Shown: positions 1 to 64,000 of the stretch, in pieces
Layout of the letters: every line of letters starts with the position of its first letter
How positions within the stretch are numbered: the first letter of the stretch is position 1
DNA from: a virus
Lineage: Duplodnaviria > Caudoviricetes
DNA: 64,000 nt
Strand: one strand, 5' to 3'
Virus record (IMG/VR): IMGVR_UViG_2908873634_000001
Coordinates: 1 to 64,000 of that record
Translations under genes and position numbers: made by a program
Notes under the pieces: model-generated
Databases searched by the model: none
The model's input: only the letters and a program-made list of their open reading frames with translations
What the model was told of the DNA's origin: nothing

Positions 1-203
1 GATCGCGGCGTCGATCTGCAGGGGCCGGGCCGCGTAGTAGTCCGGGCCGGGCCAGGATCCGTCGAGGGATGGCTGGTCGGCGTCGTTGTCGCGGACCGGG
101 GCCGGCCGATGCCGGTGATCTCCCGGATCTGTACCAGGGTGCCCTTGCCGATGACGGTGCCGGCCAGGTCGAGCTGGCCTTCGGTGAGGATCGGGTCAGC
201 CAC
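1..203 (-). CDS. Distal tail (Dit)-like / minor tail protein, 5' part (runs off the window)
   Basis: GTG at 203 overlaps the tape measure stop; MADPILTEGQLDLAGTVIGKG...DQPSLDGSWPGPDYYAARPLQID; position directly after tape measure. Confidence 0.6.
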   Translation of the reverse strand, partial: MADPILTEGQLDLAGTVIGKGTLVQIREITGIGRPRSATTTPTSHPSTDPGPARTTTRPGPCRSTPR

Positions 204-3200
204 GGGTTGCCACTCCCCTCTGCGGGCGCGGCGGGTCTGGCGCTGGAACTCGGAGGCGATCTCCGCTGCGGTGGCGCCGGGCCGGACGGCCGTGATCGAA
301 CATGGAAGGTGTCGCCGGACTCGCGGACGACGATGACTTGCCGGGAGGCGAGGTCGGTGACGCCGACGCCCATGCGGCGTGCGGCTTCGTGCAGGACCGG
401 CAGGGCGCTGGAGCGCTTGTTGCCGCCGAGGGATGTAGGCCTCGCCGCCGGTGGACGGCTCAGCGAAAGTCACGGCGCCGCCGCGGGTGGAGTAGATGCC
501 TTCGCGGATGCCGCCGTCGGCGTACGACAGGCCGCGGTTGGCGCGGGCGAGGTCGGCGAGGAACTTCGTCGCCCGGGATCCGAGGCTCTTCTTGATCTGC
601 CCGGAGGCCTTGTTGGAGATGGTGATGATCTCGTCCTCGCCCAGGCCGGTGGCCGCGGCGACGTCGTGTAGACCTGTCTTGGCCGTCCTTACCGCGGCGA
701 TGACCTGGATGAGGGTGGCCAGCTCGTCCTGGGAGAGCTGCCGGTTACTGGTCTTCGCCGAGGCGTTCGCGGCCGCGGCCCGCCGCTTGTCACGGACCGC
801 TTCTGCGGCCAGCTTCATCGCGGCGTCGTCGCCCTGTCCGGCGAGCATCGACGCCAGGTCTCCGTAGCCCCGCGCGGACAAGGTCGCCAGGTTCTGCTGG
901 AACGCGGCGTTTCCTCTGTTGGCGGTGTTGAGCTGGGCGGTGAGGTCGGCGAGGCTGGCTTTGGCGAGTGGGCCGAGGCGCCGAAGGTTCGCGACGATCT
1001 CGTTGAACTGCCGGTTGCTGGCCTTGGCGAGGGCGGCGACCATCTGCGCGCCCTCTTCGCCCATGTCGCGGAGGATGCCGATGACGTCTGTACCGCCCCG
1101 GCTGGCGATGCGGCGCAGGTTGGTCTCCCAGGCGTTGTTTGCCGCGACCGTGCCCCGCAGCGTCCGGGCCCAGTCGGCCAGGGAGAAGGTCTTGTTGTAG
1201 CGGGCCTGCGCGAGGTAGGCGGCTTCGGTCGCGGTGGCGAGGGACCGGCGGGCGGCGGCGACCTTCCGCTCGGCGGAGCCTTCCTGCGCGCCGGTGTGCT
1301 TGCGGCGGCGCAGCGCGGAGCTTCGCCTCCGCTTCACGGAGCCGGTCGACCGCGTTCGCGCGGGCCCTCAGCTTGGCGTTGTAGTCCTCGCGGGTGATGG
1401 GCTGGTGGGCCTCGTCGTAGCGGGACTGCACGTCGCTGACGGTGCTGCGCAGGCCGGTGGGGCGTAGGAGAAGCCGCCGCCGGCGAAGGCCTGGATGCCG
1501 CCGTCGGCGTACCAGGCGATCGTGTCCGGGTCGCCGCCCAGACGGCGGATGGTCTCCTCGGCGATCGCGCGGGAGCGGGGCCGCTTGGACGGGGCGAGGG
1601 ATGTAGGCCTCGCCGCCGGTCTCGGGCTCGGCCCAGATCCGGTAGGTCGGCATCGGGCGGGAGATCTGGGCGGTGTGCTGCTCGACGCCGCCGCCGGCGA
1701 AGGCCCGTATACGAGGGTTGTAGAGGTTGCCGTCGGCGCTGCGGCCTGCGGTGGAGCCGTAGTAGGTGCCGGCTGCCGGGCCGTTGGGGTTGCCCTTGAT
1801 GACGTAGCTGGTGGTGATGGTGATGGCCCGGTCGCGCAAGGCGTTGATGGCGGCGCCGAGGGAGTTGACGGCTGCTCTCTGGCCACCGGTGGGGACGCTG
1901 ACGGTGACGGTCTTGCCCTTGACGCTCTGGATCTTGAAGCCGAGGGCCTCGAGCTGGCGTCGCCCCTCGGCGGTGGGGACGTTCATGGTGATCGTCTTGC
2001 CCTTGGTGTTCGCGACCTTCGCCTTGAGGGCCTCCAGGTCGGCGACTGCACCTGCGGTGGCGGCGTCCATGTTGATGGTCTTGCCGTTGGTGCTGGCAAG
2101 CTTCTGGGCGAGGAGGTCGAGCTCGCGGCGTGCACCTGCGGTCGGGGCGGTGATCTTGTATTCGCGGGTGCCGGGGATCAGCTCGATCTCGTAGCCGATC
2201 GCTTTCAGCTCGCGCTGTGCTTCCTCGCCCAGGACGTCGACCTTGACGGTCATCTGGTTCGGGTGGAGGCGTACTCGGCCTGAACGGCCTGGATCTCCGC
2301 CAGAGCGGTGTCGACGCCCTTGGTCTGCAGGAGGATGGAAACCTGGCCGGGGATCAGGCCCATGGAGTCGGCCATGTGGCTGCGGCCTTGGACCCGATGT
2401 TGTAGCCGTCGGCGACCTTCAGGGCGGCGTCCCGGCCCTTCTGCATCTCCCGCTGCGCCGCCTGGATGGCGGCCGGGACGCCCTGGTTCTGGGAGATGGC
2501 GAAGTCGTAGGCGGCGACCGCGGCAGAGGCGCTGGCGTCGGCAATGGTGTTGAAGGTATCGAAGAGCTGTTGGCCGTTTCGGGTGGTGGTGCTGATGGCT
2601 CCGTTCAGGCCGATGAGCTCCTCGCCGTAGCCTCGGCCTTGTCGATGCCTGTAGACATCGACTCAGTCGCCCGCAAGACGGCTTCGTTGACGCGGGCCTG
2701 TGCGGCCTGGAGGGAGACCGATCCGCCGGAGAGGAGGTCGAGGGCCTCGCGCAGGGCGCGGGTACGGTGTCGGCGTCGGCCGTCTTGTCCGCGAGCTGCC
2801 CGACGGACCGCTTGAGGAGGTCGTAGGCGGTCGTGTTCTTACCGGCCTTTGCCACACCCTGTGAGAAGAGCTCGGCATCCGTCTGGGCTGCCTTGAACCG
2901 GTCGGACAGGCCGGTGATGCCGGCGCGAAGGTCGTCGGCGGCGCGGCCCGCGACGGTGAGGCCCTCTGCTTCGATGCCGGTCTCGGAGTCGGTGATCAGG
3001 ACCTTCTGGGACTTGGCGGCCGCGTCCAGCTTCCCCTTGAGGTCTTTGAGGGAGGATCCCTGGTTGGTGTAGGCGTCGACGAGCTCCGACATGGGGATCT
3101 TGGCCTGCTTGGCGACGTCGACCAGGCGCTGCTGTCCGTCCAGCGTGGTCTTGATCTTCGTGCTCATCAGGTCTTGCATGGCGAGCTGCCGGACGTTGTC

Positions 3201-5598
3201 GTCGACGATCCCGTTGGACTCACGCAGCGCGGCGGACAGGTTCGCGATCTGAGTCTCGTGCTCGCGGGCGGCGGCTGCGGCTTTCTGCTGGCGGGAGGCG
3301 AGCATGCCCAGGCCGACGGTGGCTGCGGTCAGTGCAAGACCCCAGCCTCCGCCGAGGACGCCCATGAGGCCGCTCATAGAACGTGCCAGGCCAGTACCAG
3401 CGGCGGCGGCGACGCCTCGGAGAGATCCGGCGAAGCCGGTGGCCTGGGCTGAGGCGGTACGGAAGCTGGACGTCATCTGCCCGAGGAAGCCGACACGGGC
3501 CTGGAGGACGGCGAACGCGGCACCGTACCGGCCGAGGGAGGCACCGGAAGCGGCGGCCAGGGAGCGCTGGAGCGCCATCTCTTGATTCAGGGTGCGGTAG
3601 GCGCCGGTGAGGCGTCCGCTGACCTGGCCGGCCAGGTTGGAGGCCATGGGGCCGACGCGGCGCATCAGGAGCATGGCGAGCACGGCGGACTGGACGGGCC
3701 CGGGGAGGGCGCCGAACGCGGAGACCAGGCCGCCGATCATGTGGCCGATGGGGCTGAGGACTCCGGAGAGGGCTTCGATGACAGAGACGGCGTGGTCGAA
3801 GACGTAGATGGCGGTGTCGAGGGCGGCTGATGCGCCGCCGCTGCCGCTGGCGACATCACCCAGGGCGGTGACGATGGGTTCGACGCCTGCGGCAAGGTTT
3901 TCGAGGACGGTCAGGACTGCCTTGCCGGCGGTCATCAGCACGTGGAGTGCGGCGGCGGCCGTGTCCGTGGCTCCGCCCTTGAACGGGGCGAGCATGTCCT
4001 TGACGGAGTCACCGATGCCGCCGAAGCGTTCCCGCAGGTCAGCGGCGATGCCAGGGCCGAAGAGGGTGGCGAAGTCGTTGCCGTACTTGAAGAACTTCGA
4101 TCTTCGGGGTGGCGTCGGCGAGACCGGAGGTGATGGCGCGGGTGAAGTACTCGATGCCGGGGCGGCGCCGTTGTAGATGGACAGGCCGGTCTGCGTCGCC
4201 TGCGTCTTGAGCTGGAGCATGGCGCCGGCGAGGCCCTTGCCCTTGGCGGCGGCGATGTCGGAGGCGGCACCGGTGCGGGAGACGGCCTGGATGAGGGCGT
4301 CGTAGGAGTCGGTGCCCTGGTGCGCGAGGGCAATGGCCCCGCTCATGGCGGGCTTGCCGAAAGCTTTCGCGACGGCAGCCGTGAAGTCCTTCTGAGACAG
4401 TGGTGTTCGGCTTCGCCGAGCTTCTCCACGATGTACCGGAGACCCTTGAACTTGCCCTGGGTCGTCCATGCCTCGATGCCGAGGCCGGCCAGGCCCTCGC
4501 GCATGAGCTTGGTGGGCTTGGCGAGGTTGGTGAAGATGCCTCGGAGGGTGGTTCCTGCGGTCTGGCCGAGGATGCCGGCCTTGCCGAGCATGCCGACGCC
4601 GGTGGCGGCTTCCTGCATGGAGACGCCGAGGCCGTGGGCGACCGGCCCGGCGTACTTCATGGAGTAGTAGATGTCGATGATGTCGCCGGAGGCCGCGTTC
4701 GCGGTGGCGGCCAGGGTGTCGGCGGCAACGCCTGCCTTGTCGGCACCCATGCCGAATTGGTCCATCATGTCGCCGAGGTACTTCGCGCTGTCGGCGGCGT
4801 TGACCTGGGCGGCGGAGGCCAGGGTGAGGGACGCGCGGGTTGCGTTGATGGCCTGGTCGGTGCGGAAGCCGGCCTTCGCGAGTTCGACCATGGATTCGGC
4901 GGCGTCAGTGGCAGTGGCGCCCGGGAGGACAGGTCGTTGCCGAGCTGGGCAGCGGTCGCGGCCGCGCGCTGCATCTGCATCGCGGTGCCGGAGGTCACGG
5001 CACCGAACGTGTTCATGGCCTGCTGGTATTCGTTGCCGTGCTTGATCAGCTCGGCGCCGCCCATGACGAGCGCGCCGCCGGACAGCAGCGCAGCCGTGCT
5101 CTTGAGGTGGTCGCGGAGCCGGCCGGTCTCGTTGGCGTAGCGGCGCATGGAGGCCGCGCCGCGGGCGCCGACTCGGTCGGTCTGCTGTGCGGCGCGCTGG
5201 GCTGCGGCTGCGAGCCGGTTGAGGTCGCGGACGGCGGAGTCGATCTGCCCGGACATGCGGGCCAGGTCCCGGCCGGCGGAGCGGGAGTTCGAACCGAGGG
5301 CGTTGAGGTGCCGGTTGGAGTTGCGGGCGGCGTCGCCGTACCGGCCGAGACGGACACCGGCGCGCTGTGCGTCGTTGCCGAGGCGGGCGACATCGCGGGC
5401 TGCGGTGCGGGCGGCGTTGCCGAAGCTGCGCACGTGCCGGGCAGCGGCGTTCGCGTCGCGGCCGAGACCGACGACGTGGGTGCGGGCCTGCCGGGTCTCG
5501 GTGCCGAGGGTGCGGGCGTGGGTGGCCGACTGGCGCAGCTCCCGGGCCAGACTCGTGCCCGTAGCGCGCAGGTCGACCGACAGGTTCCAGTTCGCCAC
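196..5598 (-). CDS. Tape measure protein (TP901-like core), several apparent frameshifts
   Basis: ~5.4 kb Ala-rich ORF pieces 4765-5598, 4343-4920, 2250-4469, 790-2253; motif ATDAAESMVELAKAGF...SMKYAGPVAHGLG...QTAGTTLRGIF; C-terminal WAEPETGGEAYIP; follows the chaperone genes. Confidence 0.9.
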
Positions 5599-5619
5599 CG
5601 GCCCGCACCTTCCTCTCGT

Positions 5620-6034
5620 CTACTCCGTGCTGCGGGCTTCCCGGCGGGCCGCCCACTGTTCTTCCTTCCAGGTCGCGTTCGATCTCGAGCGCCGCGTGCA
5701 CGGCGGCAGGAATGAGCGCGATCTTCTTGCCGTGCAGGTCGGCCCCATCTTCTGGAGTTCGTCCTGTTTCTCGCCGATGACCTGGCAGCCGATACAGCGC
5801 TGGACGGTGACCTCGTAGGCGTCCTCGGCGTCGTCGGAGCCGCCGTGGTCCCAGTCCTCGTGGCGGGTGCCGCAGCCGGGGCAGACAGTGCGCTGGTACT
5901 CCCTGTAGGCCAGGGCTTTTTCCCGGTCGCGTTCTGTCCAGCGACCGTCCCCTGCGCCTCGGAAGAGGCTGTGGGGATGCCCCAGCGGTCGCACAGCTCG
6001 AGCTCGGCACGGAACCGTTCATCCGCGATCAGTC
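5620..6034 (-). CDS. Tail assembly chaperone, frameshift extension (GT-like)
   Basis: -1 frame after GGGAAAA reads KRLIADERFRAELELCDRWGIPHSLF...WTERDREKALAY...CPGCG; lies between chaperone and tape measure. Confidence 0.75.
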
Positions 6035-6546
6035 TTTTCCCACGTCCGCGCGGACGGACTGCTGTACGTTCCAGGCGGTGTCGAACAGGGTGATCGATTC
6101 ACCCTCGCCCCAGGTGTCGAGGAACGTGCGGGCGTCGTCGACAGTGAGGCCGTCGAGGACGCGGCGGCAATCAGTTCGGGGGCGAGGGTTTCGAAGTTCA
6201 GGGCGGTGCCTTCCTCGGCCTGGGCTTCGGTCGGCGGGTGCTTCTTCTTCAGTTCCTCGAACGCCGGACGAGGCAAGGCCTCGAAGCGCAGGATGATCGC
6301 GGCGGCATCGAATGCCTCCTGCGCTATCTGCACGTTCTGCTCGGCTGCGGCCACCGCCGCGGTCAGATTGGGGTTCTTCGGGTCGTCAGTGGCGGCTGAC
6401 TTGGCCTTACGCAGTTCGAACCGTGCGATGTCGAGATCGGTCTTGACCTGGAGGTCGTCGCAGATCGTCATCTTCAGCGTGGGGCGCTGGCGGGCGAGGA
6501 GTCGCTCGCGGGCGGTCATCTGCGGCGGGGTGGTCTTGGTGGGCAT
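6029..6546 (-). CDS. Tail assembly chaperone (G-like)
   Basis: MPTKTTPPQMTARERLLAR...; corrected end ...FLDTWGEGESITLFDTAWNVQQSVRADVGKD*; follows major tail gene. Confidence 0.8.
6035..6041 (-). other. Programmed -1 ribosomal frameshift slippery site G-GGA-AAA
   Basis: Minus strand GTG GGA AAA GAC TGA; XXXYYYZ heptamer just before the chaperone stop, with an open -1 frame after it. Confidence 0.8.
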
Positions 6547-6702
6547 GTGGGTTCTCCGTCAGGGGAAGGGCTCGGCCGGGCGCCAAGGCGCCCCTTCCCG
6601 AACGCGTCGGGGCCGGCCGGGGCCGAGGGTGATACGGCGGATCCGGCTACATGTGTGCGGGTAGCTGGTGGATCGGTGCCGCGGGGGTGGCGGGGTGGTG
6701 GA

Positions 6703-7491
6703 TCAGCCGCCGGGCGTGGTGGTGGTGACCGCGACGGCCGGGCTGGTGCCGCCGGTGAGGGAGGAGGTCGCGGTCATCTGTACGACGTTGGTGCCGTCGT
6801 ACTGGCCGCCGAAAGTCACGGTGACCGGGGTGGTCGGCAGTGCGCCGCCGGCGCAGACGACGTCGCCCGGGTTGATGTTGGACAGCGCTTCCAGGGCGGA
6901 CTGCACGGCGGACGCGGCGGCGTTGTAGGCGATGCCGCTGGTGGTCTGGCCGGAGAAGGTCAGCGTGAAGGTGCCGCCGGTGGGGCCGCCGGTGATGGTG
7001 ACGGTCTGGACCTCGTCGGCGCCGGCCACCGGGACCGCGACGTCGAGCGCCGGGGTGTCGGTGATGACAAACTTCGCCATCCACTTCGCGGACTCGTTGT
7101 CGACGGTGATCGTCGACGACTTGGAGGCGACGGTGACGGGGTAGACGTCCATCGAGTTGGAGCCGGGTACGTCGCCCTTGCGGAGGATGATGATGTAGCC
7201 GGAGGTGCCCTTGGCGAGCGCGGCCTCGAGGACGCTGTCGGTGTCGTCCTCGTAGAACGTCAGCGTTGAGTCGCTCGCCTGGTCCTCGCCCTGGATCTTC
7301 GAGGTGAACGTGCTCTCGAGGTCCGGGGTGTCGATGGTCTGATTCTCGAGCGTGAACCCGTCGACGGCGGCGATGGCCTTGGTCAGCTTGGTGGCGCTGC
7401 TGAGCTCGGCGCGGGTGGGGATGTAGGCGGTGGACGCGATCGTCGGCGCGAAGAGGATCTTCGTGCGGCCGCGACGAGAAAACCTGGGCAT
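6703..7491 (-). CDS. Major tail (tube) protein with C-terminal beta-rich accessory domain
   Basis: MPRFSRRGRTKILFAPTIAS...IDTPDLESTFTSKIQG...; C-terminal EVQTVTITGGPTGGTFTLTF domain; synteny. Confidence 0.85.
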   Translation of the reverse strand: MPRFSRRGRTKILFAPTIASTAYIPTRAELSSATKLTKAIAAVDGFTLENQTIDTPDLESTFTSKIQGEDQASDSTLTFYEDDTDSVLEAALAKGTSGYIIILRKGDVPGSNSMDVYPVTVASKSSTITVDNESAKWMAKFVITDTPALDVAVPVAGADEVQTVTITGGPTGGTFTLTFSGQTTSGIAYNAAASAVQSALEALSNINPGDVVCAGGALPTTPVTVTFGGQYDGTNVVQMTATSSLTGGTSPAVAVTTTTPGG

Positions 7492-7527
7492 TCGGGGACC
7501 CCTTGCAGCGTGGCTGTGGTTGGCGGC

Positions 7528-7556
7528 CACCTGCGTGGTGGCGTCCGCGTGGGGTC
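7528..7556 (-). promoter_or_regulatory. 29-bp leader motif upstream of major tail gene (copy 1)
   Basis: cacctgcgtggtggcgtccgcgtggggtc; 27/29 identical to 13788-13816. Confidence 0.6.
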
Positions 7557-7592
7557 CCGCCGCGGTGCGGTGTGGTGCAGTGCCTGAATGGG

Positions 7593-8041
7593 TCAGGCCG
7601 GCGTCAAGGTGACCTTGAAGCGCTGTACGTAACTCATGATGGCATCGCCTGGATCATTCGTTCCCCTGGTTCGGTGTCGAGTGCCCGGGACACCACGGTG
7701 GCGCCGTCCACATTGATGGGCCATGCCCAGGTGCCGTTGGCGGGGTTGCGGGCGAGGAAGGCGGCGCGGGCCTTGTCGGCCATCCACTCGACCTGCTCGG
7801 CGCTGCCGGCGCTGCCGGGCTTGGCCGGGTCGGGGAGGGACACGGACGTGATCTGGAAGGTGACGGCGAGGTCTTCGTTCTCGTCGGCGAGTGGCGGGCC
7901 GGATACGGCGCCGTCGAGGGCGTAGAGGACGTAGTAGTGCCGGCTGGTGGTCGTAGGGGCGCGGCCGCGGCCGACCGGGAGGCCGGTGGCCGTGGTGAGC
8001 ATGGTCAGGGTGGCGTTGGTGACGAGGCGGCGTTCGATCAT
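7593..8041 (-). CDS. Tail terminator/completion protein
   Basis: MIERRLVTNATLTML...FQITSV...EQVEWMADKARAAFL; directly upstream of major tail; frameshift near the 3' end. Confidence 0.65.
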
Positions 8042-8432
8042 GAGAGGGCCTCCGCGACGGCGAGGCGCATCTGGGCGTGGAGGGTGCCGCTGATGAAGTC
8101 GATCGCCGGTCCGACGTGGGCAAATGGTGGTTGGTTATAGCTGCGCCCAAGGCTGTCGGTCCCTACGAACCCGAACTCAGACGCCGGCCCTGGGGCCGGT
8201 CGGTGCCAAGGGTGCACATGGCGCCGTAGGGGATGCGGTGAGGGACGGGCTTCCAGGAGCCGCGGTAGTCGCCGGTGATGACGTTCGGTCCGGGTCGGCC
8301 AGAGGCATTGCCTCGGATGCGGGCGACGCCGACCATGCCTGTGTGGGCGACGCCCTTGTAGATGGCGTGCGGCAGCTGGTCGGCGGCGCGTTCCAGGCGG
8401 GCGGCGAGTTCATCGGCGGTCACGGTGGTCAC
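8038..8432 (-). CDS. HK97 gp10-like neck/tail completion protein
   Basis: NASGRPGPNVITGDYRGSW...GTDRPQGRRLEFG...QPPFAHVGPA-like motifs; synteny. Confidence 0.7.
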
Positions 8433-8887
8433 GGCGTGCTCCCGGCCCGGTTCTGATCAAGCGGCGTCGATTTGACGGCTTGGACGGTGGAGGCGGCGGT
8501 GACGTCGGTGCATGTCCAGGACCGGCCGATCAGCCCGGTGCGGGTCGGGTTGTGGACGGCGATGACGGTGACCTGCGCGTCCTTGGGCAGGTCGGGTGCG
8601 TCGAGGGGTGTGAGGAGCCGGTATCGGGACTTCGTTTCGGGGCGCCAGGGCAGGTTGGTGTCGGCTATGGCGACGAGGTCACCCTGCGCGGTCGCGGGCA
8701 GGACGGCGCCCGGGCCGGCGTAGAGGACGGTGTCGCTCGGGTACTCGACCTGCCCGGTGTCCGGGTTGAAGACGGGCTCGCCGGTGCCGGGGAGGGCGAC
8801 GCGGATGGTGTCGACGAGGAGATTCCCCTCGATCCAGCGGACGGCACCGGCGAGGGCGTTGTCGAGACCGGGGCCGGGGATGGTCAT
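8429..8887 (-). CDS. Head-closure/stopper protein (DUF6093-like)
   Basis: 152 aa; GEPVFNPDTGQVEYP..VLYAGPGAV; position between head and tail genes. Confidence 0.6.
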   Translation of the reverse strand: MTIPGPGLDNALAGAVRWIEGNLLVDTIRVALPGTGEPVFNPDTGQVEYPSDTVLYAGPGAVLPATAQGDLVAIADTNLPWRPETKSRYRLLTPLDAPDLPKDAQVTVIAVHNPTRTGLIGRSWTCTDVTAASTVQAVKSTPLDQNRAGSTP

Positions 8888-9264
8888 GTGCGGCCCTCAG
8901 CCCAGTCGATGAGCTGCGCCAGCATCGCCTTCGTGAGCTCGTTCGGGGAGCCGTCGAGGTCGTCGCGGTCCAGGGCGGCCTGGTCGAGCGCGGCAGGGTT
9001 GATGGCGCGCAGGAAATCGGTGATGAGCGGGCCCGGGTCGACCTGTTCGACGACGGCAACGCGGGCGAGGCCCTGCCACTGCACGTGTCCGGGCTGCCGG
9101 GTGTGGAGCAGGAGAGTGGGGAGCGCGTTGGTGATGCTGTGCTCGAGGACGTAGCCGGTGATCTGCTCCTCAGGCAGCGGGGCGTTGTCGAGGCAGATCT
9201 TGGCGTGCCCGGGCTGGGCATCGATCCGGACGCTGTGCACGGTCGGCTCGGCAGGGGTGCTCAT
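8884..9264 (-). CDS. Hypothetical phage protein
   Basis: 126-aa ORF with overlapping start/stop codons, inside the operon. Confidence 0.6.
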   Translation of the reverse strand: MSTPAEPTVHSVRIDAQPGHAKICLDNAPLPEEQITGYVLEHSITNALPTLLLHTRQPGHVQWQGLARVAVVEQVDPGPLITDFLRAINPAALDQAALDRDDLDGSPNELTKAMLAQLIDWAEGRT

Positions 9265-9650
9265 GCTGTGTCCTGGGGGTCAGGGCCCAGTTCGACCCTC
9301 AGAGGAACGGTGCGCTGGATCACCATGGCCTCGTTCTTGCTGCAGGGGTCAACGTACCGACGGCCTGCTTCATTACGGCGGAACTCGCTGAAGCAGATGA
9401 CCTGATCTTGCTTTTCTCCCTGGTAGATGCGTCCTTCAACAGTGATTGGGCGCCGGATAGACACCTGCATGGTGTCGACGCCGTTGTCCAGCAACCAGTC
9501 GCGCACCCGGATCCGCTGTTCCTCGCTGAGGGGCTCGTCTCCACTGACGACGGTCGTGACGAACTGATCGACAGGGTTCGGCACCAGGGCAGGCCTCGGG
9601 GTTTCCTCCGGCAGGATCTGGTACTCGCCCAGGCTGACGTGGTTGCTCAT
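9261..9650 (-). CDS. Hypothetical phage protein (paralog of 50069-50326)
   Basis: 129-aa ORF; RVRDWLLDNGVD resembles [11 protein letters not shown]. Confidence 0.6.
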   Translation of the reverse strand: MSNHVSLGEYQILPEETPRPALVPNPVDQFVTTVVSGDEPLSEEQRIRVRDWLLDNGVDTMQVSIRRPITVEGRIYQGEKQDQVICFSEFRRNEAGRRYVDPCSKNEAMVIQRTVPLRVELGPDPQDTA

Positions 9651-9996
9651 TCGTTGCCTCCCAGGGGAGAGCCGCGTCCTCGACTCGAAGCAGGTGCTGG
9701 ATCAGGTAGTACTCAGCGCGATGGCCGCGCGTGCGCTCGGTGTCAGCATCGGCAGCGGGAGGATCGAAGCTAGCGCCTAGGAGACGCTCGGGCAGCGTGA
9801 GCCAGGCGTAGTAGTCGTCGAAGGTGGGCGACTCGAGAGCCTTACGGACCTTGGCGATGGTGGCCTGGCGGGCCCCTTCGGTGGAGTCCTCCCAGCTCGG
9901 GTAGCCGTCGGTGTTGCCGTTCTGTATCTGAAGGAAGGCGAGCAGTGTGCCTTCGTGGAGCGCGCGTGCCGCAACCTCGGTGGCTTCCTTTGACAT
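9647..9996 (-). CDS. Hypothetical protein (possibly fused to the upstream ORF)
   Basis: MSKEATEVAARALHEG...; stop overlaps next start if one frameshift is corrected. Confidence 0.5.
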
Positions 9997-10294
9997 GGCA
10001 GGACGGGGCTTCTGCTCGTTGCGTGCTTCAACCGGGTTGTAGGTGTTGGCGAAGATGCCCGGCTTGCAGGGGTAAAGGTGCCGGGCTTCCCGTCCGAATG
10101 ACCCAGTCACCGGCGCGAGCGGGTGCTTCGTCCCCGTGGACGGTGGTGAGGATCAGGTGGTCCGGGTTCTTCTCCGTCGGTCCGTAGATCCCGGCAGTGC
10201 CGAAGGCGTCCCAGATCTCCTGGACGTTACTGCCTGTGAACTGGATGGCTTCGATCTCGACGGGCTTCTTGCGGTACTTCTGGGGGCGGTTCAT
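9997..10294 (-). CDS. Conserved phage protein of the KYRKKPVEIEAIQF family
   Basis: MNRPQKYRKKPVEIEAIQFTG...GDWVI...YPCKPGIFANTY. Confidence 0.7.
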
Positions 10295-11137
10295 GCGAAG
10301 GCTCCGGGTTCGATGTCGGTGCGGCCGTTGAGGTCGGGACGTGGGGTCCAGGTCCGGATGCAGCCGAAGTGGGCGACAGGGTAGGTCTCGGCGTCTTCGG
10401 CGGAGCGGATGGTGTTGTGGGCCTTGTCGATGTCGCCGTGCTGGGTAAAGCCGCAGTCGCGTCCGTCTGTGCACTGGAACCACTCGGCTTCGAGGTCGTA
10501 CCGGCCGAAGCTCAGCGCCGCGGTGTTGCGGGTGGTGATGGCCTGGGCGCCGAGGGCGGCACGGGCCCAGGAGTCGGCAGGGTGGCGGGTCTGGTCGCGG
10601 TAGACGACGGTGTCGAGGCCGTGAGCGGTCAGGAGCGGCTGGCGCTGGACGCCGGACTTGGTGCGGGCCTGGGCGCGGGCGGCGCGGAGGAAGGCTTGGG
10701 CGCGGCGGACGGTCTGCTCGATGCGGGCGATGAGGTCGCTGTAGTACTGCGCGGACAGCGTGGTGATCGCGCCTCTGTGGCGGTCGGTCCAGTCGAAGGC
10801 GCGGGCATCGATGCCGGCAGCGCGGATCGCGCGCAGGAGGGCGCTGTGGGCGCCGGTCCGGTAGATGAGGGCAGGTCCTGTATGGACTAGCGCTCGACGA
10901 CGACACGGGCAGTCCGGTCGAAGACCGCGATCTGCTGGAGGAAGTCGTCGAGGGTGAGGCGGATCTGGCGGGTGCGGTCGATGGCGGGGAGGCGCCGGTG
11001 AGCGCGGAGGGTCTGGATGGTGGCGAGCTGCGCTTGGTAGAGGGTGTCCCAGGCTGCGGCCAGTTCGAGGATCGCCGCGGCGACGAGGGCGTCGGTGGTG
11101 GTGGGGCGGTCGGTGGCCGGCTGGGTGGGGTGGTCAT
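10291..11137 (-). CDS. Minor capsid / MuF-like head morphogenesis protein
   Basis: Reconstructed C-terminus ...CTDGRDCG...YPVAHFGCIRTW resembles the MuF HPxCxR motif; frameshifted. Confidence 0.55.
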
Positions 11138-11474
11138 CGGCGGGGCCGCGGGATGAGCTGGATGGTGCCGTACCCGTCGGGGATGCCGGTGTCGGGCGGG
11201 ACGGGTGCGGGGTCGTCAGGCGCGAGGGGCTGGCCGCTCGAGCTGGGCGATCTGCCGTTCGAGGGCCTTGATGTTATCGCTGTAGGAGGGAGACGACGCC
11301 GGTGACGGCGAGGGTGGAGGGCTGGTCGCTGATGAGGGCGGCGAGGCGCTCGCGGAGGATCTCGATGGCGACGGCGCGTGCGGTGCGGAGGCGTGCGTAG
11401 CGGAGGTCGAGGTTGGCTTGGTCGGTGGTGGTGCCGAGGTGCGAGGTGAGCCAGGCGCGTACGGCGGCGTCCAT
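11134..11474 (-). CDS. Head-tail adaptor-like protein
   Basis: MDAAVRAWLTSHLG...LRYARLRTARAVAIEILRERLAAL; position after capsid genes. Confidence 0.55.
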
Positions 11475-11595
11475 GTGGCTCTCCGGTGGTGTGTGGGTGC
11501 TGGGAAGGGGGTGCGGGTACGGGCCCGGCCCGTGGCGCCCCACCAGGGGCTGGGCCCGTACGCCGCGGTGACCGCCGTGCCCTCGGGGCGGTCGG

Positions 11596-11939
11596 TTACT
11601 GGGAGGACGACTGGCGGCGGCTGGTCGTCTTCTTGGCCGTGGCCCGCGGGGCGGGCTTGTCGTCCGGGTCGTCGCCGGGGTCAGCGGCGTCGGGGCCGGG
11701 GTCCGATCCGTTGCCAGAGGCGTCGTCCGGGTCGTCGCCGGAAGCGTTGTCGTCTTCCGGGTCCTTCTCGGTCTCGGCCTTGTTCGTTCGCAGGCGCGGG
11801 AGCTTGCCGTCGACCCAGGCGGCCGGGTTCGTCACCAGGGCTGCCAGGCGCGGCTCCGGGAGTGTCCCGGGGCGAGCTCGATGGTTTGGTTGGTGTCCGG
11901 GTCCTTCACGAACACGGTGCTCTTCAGTTGGGCGGCCAT
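11596..11939 (-). CDS. Small capsid-associated protein with acidic tail
   Basis: MAAQLKSTVFVKDP...LVTNPAAW...; directly after major capsid; followed by a GC hairpin near 11513-11567. Confidence 0.6.
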
Positions 11940-11942
11940 GGG

Positions 11943-13001
11943 TCACCACACCGTCGCTGCGATGTGGATGTCCGGGGTGTACATGACCGGCATCGCGGCC
12001 GCGTTGCACTTCGTCCACACCTGGACCGGGTCGTCCTGGTAGCCGGAGGTGACGATGATGCCGGGAGCGACCTCGGCTTCGATGGACGGGTTGCCGCCGG
12101 AGGACAGGACGATGCCTTCGGCGGTGAGACCGTACTGGGTCTCGGCCATCTGGCGGGTGTTGGGCGGCAGGAGGAAGAACATGTTCTCCGGCAGGGGCCG
12201 CTTGTTGGTGCCGTCGTCCAGGGGATCTGGACGTCGTAGGTGGTGATCGGCGGGAGGCCGTAGCGGCCGCGGACGACGTTGACCTGGTCGGGGGCGAGGG
12301 TGGCGGTGGGGGTGTTGGAGGGGCTGACCGAGTTGTAGTAGGCGGCCCGGTAGGAGTCGTTGCCCATGGCGAGCGCCATCGTCTTGTACGAGGTGAGGGC
12401 GCGGGTGGGCATGGGGCGCCGGAGGCGCGCAGGACCTCGATCCAGGCCATCTCGTCGGCGAGCATGGTGGCGGCGGGGTTGGTCCAGGCGACGGAGGCGG
12501 TCGGCATGTTCGCGGCCGGGACCTTGTGGTCGGCTTCGAGGGTGATGCCGTTTTCGTTGGTGAGGGTGAACTTGCCGTCGGTGAGGAGGTCGCCGGCGGC
12601 GAGTTCCATGCGGTTCTGGATGGACAGGACGTGGGCGGCGACGTCGTCGTAGATGGCGCGGACGAGGTCGTTGCCGTCCATGCCGCGGGAGACGTTCTGC
12701 AGGATGGTCTCGAGCTCGCCGACGATGTACTTCTGGCCCAGGGCAGGAGCTTGCCCTCGGTGACGACGCTGGTGATCTCGCGGCTGGCGACCTTGGTCTG
12801 GGCGTCCCAGGCGCGGTAGGAGGCGGCGGCGACCCGGCGGCGGGTGGAGCGGGTCTGCCACTTGACCGAGTTGACGGTGCGCTCGGGGATGACGGACTGG
12901 GTGAGCTCGTAGTCGGCCGGGGTCTGGATCGCGCGGACGAACGCGTTGATCTCGGTGGGGTTGATGTCCCGGAGGAGGACCTCAAGCATGTCGTTCGGCA
13001 T
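11943..13001 (-). CDS. Major capsid protein (lambda E-like, HK97 fold), frameshifted
   Basis: ~350 aa; AASYRAWDAQT...LGQKYIVGE...NRMELAAGDLLTDGK...DDPVQVWTKCNAAAMPVM. Confidence 0.85.
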   Translation of the reverse strand: MPNDMLEVLLRDINPTEINAFVRAIQTPADYELTQSVIPERTVNSVKWQTRSTRRRVAAASYRAWDAQTKVASREITSVVTEGKLLPWARSTSSASSRPSCRTSPAAWTATTSSAPSTTTSPPTSCPSRTAWNSPPATSSPTASSPSPTKTASPSKPTTRSRPRTCRPPPSPGPTPPPPCSPTRWPGSRSCAPPAPHAHPRPHLVQDDGARHGQRLLPGRLLQLGQPLQHPHRHPRPRPGQRRPRPLRPPADHHLRRPDPLDDGTNKRPLPENMFFLLPPNTRQMAETQYGLTAEGIVLSSGGNPSIEAEVAPGIIVTSGYQDDPVQVWTKCNAAAMPVMYTPDIHIAATVW

Positions 13002-13014
13002 GGGTGGTCCCCTC

Positions 13015-13748
13015 TCAGACCTTGTAGATGAACTGGGTGTTGGAGCCGGCGGGGATGTCCTTGGGGTCGAAGGCGACCGGGAGCTTGGCGACGTCGATCT
13101 GGCCGTGGACCATCAGCGGGGCTGCGGCCTTGGCGGAGCCGGGGTAGAAGGACACCTCGGTGAAGAGGAACCCGGCGAAGAGCTGGGTGCCGTCGGAGGC
13201 GGTGGCGGTGCCGCCGGCGGTGGTGGTGGCGACGGTGACGCCGGGGGTGGAGCCGCCGGTGAGGGAGGCGGTGGCGGTCATCTGGGCGACGTTGTCGCCG
13301 AGGTACTGGCCGGCGAAGGTGACGCTGTAGGGGCCGCCGGCGTTGCCGGTGACGGTGACGTCGCCGGGGTTGATGTTGGGCAGGGCGACGAGCGCGGCCT
13401 GCACGGTGGCGGCGGTGGCGTTGTAGGCGATGGCCGCGGTGGTCTGGCCGTTCCAGGTCAGGGTGAACGTGCCGCCGGTCGGGGAGCCGGTGACGGTGAC
13501 GGACTGGACCTCGTTGGTGACGGCCGCGTAGGGCTCGTACAGGCCGGTGGAGGTGTTCTTGCCGAGGGGATGCCGGACTTCAGCTTCCGCTCGGGCTGGT
13601 ACTTGGAGGCCTCGGCCCAGTGGAGGTTCTGGTCGAAGGCGGTGAGGTCGAGGGTGATGGACTGGTTGGTCTCGATGCCGAGCATGCTCATCAGCCACGG
13701 GCGGCCGACGGCGAGCGTCTCGGTGGTGGTGTACGGCTGGATGTCCAC
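13015..13748 (-). CDS. Head decoration protein with inserted beta-rich domain
   Basis: MDIQPYTTTE...LKSGIPLGK..TGLYEPY [insert EVQSVTVTGSPTGGTFTL...] SDGTQLFAGFLF...LMVHGQIDVAKLP; directly upstream of capsid. Confidence 0.75.
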
Positions 13749-13787
13749 GCCGAACCCCTTTCGCGATGTTCGCGGCTGGTGAGAGGA

Positions 13788-13816
13788 CACCTGCGTGGTG
13801 CCGTCCACGTGGGGTC
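13788..13816 (-). promoter_or_regulatory. 29-bp leader motif upstream of decoration/capsid genes (copy 2)
   Basis: cacctgcgtggtgccgtccacgtggggtc; near-identical to 7528-7556. Confidence 0.6.
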
Positions 13817-13851
13817 AGGGCGTGGTCCCAGGGTGGTGCGGGTGGTGCTGG

Positions 13852-14680
13852 TCAGGCGGCTTCGGGGCGGCGCAGGCCCATCTCTTCGGCGCGCTTGCGG
13901 GCGGCTTCGTTGATGGCGTCCTTGCCGCTGATGGGGGTGCGGGCGGGGCCCGCCGGCGGGGCGCCGCCGGGGGCGGGCGGCAGGGCCTGCGGGGCCGGGG
14001 TGGTGCCGAAGAAATCTCCGCGGCGGGTCTTGAGGGCGGTGGCGGCTTCGGTGATGGCCGTGTCGTCGGCGTCGGCCGGCAGCTTGTCCTTCAGGAGGGC
14101 GTAGGCGTCGTCCTGGTCGTCGTCGTAGGCGCCGAGGCGGGCGAGCGCGCCGCGGATCTTCGTCTCGCGGTCGCGGGCGGCAGCGGCCTGTTCGCGGGCT
14201 TCGAGCTGGGCTTCGCGTTCGGCGGTGGCCCTCGCGTTCGGCGAGGGTTTCGGCGGCCTGCTGTTCCTGGGTGAGCTTGGCCTTGCGGGTTTCCTCGGCG
14301 GTCTTGAGCATCTCGCCGAAGGCCTTGGGGTCGAAGTTGTCGACGTCGATGGGCAGTCCGGATGCGTCGGCGAGGTCGCGCAGGAGTGCCTTGCGGCCCT
14401 TGGCGTTCTCCTGGTCATGATCTTCGTGAAGCGTTCCTGGGTCATCGCGAGCCCGGTCTCGATGTCGATGAGCGGGGTCGGCGGTGTCGGTACGAACGCG
14501 GGGCCGGGGGCTGGGCCTGGGCCTGGGCGCGGGCGGCGAGGTCGGCGGGGTGGGTACCGGCGCCGGGGCGGGCGGGGTGCCGCCGTCGTTGTAGAAGACG
14601 GCGAGGGCTTCGATGCCGCGGTAGGGGTGGGTCCAGGCGGCACGCGACTGGGGCATGGCGGGCTGCGTGGGGCGACGCAT
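13852..14680 (-). CDS. Capsid scaffolding protein
   Basis: Pro-rich N-terminus, TQERFTKIM motif, coiled-coil A/E/R region; between portal and decoration genes. Confidence 0.7.
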
Positions 14681-14707
14681 GAGGGCACAACCTCCCAAGG
14701 AGTCTTC

Positions 14708-14758
14708 AGGCCCCGCGCCTTGATCCAAGGGAAGCACACGTTTCACGATTCGATCCCC
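14708..14758 (-). promoter_or_regulatory. Late promoter motif GGGGATC-N30-AAGGCGCGGGGCCT (scaffold)
   Basis: Same boxes and exact spacing as 16651-16701 and 42959-43009. Confidence 0.7.
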
Positions 14759-16629
14759 TGTCGCCTCGTGCGGGGGTTTCCTCGTCGTCGTCGTTGGTTC
14801 CGTCGGTCAGGTTCGTGGTCGGGAACTGGGGGTGGGCGGGGCGGGGTCGGTCTCGATGTCGATGCCGAGGTAGGTGCCGACGGCTTTGGTGGAGTTGGTG
14901 GCGTCGGCCAGGAGCCGGGCCTGTTCGAAGGCGCGGGACTGGATGAGCTTGATCTCGGTGTCGATGTCTCCATGGCCCATCCGGCTTCGGTGAGGGTGCG
15001 GATGGCGGTCTCCAGGGACATGACGCCGGCCTCGAATGCCTTGGTGACCTGCTCGAGGACAGCAGCCTTGTCGGTGGGGGTGTAGCTGCCGAAGGCCAGT
15101 TGTGCGCGCTGGGGGCGGACGCCGGTCCAGTCGGGGTGCTGGCCTGCGAGGGACAGGCGCTGCACGAACTTTAGGAGCAGTGCGTACTTGTGGGCGCGGG
15201 CCAGGCGCATGGCGCCGACGAGGGAGTCGAGGGGCCGAGGGAGATCTCCAGGGCGTAGCCGGAGGGGACCTCGGAGGGGTTGACGGTGCCGAGGGTGACG
15301 GCGGGCAGGCGGGCGATGGTCGCGGCGCGTTCGGAGAGCGCTTCTCGCTGGTTGCGGAGTTCGGCAAGCATGGGGATGTGTCCAGGACGTCCATGCGTCT
15401 GCCGTCGCCGACCTCGATGAGCCTTGCCGGGGGCAATGGTCATCTGGCCCTGCTTGCCGCTGGCGGGCCGGCCGGAGACGGTGATGAGGGGCGATCCGGT
15501 GGTGGCGGAGGCCTTCGCGGTGTCGGTGTCGGTCCCGGAGATCTCGTCGAAGATCTGCAGGACCTTGGCGAGGGATGAGGTGCCCCAGTGTTCCTCGGCG
15601 TCGGGGACCGAGTTGGGGACGTGGATGACCGGGATGAAGTCGAGCATGAGGTCGAGGTGGTCGAGGACTTCGCCGGTGGGGCTGGTGGCATAGTGCGCCT
15701 TGTCCATGGGGAGGTCGTCGACGTCGTGGGGCCTTTGAGGTCGCCGAGGTCCCAGGTGGCGTCGGTGAGGTAGCAGGTGGCGTAGGACGGGGTGTCGTTC
15801 CACGGGTACTGGCGGGCGATGAAGCCGGTGGGGTGGGGAGGTCGCCCTGGCCGAGGACGGGCTGGGCAGGGGTCTCGTCGGTGGGGTCGCTCATGACGGG
15901 GGCGCGGACGGGCCGGCCGTCTCGGTCGACGCCGGAGGCGGTGACGGGACGGATCCAGTCGATCTCGTAGGTGATGCGTCGCAGCCGGGCCTTCAGGCCC
16001 CGTTTCTTGTCTTCGGGGAGTTCCCAGGCGAGGTGGATGCGCTCGGGGTAGTCGGAGCTGTCGCCGTCTTCGCCGAGGACGGGGAAATAGAAGCCGGGGT
16101 CGTAGGTCTTGAGGCGGACGCGTTGCTTGGCGGGGTCCCAGGCCAGGAGGTAGACCCCGTCGCCGAGGCTGACGGCCTTGCGTTCGGCCTGCTGCATCCG
16201 CATGGCGAGCTGCTCGTCCTCGGCCCAGTCCCGCAGGAGAGTCTGGACCCGTTCGGCCATCGCCTGGTCGTTGCCCTCACCCGGGGTGCCGGAGGTCTGT
16301 TCGGCGCCGGGGACGACGATGGTCTGCTCGCGGCCGAGGACGTTGGCGAGGACGGCCTCGACGAACATGCTCGGGTCGCCGTACTCGCGGCGGTCGGTGG
16401 GGCCGGTGTCGCTGGTGAGGTCGGTGAGCTCGGCGGCCTGGTTGCCGACGTAGGCGGCGAGGCTTGTAGGCCGCGAGGCGGCGTTCGTCATCGGCGGGAA
16501 CCCAGGTGGCGGCGGCTTCGGGAAGGCCCGGCGGTGGGGCATGCCAAGGGTGTCGCTGTAGATGGGCTTGTAGTTCGCCCATCCCCAGGCGTCGACGATG
16601 ACGTCCTTGACGCCGCTGAACAGGCCCAC
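14743..16629 (-). CDS. Portal protein, frameshifted
   Basis: ~600 aa; ERKAVSLGDGVYLLAWD...YDPGFYFP...FIPVIHVPN...HWGTSSL...VPSGYAL; first gene of the head operon. Confidence 0.85.
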   Translation of the reverse strand: MGLFSGVKDVIVDAWGWANYKPIYSDTLGMPHRRAFPKPPPPGFPPMTNAASRPTSLAAYVGNQAAELTDLTSDTGPTDRREYGDPSMFVEAVLANVLGREQTIVVPGAEQTSGTPGEGNDQAMAERVQTLLRDWAEDEQLAMRMQQAERKAVSLGDGVYLLAWDPAKQRVRLKTYDPGFYFPVLGEDGDSSDYPERIHLAWELPEDKKRGLKARLRRITYEIDWIRPVTASGVDRDGRPVRAPVMSDPTDETPAQPVLGQGDLPTPPASSPASTRGTTPRPTPPATSPTPPGTSATSKAPRRRRPPHGQGALCHQPHRRSPRPPRPHARLHPGHPRPQLGPRRRGTLGHLIPRQGPADLRRDLRDRHRHREGLRHHRIAPHHRLRPARQRQAGPDDHCPRQGSSRSATADAWTSWTHPHACRTPQPARSALRTRRDHRPPARRHPRHRQPLRGPLRLRPGDLPRPLDSLVGAMRLARAHKYALLLKFVQRLSLAGQHPDWTGVRPQRAQLAFGSYTPTDKAAVLEQVTKAFEAGVMSLETAIRTLTEAGWAMETSTPRSSSSSPAPSNRPGSWPTPPTPPKPSAPTSASTSRPTPPRPPPVPDHEPDRRNQRRRRGNPRTRRQGIES

Positions 16630-16650
16630 GGGGCACACCCCTGTCGTGTC

Positions 16651-16701
16651 AGGCCCCGCGCCTTGTGATCAGCGTACGGTCAGGACGCCGTGGTGATCCC
16701 C
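16651..16701 (-). promoter_or_regulatory. Late promoter motif (portal), -10 TACGCT
   Basis: GGGGATC-N18-TACGCT-N6-AAGGCGCGGGGCCT. Confidence 0.7.
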
Positions 16702-16763
16702 CGGGCTGTGAACGACATGGGCCCGCCCGAGGGATGTCGGGCGGGCCGGAGTGGTGCTGATGG

Positions 16764-17027
16764 TCAGAAGATCTGGGCGATGGGGTCAAGGGCAGGGACT
16801 CGGTAGCGGATCTTCTCGACGGAGGAGGCAGGGACGATGTAGACCTCCCACTCCGTCTGGCCGACATGAGCGGGCTCCCCGTTCTGGGGGTCGATGTGGA
16901 GGAAGGCGCCTTCGACGGCCACGCGGACGTTCGTCAGGCTCTTCAGTAGGTCGTGGGCGGCGTTGGGGTTGGGGATGAGCTTGTCGTTCAGGGCGACGTC
17001 GGCGTTACGCCAGCGCAGTTCGGACAT
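16764..17027 (-). CDS. Hypothetical protein
   Basis: 87-aa ORF with GAAGGA RBS; followed by a hairpin near 16719-16748. Confidence 0.65.
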   Translation of the reverse strand: MSELRWRNADVALNDKLIPNPNAAHDLLKSLTNVRVAVEGAFLHIDPQNGEPAHVGQTEWEVYIVPASSVEKIRYRVPALDPIAQIF

Positions 17028-17116
17028 GGAGTGTCCTTCCGGAAGGGGCGACCGGGTTGGTCACGGGTGCTGGCAGCCTTCCATAGGGCACTGACAGTTC
17101 AGGTGGTGCGGGAAAG

Positions 17117-18186
17117 TCAGGCGGAGAGCCAGCGGCCGCGAAGAGCGGCGGTGTTGAAGCCGGGTCCGTAAGCGATGGCGAGACCGTAGGTGCCGTGGCT
17201 GGGCGGATCGGCGTGGGTGCGTTCGAGGACGCGGAGGATGGAGACGCCGCCGAGGTTGCCTTCGTGGGCGAGGGTGTCGACGGAGTGGCGGGTGCCGGTC
17301 TCGTGGAGGCTGATGGCCTTGGCGGTGTCGGTGATGATGCGGGGCTGCCGGGGTGGATCGCGGCCCAGTCGATGCGCTGGCCGTCGAGCCAGTCGAGGAC
17401 GGTGGGCAGGACGTCGTCGGCGGCGGTGAGGGCTTCCTTGGTGGAGTCGAAGTGGAAGCCGTCGGCGCCGATGCGGCCGCTGTAGCGGTCGAGGCTGCCG
17501 GGGAGGACGTACTCCAGGGTGTCGGCGGGGTTGTCCACGCGGAAGGTGGGGCCGGCGGGGGCTCGTCGGTGACGATGACTGCGGCGGCGGAGTCCCCGAA
17601 GAGCGCCTTGTAGATCATCGCTTCGACGGAGGTGTCGTGGTGGTTGTAGACGCTTGAGATGACTTCGGCGGCAACGACGAGGACCTTGGAGCCGGGGCGG
17701 GCGGTGATGTAGTCGATGGCGCGGGTGAGGGCTTGGGTGCCGCCGGCGCAGGCCATGGTGGTGAGGGCGATGCGGGAGACGGTCGGCCTGAGCCCGAGGG
17801 GTGCTATGAGGTGGATGTCGAGGTTGGGGACGGCCCAGCCGGTGGAGTGGGTGGTGATGATCGCGTCGATGTCGGCGTAGCTGCCGGGGTCCGGGCCGGG
17901 GGCAAGGCCTGCGGTGGCGAGGGCTTGGCGGGCGGCGTCGGTCGCGAGGGCCAGGGCGTCGGCGAAGGCGGTGTTGGAGCGGGCCTGGATGTCGGCGGCG
18001 CCGGAGACGGTGGGGGCGGTGAGGGGCGGGTGAAGTAGCGGGTCTGGACGCCGAGGTTGCCGAGGATGCGGGGATGACGGCGGCTTTGGGGTGGTCGGGG
18101 TGGTGGGTGCGGATGTCGTCGATGATCTCGGCGGTGGTGACCTTGTGGGCGGGGAGGGCGGTGTGGGGGCGGTGGATGTGGGGCAC
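17117..18186 (-). CDS. Type III polyketide synthase (chalcone synthase superfamily, PhlD/RppA-like), frameshifted
   Basis: Catalytic triad readable across frames: MACAGG (Cys), IHPGSP (His), GNLGG (Asn); also LFGDSAAA and AYGPGF; GGAGG RBS before GTG at 18186. Confidence 0.9.
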
Positions 18187-18274
18187 GCGGGGCCTCCGGC
18201 ACATGCTGGTCGGGGTGGGCGAGTTCCGGACAACGTACGGCAGATCCGGGCCTCGCGGTCCCCTGACCTGCGAG

Positions 18275-19164
18275 TCAGTTCACCGGGGAGGGCTCGGTGT
18301 CCTGGTTGTGGGCGCGGAGCATGGGCAGTCGGGTGTGCCTTTTGTCCGTTCCGGGGTGGTAGATGAGGATGATGAGGCGGGCGCCGCGGGCGGTGAGGGG
18401 CTGGGCGGCGCACATGGTGACGTGGCCGGGGCCGTAGCGGGCGTGGTCTATGGGGCGTTCGTCGCCGTCGGGGTGGATGTGGGCGCCGCCGGCATGCCAG
18501 ATGGGTGCGAGGTCGGGGTCGCTGGTGACGTCGCGAACGATGCCGTTGAGGACGGGGTCCTCGGGGCGCTGGGTGAGGGCGGCGCGGAGCTGTGGGAGGA
18601 CGAGGGGGCCCAGACGGTGTCCCACTGCAAGAGCATGCGTCGGGCGTTTTCGTCGAGGAGCATCCAGCGCATGGTGTTGGTGGGCACTTGGCGGTCGGGG
18701 AAGAGTTCGGCGAACTGGTCGTTGTGGGCGAGGAGGTCCCAGCGGGCGTCGGTGACGTAGGCGGGGTGGGTGAAGCCGTCGACGGCTTCTTGCCAGACGC
18801 CGGGGACTTCGAGGCCGGAGGAGTCGTAGAGGGCCGGGTGGGTCGCCGAGGCCGGCGTAGCGGTGCAGGGCTTGCCATTCCTGCTCGTTGAGTCCGAAGA
18901 GTTGGGCGATGGAGCGGAGGTAGTCGCTGGAGGGGAGGCTGGTGAAGCGGCCGGACTCGAGGCGGTAGTAGGTGTTCAGGGGCGGTTGGTGAGTTCGTCG
19001 ACTTGCTGCTGGGACAGGCCGGGGCGCGGCGGCCCTTGCCGCGGGGCGGGGAATCCGTGCTCGGCGGGCTGTACGAGGGCCCGTCGTTTGACGAGGAGCG
19101 CTTTCAAGGCTTGCCTGTCTGCGTTCACGGATTCCGTGCCTTCCCGTTGGGTGTGCGTGCGCAT
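18275..19164 (-). CDS. XRE-HTH + MmyB-like (PAS-like ligand-binding) transcriptional regulator
   Basis: GLSQQQVDEL..YYRLESG N-terminal HTH; HPAYVTDARWDLLAHN...NTMRWML...WAPLVLPQLR C-terminal domain. Confidence 0.85.
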
Positions 19165-19821
19165 CGTTCGCTTTTATTAGTGGCTGTTCTACCAGTAAAA
19201 GACCGCCTATGGATATCCCTCTGTTGAAGCGTCAAGCTGTGGTTGGTGAGGCGCTGACCTGCTGGGAAGCTGCGGAAGGTTGCCACACTGCAACAAACCA
19301 GGGGTTTCCTGCCCGATGTCGGGTGTGAATCCGTCACATCGCAGCAGAAGGACTCTTGGCGCCCTCGTCGAGGCCCCGGCAGGTGGATAGGAACAGCGAC
19401 GCGACCCGTGGCTGGGAAACCACGGATTTCGCAGCACGTGGTTGTTCCGATTCGCTTGAGCCGGGGCTTTGAGGGTCTATCAGCTACGGTCGGCGCCCGA
19501 CGGCTGCCCTTCGCGGGGTGTGCGTGGCGCTGGCTGTGTGAGACCGGCCGCGGTGCTCATCCCCGGCGCTGGCGGTCGTCCCGGGTGGCCCCGGACAGCA
19601 TCCCCTACCTGCTGTCCGGGGCCTTCCCAACCCAGGCGCGGGTGGTGGGGTGCTGGGTCCGAGGCACGGTGGGCCTCCCTGCTGAGTGCCGACCGCCCCG
19701 TGGGAGGGGGGCGGCTGGGGCGGCACGGTCCGCCTGCCCCGGAAACCGCCTTGGGCACGCGCTTTCACTCCGAACGAGTGACCGGGGTGGGTGTGTAGGC
19801 GGGGTGGGACGGGCAAGCGGT

Positions 19822-20229
19822 TCAGGTTGCGGAATCCGTCGTGGCGCTCTCGGTGAGCGCGGCCGCGAGGGCCTGGGCGTGCGGGTCGCGGTAGGGGTCC
19901 TCGCCTCGGGCGGTGGCCTCGGCCCGCCATTTCGCCACCAGTTCCCATGCGCGGTTCTTAGCTGCTGTCGCAGCGTTCTCCTGCCGGATGGGCACGAGGC
20001 CCATGGCGTCGACGGCGCCCCAGAACATCTCGGCGGCCGCGTCCGGGGTGTAGTCGGGACTGAACGTCATCTCGCCGGTCTCGAGGTCAAGGGTGACGAG
20101 TGGCCGTCCGCTGGAGCCGATGGTGAGCTTGCTGGTAGCAGAGGACGCCGGGTCGATGACATGAGCGTCGGGGAAGTCCTCGCTCAGGAAGAGTCCCGAG
20201 TGCGGGTCTTGTTGGTCGGCGGTGTCCAT
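19822..20229 (-). CDS. Hypothetical protein
   Basis: 135-aa ORF; YTPDAAAEMFW motif; GGAG RBS. Confidence 0.6.
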   Translation of the reverse strand: MDTADQQDPHSGLFLSEDFPDAHVIDPASSATSKLTIGSSGRPLVTLDLETGEMTFSPDYTPDAAAEMFWGAVDAMGLVPIRQENAATAAKNRAWELVAKWRAEATARGEDPYRDPHAQALAAALTESATTDSAT

Positions 20230-20270
20230 AGGGGCTCCTGCTGGTAGTCGGGGCGGAGTGGGCAGCCGAG

Positions 20271-22319
20271 TCAGGTTGCGGAATTCGTCGCAGAGCTGTT
20301 GATGGCGCGGGCCACCACGAGCGCTTGCTCACGGAAGGGGCTGTTCGTCTGGCTGGTGGGGCCCAGCGTTCGGCGTACTCGGCGGCAACGTCGAGCCACT
20401 TGGCGAGGGCTCCGAAGAGTTCGTCGCGGCCGAGCTCGATCCATTCTGGCTCGAAGCGGACCGCGTTGGCGGCGGCCCTGAGCTCGTCGGCTGGAGTGGT
20501 CATCGCTCGTCCTTGCTGGTGTCTCGTCCGAACTGGCGGTCCCAGACTCGACAGGTGAGGCGGTGGCCGATCGGGCTGTCGGGATCCGGATGGCCGCAGT
20601 CGCAGGTGCGAGTCATGTCGGGCGTGGGCATGAGGTTGGGCTCCTGATGGTGGACGTCGGCCAGAGGGTTTCTTGTTCGTAGGGCGGGCAGACCCATGCG
20701 GTGGTGATGTCGGTCTGGCCCTGGAGTGGTGGCGGGGTGGGGCGGCGAGTTGCCGTTCGAGGGTGGTGAGGCGGGCGTGGGTCTCAGGCGTCGTCACCGG
20801 CCTGCCTCTTCCGATTCACGGGATAGCGGTCGGCGTCGATGTCGATGAGGCCGAGCTCCAGGAGGTGGAGGAGGGCTTCGTGGACGGCGCCGTCAACGAC
20901 GGTCATGAGTGGCATGGGCTTCTTGAGCGGGCCGTCGGGGCTGTTGCAGGCCCAGCTTGTGGCAGCGAATCCAGCGATTCGGTTGATGATGGCGAAGTCG
21001 CTGCGCGGGTTGGTGTCGACGAGGATGCGGTCCCAGTCGTTCCAGCCTTTGGGGGTTGGGGGCTTCTTGGTCACGGGTCAGCTCTCTCCCATGTCGCGGG
21101 CGACTTGTGCGTCGGTCTCTCCGTTGGGTCCGGCTTTGGCGAGGGCGGTGCGGTGGCGGCGGAGGGCCTGGACGACTCCGGGGTGCCATCGGTGTTTCTC
21201 GGCGATGCCGTCCATGGCGGCCGGGCAGTCGCCGGTGTGCTGGTGCTGTTGTTCGCAGTCCCAGCCGATGAGGAGGGCGTAGATGGCTGCGTCGTCGGCG
21301 TTCTGCGCCCAGTCGCGGTCGAGGTGCCGGACGCGGTGGCGGAGGGAGAGGAGGGCGTTGTGGACGCGGGCTCCGCGCGTTGCCGCTTCGGTGAGGATGG
21401 CGCGGTGCTCGCTGAGCGAGCGGTAGAACTCCTGGGCGACCTGGCGGGCCTCGGCAGCGTCGGCTTCGGCGTCCTCTGCCCGCTCGTAGAGCGCCTCGAG
21501 CTGGTCTGCGGTCAGGTCGGCGAGTGGAGTACGGGTCTCCTTCGTCATTTCGCCTCCTGCCCAAGGGCGGCTCGGATCTGGGTGGCGAAGTTGCTGTAGC
21601 TGATGTCGGATCCCTCCCAGTGCGCGAGCACGGCGCGTACGGCTTCGAGGGTGGCCTGCGTCTCGTCTCGCTCGGCCTCGGCCTGCTGGCGGGCCTGGTG
21701 CGGGGTGAGCTTGCCGACGCGATGGAGAACGAAGGCGAACCGTTCCGGCGACTCGGCGACCTTGACCTCCATCCTCGATGGGGGTCTCGGTGTAGTTCGG
21801 GGCGTCGCCGAGTATGGCTCGGGCGGCGCCGATCCAGTGGGCGACGAGTTCGCGGGCGGGCTCGATCTCCATGGTCATGCCGTTGCGGAAGTCCACGGCC
21901 ATGAGGCCGGTCTGGTCGAGCTGGTTCTGGATCCAGCGTTCGCGGGCTTCTTCATCACGGCCGGCGAGTTCGGCGAGGAGTTCGTCGCGTTCGGCGTGGA
22001 GCTTCTGGAGTTCGGTGTCACGGACGCGGAGGACGGCGTCGGCGTGGTCGCCGTACTCGTCGGGCTCCAGCATGTCCAGGTCCCAGTCGAAGCCTTCGGC
22101 CTCGCAGATCGCGCGACGAATCTGGTCGCGGAGGCCGGTCGAGTCGTTGCCGGGGTCCTGCTCGCTGGCTGGCGGGGTGGCGTGGGCGTTGAGGACGGCG
22201 GTGACGATGGCGTTGCAGGTTTCGGGTTCGGCCCAGTGGCCGGCGGCGTTGAGGATGCTGCTGACGCTGTTGATGGCGAGTGCGCGCTGTCGGTAGAGGG
22301 TGGGGTCGGGGTCGGCCAT
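20271..22319 (-). CDS. Operon of ~6 small hypothetical phage genes (20271-20503, 20500-20632, ~20630-20790, 20784-21074, 21078-21548, 21545-22319)
   Basis: Overlapping stop/start codons, GC3-rich frames; motifs [29 protein letters not shown]. Confidence 0.6.
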
Positions 22320-22429
22320 GGGGCGTCTCCTGGGAAGGGGTGGTTCTAGGGTCGCGCGGTTTGGCGCTGACGATCCCCCTGTCCGGGCTTGGGTTGGGGT
22401 GTCCTTCAGGGAGGCTTCCACACTACCGG

Positions 22430-22466
22430 TTACCTGTTGCGTACGCAACAGATTAAGGGTTACGGT
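22430..22466. promoter_or_regulatory. Palindromic operator in a divergent promoter (copy 1)
   Basis: TTACCTGTTGCG-TA-CGCAACAGATTAA; minus strand TTGCGT-N17-TAGTGT, plus strand TTGCGT-N18-TACGGT. Confidence 0.75.
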
Positions 22467-22489
22467 TGTACTGCCTACGAAGGAGCTTC

Positions 22490-22896
22490 ATGTCCGACTT
22501 CACGGTTTCCGTCTACCAGACCTACGTCTCCTGCGCCCCCGGCCGGCGCACCTGGCTCTACATCTCCAGCATCAACCGCACCACCGGAAAGGCGGGGTCA
22601 CCGACCCGAACAGCATCTACACCAACTACCGGCCCCGGACGATCAACCTGACCCAACTGCACTCGTCCGGCAGGACCCGGTCCGGGAAAGAACGGCGATC
22701 CGGATACCGCTTCCTCAGCCAGCCTTCCGACACCGCTGTTCACCTGTGCCGCCACTGCTTCCACTACAAGAAGCCGGAGGAACTGCACCAAGAACCGGGA
22801 GTCATCCACAGCGACATCTGCGTTCCGTGCAAGGCGGAGGTCGCGGAGCTGATGAAGCAGATCTGCCAAAACCGCGCACTCATGCTGGAAGACTGA
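22490..22896 (+). CDS. Hypothetical protein with CxxC...CxxC zinc finger
   Basis: AAGGAG RBS; LCRHC...ICVPC; one frameshift. Confidence 0.6.
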
Positions 22897-22923
22897 CCTG
22901 CAAGTTAGTACCTGCCTGGAGGA

Positions 22924-23294
22924 GTGACCACCGTGGCCGACAAGACCCCCGCCAGCCTCTCGGATCAAGCCGCTGAGGCTGTCCGGGCCCTGAACCACGT
23001 CACCCTGCCGCGCCCTAACCTCGGCTGGGAGTACCCGGGGACGCCTATACGACAGTGGCCAACCTGTCCGCGCTCGCCAGGATGCTGTCGCAGGCCCTCG
23101 GCCAGATCGACTCCTTTGTCACTGATCTGGCCGAGGGCGACCACCTACAAAGCGATAAGGGGGCAGACGACCTGCCTAACAGGCTTGCAGGCCTCCACAT
23201 GTGGCTGTCTGACGCCCAAGGGCAGGCCAAGGCCCTAATGCGGGCGCTCGAGCAAGCACACCAGCTTCTCGGGCCGCTGTCCTACAAGGACTGA
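22924..23294 (+). CDS. Helical hypothetical protein (paralog of 24091-24474)
   Basis: AAEAVRALNH.T....YP vs AAGDAIRTLNHRT...YP. Confidence 0.65.
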
Positions 23295-23568
23295 GGCCGC
23301 CTCGCGGCAGGCTTGATCAAGGCTTGGTGTCGGAAATTCCGAACAATGTACAGAGTTTCTCCGCCCATGTCGGCAACCGGAAACCCGACGCCCCTGGCCC
23401 CTGGCTGGCGGAATGCGGGCGCAGCTCGGCCCCGGGACCGTGATGGTCGCCGGGGCCGGCCAGCGGTTCCTCAGGAGCAGGAGGCGCTTGGAGAAATCGT
23501 TACGCCCTTCCAGTGTGCGCCACACCTGCCGAATCAATCCCCCTGCCCGAGGGCGGGCTCGAGCTGGG

Positions 23569-23832
23569 TCAGTCGGCTTCGACGTAGGTGACGATGAGGA
23601 TGCTGCCGAGGGCGGTGGCGTAGAAGATGATCCGGATGCCGTCGTGCTGGTAGTCGCGGAGCGCGGACGCGGTCGCGTGTGGCTTCACGTCGGTGGGCGC
23701 GGCCGCGATCAGGTTGAGGGCTTCGTCGAGGCGGGTGGTCTGCGCGAGGGTGAGGGTGCGGACCTGGGTTTCGGCGGGCTCGATGAACACGATCCGAGGC
23801 CGGCGGGCGCCGCGGTGGTGCTTAGGCGACAC
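23569..23832 (-). CDS. RelE/ParE-like toxin, putative
   Basis: ~87 aa; IVFIEPAETQV...LRDYQHDGIRIIFY...ILIVTYVE, RelE-like topology; overlaps the upstream small acidic ORF. Confidence 0.55.
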   Translation of the reverse strand: MSPKHHRGARRPRIVFIEPAETQVRTLTLAQTTRLDEALNLIAAAPTDVKPHATASALRDYQHDGIRIIFYATALGSILIVTYVEAD

Positions 23833-24028
23833 CCTGCGCACCGTCCTCACGGTCGGGCAGGCCCTGCTCGGTACGGATGTCGTCCCAGTCGCGGCAGCCG
23901 TCGAGGCGGATGCCTTCGGCGGCGAGGCTCTCGAGGACGTAGGCGAGAGCAGGGTTGCCGGGGAACTCGGCGCGGGCGGCTTCGCGGAGCTCGCGCTGCT
24001 CGGTTGCGCTGAAGGTCAGGTTCGCCAT
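23822..24028 (-). CDS. Putative antitoxin
   Basis: 68-aa acidic ORF ending CRDWDDIRTEQGL, a typical antitoxin-like tail; upstream of and overlapping the toxin-like ORF. Confidence 0.5.
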   Translation of the reverse strand: MANLTFSATEQRELREAARAEFPGNPALAYVLESLAAEGIRLDGCRDWDDIRTEQGLPDREDGAQGVA

Positions 24029-24090
24029 CGGGTCCTCCGCGGTCGGGTACGCAACGAGGCTAGCGCAGCGGGTCGCGCCCGGGTGGCGGG

Positions 24091-24474
24091 TCAGACCGTC
24101 TCGGCGGGCTCGTCGTCGGGGATGATGGCGCCGACGTAGGCGAGGAGGTTCACGACCTGCTGCAGAGCCTGGGACGCCTCCCGGATGTGTCCCACGGCCT
24201 CCACGAGTTCGGTCTTGGCCCTGTCGGTGATGTCGTCGACGTTGGAGTCGTCGTAGGCGTAGAGGTGCTGCGTGGAGCTGACGGCGTCGATGCCGTGGTG
24301 AAGCTGGTCGAGGGTCTGCGGGAGGCCGAGGAGAACGGCGGACAGGCCGACGGCGGTGCTCTGGATCTCGCTGGGGTAGGTGAAGGTGCTGTGTGCCTGG
24401 GTGCGGTGGTTCAGGGTGCGGATGGCATCGCCGGCGGCACGGGCGATCTCTTCGGGGGTACGGTCCAGGTCCAC
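24091..24474 (-). CDS. Helical hypothetical protein
   Basis: 127-aa ORF, GGAGG RBS. Confidence 0.7.
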   Translation of the reverse strand: MDLDRTPEEIARAAGDAIRTLNHRTQAHSTFTYPSEIQSTAVGLSAVLLGLPQTLDQLHHGIDAVSSTQHLYAYDDSNVDDITDRAKTELVEAVGHIREASQALQQVVNLLAYVGAIIPDDEPAETV

Positions 24475-24864
24475 GTGTACGCCTCCCTCAAGGCCGGCCG
24501 GATGCCGGAAGCGCCGAGTATGCCAGGGGCCACCGACACCGCAGGCCGGTTCTCGCCAGTCGGCGGCTGGCTCTACTTCTCGGGGTGGAGTCGTCGCAGC
24601 AGGGCGCCATCATCGGTGTGCCCGAACAGGAAGTTGGCCAGGGCCGCGTGGTCCTCGCCAGGAGGGCGACCTTCTTGATGTCGTAGCGGGCGAGTCGGCG
24701 CCGCATTTTAGGGGCGGGGCCGCGTCGCCGCAGAGGCTTGCCAATGGCCTTGGCACACAGTTTATTGGCCTCGGCGTCGATGACGTGGATGCCGGTCTCG
24801 ACCGGAGGGGACAGACGCGGTTCGTCCCATCCGTCCGTGCTCACGACCGGAGGCTCCAGGGAGC

Positions 24865-25880
24865 CTAGGGGTCGGTGTTGGTCACGGCTGCGTGGAAGGC
24901 TGCCAAGGCTGCGGCCAGGTAGCTGCGCGCGGCCCGCTCGGCAAGGTCATGCAGTTCTTCGGCGTGCGCGGCGGCGAGCTCGGCCCGCTGACGGGCAGTC
25001 TCCTGCCACAGCCGGTGCCGTTCGTCAGCTTGCTCGATGAGTGACTGAGGAAGTGGCTTGGGCAGCTCTGGTGCGGTGCTGGTGGCCTCTTCCTCGGCTG
25101 CCTGGCGGGATTCGTCCGTCATCCTCCACGCCTTGCTGATGGCCTGGTAGGTGCGGCGGTGCTCCTTCAGTAGCTCGTCTGCCTTCTTCGGCCAGGGCTC
25201 GGCGTCGGTGCCATCCGGGTGCGGGGCGTGCACGTCCGGATGGGCCGCAGTGTGGGCGGCATAGTGATCGCAGTAGAAGTCCCGGCCCCGGTCGGTGATC
25301 TGGTAGCCGTAGTAGTCGTCGGAACGCGCGGCCAGCGGCGGCTGATGCCTCTCCATTAGCGCGAACTCGATCGTCTTGGAGTACGTCCACCTCAATGGTT
25401 CCCCTCGCTGGTCTGCCGCCCAGAGGAGAGCGAGGACCTCCCAGGACCTGGCGCCGAGTGCAGCCTTGGGCGCTCCGTCCGGACGCAGGGACAGCCCCGC
25501 GCGTGCAGCGGCACGTCCCTCCCGGGTCAACGCGACCGTGCGCATCATGCCGAACTGGGTACCGTAGGCGTCCCGGGTGAGAAGCCCCCGCGTAGTGAGT
25601 GCCGCGATGGTTGACCCGTTGCCCTGGTTGTCCCAGCCGTGCATCGCAAGGCGGGACTGCATCTCAGTCGTGCCGACCAGGTCACGCAGGGACGGGTCAT
25701 GGGCGAAGTCGATACGCCGCCAGATCGCGGCCGGGGTGTCGTCGTAGCTGCCGCGGGCGGCGCGCCGCCGCCGGCCCGCGTCCTTTCTTGGTCGAGGTCG
25801 TAGATAACAGCAAGGGTGCCTTGCTGCCGGTCGTTCAGCTCGGTCCACGCGGTCAAGGCCTTCGACGTACGCGCTGCCAT
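24865..25880 (-). CDS. Hypothetical protein, possible winged-helix DNA-binding
   Basis: MAARTSKALTAWTELNDRQQGTL...GSTIAALTTRGLL...VALTREGRAAA; one frameshift. Confidence 0.65.
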
Positions 25881-25971
25881 CGTTCACACCTCCACGAGCC
25901 GGGCATAGCCCTCGCAGGCAGCGTAACGAAGGGCACCGACATTACCGTGGCCGCGTGGAAGGATCCGCCGT

Positions 25972-26445
25972 ATGAGTGAGCTTCAGATCGCCTTGATCGC
26001 CGCGGGGTCGGCCATCCTGGGCAGTGCGGTAGCGGGGTTCTTCGCGTGGAAGGCCGGCCACCGCCAGGCCGCCGCGGCCGAGACTGCGGGGCAGGCGCAG
26101 GCGGCGGCGCTGATGTCGACCGTGCAGGCCACCCTCGACGAACAGCGGCGGGCTCGAACGGAAGAGCTTCAGCGTCAGGCGTGCGCGGAACTGCTGTCGG
26201 CTGGCCTCGGCTATCAGATCAATTCGACGGTCGAGAACGGCGCGCGGGTGCTTCAGGCAGCGGCTGCGGTTGAGGTGGCGTGTCCGCAGGACATCACGCG
26301 TCCGGCTCTGGCATACGGGCAGGCGGTTTCCGCGTTCGTTCAGAACCGGAGTAACGGTCCGCAGCCGGACGCCGAGGTACAGGCCGTGATCGATGCTCGA
26401 GGCCAGTTCTTGTCGGCCGTGCGCCGCGTTCTCAACGGCACCTGA
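25972..26445 (+). CDS. Membrane-anchored hypothetical protein
   Basis: N-terminal hydrophobic helix IALIAAGSAILGSAVAGFFAW followed by coiled coil. Confidence 0.7.
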   Translation: MSELQIALIAAGSAILGSAVAGFFAWKAGHRQAAAAETAGQAQAAALMSTVQATLDEQRRARTEELQRQACAELLSAGLGYQINSTVENGARVLQAAAAVEVACPQDITRPALAYGQAVSAFVQNRSNGPQPDAEVQAVIDARGQFLSAVRRVLNGT

Positions 26446-26453
26446 CGAACCAA

Positions 26454-26477
26454 GCCCGCCACCGGCTGGTGACGGGC
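26454..26477. repeat. Dispersed GC hairpin repeat (also 26831-26855, 27772-27797, 49922-49949)
   Basis: GCCCGCCACC-RGCY-GGTGACGGGC consensus. Confidence 0.65.
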
Positions 26478-26542
26478 CCTGGTCTCCTGACCCCGCGATG
26501 CCTTTCCCGTGCCTTTCCGTCGACTCAGCCCGTTGGCCGGGC

Positions 26543-26823
26543 ATGACGACGAGTACGACGGTCCACGGCATGTTCGCTGCGTGGGTGGGGTGCAGGATCT
26601 GCACGGCGACAACCCGCTTTGTCGAGATGCGTGAGCCACGGGATGCGTTGTGGGAAGAGGCGCGGGTGCATGTGGCTGCCGAGCATCCGGGGAAGGATGC
26701 TTCGCTGGTGCTGTGGGAGCAGTCCGGTCGTTTGTCGGCGCTGTCGATCGTTGCGGAGACGGAAGCGGACTGGCTGGCCGTGTACAACACGCGCTGCCCG
26801 CCACGGATCCCCCGGTCCCCTGA
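26543..26823 (+). CDS. Small CxxC hypothetical protein
   Basis: MTTSTTVHGMFAAWVGCRIC...HVAAEH. Confidence 0.5.
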
Positions 26824-26855
26824 CTGTCGAGGCCCGCCACCGGCCGGCGGCGGGC

Positions 26856-27691
26856 TTACCCCCGCCAGCCCCATAGTGACGGGCGTCCCGGTTGATCCGG
26901 CCGAGCAGCCACTGCGCGTCGGATTCGGCGACGTGGGCTCCGGCGACGCGCATGACGTGGATGGTGGTGGGCTGTCCGCCGCCGTCGCGTTCGGGGCCGA
27001 GGTGCGCGCCCCAGGGCTGGGAGCCGCAGTCGGGCGGGGTGTGCCCGTCGGGGCAGTGCGGGCACGTCATGTCGGAGGCGGCGGGTTCGGGATCGTCCCA
27101 CACGATCTCGGTGGCGCCGCCGTGCCCGTGGACGGCTTCGGCGTGGGCTATGTCGTCCCAGTGGACCGTGGAGGGGCGTTCGCCGCGCCAGCGGACGGAC
27201 GCAGTGCCGTCGGGCCACAGGACACCGTCGGCGACGCGGCCGGTACCGGAGACTCCGGTAATGTCGACGGTCCGCTGGAGGTGGAAGCGGCGGGGCTCGG
27301 TCATGTCGGGTCTCCCTGCTTCGGGGCGGTGAAGCTGTCGTTCTGGAGGAGGTTCTCCAGACGGGCCATGAATCGTTCGCCGAACTCGGGCCCCATGCGG
27401 TGGGCGAGGCCATGAGTTCGGTGACGAGGGCGGCGGCACCGTCCTCGTTCATGAGGTACAGGTTCCGGGCCCGGTCGGTGGTGTGGTTGATCCGGCCTTC
27501 GAGGAGCATGCCGATGATGGGGCCGTTGCTGGCGCTTTCGACTTCGACGACGGTGCTGGAGTCGAGGAGGACGGCGTTGGTGGTGTCGACGATGACGCTG
27601 TCGCGGTCGTGGGGCCGCCGGGGCCGGCGATGTCGCCACCGCTCTTGCGGGGGTCACCGCTGATCCGACGGCCGGTCCTCTTACGTGCCAT
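26856..27691 (-). CDS. Two hypothetical phage genes (27301-27691, 26856-27304)
   Basis: MLLEGRINHT motif; MTEPRRFHLQRTVDITGVSGTGRVADGVLWPDG; preceded by GGGGATC-N18-GATCCT at 27729-27759. Confidence 0.65.
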
Positions 27692-27819
27692 GGACGGTCT
27701 CCTCCAGAGGGAAGGGGCGGGTGGTTCCAGGATCCCGTGGATCCGGCCGATCGATCCCCCGGATCGGCAGAGGCCCGCCACCGGCTGGTGACGGGCCCTC
27801 AGCAAGCAAGCAGGCAGCG

Positions 27820-28307
27820 TTACCGAGACCGGGCTCCAACTGCGAAGCCGTCCTTCCACATCGCCGCGAGAAGATCGCGAAGCTCCCTGAGCTGCTCCGG
27901 TGTCAGGGTCTTCCGCAGAGTGCCGTTCCCTTCGAGCATCAGGTTCGCTCGGTGGGCAGCAGCTCCGAGGAGAGCGAAGCTGTCGTATCCGGCGATCTTC
28001 CCGCCCTGATCGGGCTGTTACCGCCAGCCTCGTCGTGATCGAAGATCAGGAGACAAGTCGGAGGCTGTCCGGGTGAGGCTGAGTCATGCGGCTCATCCTG
28101 TCGTATGAGAGGTGGGCAGGCGGTTCACGCGTTTCGGCGCAGAAGATGCGCGGCTTGGAGGACGGCTCCGGCTCCCTGGAGGGCGATGCTGACGTGTTCG
28201 GCGTCCAGCTTGGCGGTAAGGCTCAGGAGGAGCAGGGTGGCGATGAATGCCCACAGCTTGGGGTCGTTGGTCGGGATCCGGTCGTGGGCGTGGCTGATGT
28301 TCGTCAT
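27820..28307 (-). CDS. Two small hypothetical genes (28125-28307 hydrophobic; 27820-28087)
   Basis: ORFs downstream of operator copy 2. Confidence 0.45.
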
Positions 28308-28434
28308 TGGGGGTCCTTGGGGCGGAGAGCGGACAAGCTGACGGAGCGCTTGCCGTTGGGACCCTTTTCGCAGTGGGTGGCAGGCCGGGGCCCCGCCGTC
28401 TCTTGCCAGACGGTTAGGGGCCCGAACCTGTGAC

Positions 28435-28468
28435 CACGTTAGCTGTTACCTGTTACGCGCGCAACACG
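28435..28468 (-). promoter_or_regulatory. Palindromic operator/promoter (copy 2, degenerate)
   Basis: TTACCTGTTACG-CG-CGCAACA; minus strand TTGCGC-N17-TAACGT. Confidence 0.65.
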
Positions 28469-28497
28469 CTTCGGCTACTGGGGTACACGCCTCGGCG

Positions 28498-29885
28498 CTA
28501 GAACGGTGCCCCCACAAGGTCCGTGCAGTCCTTGCACAGGTGAGACCCCGCAACCGCCGGCCTCCCGCAGAGACCGTCCTGCCCGTCGCACTCCGGTTGC
28601 CGACCTGCCGAGTGGTCGATAACCACTCGGGCACGCTGTGCGGGCATGGCGGGGTTGAGTCCCGTCGGTCCCGTACATCATCGACAGAAGCAGCGTGACC
28701 TCGAGCGGCTCCCCAGCCGGCACGCTTGTCCTCCGCCCGCATCGCGCATGCCGGGCAGGGCTCCCGGGTGTGGACGTCGGTCCGGTCGTCGCAGGAGATG
28801 CTGCTGCACTCCGGGGTGTCCTCCAGCATCCGCAGCAGTGGCCCGTACGGCGGCCGCGGTGTCCGGCCGGCGTCCGTCTCGGTCTTCCAGGCGGGCAGGA
28901 GCTGCTCGGCCCAGTACCGGTCCCACCTCGGGAGGACGCGGTACTCGACGAGCTGCTGCACGGTCCGCTCCCGGGGCTGTCCGGCAGCGAGGGCCTCGAC
29001 GATGCCGTGGGAGACGTTCGTCGGCAGCTTGTTGCCGAGAACCGCATTCAGCTCCTGGGGCAGGAGAGCCCGGACGGCCTGCACCTGGTCGCGTTGCTGC
29101 TTCGAGAGACGGGGCTTGCTTGTCGCGGGCGCGGCGGAGCCGCCTCCCGAGAGCCCTTACTACCTGTAGAGGCCTGACGGCATCCAGCGGGGCTACGCCC
29201 CGAAGGGGCAGCGTTCTGACTGAGGGTTGCAACTGATGGTTCAAGGGGTGACATCGGTGACGCCCCGGGGGTGACATAGATGTCGGGGGAGGGTGACATA
29301 GATGTCACCCCTCCCCTTCTGCAGGTACGCGTTCCGACTCGGTTCTTGAAGGCTCGCTTCTGGCGAGCGGCTTGGAGGCGGCGGCCTTCCGCCCTCGGGC
29401 CCGCTGGGACTCCTTCGCCGCCGCTGCGCGTGCCGCGGCTGCTGTTGCGGCCGCGTAGGAAGCCTTGATCGCGTCCGCATCTGCTGACAACGCAGCAGCC
29501 GCCGCAGAACCTTCACGGAAGTCGGCCTCGACGGGAGCCTGTGCCCACATGCTCGAGCGCGCTTCCTTCGGCGTCACGATCTCCTCGAATGGGACACCCG
29601 TGCCCGCGTACTCATCCCAGGGCCATGAAGGAAGTACCGGTTCGACGTCTGGGAGCCATCGCTACGGAAGGCTGGCTTGTCGGACATGAGCCGAAGCTCG
29701 ATGAGGAACTCGATCGCCCGCTGAACGGTCCGCTCGCTCTTCTCAGCCTCGGCAGCCAGCAGGCCGATGGAGGGGTGGCAGGAGAAGCGCTCGTCAGCAC
29801 GATCGGCCAGACGCCCAAGGACGAACTTCGCCGTCAGGTTGCCGACCTTTAGGCGCGTTGCATAGTTGTATGCCTCGATGCTCAC
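28498..29885 (-). CDS. HTH replication initiator-like protein with Cys-rich C-terminus, frameshifted
   Basis: MSIEAYNYA...AKFVLGRLADRAD..CHPSIGLLAAEAEKSERTVQRAI...DGSQTSNRYFL (wHTH typical of phage initiators); EPSVATLS linker; internal repeats. Confidence 0.75.
29245..29316. repeat. Iteron-like repeats inside the initiator gene (candidate origin)
   Basis: GGGTGACAT at 29246, 29269, 29291 (22-23 bp period); the last forms palindrome GGGTGACAT-AG-ATGTCACCC. Confidence 0.65.
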
Positions 29886-30086
29886 TGCATACCTCCGGCC
29901 ATCCGGACGATCACGCAGCGTGGACTTGCGAGGGAAGTGATACTTGCAGGTACTCTCGACACCGAGATACCTCTTTCGCGAGATGGGTCTTGGTGCAGCG
30001 GGTCGCAGTCCGCTGTTGTGCTTCGGAGGCCGGTGAGTCGCTAGCTCGCCGGCCTTCGGCATGTCCAGGCTGAGAAGCCCGGAGGC

Positions 30087-30350
30087 TCACGTGGTTCGGG
30101 CCTGTCTCGCGCGTTCGCGTTCCCGGAAGAACTCCAGGAAAGGTTCCGTGGCCATGACGGTGGCGTTGGCGAGCGGCCAGTACGGGTGGGCCCGGCCTTC
30201 ACCAAAAGGCCAGGCGGGGTCGTGTTCGGCGATGTGGCGGACGCCCTGGTGGGTGATCCGATCAACGATGCCGAGCTCGACGAGTAGGGCGGCGCCGCTC
30301 TGGAAGGTGACGGCCGGCGGCAGCGGGTTATCGGCCACAAAGCACCCCAT
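30087..30350 (-). CDS. Small AlpA/excisionase-like DNA-binding protein
   Basis: VTFQSGAALL...ITHQGVRHIAEHDPAWPF. Confidence 0.55.
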   Translation of the reverse strand: MGCFVADNPLPPAVTFQSGAALLVELGIVDRITHQGVRHIAEHDPAWPFGEGRAHPYWPLANATVMATEPFLEFFRERERARQARTT

Positions 30351-30368
30351 TTAGGGCGCAGGTCTTCG

Positions 30369-30389
30369 TACTAGTGAGAGTCACTAGTA
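30369..30389. promoter_or_regulatory. Perfect palindrome upstream of AlpA-like/rep operon
   Basis: TACTAGTGA-GAG-TCACTAGTA; AT-rich in a GC-rich background. Confidence 0.6.
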
Positions 30390-30542
30390 GGCTCATCTCG
30401 AACCTCTCTCGCAAGGGTTGGTTCACATGGCCGCGTACGTCTTCGCAGGACAGCGGCCATAAGGGCGGTCGGCCGGTCGGGAAACCGGTCGGCCGTCATC
30501 ACGCTCGGGCTCGTCTACGGGCCCATGCCGTCACTCCTCTCC

Positions 30543-31746
30543 TCACGCGGCCAGCGCGTTGATCGCGGCCACAGTCTCAGCGGCAGTCCGATTCCTGGCA
30601 TACCGGGGCGCACCGAGCATGCCCGCCAGTCGGTCGGCTCGCTTCACGATCCACGAGATCTGCTCTTCCTCAGGCAACGAGAGGATCGGCTGGATGGCGT
30701 CGGCCGCTCCTCGACGTCGTCGAGCTGTACCCGAGCTGTTGCGAGGTAGATGTGCGCCAGGCGCTCATCGTCCAGCGACCGCTCCGTCTCGGGCCCGGCC
30801 TGCCACAGCTCAATCGCCGCAGTCGCCTCCCGGGCTGCGCGCTCGGCGTCGTGACCGCCCTGGAGCCAGATCAGCGACGAGCCGGCGTAGTACGACTGCT
30901 TCGCCCTCGAGAACCCGAAGAGCCCCTCAAGGGAGTCCGGTCGGCGGATCCGTTCCCGTGCGGCCTCGGCCTCGTCGAGCGCGCTGTTCGCCGCCCGGGA
31001 GTCTCCGAGGTTCGCCAGGCACTGGGCCTCGCCGCATCGCAGCCGGGCCTCGCCCGTACCGTGACCGGCGCCGACCCACTGGTAGCCGTCCTGGATGTGC
31101 TCCAGGGCCCGCCCGTAGTCCCCTTGGAACCGGGAGATCAGCGACCGCGTGCCCGCCACCCAGGCGGCAAGCTCGGAGTCGCCCGCGAACTCGGCACATC
31201 GGCCCGCAGCAATCGCGTGCTCGTGCGCTTCCTCCGCGTCGCCCAGGTCGAGCAGGGCGTACGCCAGAACCCCGGACAGCCTGCCCGCGGCAACGTACAG
31301 GTCCGTACGGTCTGTAGGCCGGAAGTGCCCGGACCGAAGCCGCTCGAACGCCTCACCCCTCAGGGCGTGCGCCCGGTTCATCATCGGCGCCGGCGGATTG
31401 CCGAGGTAGTCGAAGGCTGTGGCCTCCACGCCCTCCTGGAGCTCCGAGATGTCGAGGTCCGCGAGCGCGGTGAGGTCCCGCGACATCGCGAGTGCTGCCG
31501 CCCGGGTCCTGTGCGCGGCCGCAGCCGCGCGCCGGTCGAGGTCCTCGCGGCGCCAGAGCGAGACCAGCTCGCCGTTCGCGCCGAGCACCTCGTCGGCCTT
31601 CTCCGCCACGTCACCCGGCGTGGGCCTGCGCCCGGACTCGAAGTGGTGCAGGGAGGTCCGGTCGTAGTGCACGCGCTGAGCGAACTCGGCATCGACATGC
31701 CAGCCAACAGGCGTAGCTGGCGGAGACGTTCAGGGAAGGTCGTCAT
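30543..31746 (-). CDS. XRE-family HTH + TPR-like transcriptional regulator
   Basis: FPERLRQLRLLAGMS...TSLHHFESGRR N-terminal HTH; helical repeats LAYALLDLGD, AQCLANLGD. Confidence 0.8.
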
Positions 31747-31939
31747 GCTCTGAGCTTTCCTCCTCTCGGGGTTCTAGGGCAGTGGTTCGTGACGTTCTTT
31801 GGCAGCTATGCGGCTTATGGGGTGTGGCAGATCCGGGCTGGATCACTTGCCACGCTGCCGTAGCTCCTCCTCCTGACCCTCCAGTGCTGGCATGGGGTTG
31901 TACCTGATCCCAGCCGCTACGGAGAGCCGCATGCGCCGC

Positions 31940-32233
31940 TTACGAATCGGCCGACTCGCCGGTCTGCCTTCGTTCCTCTCTCTTCGCAAAGTGCACTCCG
32001 TGCTGGGGGTTGCGGGCCTCGAAGTAGGCCTTCACGGGCTCCCACGGCAGGAAGTAGTAGCGGCCGACCTTCTGCCACTGCTCCTTCGGGATCGGGAAGT
32101 CCGGGTCTCGGTGCGCGAGCTGCTGGACTCGCTGCTTGCTGAGTTCTACGCGTCTCGCGATCTCCGCGAGCGTCACCATCTCTGGCGCCCTCCCTTCCTC
32201 AGTCGCGTTCGGTTCGTTCTCAACATTACCCAT
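31940..32233 (-). CDS. AlpA-like HTH regulator, divergent from the transfer operon
   Basis: MVTLAEIARRVELSKQRVQQLAHRDPDFP. Confidence 0.7.
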   Translation of the reverse strand: MGNVENEPNATEEGRAPEMVTLAEIARRVELSKQRVQQLAHRDPDFPIPKEQWQKVGRYYFLPWEPVKAYFEARNPQHGVHFAKREERRQTGESADS

Positions 32234-32389
32234 GATGTTGACCCAAGTCTATATCAGTGGTCTACTGGAGATACAGCACGACCCCGGGCCAGCTTTCGCC
32301 GGAACCGGGGCCGCGTGTCCTCAAGCGGTGCTCGAACACCACTAAGGACGTGGAACCCGCCCTACCTGCACACACAGGAGGCCGATCCC

Positions 32390-34475
32390 ATGAAGGATCG
32401 TCGCACAAGGAGTCTCGGGAGTGCTATGCACCCCGCTGACGTCGTCAACCAGGTCCCCACCACCAACTTCTTCTCCGAGGCCGGGCGCCGCGCCGAGGCC
32501 GACGACATGCACGTCACTTGCCGGGCCCGCCGGACGTACGCCGACATGGTGCCGGGTGAGTCCCGCCAGCCCGTCCTCACCCTCGCCCCGACCGTCCGCT
32601 TCCTGCCGGTCGTCGCTGCGAACACCGAGCCGTGCATCTTCTGCGAGCACTACTCCTGCAACGGCACCGACTGCCACGGCTTCACCCCGGCCCCGACCAG
32701 CCTGCGGAGCGTGGCGTGATGGCCGACACCGACTACGACGACATCGACCCCCAGCTCATCGCCGACATCGAGGACCTGTTCGCGGGCCTCCACCCCTCGA
32801 CTTCTCGACGACGTCCTCCACTCCGACTTCCCGGAAGCCGCCGAAGAGTCCTACAAGACGCTCGTCCTCAGCCAGATCCCCGCCTTCGACGACGAGGACG
32901 CCGTCATCGACTGGGACGCCCCGAGCACCCAGGACACGACGCCCACGGGTGAGGTCGACCCGCTCCTGATCGACGCCATGGAGTACCTCCACTCCCGCAT
33001 CAACCGGTCGGCGCTGCTGAACGCGGTCCTCGACTCGGCGAACCCTCAGGGCGCGGTCCAGGCGTTCGAGGACCTGGCGCCCGGCGGCTGGGGCGGCGAG
33101 CCCCAGTGAACGAGTACCCGCCCATCCACCGCCCGGGCGAGATGGCCCCGATCCCGGACCGCCGCCATCCGATGCCCCCGCTCGACGACGGCCTCGGCGG
33201 AATCCTCGACGACACCGCAGGCATCCACCCCGGCATCGACCTCATCCGCGACGGCCTCCGCCTCCTCGCCCTCGACCACCTCACCCGCGAGCAGACCATG
33301 AGCGTCCTCGCCGCCCTGGCCGGCGCCGAACAGAACCTCGCCGACGGCATCGGGCACCTCGTCGAACGCCTCACCAACCCGACCACCAACCCCGCCCTGA
33401 CTCACCTCGACCCCGACACCGCGAAGAACGTCCAGCTCGAAGGCGAGCGGTACCGGCACGAGACCACCGCGTACGGATCCCGGCCTCGTGCCGCCGAAGC
33501 CATCGCCCTCATCGACGGCATCTAGCCCGCTTCACCAACCACCTTCCGAAGGGACCTCTCATGCCGAACAAGATCAACCTCAACGCGATCGTCCTCCTGC
33601 TCACTTCAGCGATCGGCGGCCTGACCACCGGCTACCTGATCCGGTACACGGACACCTCGCTCAGCATCGCCTTCATCGTCGCCTTCCTCACCGTGAGCGC
33701 CATCCGAGGCGAGACGCGCGCCAACAGGCTTGCCGCGGCCAAGACCACCGCTGGCTCCTGACCCCGCCTCACCGGGGCCCGGCACCACCGCCGGGCCCCG
33801 ACCACCAAGCCCCGAAGGAACTCGCCATGACCACCACAGCCCCCGCCGAGACCGCCTGGCCCGAAGGTGTCATCGCCCGCTACCTCACCGTCGGCGGCGC
33901 CACCGTCGACCTGACCGAGGAGTCCGCCTACTACATCCCCACCCCGCCCACCCAGACCCGAGCGCAATGCAGCGGCTGTGGCGACCGGGAGACCAAGGAG
34001 TGGGGCTTCAACATCCTCGCGCACGAGAACGGCCGACCCCAGCCCGACGAGTTCGACGAAGGCGGCCGCTACACCACGCCCAGGCTCCGCAGGTGGGCCC
34101 AGCGCCACGCCGAGAAGTGCCGCGCCATGCCCAAGCCGACCACCTGACCTACCCAGCCCCGGACCCGGCGTGACGCTGCCGGATCAGATCCGGCCCGGGG
34201 CACTCCACCCGACCACCCCGCACACCTGAAGGAGCCCCGCCATGCCCGTTCTCGCCCTGATCCCGTCCGACGGCCCGTCCGAGCAGCAGCTCGCCGAGAT
34301 CGAGGCCGGTGTCCGCGCCTCCGTCGTTGCCGACTACCTGGCCGCGCAGCGCACCGGTGACCGGCTCGGGCTGCTGGCTGCCGAGTACCTGGCCGCCCGC
34401 ATCGACGAGTCCACTCCGGACGGGCCGCGGCTCGCCGACGAGCTCGCCGGCCTCAACCAGCCCGCCGCGGCCTGA
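32390..34475 (+). CDS. Six small plasmid-type hypothetical genes (32390-32719, 32719-33109, 33106-33525, 33561-33761 two TM helices, 33827-34147, 34242-34475)
   Basis: Clear RBSs and coupled stop/starts; WPEGVIARYLTVGGATVD...WAQRHAEKCRAMP motif. Confidence 0.65.
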
Positions 34476-34484
34476 GGTCACCCG

Positions 34485-34993
34485 ATGAGCATCGCCCCGT
34501 ACAAGCTTGACGCCCGGCACCAGCCCGGTCTCGCCCGCGTTGAGGCCATCGCCGACAACTGCTCCGGCATCGTCATCCGCGAACTCGGCGAAGGCGTCGG
34601 CCACGTCGACATCCACGTCACCAACCGCCGCTACTTCGCTGCGGCCGTCATCGCCGCCGAGCAGCAGGCCATCGGCACGACCGGCCGACCCGTACTGAGC
34701 GAAGGCTACGACAACTGGAGCTTCACCACCGTCTCGCCCGCGGCGCCGTCATGGTCATCGACGTCGAGTCGTGCCGCACCAACCGTGAGATCGACCGCAC
34801 CCTCATCCACGAGTTCGTGCACGCCGCCCAGTTCCGGCGGCCCGGCGTCCGCGACTCCGTCCTTGCCGGACTCCACAATAACTACGGCCTCCACCGGCTG
34901 TCCCGGTGGGAGGCGAAGCGGCTGAACCGGCAGGTCGCCGCCCACGAACGCGAGGCCCGGAGCCTCGAACGCTACGCCCGCAAGCTCCCCTGA
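34485..34993 (+). CDS. Putative zinc metallopeptidase (HExxH)
   Basis: TLIHEFVHAAQ plus downstream HEREA; one frameshift. Confidence 0.6.
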
Positions 34994-35012
34994 CCTCGAA
35001 AGGAGGCCCGTC

Positions 35013-36072
35013 ATGGGCTGGAGCATCTCGCACGGCGGCACCTGCCACGGCTACTCGTACAGCGGTGTCGACGAGCTCGTACACCGATGCAGCGGCATCC
35101 TCACCCGCAGGGACTTGGACCGAGTCAAGAAGGTCATGCGGCCCGGTTCCGGTGACGCGTTCAAGGTGAAGCCGAAGCAGGCCAGGGAAGTCGGCGAGGC
35201 CCTCGTCCTCGCGGCCGGCTACCTCCCCCGGAGGGGCGACATGGCCCGCCAGATCGGTCAGTCCGCCCTCCGCGCCGCGTCCGCCAACGAGCCGTGGATG
35301 TGGTCCTGATGGCCAACCCGTGGCGCAGCACCCAGACGATCGGTGACCTCGGCCAGGCGATGGCCGACTGGCTGGAGGCCCGCATCCCGGCCCGGCCCGG
35401 CTACTTCGACACCCGGCCCGACACCGAGACCGACCACCTCATCCCGACCCTGGCCCGCCTGTGCCGCGGCGGGTACGTCACCGTCGACAGCCAGCCCGGC
35501 CTGGAAGGCCCCGGCCACGACGGTGCCCACTGGCGGCAGAAGGCCTACGTCGAGGGCTACCTCGACGGCCGGGGCCCGCTCCTGCGGCAGATCCTGCGGG
35601 CCGCCGAGGGTGCGGGGATGGGCACGATCCGCGCCAACCGGCCGCCCGCCACCCCGGTCCCGTTCACCGACCGCGACGGGCAGCCGACCTCCGGGATCAC
35701 CACCCGGTTCCCGAGGAACCAGCTCGCCCGCGAGTGGGACGGTATCGGCCGCCGCGCGTTCCGCGACCTCCGTGCCCACGGTGTCCACCTCGTCATCTAC
35801 GACCCGGTGTGGGGCCGCAACGACCGTCTGTGGCCCGCGTTGACGGGGGCGGTCCGGTGAGCATTGGCTGGCTGATCGGCCTCACCAGGGCCCGCGTGTT
35901 CTTCCTGTTCGCCGGCCTCGCCTGGGTCTTCGGGCTCCAGGCTCCGGCCCTCGTCCGCCTCGCGCTCGTCGTCCTCGCCGCCGTTGCGGTCGCCGGGGAT
36001 GGCCTCCTCGACGAGCAGCGCGTCGCCCGCACCACCCAGACCACCGTCCCGCCGCAGCGCACCCACGCCTAA
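35013..36072 (+). CDS. Three hypothetical genes (35013-35309; 35309-35860; 35857-36072 membrane)
   Basis: Coupled ORFs; GYVTVDSQPG...WRQKAYVEG motif; hydrophobic third ORF. Confidence 0.65.
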
Positions 36073-36093
36073 CCCCCGAAAGGACTGATCGCC

Positions 36094-37471
36094 GTGAGCA
36101 GCAGCTACCGCTCCTGGGAGGAGCGTGAGGCCGAGGCCACGAAGACCCGCGCCGAAGCGGCCCTCCTCGCAGCGCAGGCCGAAGCCGCCAAGCAGGACCT
36201 CGGCACCGGGGCGGCGAAGACCGCGACCGAGCAGCTCGCCGAGCAGGTCAAGCAGGCCCGGCTCCGTAAGCAGCTCACCGCCGTCGAGGACGACGCCGCC
36301 GACGACCAGGCGCAGCGCGACGAGCGCCGCCGCGAGGCCGCCCTCGACAAGGGCGTCTTCAAGAAGCTCGTCGCCGTCATCTTCGTCCTCGGGCTCCTCG
36401 CCTCCCTGCCGTCGCTCACCACGTACTTCCTCGACCTGCGGGCCGAGGGCGGCCCGGACCGGCCGGCCTGGTACCTGCTGCCGGTGCCGCTCTTCCTGGA
36501 GCTCCTCGCCTTCACCGCGGTCAAGGGCGCCCAGTGGGCCGTCCGCAAGGGCTTCGCCCGCTGGCCGTTCTGGATCCTCACCGCGACGCTCGCCGGGTTT
36601 GCCGGGTTCATCAACGGCGCGAAGGGCGCCGAGCTGTTCGGTCCGATCGCCGGCCTCGCGCTCGCCGCCACCTCCGTCGTCGGCCCGGTCCTCGTCGAGG
36701 TCCGCGAGATCATCGAGGCCCGATCCGCAGGCGACAACCGGGACGCCGTCCAGCGGGCCGCCGACAAGGCCAAGGCCCGCGCCGAAGCCGCGGTGGCGAA
36801 GGAGAAGGAGCAGCGGGAGAAGCGGCAGGACGCCGACCGCAAGGCGATGTTCCCGGAGCAGCACGAGGTGTACCTGAAGATCCTCGCCTCCGTCCCGGCC
36901 GGCTCGATGGACCGAGACGAGGCGTGGAAGGAAGCCGGCGCCGCCGTCCGCTTCCCCGACGTCCACGACCGGATGCTGTCGCTCATCTCCTGCCCGGTGC
37001 CCCGTCCCGCCCGGAGGCGTTCGCTGCCTCGTGGCGCGACCTGTACGGCGGCCCGCTCGGCGTCACCGCGAACGTCCTCGACCGCCGGCTGAAGGCGGAG
37101 GCGGACCTCGCCTCCGTCCTGGAGGCCGCCGAGGTCACCCCGAGCGCATCGCCGTCGACCGTCTCCTCGCCGACCTGTTCCCGACCCGGACGGGAGGCGA
37201 CGACGGCCCCGCGATGGCTGCCCCAAAGAGGGGGCCCCAGGGCCGTCCAAGACCCCCGGAGCCCTAGGGGGATTGAGAAGCGCCCGTCCGGACGGCAGCC
37301 CCGCGCTGACGCCACGGAGCCCCTCAAGGCCGAGGACATCGAGAAGGCGACGAAGTTCCGCGACGCCGTCCCTCCCGCCCAGTTCTCCACCCCGCGGTCG
37401 CCAAGCTCCTCGGCCGCAGCAAGGTCTACGCCCGCCGCGTCCGTGACGCCGTCCAGCCCGAGCAGAGCTGA
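36094..37471 (+). CDS. Multi-pass membrane / coiled-coil protein, Spd (spread)-like
   Basis: Four hydrophobic helices flanked by coiled coils, C-terminal HTH-like end; directly upstream of TraB as in Streptomyces conjugative elements. Confidence 0.6.
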
Positions 37472-37482
37472 GGACCCCCGCC

Positions 37483-39542
37483 ATGACCACCGCCACCCAC
37501 ACCCCGCAGGACACTGGCCGCCCGACCCTCACCGTCGTCCCCGAGCAGACCGCCCCCGCCGTTGAGGGCACGGTCGTCGAGCACCAGGGCAACACCGTCG
37601 CCCGGCCCGCGTGGGCCGTGTCCGCCGCCGAGCGGGCCCGGCTCGCCCGGCGCCACGCCACCGCCAACCGGCTGTACGGCCCGTGGATCGCCCGCGGCTA
37701 CTGGCGCCTCACCCGTAGCTGGTTCGCCGGCTGGCGCGACGACCACCCCCAGATGATCGCCACCGCCAAGGCCGACCGGAAGAACGCCAAGGGCGACGCC
37801 GCCGCCGAGGCGAGGGCCCACGGTCTCGTCCGGGCCCGCCGCGCCGACTACCTCCGCCACCGCCTCATCTACAGCGCCAAGACCGGCGTCTGGACCGGGC
37901 TCGCTGGAGGCGGCGTCACCGTCGCCACCCTCGGCGCGCCCCTCCTCGACATCCCCTCGCCCTCGCCGCCCTCGGGCTCGGCGCCTGGCACGGGCGGCCC
38001 GACGCCCCCACCCAGCAGCTCCTTCACCGCAGCCGTCGCCGACGGCGCAGCGCCCGCCCCAGCAGCCGGACTTGCCGCCCCCGAAGACCAGCGAGTCCTC
38101 GGCGCGCTGGCGAAGCTCGGCTTCGACGGCGAAACCGTCCAGCCCATGACCCGGCAGCCCGGCGGCGCCTTCACCACCGTCATCGACCTCGACGACACCG
38201 TCACCGCCCTCAAGAGCAAGACCGAAGCGCTCGCCGGCGCCCTGCGCAGGGACGTGTCCATGGTCGACGTCAGCAAGGGCGAGCACGCCAACCAGGCCCG
38301 GATCTGGCTCGCCGACACCGACCCGTTCGAAAACACCCGCCCCTCCCCGCTCGTCCAGGCCCCCGGCCCGGTCGACGCCTGGAACGACGGCGTACCCGTC
38401 GGCTGGGGCAAGCGCGGCAACACCGTCCGCCTGCTCGTCCGCAACCAGCACACCCTCATCGGCGGCACCACCCGCTCCGGCAAGGGCGTCGGCATGGCCA
38501 ACCTCCTCGTCGGCGCCGCCATGGACCCCCGCATCAACCTACGGATCGTCGCCGGCAAGGAGAACGGCGAGTTCGACGCCCTCGGCCGCGCCGGAGTCGC
38601 CGCCACCTACTTCAAGCCCCACCCGGCTCGGCTCCTCGCCCTCACCGAGGCGCTGATCGCCGACATGGACCGCCGCAACAGGCTCCTCGGCGACCTCGCC
38701 AAGTCGAAGATGACCGAGGACACCATCATGCGGCTCGGCGGCATCGAACTGGTCGTCATCGACGAGGTCGCCACCTACACCGGCCCCGGAAGCCACGACG
38801 ACCGCGACCAGTTGCTGGAGAACTTGATGAAGATCGCCGCCGTGGCGACCGGCGCCGGGATCCTCCTCGTCCTCACCACCCAGTTGCCCCAGGTCGACGT
38901 CATCCCCACCCGCCTGTCGATGAACTGCGGCACCAAGTGGGCCATGAAGGTCGACAGCGGCACCCAGTCCAACACGATCCTCGGCTCCGGCCTCGCCGGC
39001 TCCGGCGGCCCGGACGCCTCGAAGTTCGACCCGCCGCGGCCCGGCCTGGGCTGGCTGAACAACCCGTTCGCCGGCGGCACCGACCTCGCCCGCAGCTTCG
39101 ACCTCGACGAGGACGAGCGCGGGAGGTCACCCGGCTCATGAAGTACGCGGCCAAGCTCCGCGAGGACGCCGGGCGCCTGGCCGGACAGTGGGACGACCCG
39201 ATCGAGCAGCACCTGACCGCCGCGACCGGCCTGTCGTCGGCCGCCGGCGGCCCCGAGCGCAACGGACGGCCCGGCCGCACCGGTGGACTGCCTGCCAGCG
39301 AGCTCCTGGTGAACCGGGCGATCGAGGCCCTGACCCGGGCCGGGGTGGACCGGATGCGGCCCGAGCCCCTCGCGGACGCTTTGCGGGCGGAGTGGGGCTA
39401 CCCGGACCTGACGGCCGACGAACTCAAGAAGCGGCTGAAGGACGCCGGCGTCGGCAGCCCCGTTCCGCTCGGCGAGATCGACGGGATGGCCAACCCGCGC
39501 GGCTACAAGCTCGACGCCCTCAAGGCCGCCGGAAGCCTGTAA
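37483..39542 (+). CDS. traB: TraB-like FtsK/SpoIIIE DNA translocase
   Basis: N-terminal TM region, Walker A GTTRSGKG, Walker B VVIDE, TTQLP, C-terminal wHTH ending NPRGYKL; followed by a repeat array. Confidence 0.85.
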
Positions 39543-39545
39543 TGC

Positions 39546-39712
39546 CCTGATCGTCCCCTGCTCGGGCCTGCTCGCAAGTGCTAAGCCGCAGGTCAGGCCC
39601 TGCTCGGCCCACTGCTCGACCCCGCTCAGCTCCTGCTCGCGAGCACCCTCCGAGCAGGACGCCGAGCACCCCTGACCTGCGCATTAGCGGCAGCTCTATG
39701 CCGTTGAGCACC
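39546..39712. repeat. clt-like locus: 8-bp TraB recognition repeats
   Basis: CCTGCTCG-type octamers at 39546, 39557, 39567, 39599, 39611, 39621, 39632; inverted copies at 39640, 39651, 39663, 39705; IR GCAGGTCAGG/CCTGACCTGC. Confidence 0.75.
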
Positions 39713-39750
39713 CGATATCCACCCATTCGTCCCTGACGAGAGGAGCCCCG

Positions 39751-40949
39751 ACGGACGCCTGCCAGACCACCTACCGGGCCACCCGAGCCGACTGCACAGC
39801 CCTCACCCAGACCATCCAGCCCGGCCAGCGCCTCTACGTCCACCACGAAGGCCACACCCGCGAGTTCGAGGTCACCGACGACCTCCGCGCCACCCCGTCG
39901 GCCAGGCCGACGGCCCCCGCATCACCCTCCCGCACCTCCTCGCCCGCTGCGGCGCCATCCACACCCAGCACCCCGAAAGGACCACGACATGAGCCTCAAG
40001 GCCAAGTACCCCGACACCCGCGGCGGCCTCAAGGAGCTCGTCCGCGACGCCCGCCCTGGCACCCGCCTCTACACCGTCACCGAGTACACCGCCACCGCCT
40101 ACATCCCCGGCGGGAAGGCCTACTCCGAGTGGGTCGTCACCGACAAGAAGTCCTGGATCGACAACACCTTCTACGTCCGCAGCCCCTCCAACGGCAGCGA
40201 GATCACCATCAAGACCCTCCTGTCCAAGGAGCGCGCCGTCTACGGCCAGCGGCCCGCGAACATGCCCAACACCGCCGCCCAGGTCCGGCACGAGACCTAC
40301 AGCGACGCCGCCCACCGTGCCGCGCAGGCCGTTGCCGACCGGCACGCCGACGAGGCCGCCGCCCGACTCTCCCGCCAGTACGCCGGCCGGTGACCACCGT
40401 GACCACTGCCCTCGCCCCGGCGCCCGCCGACCTCGATGCGACCGGCCTCATCGCCGACATCGAGGCCTACCTCGCCGCCCACGCCCCCGCACCGCGCACC
40501 CGCTCGTCACCAAGACCACCGCCCAGCTCGTCGCCGAAGCTCTCGCCACCCAGCCCGAGCCGGATCCTGCGCCCGCCCTCGCGCCGCCCAGCCGGGCCCT
40601 GCGGATCCTCCCCGACTGGGTGCTCAGCCTCCTCGGCCACCGTACCGGCACCCGACGGGCCGTCACCGTCGCCCAGCACTTGGAGCTCACCGCGCTCGTC
40701 CTCCAGCGCTACGGCTGGACCCAGCGGTCGCTCCGCACCGCCGGCGGCCGACGGTGCATCCTCGGCGCCCAGGCCGTGCTCTACCGGCTCGGGTACGGCG
40801 ACGAGCGCACTGCGGAGGAAGCCGGACGCTGGATCCAGGGCGTCCTCCGGCGGCGGGGAATCAGCTCGCCGTACTGGGCGTGGCAGGACGGGCCGGGACG
40901 GACGGAGGTTGAGGTGCTGCACCTTCTTCGCGAAGCAGCCCACCAGTAG
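39751..40949 (+). CDS. Three hypothetical genes (39751-39992, 39989-40393, 40390-40949 DUF6197-like)
   Basis: Coupled ORFs; third has LQRYGWTQ...RCILGA...WAWQDGPGRT. Confidence 0.6.
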
Positions 40950-41550
40950 ACCCACGAAACAGATGATGATCCTATGGATGCGCCCCGCACCATCCCCTCG
41001 CCGACGTCCTCAGCGTCACCACCGGCCGGGCAGGAGGTCCGCGGCTCGTACGGCCTCGGCCCCGCCACCGCCGAGGACACCAACACCGACGAGGACAGTG
41101 ACTGAAGCGACTCAACATCCGAAGTCCCGCAACCACTATCGAGGGGTACCGGATTCGGGGGATCGCACCTCAGACAAACCGCCCTCAGCCTGCCACCATT
41201 GATCTCGGAAGCAGGAAGTCCTGACTCATGGTGTCCCCGCGCCGCGGAAAGGTCCCACTGCTGCCAGCCCGGCCCCGCCAGTCTCCCCGTCTGGCGGGGC
41301 CTCCCCTTCCGGCAAGCCCCAGCCGCAAGGAACCCCCATGGACGACCAGACCGCGTACGAGCAGCTCAAGCCCCACCTGAAGCCCTACAACCCCACCATC
41401 CCCCTCGGACCACGCGACGGCCTCTTCATCGAGCAGGAAGACGGCCCACCCCTGCTATACATCGGCGGCATCAAGCACGCCTACACCATCGACTAGCCGA
41501 AGGACGCCCCTGTGGACGACCTGTCTGATAGGAACCCGGCAGGAGGGCCC

Positions 41551-41944
41551 ATGACACCTGACCAGATCGCTGAACGCATCGCAGCCATCCACGCCACCCA
41601 CCCCCACCAGTACTACTCCAAGCTCCAGCCCTCTGGCGAGACGTCCTCCACGCCATCGCTGACGGGGCCCCCGACGCCCACCTCCTCGCAGCCGCCGCAC
41701 TCCGCACCGGCAAGCCGCCCACCACGCAGGAGAAGCCCTCGGCTACGCATCGGTCCTCTCCCTGGTCAAGGCGTCCGAAGGCGTCAGCGCAGCAGCCGAA
41801 GCCGCCGACCTCGGCCTCACCTCAAAGGCCATCCAGGCCAGGCGCCGCAACGCTCTCCGGAAGCTCGGCGCCCGCGACCCGGCCCACGCCATCGAGATCC
41901 TCCGCGAACGCGGTGAAATCACCGACGCCGACCTAAAGCCATAG
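41551..41944 (+). CDS. LuxR-type HTH protein
   Basis: Reconstructed C-terminus ADLGLTLKAIQARRRNALRKLGARDPAHAI; hairpin terminator near 41958-41980. Confidence 0.6.
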
Positions 41945-42205
41945 GAAGTAGCACAAAGCCCCCGGCCGGAACCGGGGCTGAGGCATTGCGAGCCCGCCTG
42001 CACGAGTTCGCGGCGCTGTCAGGGCGCCAGAGGCCCGACAGGTGCACTCGGCGGCCAGGGCCACCGCTCACCGGGCGGAAGGGGCCTACACCGCCAACCC
42101 TGGACGGTTCAGCACCTGCCCCCAGCATGACAGACATGCAGAGGCACGATCCCCAGGAATCCGGCACCAGCCCCACCGCGGGCCGGCGAATCCATCACCA
42201 GCGGG

Positions 42206-42930
42206 TCACTTCACCGGCTTCCACGTCCCGCACCGCTCAGTGGTGAACTGCCCGTCCGACGACCGGATCGTCACCGTGATCTTCCGCGCGCTGGTCGCGA
42301 AGTTGTTGTCGATGATCTCGCCCGACTCGCTGGTCCGCTCCCAGTAGCAGTCGTCCAGCTTCCCCGTCGTCTGGTACGTCCCTGGCGGGATCTCCCGCTC
42401 CCCGGCGATAGCCTTCGACGACACCACATACGTCCCGTTGCCATACCAACGGTCGTAGTCCCCGACACAGCCTGCTTCACCGCCGACGTCCACTTCGGGC
42501 ACAGCTTCGGCACCCCCGCCTGCAGAACATGCTTCTTGTCGCCCTCCAGGTAGCCCATGTCAACCAGGTACTCCGGCGGCGACGACAGCTCGATCCCCTC
42601 ATCCAGAGCTGCGCACGCGCGCAAGACGAACGTCGATGGCGACCCGTCGTTGTAGGCGTCGAGGACCCAGCCCTTCTCCTCCACAAGCCGGTCGAAGTCG
42701 GCTTCCGGCCCCGGCGTCTCCGTGGGCTCCTCCGTGGCGTACGGGTCCTCCGTCGAGAACGGCAGCCCCGTGTCCGTATCCGTCGGCTCCGGCGTCGTCA
42801 GGTCGATGATCGGCGTCCTGCTCGCCCCCGGCGCCGCATCCGGCACCCCATCACCACCGCACCCGGCCACCAGCACCGCCACCACGACCATCCCGGCCGC
42901 CGCGGCCCCCACCCTGCATATCTGTGTCAT
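42206..42930 (-). CDS. Lipoprotein
   Basis: Lipobox LVAGC; C-terminal IPPGTYQT...CYWER...IIDNNF motif common in actinobacterial secreted proteins. Confidence 0.7.
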
Positions 42931-42958
42931 CAGCGCAGGATGCCACCCGAGCCCGCCC

Positions 42959-43009
42959 GGGGATCGGAAACCGGCTGATCGGGGATCATCAACATAAGGC
43001 GCGGGGCCT
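42959..43009 (+). promoter_or_regulatory. Late promoter motif (terminase small subunit)
   Basis: GGGGATC-N18-GATCAT-N6-AAGGCGCGGGGCCT. Confidence 0.7.
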
Positions 43010-43035
43010 CGACAACCACACACGGGAGCCCCACC

Positions 43036-43612
43036 GTGCCAGTCTCCAAGGCCAGAGCAGCCGAGATCGCCCTCAGGCGCAGCGAAATGCTGACCTGGAA
43101 GATCATGGGCCGCACGCCAAACCAGATCGCCGAACACTTCGGCGTCTCACCCGGCACCGCCCGCTCCGACGTGTCCCGCGCCATCAAGAAGGCCCGCCAG
43201 CTCGAGGTCGAAACCGCCGAGCTTTACCGCTTCATCCAGGGCTCCCGCCTGGAGACCCTCCTGCGCGTCCTCTGGCCGGCCGCCACGGGCATGAGTGGAC
43301 CACTCGGCCAGGAAGGCGAGATCGAGGTCGACCTGAAGGCCGTCGAACAGGTCAGGAAGATCATCACCGATATCAACGTCCTCTTCGGTCTCAATGCACC
43401 CGTCCGCACCGAGATCAGCGGACCCGACGGAGGCGACATCCCTTCTCCGGCGGCGAGGCCGCCGAGGTCGAAGCCCTCATCGCCATCTCCGACCGCGACA
43501 ACGCCGAAATCCCCCGATCAACCCCGACGCCGGCCTCGACGACGAAGACGAGGACGAAGAGGAGGACGAGGACGGCCTGGACGACGAGGACGACGATGAC
43601 GACAGCGCCTGA
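43036..43612 (+). CDS. Terminase small subunit (HTH)
   Basis: GRTPNQIAEHFGVS HTH; LFGLNAPVRTEISGPDGG; directly upstream of TerL. Confidence 0.8.
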
Positions 43613-45151
43613 ACGCCGCCTCTCCATCGAAGAGCAGTACCGCTCTCTGCCCGCAGAGCAACGGCGCCGGGTCATCGCCCGCGCCCGGCCCGAGACCCGC
43701 ATCAAGCTCGCCCACGTGGAACGCCAGATGGCCATGGACCGCTCCCCGGGCGCGCTCGCCGCAGTCCTCACCGGGGCCGGGAGAAGCAGGCCCCGCACCT
43801 CGACATGATCGACAGCGCATTCCGCCGCATCGCGGCCGGGGAACGACTCCAGGTGATGCTGACCTGCCCACCAAGACATGGGAAGTCTCAGCGCGCCTCT
43901 CGCTGGGGACCCCTGTGGTACCTGCGCCGCAACCCCGAGCACCGCGTCATGATCGCCTGCTACGGTGCCGACCTCGCCGACGACCACGGACGCTGGATCC
44001 GCGACCAGCTCAAGGAGTACTCACCCGCCCTCGGCATCAAACTCCACCCCGCCTCCCACGCCGCGAACCGATTCGACCTCGAGCAGCGCCGCGGGTCCAG
44101 CGTCCGCGGCGGCATGGTCACCGCCGGCGTCGGAGGGGCGCTGAACGGCAAGGGCTTCAACCTCGGAATTATCGATGACCCATTTAAGGGTCACGACGAC
44201 GCCGCCAGCCCTGCCCAGCGTGAACGAATCTGGGAGTGGTACCGGTCCGTGTTCTTCACCCGCCGCGCCCCCGGCGCCTCCCTCATCCTCATCAACACCC
44301 GCTGGCACGAAGACGACCTCTCCGGCCGACTCCTCAAACACGAACCCCACCGCTGGCTCCAGATCGACCTCCCCGCCCTCGCCGACAGCCCCACCGACCC
44401 CTCAACCGCACCATCGGCGACCCCCTCTGGCCCGAGCAATACGACCTCGACGAACTCACCGACATCCGCGAATCCGTCGGCGAACGCGTCTGGTACGCCC
44501 TCTACCAGCAAAACCCCGCCCCTCGAAGGCGGCGTGTGGAAGTGGGCGTGGATCACCAGCCACCGCATCACCCCCGAAGCCTGGCGTGGCATCAACCCCA
44601 CCCGCGTCATCGTCGCCGTCGACCACGCCGGCGGCGACACCATGCGCAACGACGAAGTCGGCCTCGTCTGCGCCGCCCGAGACGACGACGGCCACATGTA
44701 CATCCTCGACGACCGCTCCCGCAGCATGGGCGCCGACACCTGGGGCACCGAAGTCTGTCGCCTCGCCATCGAACGCCAAGCGGACGCGATCGTGGTGGAG
44801 AAGAACTTCGGTGGCGACATGGCGTCCCAGATCGTCACCCAGGCATGGCGCGAGCTCGAGCGCGACGGCGAAACGAACCGGATGCTCATGCCGGCGATCG
44901 TCGAAGTCCACGCCAAGCAGGGCAAGCGGCTGCGGGCCGAGCCGATCGCGCAGCTCTACAAGCAGGGCAAGGTCCACCACGTCGACGAGCACACCGAGCT
45001 CGAAGGCCAGCTCGTCACGTGGATCCCGGGCATGGACTCCCCGGACCGTATGGACGCCGCGGTGCACGCCTTGACCGAGCTTGCGGATCCGGCTGCGGTG
45101 TCGACGGGCACGGGCTCGTACACCGACCAGCGACTCGCGGGCCGCCGATGA
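43596..45151 (+). CDS. Terminase large subunit
   Basis: PPRHGKS Walker A, GIIDDP Walker B, TRWHEDDL, nuclease VAVD...VEKNFGG...SPDRMDA. Confidence 0.92.
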
Positions 45152-45372
45152 CCCCGGGCCTGCATATGCCGATGGGCTGGTTCGTGCACGCCTCTAGCGT
45201 CCTGACCAGCCCAGTGGCAGTGTGAACGGTATGCGGCACCCCGCCCCCACCTCGCGGGTTGTGCCGCCGGCCCTGCCCCAGCGGGCCACGCTCCGGCCAC
45301 GTCCCAGGCCGGAGAGGGCAGGGCCGCGCCCGCCTCCCGGCTCCCCACGGGAGGCCACAGGCGCGCAGGGCC

Positions 45373-46378
45373 TCACCGCCGGAGGACGTTGACCAGCTTC
45401 TCCGGGTCGAGGATCGGCGCCCCGTCCGGGCCCTTGATGTGCTGGTCGATCCAGATCGGCCGGTGCGTCTCCCTGGAGGGGTAGTACTGGTTGCGCCAGT
45501 GCCCCGCACGATCCACCTGTGCCGGTAGCCCCGCCCGCCCGCGCCGTCCTCGGGCCCGGCCTGCTGCGGCACCGCGTGATGGCGCAGGCGGACGTAGCGG
45601 ACGGCGGTCAGCAGGTTCGGGTCGATCCGTGCGATGTGCTTCGCCGACGAACGGGGAGCTTCGACGCTCTCCTCGCTGGCGAGGGACTGGCCCATGAGCA
45701 GCCACGTCACCACCAGCGCCCGCTCTGCCTGTTCGATCCGGTTGGACGAACGGGTGTGGTCCTCCATCTCGGCCCAGCTCATGCTGCTGGTGTCTTCGGG
45801 CGCCATGGCCAGCCAGCCGGGAACCTTCCCGAACGGCAGGCGAGCGCCGGACATGCAGACGATCGGGTACGGGTACTGCTGGCGGATCAGCCGCACCTCT
45901 GCCGGCGTCAGATCCCGCAGCCCGGCCTGGGGTCGCCCTTCGCCATCGAGGTCAGCCACTCCTCCTGGCGGGCCCAGGAGCGGATGTAGACGCCGCCGCC
46001 GTAGACGGCCCACGTGACTCCGATGATCGGTGCACCGACCAGCTCAGTGCCGTCGTACGTGTCTGTGACGGGCTCTTCCCACAGCAGCAGCCCGTGCGGC
46101 GCGGGGAGGTCTTCGGGGTGCAGCCGGTAGGCGGGGAGCGCCATGCCGGCCGACACGGCGAGACGCGTCATGTCGGCCGAGGCATAGAACAGCTCGGCCG
46201 ACTTGAGCGACACCGCCCAGTCCTTCGCGGCCTGCCGTTCCCTGGCCGCGGTCTGCGGGTCGAACCCGCGGGCCCACGTCTCCGGCCCGCCATGCTCACC
46301 CGGGTCCTGGAGCCACTGGGCGAGTTCGGCGCGGATCTCGGGGAGCTGACGGGCCTGGAGGGTGGGCGTCTTGGGCAC
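45373..46378 (-). CDS. Phage protein with C-terminal VRGHWR motif
   Basis: HRWIVRGHWRNQYYPS..HRPIWI..HIKGPDGAP; frameshifted. Confidence 0.65.
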
Positions 46379-46382
46379 GGGC

Positions 46383-47601
46383 TTACTCCTGGGTGGGGAG
46401 AGCGGCGAGGTCACCGCGCAGGATGGCGTCGATGACGGCGAGGGCTTGGATGCGGGTCCAGTTCCGGCAGGCGGTCGCGAGGTCAGCCGTGCCCTCGTGC
46501 TCGTCGTCCAGATCTTCGGCCTCGTCTGCGAGCAGCAGGCTGGGTTCCTCGAGCCAGGTGATGTCGATGATGGTGTCGTTGACGATGTACGCCAGAGCCT
46601 GCCAGTGCTCGGCGGGCAGTGCGGGGATGTCGCGGAGTTCGAGGGCGAGCAGCCGGTCGAGGGTGTCGTGCGGCAGGGCCCGGTAGGGGTTACCGGCGTT
46701 ACGAGCGCGGGTGACGGCCTGGCTGATGGTCTTCTCGCTGACGCCGAGGTCGCCGGCCAGGGACTTGGCGCCGCCGTGGCCTCGGCGGGCGACCTCGTCG
46801 GCGATGGCGCGGGCTTTGTCGTCGGCGCCGGCGGAGCGTTCGCGGGTGCCGTGGTCGATGCGCTGTTCGGCCTGGCGGAGGCGGTTGAGGAAGTCGGTCA
46901 TGACGAGAGGCCTTTCAGGAGGGCCCGGCCGCCTTTGGGGCGCGGCCGGGCAGTCATGCGAGTGGCGGTGGACCGGCTCAGGCCTCGTCGTCCTGGTCGG
47001 CGTTGTCCCGCAGTTCCTCCAGGTACCGCTTCAGGCCCTCGACGACGACGGTGTCCACGCTCCGGCCGGGGCCGTCGCATCCGGCAAGCCCGGTGCGGAT
47101 CTCCTTAGCGATCTCGTCCAGCCGCTCGTCGGTGGTGTCCAAGGTGATCTCGTACTCCTCGGCCTCGCAGCCGTTGGTCGCACCGTCCAGGTCCCACACC
47201 ACAATCAGGTCGGCCGGGTCGACGTCGTACTCGTTGTCGTAGTGGGAGACGATCTCTTCGATCTCCTCCTCAGCCGCGGCGGCGTCCTCACCGAGGCGGG
47301 CCACCATGTTGTTGCCGTCCCAGATCTCCTCCCAGTCGGCAAGCATCCGCTGGGCGAGGGGCTTGATCTCCTCGATCAGTCGGTCGGCGGCCGTGCCGGT
47401 GAGTGCAGGGATGCCGTAGCGGCGGTCGAAGCCGTGGAAGACGGAGGCCGGGGCCCCGCTGCCGATCACGGAGTCGACGTCGGCGTACAGGCGGCCGTTC
47501 TTGAGGTCGAGTTCCAGGTAGGCCGGCTGGGGCTTGTGCTGTCCGTCGTACTGGAGGTGGAGCTCGGTGGCGCCGGTGGGGATGGTCGTCAGCTTGGTCA
47601 T
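46383..47601 (-). CDS. Two-gene unit: acidic hypothetical (46978-47601) and HTH protein (46383-46901)
   Basis: GAKSLAGDLGVSEKTISQAV HTH; own promoter with repeats at 47685-47730. Confidence 0.7.
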
Positions 47602-47653
47602 GGTGGTTACCCTTCGGGTTGACGGATCTGGTCCTGCAAGACCTTGTCCGGCG

Positions 47654-47730
47654 GGGTGTCGGAGGGCGCTTCCTCCGACACCCACTACGTTACTTACCTC
47701 TTGGGGTAAGTACAACCCCATGGGGTAAGA
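47654..47730 (-). promoter_or_regulatory. Promoter with tandem palindromic operators and leader hairpin
   Basis: Minus strand TTGTAC-N17-TAACGT; CTTACCTCTTGGGGTAAG and CAACCCCATGGGGTAAG; hairpin GGGTGTCGGAGG/CCTCCGACACCC. Confidence 0.6.
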
Positions 47731-47822
47731 AACTGACGTTCGAGCCACACCATCCATCGCCTACGCGTCGCCGTCAGACCTGCATGCGAGCCTGTCCCCA
47801 CCCCCACCATGAGGAGCAGCCA

Positions 47823-48331
47823 GTGCAGAACTACAAGGTCGCCTGGGTTCAAGACGGCGAGCCGAAGCGGTCCGGCGTCGCCTACGACAAGCCCAGCGCC
47901 GAAGACCGCAAAGCCCGCCTGGAGCAGGAAGACGGCATCACCGACGTGCAGATCATTCAGGTGAAGCCCGGCGAGTAACGGCCACGCGCCCGGGCGCTGT
48001 CAGTCCCGGCCCCTACCGTGATCTCCAAGGGCTGGGGCTCGCCCGGCCAGCGCACGGAGGTCGCCATGGGCGAGATCACCATCCACCCCCAAGACCTCGA
48101 CCGACTCCTCACCGACGGAACCAGCTCGAGGCCGCGCACCATCTCGTACCAGCAGGCCTACGTCGACATCGCCGCCACGCATTACGGGCGGCCGGTCTCC
48201 GAGATCCTGCCCTCCTCCACGCAGCCGCCCACACCGCGGGGGTCCCGTTCACCGAAGACGACCTGACCGGGCAGGCCGAAGCGATCCGGGCCGGTGTTTC
48301 TTACGAGCTTCGCGTGCGCGTCTCCCGGTAG
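47823..48331 (+). CDS. Two small hypothetical genes (47823-47978, 48066-48331)
   Basis: GAGGAG/GGAGG RBS; GC3-rich frames. Confidence 0.55.
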
Positions 48332-48812
48332 TCGGCTCACGTCTGGGTGTCAGGCGGCCTTCGGCTTCGGCTGTCGCCTAGCCTCCACCTCGGCCCGGCA
48401 GGAGTGGCACAGCGGGTTCGCCGTGCCCGTACCGGTGGCACGGGGCGTGGCAGCGGGAGCACCGGCCACGCAGGGACGACGGGCACTGCTCGGGCGGGAG
48501 GTTCACGGGCGTGGTCATGGTGGTTCCTCGGTCTGATCAGGGCGAACGTGCCAGAAACGGGCCAGCGGCCCGGAGGGTCTGGCGCTACTGAAATCCTACG
48601 ACTGTTCGATTTGCGGGCCTGACACGGCACGCCCCTCCCGGGTACGGTCACCCCACCGGTGCACACCGCACCCCACACAGGAGGGGGACACGCATGCGCC
48701 GCGATCCGGAGTGGGGCCTGACCGACACCGGCTGGGGCCTGGACGAACCCGAGTGGGGCTGACCCCACGACAGCGGCCCGTCACCCCACGATGGGGGTGG
48801 CGGGCCGCTCGG

Positions 48813-49265
48813 CTACTTCCCGCTAGCCGCAACCGCCGCAGCGACCGCGATCCAGCCCTTATGCCAGGCCTGGTCCAGCAGCGGCCCCGCGCCCGGGTCC
48901 CGTTGAAGCCAGCCCGCAGAGCCCTTGCGGTGGGCGAGGCGGACCAGGCGGGTCGACGGCTCCGTCTCCTGCCAGTGGCCGGCGGATCGGTCAGCGAGGT
49001 AGTGGGTGACGGCGGAGACCGCGAGGCCAGCAGCGGCCCGGCGCCAGTCCAACCGAAGCCCGAGCCCGCGGTTGGCGGCCACGAGGGCGAGGGCCTGGAC
49101 GGCGGTGTAGGAGGCGACGTGCCGAGCACATGCCAGACGGCCCTCCCTCCCGGGTCGGCCCTTGGCAACAGCGTCCCTGTCCTGTTGGGCCCAGTAGTCA
49201 CCGACCTCGTGCGCGGCAGTCAGGACGGCGTAGGAAGCAGCGAAGCGTTCGGGAGCGGTGGTCAT
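48813..49265 (-). CDS. Membrane protein, DUF3307-like
   Basis: HEVGDYWAQ...HVASY...HYLAD...LDQAWH conserved His/Asp pattern. Confidence 0.7.
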   Translation of the reverse strand: MTTAPERFAASYAVLTAAHEVGDYWAQQDRDAVAKGRPGREGRLACARHVASYTAVQALALVAANRGLGLRLDWRRAAAGLAVSAVTHYLADRSAGHWQETEPSTRLVRLAHRKGSAGWLQRDPGAGPLLDQAWHKGWIAVAAAVAASGK

Positions 49266-49417
49266 GGGTCCCTTTCTGAGGTGATGTAACGGAAAGTAGG
49301 TGCCCGCCCGTGGAGCAGGGAGCCTTTCGTAACCCGCTGCTACGGGACAGGCCAGTGTGGGCTGCTACGCCGCATCCGATTCGACTTCACGGACTGGCCG
49401 AAGCCGGTACGCAACCC

Positions 49418-49972
49418 CTAGCAACGCACGCTGGTACTGCTGTGAACCTGCGCCGACAGACCAGTCAGGAAGCCGGCCGCCTTCGACGCCTCCTGCCGTA
49501 CCGCGGCCAGCACCTCCCGAATCTCCTTGAGCTCACCCCGCGCTTTCTCCAGCGCCGCGTGTTCAGCACGGCTCCCCACACGCGCCCGGTGAAGCCGCTC
49601 GATTCCCTCCTGAAGCACCCAGCCCTCCTCAGGGGAAAGCCGGCGCTCTACGGCCTCGGCCGCGAGGAGGAGGGGCTCCTGCTTCGCTATCTGCCCTGCA
49701 GGGCGACGAACTGCCGGAGCGGTCACCGTCACCACGCCTGCGGCGACCGCGACCGCAACGGAGTGCGCGCGGTCCGCTGTGCGCAGGCGGTTCCTGATAG
49801 CCCGCCAGTGCTCCCGCACGGTATGGATGCTGATGTCGAGAGCATCGGCAATCCGCTGGTCGGTGTGCTCGGTTGCCGCGTACTGGAGAACGCGGACCTG
49901 GAGGTCAGTGAGAACGGTCTCGGGCCCGCCACCAGCCGGTGACAGGCCCGGAGTGCTGCTCGTATGGGTCAT
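49418..49972 (-). CDS. LuxR-type HTH regulator
   Basis: LTDLQVRVL...DQRIADALDISIHTVREHWRAIRNRLRTADRAHSVA. Confidence 0.75.
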   Translation of the reverse strand: MTHTSSTPGLSPAGGGPETVLTDLQVRVLQYAATEHTDQRIADALDISIHTVREHWRAIRNRLRTADRAHSVAVAVAAGVVTVTAPAVRRPAGQIAKQEPLLLAAEAVERRLSPEEGWVLQEGIERLHRARVGSRAEHAALEKARGELKEIREVLAAVRQEASKAAGFLTGLSAQVHSSTSVRC

Positions 49973-50068
49973 GGCGATTCCTTGGGACTCTGCGGGCGGT
50001 ACGGTGTGGCGCCGTGAGGGGCGTGCCCGGCCTGAGGAGGTTGTGGGCGCGCCCCTCACGCGTCTCGG

Positions 50069-53000
50069 TCAGGCGGGCCAGGTCTCGGGCGGCTCGACAA
50101 CGAGCGGGGCCTCGCGGTCCACGCGAATGGCCTTGCTGCTGTATGCGGCAACCGGACGGCCTTCCTCAGTGACGAAGACCTGGTAGCAGATGACGCGGTC
50201 TCCGTTCGGCTTCGTGTCGACGTGCAGGTTGCTGTGCAGAGGGACGGCGTTGGGGTTGATGCCGTTGGCGGTGAGCCAGTCGCAGATGGTAAGGCGGCGG
50301 GCTTCGCTAGGGCCGAGGACGGCCATCTCAGCTCTCCTTCGGGTAGGGCCCGGCGGGGTCTCCGGGCTGGGCGGGGCATATGAACGGGTACGGCGGGTTG
50401 GTGCCGGAGCAGCCGGGGCAGTCCTCGGCATTGGCCTGGTTGCCGACGTGGACAGGCGGGGTCGTCTCCGTGGGTGTGGTGCGGGCGTCGAGGGCGGTCC
50501 GGGCTGCCGCGAGGCGGGCGCAGTGGCCGCACGGGCTGTCGTCCTTGCCCCAGCGGCCGGGGGTGAGGTGGGAGTGGCCGGGGCCGTCGTAGTCGAGGAC
50601 GTAGCGCAGATGGCCAGCCATGGCAGCGAGCTCGGCCTCGGCCTTCTTGGCGTGCTGGAGGGCGGTTTCGAGGTCGGTGGCGTTCGTGCGGGCCTGCTGG
50701 CCGTCGCGGCGGGCGACTTCGAGCAGGGCGGCAAGGCGCCGTTCGGCGGTCTCGGCGCGTTTCTGCTCGGTGATGACCTGGGCGCGGAGGTCGGCCGCGA
50801 GCCGCTCGGCGCGGTTGGCGCCCTGCTCGGCGGCGACCACCGCGTTGACGGCGTTCTGGTAGTGGATGGCGATGTCGTCGGGCAGGTGCTGGGTGCGGGC
50901 GGCGGTGAGTTCGGTGCGGAGCTGATCCCGCTCGGCTCCGGCCTGGTTCATGAGCTGGATCGCACGGACCGCAACATCAGCGGCGCCTTCGAGGTCTCGG
51001 GCGCGCGCTTCGGCGACCTCGGCTCGGACGCGAAGCCGTTCCATCTCGGCGTCCCGGGTGGCGAGGACAGCGTCGGCGTGGGCGTACCAGACGCTCCGGA
51101 CGTGCTCCCACTCGGTGCCTTCGCCGAGGAAGGCCTTGGACCCGGCGTGTCCGGCGAGGGCTTCGGCGTACTGCTGGCGGAGGGCTTCGCGGGCCTCGTC
51201 GGCCGTGTGCCGGGGCTGGCGGGCTCGGGCCCGGCCGGGTCCCATGCGGCGCCGCCGATCTCCTTCCCGTTGACGACGAGCGGCCTCCGTGGGGCCGGTG
51301 TGCCCGACGTGGTCGGTGCAGATGGTCTCGGGGTACTGGTCGCAGGCGACGCCGCAGCGGGCGGGCTCGAGCTGGGCGGGCTCGCCTTCCTCTCGGGTAC
51401 GTCGGACGGCCACGTCGACGAGCGCTTCCAGTCCCTGCGCGGCGGCCGGGCTGAGGTCCGGGCGGGCGTGGACGGTGATGGCGGTGGTGTCGCGGGGCGG
51501 GCAGTGGGCGGGCTCGCCGCAGTGGTCGCCGTCGGTGCAGGGAGGGCGGTGAGAGTGCTCGGGCACGGTCATCGGTCTCCGTTCAGGGCGCGGGCCACCG
51601 CGAGGGCGGGGTGGTCGTCGGGGATCAGGGGCGGGTCGTCGAAGAGCTGGGCCAGCCGGTCGGACATGGCGGCGTGGTAGTCGAGCCAGTCCGCGAGGGC
51701 GTGGCCGACGTCGGGGTCCATGAGGGCGATGTACGCGGCGTCGGCGCGTCCCTGCTCGCTGTCCTCCAGCCCGGCCCCGGTGCCGGGGTGGGAAGGCGAC
51801 GTTCCACCCGAAGTCCCCGACGCCGCCCTCCGTCCACGGCCCGGGGCTGGCGGCGTCGGCGTGCTCGCGAAGCTTTTCGGCGGCAGCCCTCAGTTCGTCG
51901 GCGGGGCTGGGCTGGGTCATCGGTTCTCGTCCTCCTCGTCGATCCCGTCGCAGGCCGGCCGGTAGCACGCACGCTCGGGGTCCTGCCAGTGCTCCCGGTA
52001 CGCGGCCAGGCCGGCAGCCAGCCAGTCGTCTCCGTCGGCGAACTGCGGGCGCCGCTCTTCCCAGTAGGCGACTGCCTTCCGGAGCGGCTCCAGGTCGTAG
52101 GCGGTGCTGAACCCTGGAGCTTGATGTACGAGATCCAGGAGCGGCGCTGATGCTCGTAGGACTGCCGGGTCAGGCTGTAGCCGCGGGCGGGGTCGATGTC
52201 GTCGCTGGTGTTCCCGCGGAGGATGCACAGGGCGGTGTGGGCGTCGGCCAGGGAGGTTCTTCGGTCGGCGATTTGTGCGGGTGTCAGAGTTGCCTGCTCT
52301 TCCATGTAGACCGCGGCCGCTCTCATCCGGGCCAGTGCGGTCATGTGCTGGACGCGGGGTGTGGCGGGCACGGCGGGCCAGCGCAGGGGCTTACGTTCCG
52401 GGCCTGGCGTGGGCGGGGTCTCGGCCTGGGTGACCGGAGGGGTGCCGTAGTCGGCAAGGTCGCGGATGACGTTGATCTGCCGCGGGGGTCTGCGGTGAGT
52501 GGCAGTTCGAGCTGTAGCGTCATCGGTTCTCGTCCTCCTCGACGGTCCACGTGGTCGTCTCCCGCACGAGGCGGAACTCAGTGTCGGGGTGGCGTTCGCG
52601 GCGCTGGGCGAGGGTCTGGAGGGCGTCGTGGTGGTTGGAGTGGGTGAAGCCCCAGCCGATCCAGTTGTTGCCGTCCTTGCGGGCGACGTGCCACCGCGTC
52701 TCGGCGGGCCGGGCTTCGGTGCCCGTCTGGGTGTCGTCCGGCCCGGCAGCGGGGCCGTGTCAACCCCGCTTGCAGGACGTGCAACGGGCGCGGCGTCCGA
52801 CTGCTCGGGGTGCCCACCGGTGGGGTCAACGAAGGCGGTGCATCCGCAGCCGTCCTCTCCGGCCGTGACTCGGCAGCGGCCGCCGGCCACGTGCCAGTTG
52901 AGGGTGTGCGCGCAGTAGCCGCAGGGCGTGGCGAGGGACCAGGTGTCCGGCTGCTGTCCGCCGGCCTGACGCGCGGCTCCGTCGCCGTGGAGTTCGATCG

Positions 53001-55689
53001 TGAGCGGGGCGTTGAGGTACCGGAACGCGGCCTGGAGGACGCTGACCGGGTGGTCGGCGATGTGGCGGGCGAGCGCCCACGCGGCCGGGTTGTCCGGCTC
53101 ACGGGGCTCGGCCTCGGGCTCCTCGGGGGCGGGCGGGCGGCGTCGGCCGCCTTCCCGTCCACGGCGATGTCCCGGCCGGTGGTGTCGATGCCGACGTGCT
53201 CCAGCAGGCCACGGAGACCGCTCCTGCGCTGGATGTGCCACACGTCGGAGTAGCCGAGCGTGCCGCCCTGGCAGGTCATCTTCGGGTGGCAGGCGGTCTC
53301 GGCGCCGACGAGGTTGAGGCACAGGCAGCGGTGCCAGCGCTTCAGGCCGTGCTCAACTCCCGCCTCGCATTCGGTGCCGGGATGGTGGGCGGTGTGGCCG
53401 CAGCCGGGGCAGGCGGGCTGCTGGTTGATGGCCTGACGGGCGGCGGCTTCGTCCATGTAGCAGGGCGCGCCTACGCGGTGGACGGTAAGCGGGGCGTTCG
53501 TCTCACCACAGCCGCATACGGCGGGGGCGGCGTGCCTGTCACACTCGCACCCTGTAGCGCCAGCGTCATGGATGCAGATCCCGCCGGAAGGCTCGCCGCA
53601 GCACGTATCGCGCTTCTTGGAGATGGGGGCGTCCTGACGGGCGGCTTCCGGTTTCCGGCGGCGCCAGTACGACTCCTCGGTGTAGTCGAACCGCTCCCAG
53701 CCCTTGCGGCCCATGTCGACGTTGCGCTCCCACGTGGTATCGGGCTCGCCGTCGTCGCCGTAGGGCGGCTCGTCCGAGTAGTCCCACTGCTTTCGGGGGC
53801 CTTCGGTGAGGGTGTACTCCCAGTCGGGGTGGGCGCAGCGGGCGTGGAGTTCGGCGTCGGTCGGGGTCTGGTCGGTCATGTCGGGTCTCCAGGGTGTGGG
53901 GGCCGCCCGGGTGCGGGGCGGCCCCAGAGGGACGGGCAGGGGTCAGGCAGTGAGGTGCTCGACGGCGTGGACCGCGCGGCCGGTCCACGAGAAGCGGCGG
54001 CCCTTCCCGGCCGGGCCCTTCGCCCGCTGCATGAGGCGCCAGACCTCGCCGGGCTGGTACTCGTCCCACCGGTAGTCGTAGCGGTCGCCGGCCCACTCGG
54101 TCTCGGCGGAGACCGCGTCGTTCTGGACGGCGTCGAGGGTGTCGGCGGCGGCGATGGGACGGTCGGCGAGGGTCGCGACGTAGGTGGTGGCCATCGTGTG
54201 CTCCTGGTGGGGGCCGGGCCGCAGGGGCGACCCGGCGTGGGACGGGCAAAGGGGTCAGGCGGCGGGGGTGACGGGCGGCAGGTCCGGGCGGACGTCCTTC
54301 AGGTCGTCGGCCGTGATGTTCCGGTAGTGCTGCGCGTGGCCGTGAACCGCGCGCCGCAGCCTCCACCGGGGCGGGGCGCCCATCCGGAGATGTCGGTGTG
54401 GTGGGTCTTACTGGGAGGGTGGGCTTCCGGCATCCGTCGCAGTACGAGTCAGTGCGGTTGATGACGAGGGTGGCGGTCAGCTCGGGCTGCTCGGTGGCGG
54501 TCATGGTCGGGGTTCTCCTCCGGGTCGGTAGGGTCTGGGCCGGGCCGCCTCGCACTTCGACTGCGGGGCGGCCTGCGGCGTGTTCAGATCCGGCTGGGGT
54601 GGGACGCGATGTCGGCGTCGGCCATCGCGGCCAGGCACTCCGCCTTCTGCTTCTCGTAGCTCTTGCCGGAGGCCTGCCCGGCGCGCTTGGCGAGCAGGTA
54701 GGCCTGCTCGTCCTCGGCGGTCGGCGCCTCGATCCGCAGGGCGTGCAGCACAGCGGCGAGGACGGTCCCCGGGTCGGCGTCGGGCTGGCCGGCGGCGCCC
54801 TCGATGGCGTGCCACGCGCGGTCGTGCTCCTGGACGGTGAGCTTGCGGGGCTGCTCGGCGCCGGGTGCTCGACGACCCACTGCCGCACGGTCTTCTCGAC
54901 CTCCAGCAGGGCCGCGGCACCCTGCTCGCGGGCTGCGGTGTCCTGCGGGCTGTCGCTGGCCGCGCGCCACGCGTTCCGGAGCGACCGCTGGTAGGTCTTC
55001 AGCGGCCCGTTGAGGGTGTCGGCGAGGGCAGTGAGGGCGTAGATCTGGTCACGGGTGGGCTGCGGCTGCTCGGGCATCGGTGTCTCCTGGGTGTGTGGGC
55101 GGGTGGAACCGGATTCAGGCGGCGGTGGTCAGTCCTCGTCGCCGGGAAGCGGGTGGCCGGCGGCGCGGAGCCGGTTGGCGAGGTCGTTGCAGTCGATGCC
55201 GCCGATGTCGTTGGACTCGACGACGTACTCGGTGACGATCCGCAGGACGTCGTTGCGCTGTTGTTCGGCGCGCTCGCGGAACTGGTGCGGGGTGGGGCTG
55301 GTGCGGCGCTGGATGGTGACGGTGTAGGAGTCGCGGGGGTCGGGGCCGTGCCGCAGGTCCATGGAGACGGACGGGGCGGTCATCTCGGTCTCGACGTAGT
55401 TCTCGGCGCCGTATCCGTCGAGGATGCCGCGCATTGAGGCGACGAAGATCTTGAGGATTTCGGTGGCCTCGGAGAGTTCGAGGGCGGCGACGCCGTCCTT
55501 GATGGTGAGGGAGCGCATCATCGTGCCGTCGACGAGGATCTCGGCGGCGAGGTCTCCGAGGGCTTCGAAGGCGCGGTCGGCCAGCTCGGCGGGGTTCGCG
55601 GAGGCGGGGCTGTTGGCGATGGCGGTCTCGATGGCGTTGCGGGCCTGTTTTCGGCGGGTGGCGCGCTGGGGTTCGGTCAGCTCGGGCAT
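50069..55689 (-). CDS. Run of ~9 mosaic hypothetical early genes (50069-50326, 50328-51572, 51569-51920, 51917-52523, 52520-53879, 53943-54194, ~54255-54504, 54584-55077, 55129-55689)
   Basis: Coupled ATGA overlaps, RBSs, many Cys/His micro-motifs; frameshifted. Confidence 0.6.
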
Positions 55690-55764
55690 GGGGTGCTCCT
55701 GGGTGGGTGCGGCAGGGGTCAGGCGGCAGATGCGGTAGTACGGCGGCGAGCAGCCCGGCATGGC

Positions 55765-56499
55765 TCACACGGTCGGGTGCCTTGCCGGTAGTGGGCCTGG
55801 TGGCCTGCGGGGGTACCGCACTGGCCGGTCCAGTCGGGGCGGCCATCGGATCGTCGATGGTGTCGTCGTCCCAGGCACCGATGGTGCCCACTGCCTGTCG
55901 CGTGCGATGCGGCAGGCTGCCTCTGCTCTGTGCAGTGGAATGCCTTCGGCGACAGGGTCAAGGCGCCACAGTTCGTCGTAGAGAGCGATGACGGTACGAA
56001 CGGTGCCTGCTTCGGACAGAGGACGGACGATGGTGCGGCCGAAGTTGCTTCGGTTCATGCCCAGCCGTCGCGCGAGCTCTGACTGTGTCCATCCCTTGGC
56101 GACTAGGGCCTGGAGCCGGCGTCGGGTTCCGGTGCCGTCGATAGGGGTACGGGCGCCGAGGTTGTTGAGCGTCGGCTGAAGAGCGAGGAGTTTCACTGCG
56201 GTCGCGGGCCGTACTCGTTTGCTGGGTTCGAGGCCGCGGAGCCGGTCCCCGTACAGGAGCTTGGATACGCCTCCGGTGGAGACGCCGGCGAGTTTGGCGG
56301 CGCGCATCCATCCGATGCCGAACTCTCCGAGTGCTCGTACATGCTGGCGGACGGGTTCGGCGTCGACGAAGGGCGTCCAGCGGCCGTAGGCGATGGCCCT
56401 GTACCGGTTGTTCTCGTAGTCGCGAGCGGCTCGGCAGCATGTTTCGCATCGACACTTTTCAAGGTGGTATTTCGCGTTGCCGTGGACGCGTTCCTGCAT
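55765..56499 (-). CDS. Actinophage double-HTH DNA-binding protein
   Basis: CRCETC zinc motif; AAKLAGVSTGGVSKL; RRRLQALVAKGWTQSELARRLG; WDDDTIDDP end. Confidence 0.7.
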   Translation of the reverse strand: MQERVHGNAKYHLEKCRCETCCRAARDYENNRYRAIAYGRWTPFVDAEPVRQHVRALGEFGIGWMRAAKLAGVSTGGVSKLLYGDRLRGLEPSKRVRPATAVKLLALQPTLNNLGARTPIDGTGTRRRLQALVAKGWTQSELARRLGMNRSNFGRTIVRPLSEAGTVRTVIALYDELWRLDPVAEGIPLHRAEAACRIARDRQWAPSVPGTTTPSTIRWPPRLDRPVRYPRRPPGPLPARHPTV

Positions 56500-56531
56500 G
56501 GCGGTCTCCTTCAGGCGGGGCCGGCGGGGTG

Positions 56532-58078
56532 TCAGAACGACCAGTCGGTCGACCAGCCTCCGGTTCCACGGGGCTGCGGGACCAGCGGCGCAGGCCCTGA
56601 CGCTTGAGCTGGAGCCGGTTGGAGATCCGCTCCCAGCGGGCGCAGGCGGTTGTGCCGCAGTCGAGGCAGTACGGTTCGGCGCTCTCTCCGTCGTACTCGG
56701 GGCCCAGCCGGTGGTGGCGTGATGCTGGGCGGGCGGCACGGCGGGCACGCATCCGGGCGAGGATCTGCGCCTGCGTCGGCGGCTCGTACTGGTGGTAGCC
56801 CTTGCCCGGGCGCCAGTACTGCCAGTGCGGGTTCGAGAGGCCGCACCAGCGGCAGCCGGACGGGACCGGCGGGTGACCGTCGGGGTAGTAAATGTGGCCG
56901 CGGAGCATGCCGGTCTCGGGGTGCCGGTGGCCGTAGCCCCGAAGGTGCTTAAGCGGGTCAGGAGTGGTCACTTGCTGGCCTCCTGGCCCTCGGTGGGCCG
57001 AACGGGATGGCGCCGGTGCGCTGCTCGGCGGGGACGATGACGGCGTTGTCGGGGAGTCGGTTACGCCAGTGGGTGGGGATCTCGCCCTGGCACATGACGT
57101 TGTTGGAGGTCACCGTGCTGCCGTCGGCGAACTGGAAGGTGAAAAGCCGGCCTCCGAAGCCGAGGTACTGCGCCGGAGTGGTGTGGTCCATGGGGCGGAT
57201 GACGTAGTGCAGGCCGCGGGCGCGGGCCACACGGTCGTCCGGGCTGCCCGGGGTGCGGGAGGGCACGGTGTCACCGTTGGCGGCCCAGGTGACCTTCTCG
57301 TTCCAGAAGCGGCAGTCGAAGCAGTTGCCGGTGGTGCAGCAGGAACGGGCTGATCGGGCATGGCGGGCTCCTTGGTCGTCCTGAACAGAAGGGCGGGGCC
57401 GCGCGCCCCGGTCAGGGGTTCGGGGCGCGCGGCCGGGGTGGGCGGTCTCGACAGGCCTGCGGGGCACGAAGGGGTGTCGTGCGCCGTGGCGTGGAGTCCT
57501 GCCCGGGTGCCGACCGCCCGCGGGAGGGTGCAGACGGCCGGCGGGGCTCCCCTAGGGGTTGGGGAGCCGTCTAAGGGTCAGTACTTGGTGACGAGGGTGC
57601 GGTAGTCGCGGCCGTCGAAGCCCCACAGGCGGGCGTGGCCACCGGGCTTGAGCGCCTCGGCGTACAGCTCCCGCTTGGCGTCGTCGACCTGGTCGGCGGT
57701 AAGGTCACGGCGGATCAGGCAGGGGACGGTGTAGCCGCGTCCGTGACGCTCGATGAGGCGGACCTCGTAGCGGGGCTCCATCGGCAGGGCGTCGGGGCCG
57801 TAGATGACGTAGGCGATGAAGCCGAGGTAAAGGTCGCCGACGAGGTGGATGGCGTGGGCGAGGCGGGCGATCTCGGCGTCTTCGGCGTCGGCCTGGGCCT
57901 GGAGGACGTCGGCCTGGTTCTGGAGGTGGTGGAGGTTTCCGCGGGTGTTGTGCTCGTCCTCCCAGGAGCGGAAGAGGCCGATCTGGACCTTGCCGGTGAG
58001 GGCGGTGATCTTGCGGTGGAGGGTGGCGAGTTCGGTGTGGAGGTCGCGGTGGTTGTGGAGCCCGAGGTTGGTGATCAT
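56532..58078 (-). CDS. Three hypothetical genes (56532-56971, 56968-57361, 57578-58078)
   Basis: PSGCRWCG; LGFGGRLF...SNNVMCQGEIP; clean 166-aa ORF. Confidence 0.6.
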
Positions 58079-58106
58079 GTTCCGCCCCTTGGATTACAGT
58101 GGGTCG

Positions 58107-58158
58107 TTGTCGGCTCCACCAGACTAACCCTTACCTGTTGCGTGCGCAACAGGTAAGG
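58107..58158 (-). promoter_or_regulatory. Palindromic operator/promoter (copy 3)
   Basis: CCTTACCTGTTGCG-TG-CGCAACAGGTAAGG, perfect 14-bp arms; minus strand TTGCGC-N17-TAGTCT. Confidence 0.8.
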
Positions 58159-58216
58159 CGGATACGGTACACGAAAGGGGCCCGATCCCTCAGGACCAGG
58201 CCCCTCACCAACCCCC

Positions 58217-58741
58217 TCAGAACGGCGGCTCATCCGAGTAACCACCACCGCCACCCTGCTGCTGACCACCCGCCGAAACAGACGCCCACGGATCCTCAGC
58301 CGGCGCACCACCACCCTGCCGACCACCAGAGCCACCGCTCTGCTGGCTACCACCCTGACTTCCCTGACCGCCACGGCCCGCAGCCTTCGTGACCTTCGCC
58401 GTCGCACCCTTCAAGCTCGGGCCGACCTCCTCAACATCCAGCTCGTACACCGTGCGCTTCACCCCCTCACGGTCCTCATACGACCGCTGCCGCAGCCGGC
58501 CCTGCACGATGACCCGCATCCCCTTCTGCAGGGACTCCGCCACGTTCTCCGCCGCCTGCCGCCACACCACACACGGCAGGAACAGGCTGTCACCGTCCTT
58601 CCACTCGTTCGTCTGCTTGTCGAACGTCCGCGGCGTCGACGCGATCCGGAACTTCGCCACCGCCGCACCCTGCGCGGTGAACCGCAGCTCAGGATCGTCC
58701 ACCAGATTCCCAACCACCGTGATGGTCACTTCGCCTGCCAT
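58217..58741 (-). CDS. ssb: Single-stranded DNA-binding protein
   Basis: [22 protein letters not shown]...[12 protein letters not shown]...DEPPF. Confidence 0.95.
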
Positions 58742-58763
58742 GCCGCACTCCTCCGTGTGTAGG

Positions 58764-59542
58764 TCAGCTCGCTTGCTTCTCAGGGAACTGGTAATCGCCG
58801 GTCACCCAGTGCTCTCGGCTCCTGCGCGACGGGCCCTGACGCGGCGCCCGCACCGGACCCCCGTACTGCCCGTACCGGCGGCCCCGGCAGATGTGCCCGA
58901 TGTCCTCCGGCGTTGTGTCGTACTCCACCGCCAGCACGTGGTCCGACGTCCCCGCCACCGACCGAGTCCGCACATCCACGACCTCGAGCTCGGTGAACTC
59001 CCGGCCGTCCGACGGCCGCGGCATCTCCGGGAACACCCGGCCCTGCTCCTCGTACTCGCGGCGCATCCGGAGCACGAACCGCTGCGTCGACCCCTTGTAG
59101 AGCCCGTGCGCTTGGTCGACCTCCGCGTACTTCACGCCGTACCCGACCGCGCGGACGATCCCGTGGAGGCGTTCCTCGTCCGTCACCGTCACCCGCCGGC
59201 CCCGCGCGTAGGCGGCCACCGCGACCTCGTCGACCTCGTCGACCATGTCCACCTCGTCGGCGATCTGCCGCAGGGTCCGCCGGTCCTCCTGGTCCGGCTC
59301 CACCGGCCGCCCGTACTCGTCGAAGTCCACCCACCCCCACAAGGCACCCAGGAACGGTCCGGATCAACCAGACCGGCCAGGACGACCGCGAGCGCCCCCG
59401 TCTGCATGAGGTCGAGCCGGCCGAGGAGCTCGGCCACGTCCTCGCGGCCACCGTCGCCCTGCACGATCGTCGCCAGCCGGGCAGCGACCGGCAGCATCTC
59501 CTCCGCGAGATCCCCGCACTCCTGCGCGCTCAACACGCTCAT
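58764..59542 (-). CDS. HTH DNA-binding hypothetical protein
   Basis: VDEVAVAAY...; C-terminal [21 protein letters not shown]. Confidence 0.6.
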
Positions 59543-60005
59543 GCCGCGACCTCCGCGTCCTGCTGCGCGTCCTCGCAGTCGAACCGCGCGAGCGCCTTAC
59601 GGACCACAGCCCGGTCGACACCGAGACGGGCCGCGATCTGCCGCAGCGGGATCCCCTTCCTGCGCCATAGGAGGATCCGGTCACGGGCCTCCACGCACCG
59701 GTCCATGCCGCCACCCGGGCCCTGCGGGACGACCCGGATCAGCGGCCACCGCTCCTCCTCCGTCATGCCGCCCAGGACACCGAACTGCTCACGGTTCTCC
59801 AGCGCCCAGTCCAGGCACTCTCGGCGGACGGGGCAGGACATGCACACCGTCTTCGCCTGCGTGGCCTGTTCCCGCGCGGCCCTGCTGATACCGACGGGGA
59901 AGAACAGCTCGGGGTCGGCGTACCGGCATTCGGCTTGCTCACCCCAGCGGGGGTCGCGCGTGGTCGTTGCGGCGGCTGTTATGGGAGGCTGATTTCGGTG
60001 GTCAT
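59539..60005 (-). CDS. whiB: WhiB-family transcription factor with C-terminal HTH
   Basis: C-RYADPELFF...C-MS-C-PVRRE-C...GVLGG; IPLRQIAARLGVDR. Confidence 0.85.
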
Positions 60006-60510
60006 CGGGGGTCTCCGAGGGTGTAGAGGCGGATGACGGCGCCGGGCTCGGTGAGAGCGTCGGGGTGCTCGTTCGGGTAGACCTTGCGGCTGTGGTTCTC
60101 GATGACGGAGCCGTCGTCCTTCCACGCTTTGGCGGAGGTGATGGCGTCGTAGGTGGACCGCTCGAGCTTGTCGATGTCGGGCTTGACGTTCGGGTAGGTG
60201 CGTCGGCGCTTGGGGGCGCTGGCGGGCTTGGGCAGGGTGAAGGTGATGTGGGCGTAGACGGGGCCGGTGAGGGGCTGGGCCTTGCCTTTGGCGATGGCTT
60301 CTTCGATGGCCTTCTGGACCTTGTCGCGCCAGGGCTTGACCTTGTCGGATGACTCCTTCATGACGGTGACGAGTCGTCCGGTTCGGCGGCTGCGTCGCTG
60401 TCCGACGGCGGTCTTGCTGCCCTGAGGCCAGGGAGTCCGTGGACGGCGACGGTGAGGCTGGGCTCGGTCTTCCAGTCGTAGGTGCCGGTGAGGACGGGGG
60501 CGGTGGTCAT
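60002..60510 (-). CDS. rusA: RusA-like Holliday junction resolvase
   Basis: PQGSK...KPWR...KPDIDKLERSTYDAIT...WKDDG. Confidence 0.85.
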
Positions 60511-60701
60511 GGGGTGGGCTGCTTCCGGTGGAAGGGGCGGCTGGTGAGGTGCCATCCGCGGCAGGTGCGGCAGCGGTAGACGCGCTTCTCCTGCCGGTGC
60601 GGGTTGTTGCTGCGTTGGATGCGGGCGAGGACGATGTCTGCTCGGATCCGGTCGTAGTAGCGGCGCTTCCCTGTGGGGCACTGGCCGCATGGGCGGGTCA
60701 T
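60507..60701 (-). CDS. Small zinc-finger protein
   Basis: CPTGKRRY...YRCRTCRGWHLTS. Confidence 0.65.
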   Translation of the reverse strand: MTRPCGQCPTGKRRYYDRIRADIVLARIQRSNNPHRQEKRVYRCRTCRGWHLTSRPFHRKQPTP

Positions 60702-61659
60702 GGGGTGGCCGGGTAGTCGTCGTGGATGCGTCCGTCGAGTTCGCGGCCGGCGGCCTTCTTGCTGACGCGCTTCATTTCGACGCGGTGGCCGAGGTCGTCG
60801 ACCGGTCGCCGACGGCGATGTTGCTCTTGGTGCGGGGCCGCCGATGACGAGATAGTCGGTGGGGATGTAGGCGCCCCACTGCTTGAACAGGTAGGGGATG
60901 CGTTCTTGGGCGCACTGGTCGCGGAGGGTGCGGAACCAGTCGGGGTGTGCGGGGCGGGCGCCGTGGCCGGACTCTCCACCTGCGACAACCCAGCGGAGGG
61001 CCTTGATGCGGCCGCTGTCGCAGTGGGTGTCGGCGCAGGGTCCGCAGGCTTCGTCGTGTCCTTCGCCGTTACAGCAGGGGCAGGGCTTCCAGGTGTAGTC
61101 GGTGATGTCGATGGGGCCGAGGAGGGGTTCGGCGCTGATCCAGCGGATGGTGGCGGGGGTGTCGAGGAGGGCGGGGATGCGGATGTCGGCCCACTGCTGG
61201 TTCTCGACGGAGACGCCGAGCCACACGTTGGGCAGGGGCCAGGTCCAGGCCTCGGTGTGAGGCCCTTGCCGATGGCGCGGGAGCGGACCTGGTCGACGAA
61301 GGCCGGGTCGGCGAGGAGGCTGCGCATGCGGGCGTGCCGCTTGGTGAGGACCTGGAAGGTGTGACGGGGGCGGCAGCCATGACGGCGAAGATGTCGGCGA
61401 TCCAGGCGCGGTCGATGCCGGCGTGGAAGAGGTCGCTCATGGAGTTGACGAACACCTTGGCGGGCTTGCGCCAGGTGAGGGGCGTTGACCTTGTCGGGTC
61501 GGACCTGGATGTCGAAGCCGTGGGGAAGGCAGCCCCGCCGCGGAAGCGTTCGGCGATGGTGCGGGCGTAGCAGTTGTCACACCCAGCAGAGATCTGGGTG
61601 CACCCCGTAACCGCATTCCACGTGCGGTCGGTCCACTCGATGTCCGTCTTGTCAGCCAC
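60698..61659 (-). CDS. DUF5131 (gp37/gp68-like) protein
   Basis: IEWTDRTWNAVTGCTQISAGCDNCYA, FVNSMSDLFH, WLGVSVENQ, SAEPLLG, WVVAGGESG, FKQWG. Confidence 0.85.
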
Positions 61660-62079
61660 GTCGAACACTCCGGAGGTTGTGGCCGCTGGCGTAGCGGCGG
61701 GGCGGTTTTCCTGGTCGTACTTGAGGAGGGTCTGTCCGCAGCCGCACGCACAGTCGATGGCTACGTTGGGTTCATCCGGGTTACGCAGATCGGTTCGCTT
61801 TCGGTGTTCCAGCGCATGGTGTGCCCGGCTGGATTTGACCGAGAGGTTTTCGGGGCGGTTGTCGGTCTTTACGTGGTTCTTGTGGTGAACCTGCTCGCCT
61901 CGAAGGATTGGTCTGCCTATCACCTGCTCGGCTACGAGGATGTGCTCGTACACGTAGCCGCGTGAGTCGGCGCGGTGGTGGTCCGGCTGCTTGACCAGTA
62001 CGTAGCCGCTGGAGGCGATAGTCCGACCGCCCTTCCATTGGTGGTTCCTGGCGCCCGGCTGCGCTCCTTTGCGGGGCAT
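61652..62079 (-). CDS. HNH endonuclease
   Basis: WKGGR...GYVYEHILV...VHHKNHVKTDNRPENL; C-terminal CACGCG. Confidence 0.8.
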
Positions 62080-62093
62080 GGCGGATCTCCTCT

Positions 62094-63862
62094 CTACTCG
62101 GGCCGGCGGGCGGGGCACCGCCGGCCCGGCAAGCTCACTGGCTGGCTCGCGGTGCGGAGGGCGTAGTTCTCGTAGGACTCGGTGTGGCCGTCCCTGACCG
62201 AGGCCGTGAAGTCGGCGGACACCGCAGCGCGGACGAGGCGGCTGGTGGGGTGTTTCGGCATCGGGATCAGCGGCCCGTGGTCGTGGTACACGGTGGGCAG
62301 CGGGATTGGCGTGGGGACTCTGCGCCAACGAGGAGGGGTTCTCCTGTGTCCGAGTAGCGGCCGTTCCAGGTCCATTCGACGCCGATGACGTCGATGAAGC
62401 CGGCGTCCAGGTCGAATTCGGTGCCGTCGTGCAGGTAGGTGTTCATGCGGGCCTGCCGGGGATCCAGCCGGGGTAGCTGGCGTCGGTGGAGACGGGGGCG
62501 GTGGGGTGGGTGACGAGCTGGATGGCCTCGGCGTTGGCGACGTACTCGGCTTCGTCCCAGTCCTTTGCGGCGGTGTGGCGGGCGCGGAGTTCAAGGAGGA
62601 CGGCTTCGGCGGCGACCTGCTCGGGCGGGATGTCGAGGAGTTCGATGCCGGTGGCGTTCATGCGGCACGCCCCAGGTGCTCGGTGTGGGCGATGTCGGCC
62701 TGGAGGTCGTTGATGTCGGCGGTTTCGCGGCGGATCTCCAGGACGCGGGCGTAGTAGCCGGCGGCGTACATGGGGTTGTGGTGTTCAGCGTTGTAGGCGG
62801 CGCGGGTGTTGAGGGTGTCGAGGGGGTGCCGGTCTGGTGGTCGTCGTAGGCGTCGGCGCGGCCGGCGTAGAAGTTGGGGTCCTGGTTGCCGGTGATGGCG
62901 GTGGTGAGGGTCATGAGGCTCATGGCGTGTGCTCCTTCGCGGGTCAGGCGGCGCGCTGGCGGGGAAACGGGACACAGCGGTGGGGCTGGTGGTGCGCTGG
63001 GTGGGGACGCCGGTGGTGCGGGCCGTGTTGGCGGCTGCGGTGCGGAGGCGGTCGGTGATCTCGTCGCGGGTGGGCGGCGTCTTGCGGCCGATGGGCGGGG
63101 TGGCCGTCCAGTTGGAGATGTGCTCGATGTAGTCGGGGATCTCGACGCCGTCGTCGGTGAGGGTGGTGCAGGGCTCGGTGTCGAGGACGGCGGAGATGGC
63201 GTGGAGGAGCTGCATGGTGGGGGCGCTGTTCTCGATGAGGCGGAGGGAGGCGGCCTCGTCGTCGAAGAACGCGCGGGGCGGGGTGCAGCGTTCGGCGGTG
63301 ATGTAGGCGAGGGCGGCAATGTCGATGTCGCCGGTGTCGTGGCCGATGAGCTGCTCGCCGGTGTGGAGGCCGTGCGCGGTGATGTAGGTGGCCATGGCGG
63401 TGAGGTCGGCGGTGAGTGTGGGCATGGGTGTCTCCCGGCGGGTGTGGCGGGTGTTGGTGCGGGTCTTGTCGGCCCGGCCGCAGGGACGGAGGGGTGTCGA
63501 CCTGGGGCCGGGCCGTGCTGTGGGGTGCCTAGTCCTCGACGGGGTGGGGTGGTCGTCGGCGCAGTCCGTGCACTGGAGGCGGGGAGGTTGTAGGTGCTGG
63601 TCTCGACGACGATGAGGCCGGGGGGTGTGGGTGTCGAAGATGGCGGTGCAGTAGCAGTGCGGGCAGGCGCACTTGGTGATTCGCCGCTGGCCGGAGGGGA
63701 TGCCGGCGGCGAGGCGGCGGCGGCCATGAGGAAGGCGTATGGTGGCGTCGCGGGTGTTGTCGGCCTGCTCCATGAAGGAGTCGAAGTGGGCCTGGTGGGT
63801 GGGGCCGAGCTTGTTGTAGTCGGCGAGTGCGGGGTGTTGCGGGCAGGGCTGTACACGCTCAT
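62094..63862 (-). CDS. Five small early genes (62094-62446, 62443-62661, 62658-62923, 62944-63425, 63529-63862)
   Basis: Coupled ORFs behind operator copy 4; VYHDHGPLIP and FYAGRADAYDD motifs. Confidence 0.6.
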
Positions 63863-63915
63863 GGCGGTGCTCCTGGATTGGTAACTCGACGCTTGCCCGG
63901 TGTTGGGCTGGCGCC

Positions 63916-63966
63916 TTGTCGGCTCCTCCAGATTAGGACTTACCTGTTGCGTGCGCAACAGGTAAG
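63916..63966 (-). promoter_or_regulatory. Palindromic operator/promoter (copy 4)
   Basis: CTTACCTGTTGCG-TG-CGCAACAGGTAAG; minus strand TTGCGC-N17-TAATCT; shares leader TTGTCGGCTCCwCCAGA with copy 3. Confidence 0.8.
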
Positions 63967-64000
63967 CGGGATTGAGTACAGAAAGCCCCGCCTCCGCAGA

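What the first reader, a model, noticed from the sequence alone, without database searches (positions are those of the whole stretch)
17117..19164. Phage-borne type III PKS paired with an MmyB-like ligand-binding regulator: candidate small-molecule signalling system
Seen: a two-gene co-oriented unit, XRE/MmyB-like regulator then a type III PKS with intact Cys-His-Asn motifs, one small gene upstream of the portal promoter. No tailoring, export or resistance genes are adjacent. Known: stand-alone Streptomyces type III PKSs (RppA, Gcs, SrsA) make diffusible pyrones or phenols, and MmyB-family regulators carry a PAS-like lipid-binding domain. Inference: a synthase plus cognate receptor on a conjugative phage element could be a polyketide-based communication circuit. 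It could control the lysis/lysogeny/transfer decision, analogous to peptide arbitrium, or manipulate host germination. I know of no characterised example in a phage.
Basis: partly seen in the sequence, partly recalled or inferred. Interest (0 to 1): 0.9.

Follow-up and report, generated by a model that had tools for sequence, protein, structure and literature searches.

The report
Violapyrone-type synthase cassette on phage-plasmid
The regulator and small polyketide synthase are real, but they are another copy of the already studied two-gene "vio" unit that makes alkyl-pyrone compounds, carried as cargo by a Streptomyces phage that also lives as a plasmid.

Summary
At 17117-19164 (minus strand) lie an XRE/MmyB-like regulator and a type III polyketide synthase with Cys, His and Asn in place. 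One small gene separates them from the portal gene.

Both genes are split by single-base frame changes (three and four). These are assembly errors. The essential rpoB is in six pieces, G/C runs of six or more are nearly absent genome-wide, and conserved genes of the element change frame about once per 600 nt.

[quoted passage not shown] The pair is an orthologue of the characterised vioB-vioA cluster (Huang 2016). That cluster lies on a ~85-kb plasmid like pCQ3 and pCQ4. VioA makes violapyrones and VioB represses it. The window synthase is 66% identical to pCQ3.110c, which the paper reports as 95% identical to VioA.

The cassette is in 25 of 33 pZL12-type plasmids and 25 IMG/VR contigs. In 400 Streptomyces species genomes, however, only 3 of 33 loci had pZL12 genes nearby.

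Its conserved promoter block occurs once per element. Nothing ties it to the phage's life-cycle decisions.

This scan reached the same verdict earlier on other DNA. It is a new member of a known kind.

The parts
18275..19164 (-). vioB-like regulator: XRE helix-turn-helix plus MmyB-like PAS-type ligand-binding domain. It reads in 4 frame pieces: 18976-19164, about 18827-18976, about 18604-18828 and 18275-18604. The likely true start is the GTG at 19128.
   Evidence: Pfam PF17765 on window pieces. Piece coordinates. Start inferred from the alignment of 34 upstream regions. A model of the G139 orthologue best matches 3PXP.
17117..18204 (-). vioA-like type III polyketide synthase. It reads in 5 frame pieces: 18070-18204, 18023-18070, 17559-18020, 17341-17553 and 17117-17341. 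The Cys, His and Asn motifs and the GPGF loop are all present.
   Evidence: tblastn with intact relatives. Pfam. PDB 1U0M at E = 1.4e-41 with an intact relative. Motif coordinates. Invariant columns in the 14-sequence alignment.
18205..18274 (-). Gap between regulator and synthase, 70 nt here. In relatives the extracted stretch, which includes 60 flanking nt, is 119-302 nt.
   Evidence: No k-mer clearly exceeded shuffles here.
19174..19228 (-). Conserved AT-rich promoter or operator-like block upstream of the regulator. It is shared by chromosomal and phage-plasmid copies.
   Evidence: Alignment of 27 loci. An nhmmer profile hits it once in C2 (E = 0.003) and once in pZL12 (E = 1e-8), and nothing else at E up to 10.
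19587..19623 (.). Perfect 14-nt inverted repeat with a 9-nt loop, 423 nt upstream of the regulator ATG. It is probably the terminator of the preceding gene, so the cassette would be its own transcription unit.
   Evidence: the repeat finder pair I13. The terminator role is inferred; there is no T-tract.
16764..17027 (-). Small gene (87 aa) between synthase and portal; homologue of pZL12.101.
   Evidence: ORF list. tblastn 43% identity.
14743..16638 (-). Portal gene (context). It is itself read in 5 frame pieces.
43695..45148 (+). Large terminase gene (context), 65% identical to pZL12.67c. It lies 27 kb from the portal on the other strand.

Best explanation
The pair is an orthologue of the vioB-vioA cluster.

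How it works: the synthase takes a fatty-acid-derived acyl starter and extender units and releases 6-alkyl-4-hydroxy-alpha-pyrones of the violapyrone type, with no other enzyme needed. The upstream MmyB-like regulator keeps production low. In the studied strain the regulator is in turn held up by the developmental regulator WblA.

The cassette has its own conserved promoter region. It is self-contained cargo of a pZL12/pCQ3-like phage-plasmid. It moves between such elements and other replicons, and it probably benefits the carrier cell through a bioactive or signalling pyrone rather than steering the phage cycle.

The frame breaks are sequencing errors.

Shown here: gene identity, family membership, conservation of the pairing, the type of element, and the artefactual nature of the breaks.
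Taken from papers: product, repression, and sufficiency of vioA alone.
Inferred: that a 66%-identical enzyme makes the same class of product, and that its role is cargo.
For: - The window synthase is 66% identical (228 of 345 aligned positions) to pCQ3.110c. PMC4924298 Table 1 gives pCQ3.110c as 95% identical to VioA, and VioB as 95% identical to pCQ4.19c.
- pCQ3 and pCQ4 carry pZL12-type terminases, at 67% and 80.5% identity.
- In the 74-row tree the window sits in a 30-row clade (SH-aLRT 90) that includes pCQ3.
- From PMC4924298 passages: a vioA knockout abolishes violapyrone B, a vioB knockout raises it about eightfold, and the flanking orfs are dispensable.
- From PMC5898002 passages: vioA alone gives violapyrones in S. 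coelicolor M1146.
- Pairing is conserved in 31 of 33 loci and 22 of 22 loci.
- Element identity.
- Breaks are artefacts.
- The promoter block is single-copy.
- The cassette also sits in ordinary chromosomal contexts.
Against: - VioA's own sequence was not in hand, so the link runs through pCQ3.110c and the paper's stated 95%.
- At 66% identity, starter choice and chain length may differ.
- No reads were available to prove that the frames are open.
- A cargo role is a default reading, not a result. Retention in 25 of 33 pZL12-type plasmids, and placement directly upstream of the head genes in three elements (window, L049, L098), could reflect a function for the element itself.
- The nhmmer profile covers a whole promoter block, so a short operator reused elsewhere could be missed.
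Confidence: 0.78

Rival explanations
1. A signal-and-receptor circuit of the phage-plasmid. The pyrone accumulates with carrier density, binds the regulator's PAS-like domain, and so tunes the lysis, plasmid-state or transfer decision, or host development.
For: - The regulator has a ligand-binding domain; its best fold match is the fatty-acid-bound MltR, 3PXP (PMC3406030 passages).
- Violapyrones resemble photopyrone signals. Expressing a weak VioA variant switched on silent metabolites in other hosts (PMC6024985 and PMC12113368 passages).
- The cassette is kept in most pZL12-type plasmids.
- vioB expression depends on WblA.
Against: - The same cassette with the same promoter block sits in chromosomes among metabolic genes.
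- No second copy of that block was found in C2 or pZL12.
- 8 of 33 pZL12-type plasmids were not among the listed synthase matches.
- No ligand is known for VioB.
Confidence: 0.08
2. A weapon or defence for the carrier. The pyrones inhibit competing Gram-positive bacteria or superinfecting phages, as with other phage-borne biosynthetic clusters.
For: - Violapyrones have anti-MRSA activity; the best MIC reported is 25 ug/mL (PMC4924298 passage).
- Type III PKS genes were reported only in plasmid prophages among actinobacterial prophages (PMC10023795 passage).
Against: - The reported activity is weak.
- The cassette is repressed under laboratory conditions.
- PMC10023795 found no cluster for known anti-phage molecules in prophages (abstract).
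- Nothing was tested here.
Confidence: 0.12
3. A decaying, truly frameshifted remnant with no function in this strain.
For: Seven frame breaks in 2 kb as assembled.
Against: - The same break density is found in rpoB and in portal, capsid and tail genes.
- There is a genome-wide lack of long G/C runs.
- Each synthase break is a one-base deficit at a C run.
- The in-frame pieces keep 64-79% identity to intact relatives, with no stop codons inside them.
Confidence: 0.05

Closest known systems
vioA-vioB violapyrone cluster of Streptomyces somaliensis SCSIO ZH66 (Huang et al. 2016, PMC4924298; Hou et al. 2018, PMC5898002)
   Same: - Two-gene unit of an XRE-type regulator and a type III PKS.
- Located on a circular plasmid of about 85-93 kb whose neighbours match pCQ3 and pCQ4 genes.
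- No tailoring genes.
- The window synthase is 66% identical to the 95%-identical proxy pCQ3.110c and falls in the same tree clade.
   Different: - This is a more distant copy.
- The cassette lies directly upstream of the portal gene.
- The 2016 paper does not contain the word 'phage' (0 occurrences).
- Product and repression are untested for this copy.
pZL12.99 / pZL12.100 of Streptomyces plasmid-phage pZL12 (GQ919031), and the pSLE1 type III PKS (PMC4487206)
   Same: - Same element family, with head, tail, portal, terminase and ParAB genes in synteny.
- Same pair, followed by the same small gene (pZL12.101).
- DNA is 73% identical over 69% of the query.
   Different: In pZL12 the pair lies 25 kb from the portal. 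Here a segment of about 28 kb is inverted, so the pair abuts the portal and the terminase is far away.
Germicidin synthase Gcs (3V7I) and THN synthase RppA (1U0M) of S. coelicolor
   Same: Closest solved structures by sequence (E = 6e-36 and 1.4e-41). PMC5898002 places VioA with Cpz6, DpyA and Gcs among the pyrone-forming enzymes.
   Different: These are far more distant than the vio relatives, and neither was found here paired with this regulator.
MmyB / MltR family regulators (PF17765; 3PXP; Xu et al. 2012, PMC3406030)
   Same: XRE helix-turn-helix plus a PAS-like ligand-binding domain; sits next to the gene it controls.
   Different: - Per the vio paper it acts as a negative regulator, whereas MmyB is an activator.
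- It is co-oriented upstream of its target. In 15 of 16 S. coelicolor paralogues the arrangement is divergent.
- Sequence similarity to 3PXP is marginal (E = 0.0044).
Arbitrium and photopyrone (PpyS/PluR) communication systems
   Same: Only the idea: a small diffusible product plus a ligand-binding regulator on one locus.
   Different: No evidence of sensing of the product and no link to a lysis-lysogeny switch. The components are unrelated.

Membership tests
Type III polyketide synthase (chalcone-synthase-like) | Thiolase-fold KS with Chal_sti_synt / ACP_syn_III domains | tested here: met
   Window piece 17559-18026: PF00195 at 75 bits and PF08545 at 43 bits. An intact relative matches 1U0M at E = 1.4e-41.
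Type III polyketide synthase (chalcone-synthase-like) | Catalytic Cys-His-Asn triad and GFGPG-type loop | tested here: met
   Motifs located in the window. C, H, N and GPGF are invariant in 14 of 14 relatives. They align to the matching motifs of 1U0M; that these are the catalytic residues of THNS is recalled.
vioA-vioB violapyrone cluster | Orthology of the synthase to VioA | tested here: met
   66% identical (228 of 345) to pCQ3.110c, stated by the paper to be 95% identical to VioA. Same 30-row clade, SH-aLRT 90. VioA's own sequence was not compared.
vioA-vioB violapyrone cluster | Adjacent XRE-type regulator forming a two-gene cluster without tailoring genes | tested here: met
   Regulator directly upstream and co-oriented. 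Same layout in pCQ3, across the record origin. Neighbours are phage genes.
vioA-vioB violapyrone cluster | Product is a 3-methyl-4-hydroxy-6-alkyl-alpha-pyrone; the regulator represses production | not testable with these tools
   Known only for the S. somaliensis copy (PMC4924298 and PMC5898002 passages).
MmyB-like regulator (PF17765) | N-terminal XRE HTH plus C-terminal PAS-like ligand-binding domain | tested here: met
   PF17765 on two window pieces. HTH_3 plus PF17765 (57 bits) on an intact relative. A model of the G139 orthologue (pLDDT 82) best matches 3PXP (E = 1e-8), followed by PAS domains.
MmyB-like regulator (PF17765) | Divergent arrangement with the target gene (typical, not obligatory) | tested here: not met
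   Co-oriented upstream in 31 of 33 loci. The typical arrangement is described in PMC3406030.
pZL12-like phage-plasmid | Tailed-phage head, tail and packaging genes together with plasmid partition genes on one replicon of about 85-95 kb | tested here: met
   C2 is 92,592 bp. Tape measure, tail, capsid, portal, terminase, ParA and ParB match pZL12 at 37-82% identity, in synteny. Lytic and plasmid cycles are known for pZL12 only from a cited title; that paper is not held.
Phage communication system (arbitrium-like) | The receptor controls a lysis-lysogeny regulator of the phage | tested here: inconclusive
   No second copy of the cassette's promoter block in C2 or pZL12. Binding sites of the regulator are unknown, so this is weak evidence.

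The most novel reading that the evidence does not exclude
The vio cassette is kept by pZL12-type phage-plasmids because the pyrone is a density or developmental signal. On this reading it is read by the MmyB-like regulator or by host receptors, and it couples the element's switch between plasmid state, lytic growth and transfer to the state of the colony. That would make it a polyketide counterpart of peptide arbitrium. The placement directly upstream of the head genes in three elements would then matter.
Probability: 0.07. Interest if true: 0.8.

Novelty: new member of a known kind. Interest (0 to 1): 0.27.

Why it matters
In itself this is one more copy of a characterised two-gene pyrone cluster on a known family of phage-plasmids, in a poorly polished assembly.

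What remains open, and is now easy to test, is why a virus that doubles as a plasmid keeps a polyketide synthase. The cassette is in 25 of 33 pZL12-type plasmids and 25 virus-classified contigs. It swaps between these elements and other replicons at least six times on the tree.

None of the vio papers whose passages I read mentions phage. The 2016 paper has 0 occurrences of the word. A search for 'violapyrone' plus 'phage' gave 6 papers, none on this by title.

The phage-plasmids are probably a main vehicle for spreading this cluster among Streptomyces.

Tried and rejected
- Sequencing runs: none was listed for the 2.6-kb stretch. Read laying was therefore not used, and the frame breaks could not be checked against reads.
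- tblastx of flanks against C2 and pZL12 matched everywhere in this high-GC DNA and did not discriminate. I replaced it with tblastn of the 112 annotated pZL12 proteins. As a control, this flagged 9 of 9 known plasmid loci and 15 of 24 IMG/VR loci.
- Recurrence of 12- and 14-mers from the regulator's upstream region elsewhere in C2 gave only scattered matches. One exception is a 14-nt exact match of the hairpin loop region at about 60.9 kb.
- k-mer enrichment in the regulator-synthase gap did not clearly exceed shuffles.
- TTA codons in the regulator (8 of 24 ORF calls) were an artefact. Seven lie in an N-terminal extension upstream of the conserved MNK start.
- No significant inverted repeats were found at the borders of the 28-kb inversion; the best was 11 nt at E = 0.13.
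- phmmer of the regulator against PDB gave 0 matches. The profile reached 3PXP only at E = 0.0044.
- My first tree (51 rows) suggested a single capture from the chromosome. Adding 23 IMG/VR rows put phage-linked copies in several places, including near the base. I drop any claim about the direction of transfer.
- The pZL12 paper (PMC2897331) is not held. Supplementary tables of PMC5898002 (the 21 vioAB loci) and PMC10023795 were not seen and may bear on the distribution.
- The G040 match (a 1.1-kb contig) was dropped from the context counts. L122 and L124 were dropped from the IMG/VR counts as distant or non-matching.
Full report
**What is there.** Three-frame translation of the minus strand of 16950-19500 shows two co-oriented genes.

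The upstream gene runs from 19164 to 18275. An ATG is at 19164; the start shared with relatives is the GTG at 19128. It is an XRE-type regulator with an MmyB-like ligand-binding domain. Two window pieces hit Pfam PF17765 at 44.6 and 30.6 bits against a cut-off of 26.3. An intact relative adds HTH_3.

The downstream gene (18204-17117) is a type III polyketide synthase. Its 156-aa middle piece hits Chal_sti_synt_N at 75 bits. An intact relative matches the THN synthase 1U0M at E = 1.4e-41 and germicidin synthase 3V7I at 6e-36. The Cys, His, Asn and GPGF motifs are all present at the coordinates found. They are invariant in 14 of 14 relatives.

An 87-aa gene (16764-17027) follows, and then the portal gene (14743-16638).

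**The frame breaks are assembly errors.** As assembled, the regulator reads in four pieces and the synthase in five. Against the closest intact relative, each of the four synthase breaks is a one-base deficit in or next to a run of C on the coding strand. This is not special to these genes:
- The window is contig C2 (92,592 bp) of a two-contig genome whose marker-gene completeness is only 55.8%.
- rpoB on the chromosome is matched in six pieces.
- G/C runs of six or more occur at 0.05 per kb on the chromosome and 0.03 per kb on C2. Two clean relatives have 0.60 and 0.40 per kb.
- Nineteen conserved pZL12 proteins laid on C2 show 26 frame switches over 5,182 aligned residues, about one per 600 nt. 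The portal has four and the capsid three.

No sequencing run could be listed, so this rests on these indirect but consistent signs.

**What the element is.** The 2.6-kb stretch matches Streptomyces phage ZL12 (GQ919031) at 73% identity over 69%. The match lies under 'transcriptional regulator' pZL12.99 and 'type III polyketide synthase' pZL12.100. It also matches 47 plasmid records, 45 from Streptomyces and 2 from Kitasatospora; most of the listed ones are 85-95 kb.

C2 shares tape measure, tail, capsid, portal, terminase, ParA, ParB and many small genes with pZL12, in synteny. There is one difference. In pZL12 the terminase sits next to the portal and the pair is 25 kb away. In C2 a segment of about 28 kb is inverted, so the pair and its small follower gene abut the portal, and the terminase lies at 43.7-45.1 kb on the other strand. 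The same synthase-then-portal order is seen in a 90-kb contig of another species genome (L049) and in an IMG/VR contig (L098). It is therefore a real variant and not a misassembly. I found no significant inverted repeats at its borders.

**What the pair is.** A search for the plasmid names pCQ3 and pCQ4 turned up Huang et al. 2016 (PMC4924298; outline and passages read). In S. somaliensis SCSIO ZH66 a circular plasmid of about 85 kb carries vioA and vioB.
- vioA is a type III PKS of 350 aa, 95% identical to pCQ3.110c (WP_012840496.1).
- vioB is an XRE-family regulator of 272 aa, 95% identical to pCQ4.19c.
- Deleting vioA abolishes violapyrone B, and deleting vioB raises it about eightfold.
- The flanking orfs are dispensable, so the cluster is these two genes.

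Hou et al. 2018 (PMC5898002, passages) obtained violapyrones from vioA alone in S. coelicolor M1146. They placed VioA with Cpz6, DpyA and Gcs, and found vioAB loci in 21 more genomes, 'most of them located in a linear plasmid'.

WP_012840496.1 is the protein in my locus L093. The window synthase is 66% identical to it, 228 of 345 aligned positions over the five pieces. pCQ3 and pCQ4 both carry pZL12-type terminases (67% and 80.5% identity), so the characterised cluster sits on the same kind of phage-plasmid. The word 'phage' does not occur in the 2016 paper.

Two other papers had noted the gene. The pSLE1 paper says the type III PKS of pSLE1 and pZL12 has no biosynthetic neighbours (PMC4487206). 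A survey of actinobacterial prophages found type III PKS clusters only in plasmid prophages (PMC10023795).

**How tightly the two genes go together.** In a sample of 400 Streptomyces species genomes, 30 genomes hold 34 places with a synthase of at least 45% identity. Below that there is a gap down to the common 31-35% type III PKSs. I fetched 33 of the 34; one 1.1-kb contig was dropped.
- The regulator lies directly upstream and co-oriented in 31 of the 33. In one of these only its C-terminal half matches.
- In IMG/VR, 25 loci hold a synthase of at least 44% identity. The regulator is upstream in 22 of them, and the other 3 have no sequence upstream.
- More distant synthases (at most 42% identity) lack it.

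**Phage-linked or not.** Of 33 listed Streptomyces or Kitasatospora plasmids with a pZL12-type terminase (at least 54.8% identity), 25 appear among the 60 listed synthase matches. The other 8 do not. The weakest listed rows are near 31% identity, so a close copy would have been listed, but I did not check those 8 directly.

In the species-genome sample, by contrast, only 3 of 33 loci had any other pZL12 protein within about 10 kb. A control flagged 9 of 9 known plasmid loci and 15 of 24 IMG/VR loci with only 3-kb flanks. At least five loci lie on replicons of 7.4-8.9 Mb (L052, L067, L072, L073, L074). The neighbours I annotated are ordinary cell genes:
- In nine species the order is regulator, synthase, GNAT acetyltransferase, among isochorismatase, acyl-CoA dehydrogenase and GFO/IDH/MocA genes.
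- In three of a further four species the order is regulator, synthase, TetR, SDR, acyltransferase-3; in the fourth (L068) only the acyltransferase-3 was called.

**Tree.** In a quick maximum-likelihood tree of 74 synthases, the window groups with three phage-plasmid and two IMG/VR rows (SH-aLRT 99). That group lies inside a 30-row clade (SH-aLRT 90) with 26 phage-linked rows, including pZL12 and pCQ3, and 4 others.

Phage-linked copies also lie in three further places, one near the base. The label needs at least 6 changes among 67 rows. An earlier 51-row tree had suggested a single capture from the chromosome. The larger tree does not support any direction. The root is uncertain, and the tool warns that long branches meet.

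The cassette plainly moves between phage-plasmids and other replicons.

**Regulatory region.** A perfect 14-nt hairpin (19587-19623) precedes a 423-nt leader. Upstream regions of 34 loci can be aligned. They share an AT-rich block about 40-75 nt before the conserved start, in chromosomal and phage-plasmid copies alike. A profile of that block over 27 loci finds it once in C2 (19174-19228, E = 0.003) and once in pZL12 (E = 1e-8), and nowhere else at E up to 10.

So nothing seen here connects the regulator to late, immunity or transfer promoters. The test is weak, because the regulator's true site is unknown.

**The regulator's family.** A model of the G139 orthologue (pLDDT 82) best matches MltR, 3PXP (E = 1e-8), and then PAS domains. 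Sequence similarity to 3PXP is marginal.

Xu et al. 2012 (PMC3406030, passages) report that MmyB-like genes usually lie divergent from their target. Here the arrangement is co-oriented. In addition, per the vio paper, the protein acts negatively.

**Signal or weapon.** The vio authors themselves proposed that violapyrones may be signals like photopyrones. They showed that a weak VioA variant switches on silent metabolites in a Brevibacterium and in a Streptomyces (PMC6024985 and PMC12113368, passages). Violapyrones also have modest anti-MRSA activity. Neither bears directly on the phage.

A search for 'violapyrone' plus 'phage' listed 6 papers, none on this by title. 'MmyB-like' plus 'type III' gave 0 papers. 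'Phage-plasmid' plus 'type III polyketide synthase' gave only the prophage survey.

**Earlier notes of this scan.** A look-up by sequence, made after I had reached the vio papers, showed that the same pair was flagged on other genomes. Two follow-up agents had reached the same verdict (e1-6205644, e1-6205650). That repeats my reading; it is not independent evidence.

**Verdict.** This is a new, poorly assembled member of a known cassette on a known family of phage-plasmids. The open question is what the cassette does for the element.

Noticed in passing
whole genome G000 (C1 and C2); e.g. C1:4821276-4824582: The assembly carries systematic single-base errors at G/C runs. rpoB is in six pieces, runs of 6 or more are almost absent, and completeness is 55.8% for two contigs. 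Any frameshift or pseudogene call in this genome is suspect.
   Followed up: yes
window 16640-45200: A segment of about 28 kb is inverted relative to pZL12. This separates the terminase (43695-45148, + strand) from the portal (14743-16638, - strand) and puts the vio cassette directly upstream of the head genes. The same order occurs in L049 and L098. No significant inverted repeats were found at the borders.
   Followed up: partly
plasmid records NC_013449, NZ_CP032230, NZ_CP108353, NZ_CP134214, NZ_CP109524, NC_019307: In several pZL12-type plasmids the large terminase matches in two pieces about 1 kb apart, with an annotated HNH (or, in one, LAGLIDADG) homing endonuclease under the match. This looks like an intein or intron-type insertion in the terminase gene.
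   Followed up: no
L053-L059, L061, L063 and L065-L068: Chromosomal versions of the cassette have gained co-oriented downstream genes. Nine species have a GNAT acetyltransferase. Three of four other species have TetR, SDR and acyltransferase-3. These may modify or export the pyrone.
   Followed up: partly
L111-L113, L115, L116, L118-L120 (IMG/VR contigs of 9-99 kb): A second, divergent clade of the regulator-synthase pair (46-53% identity) sits on virus-classified contigs with no pZL12 protein match within 3 kb. This may be another phage lineage carrying the cassette.
   Followed up: partly
window about 19400-19440, and the matching place in 20 or more loci (alignment): About 250 nt upstream of the regulator, many loci share an inverted repeat of the type TTCCG-N-CGGAA followed by ATAC. 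In the window it reads CCGTGG-N8-CCACGG. It was seen by eye only and could be a second binding site or an RNA hairpin.
   Followed up: no
window 19597-19611 and 60885-60901: The loop and part of the stem of the hairpin upstream of the cassette recur as an exact 14-nt match on the other strand at about 60.9 kb.
   Followed up: no
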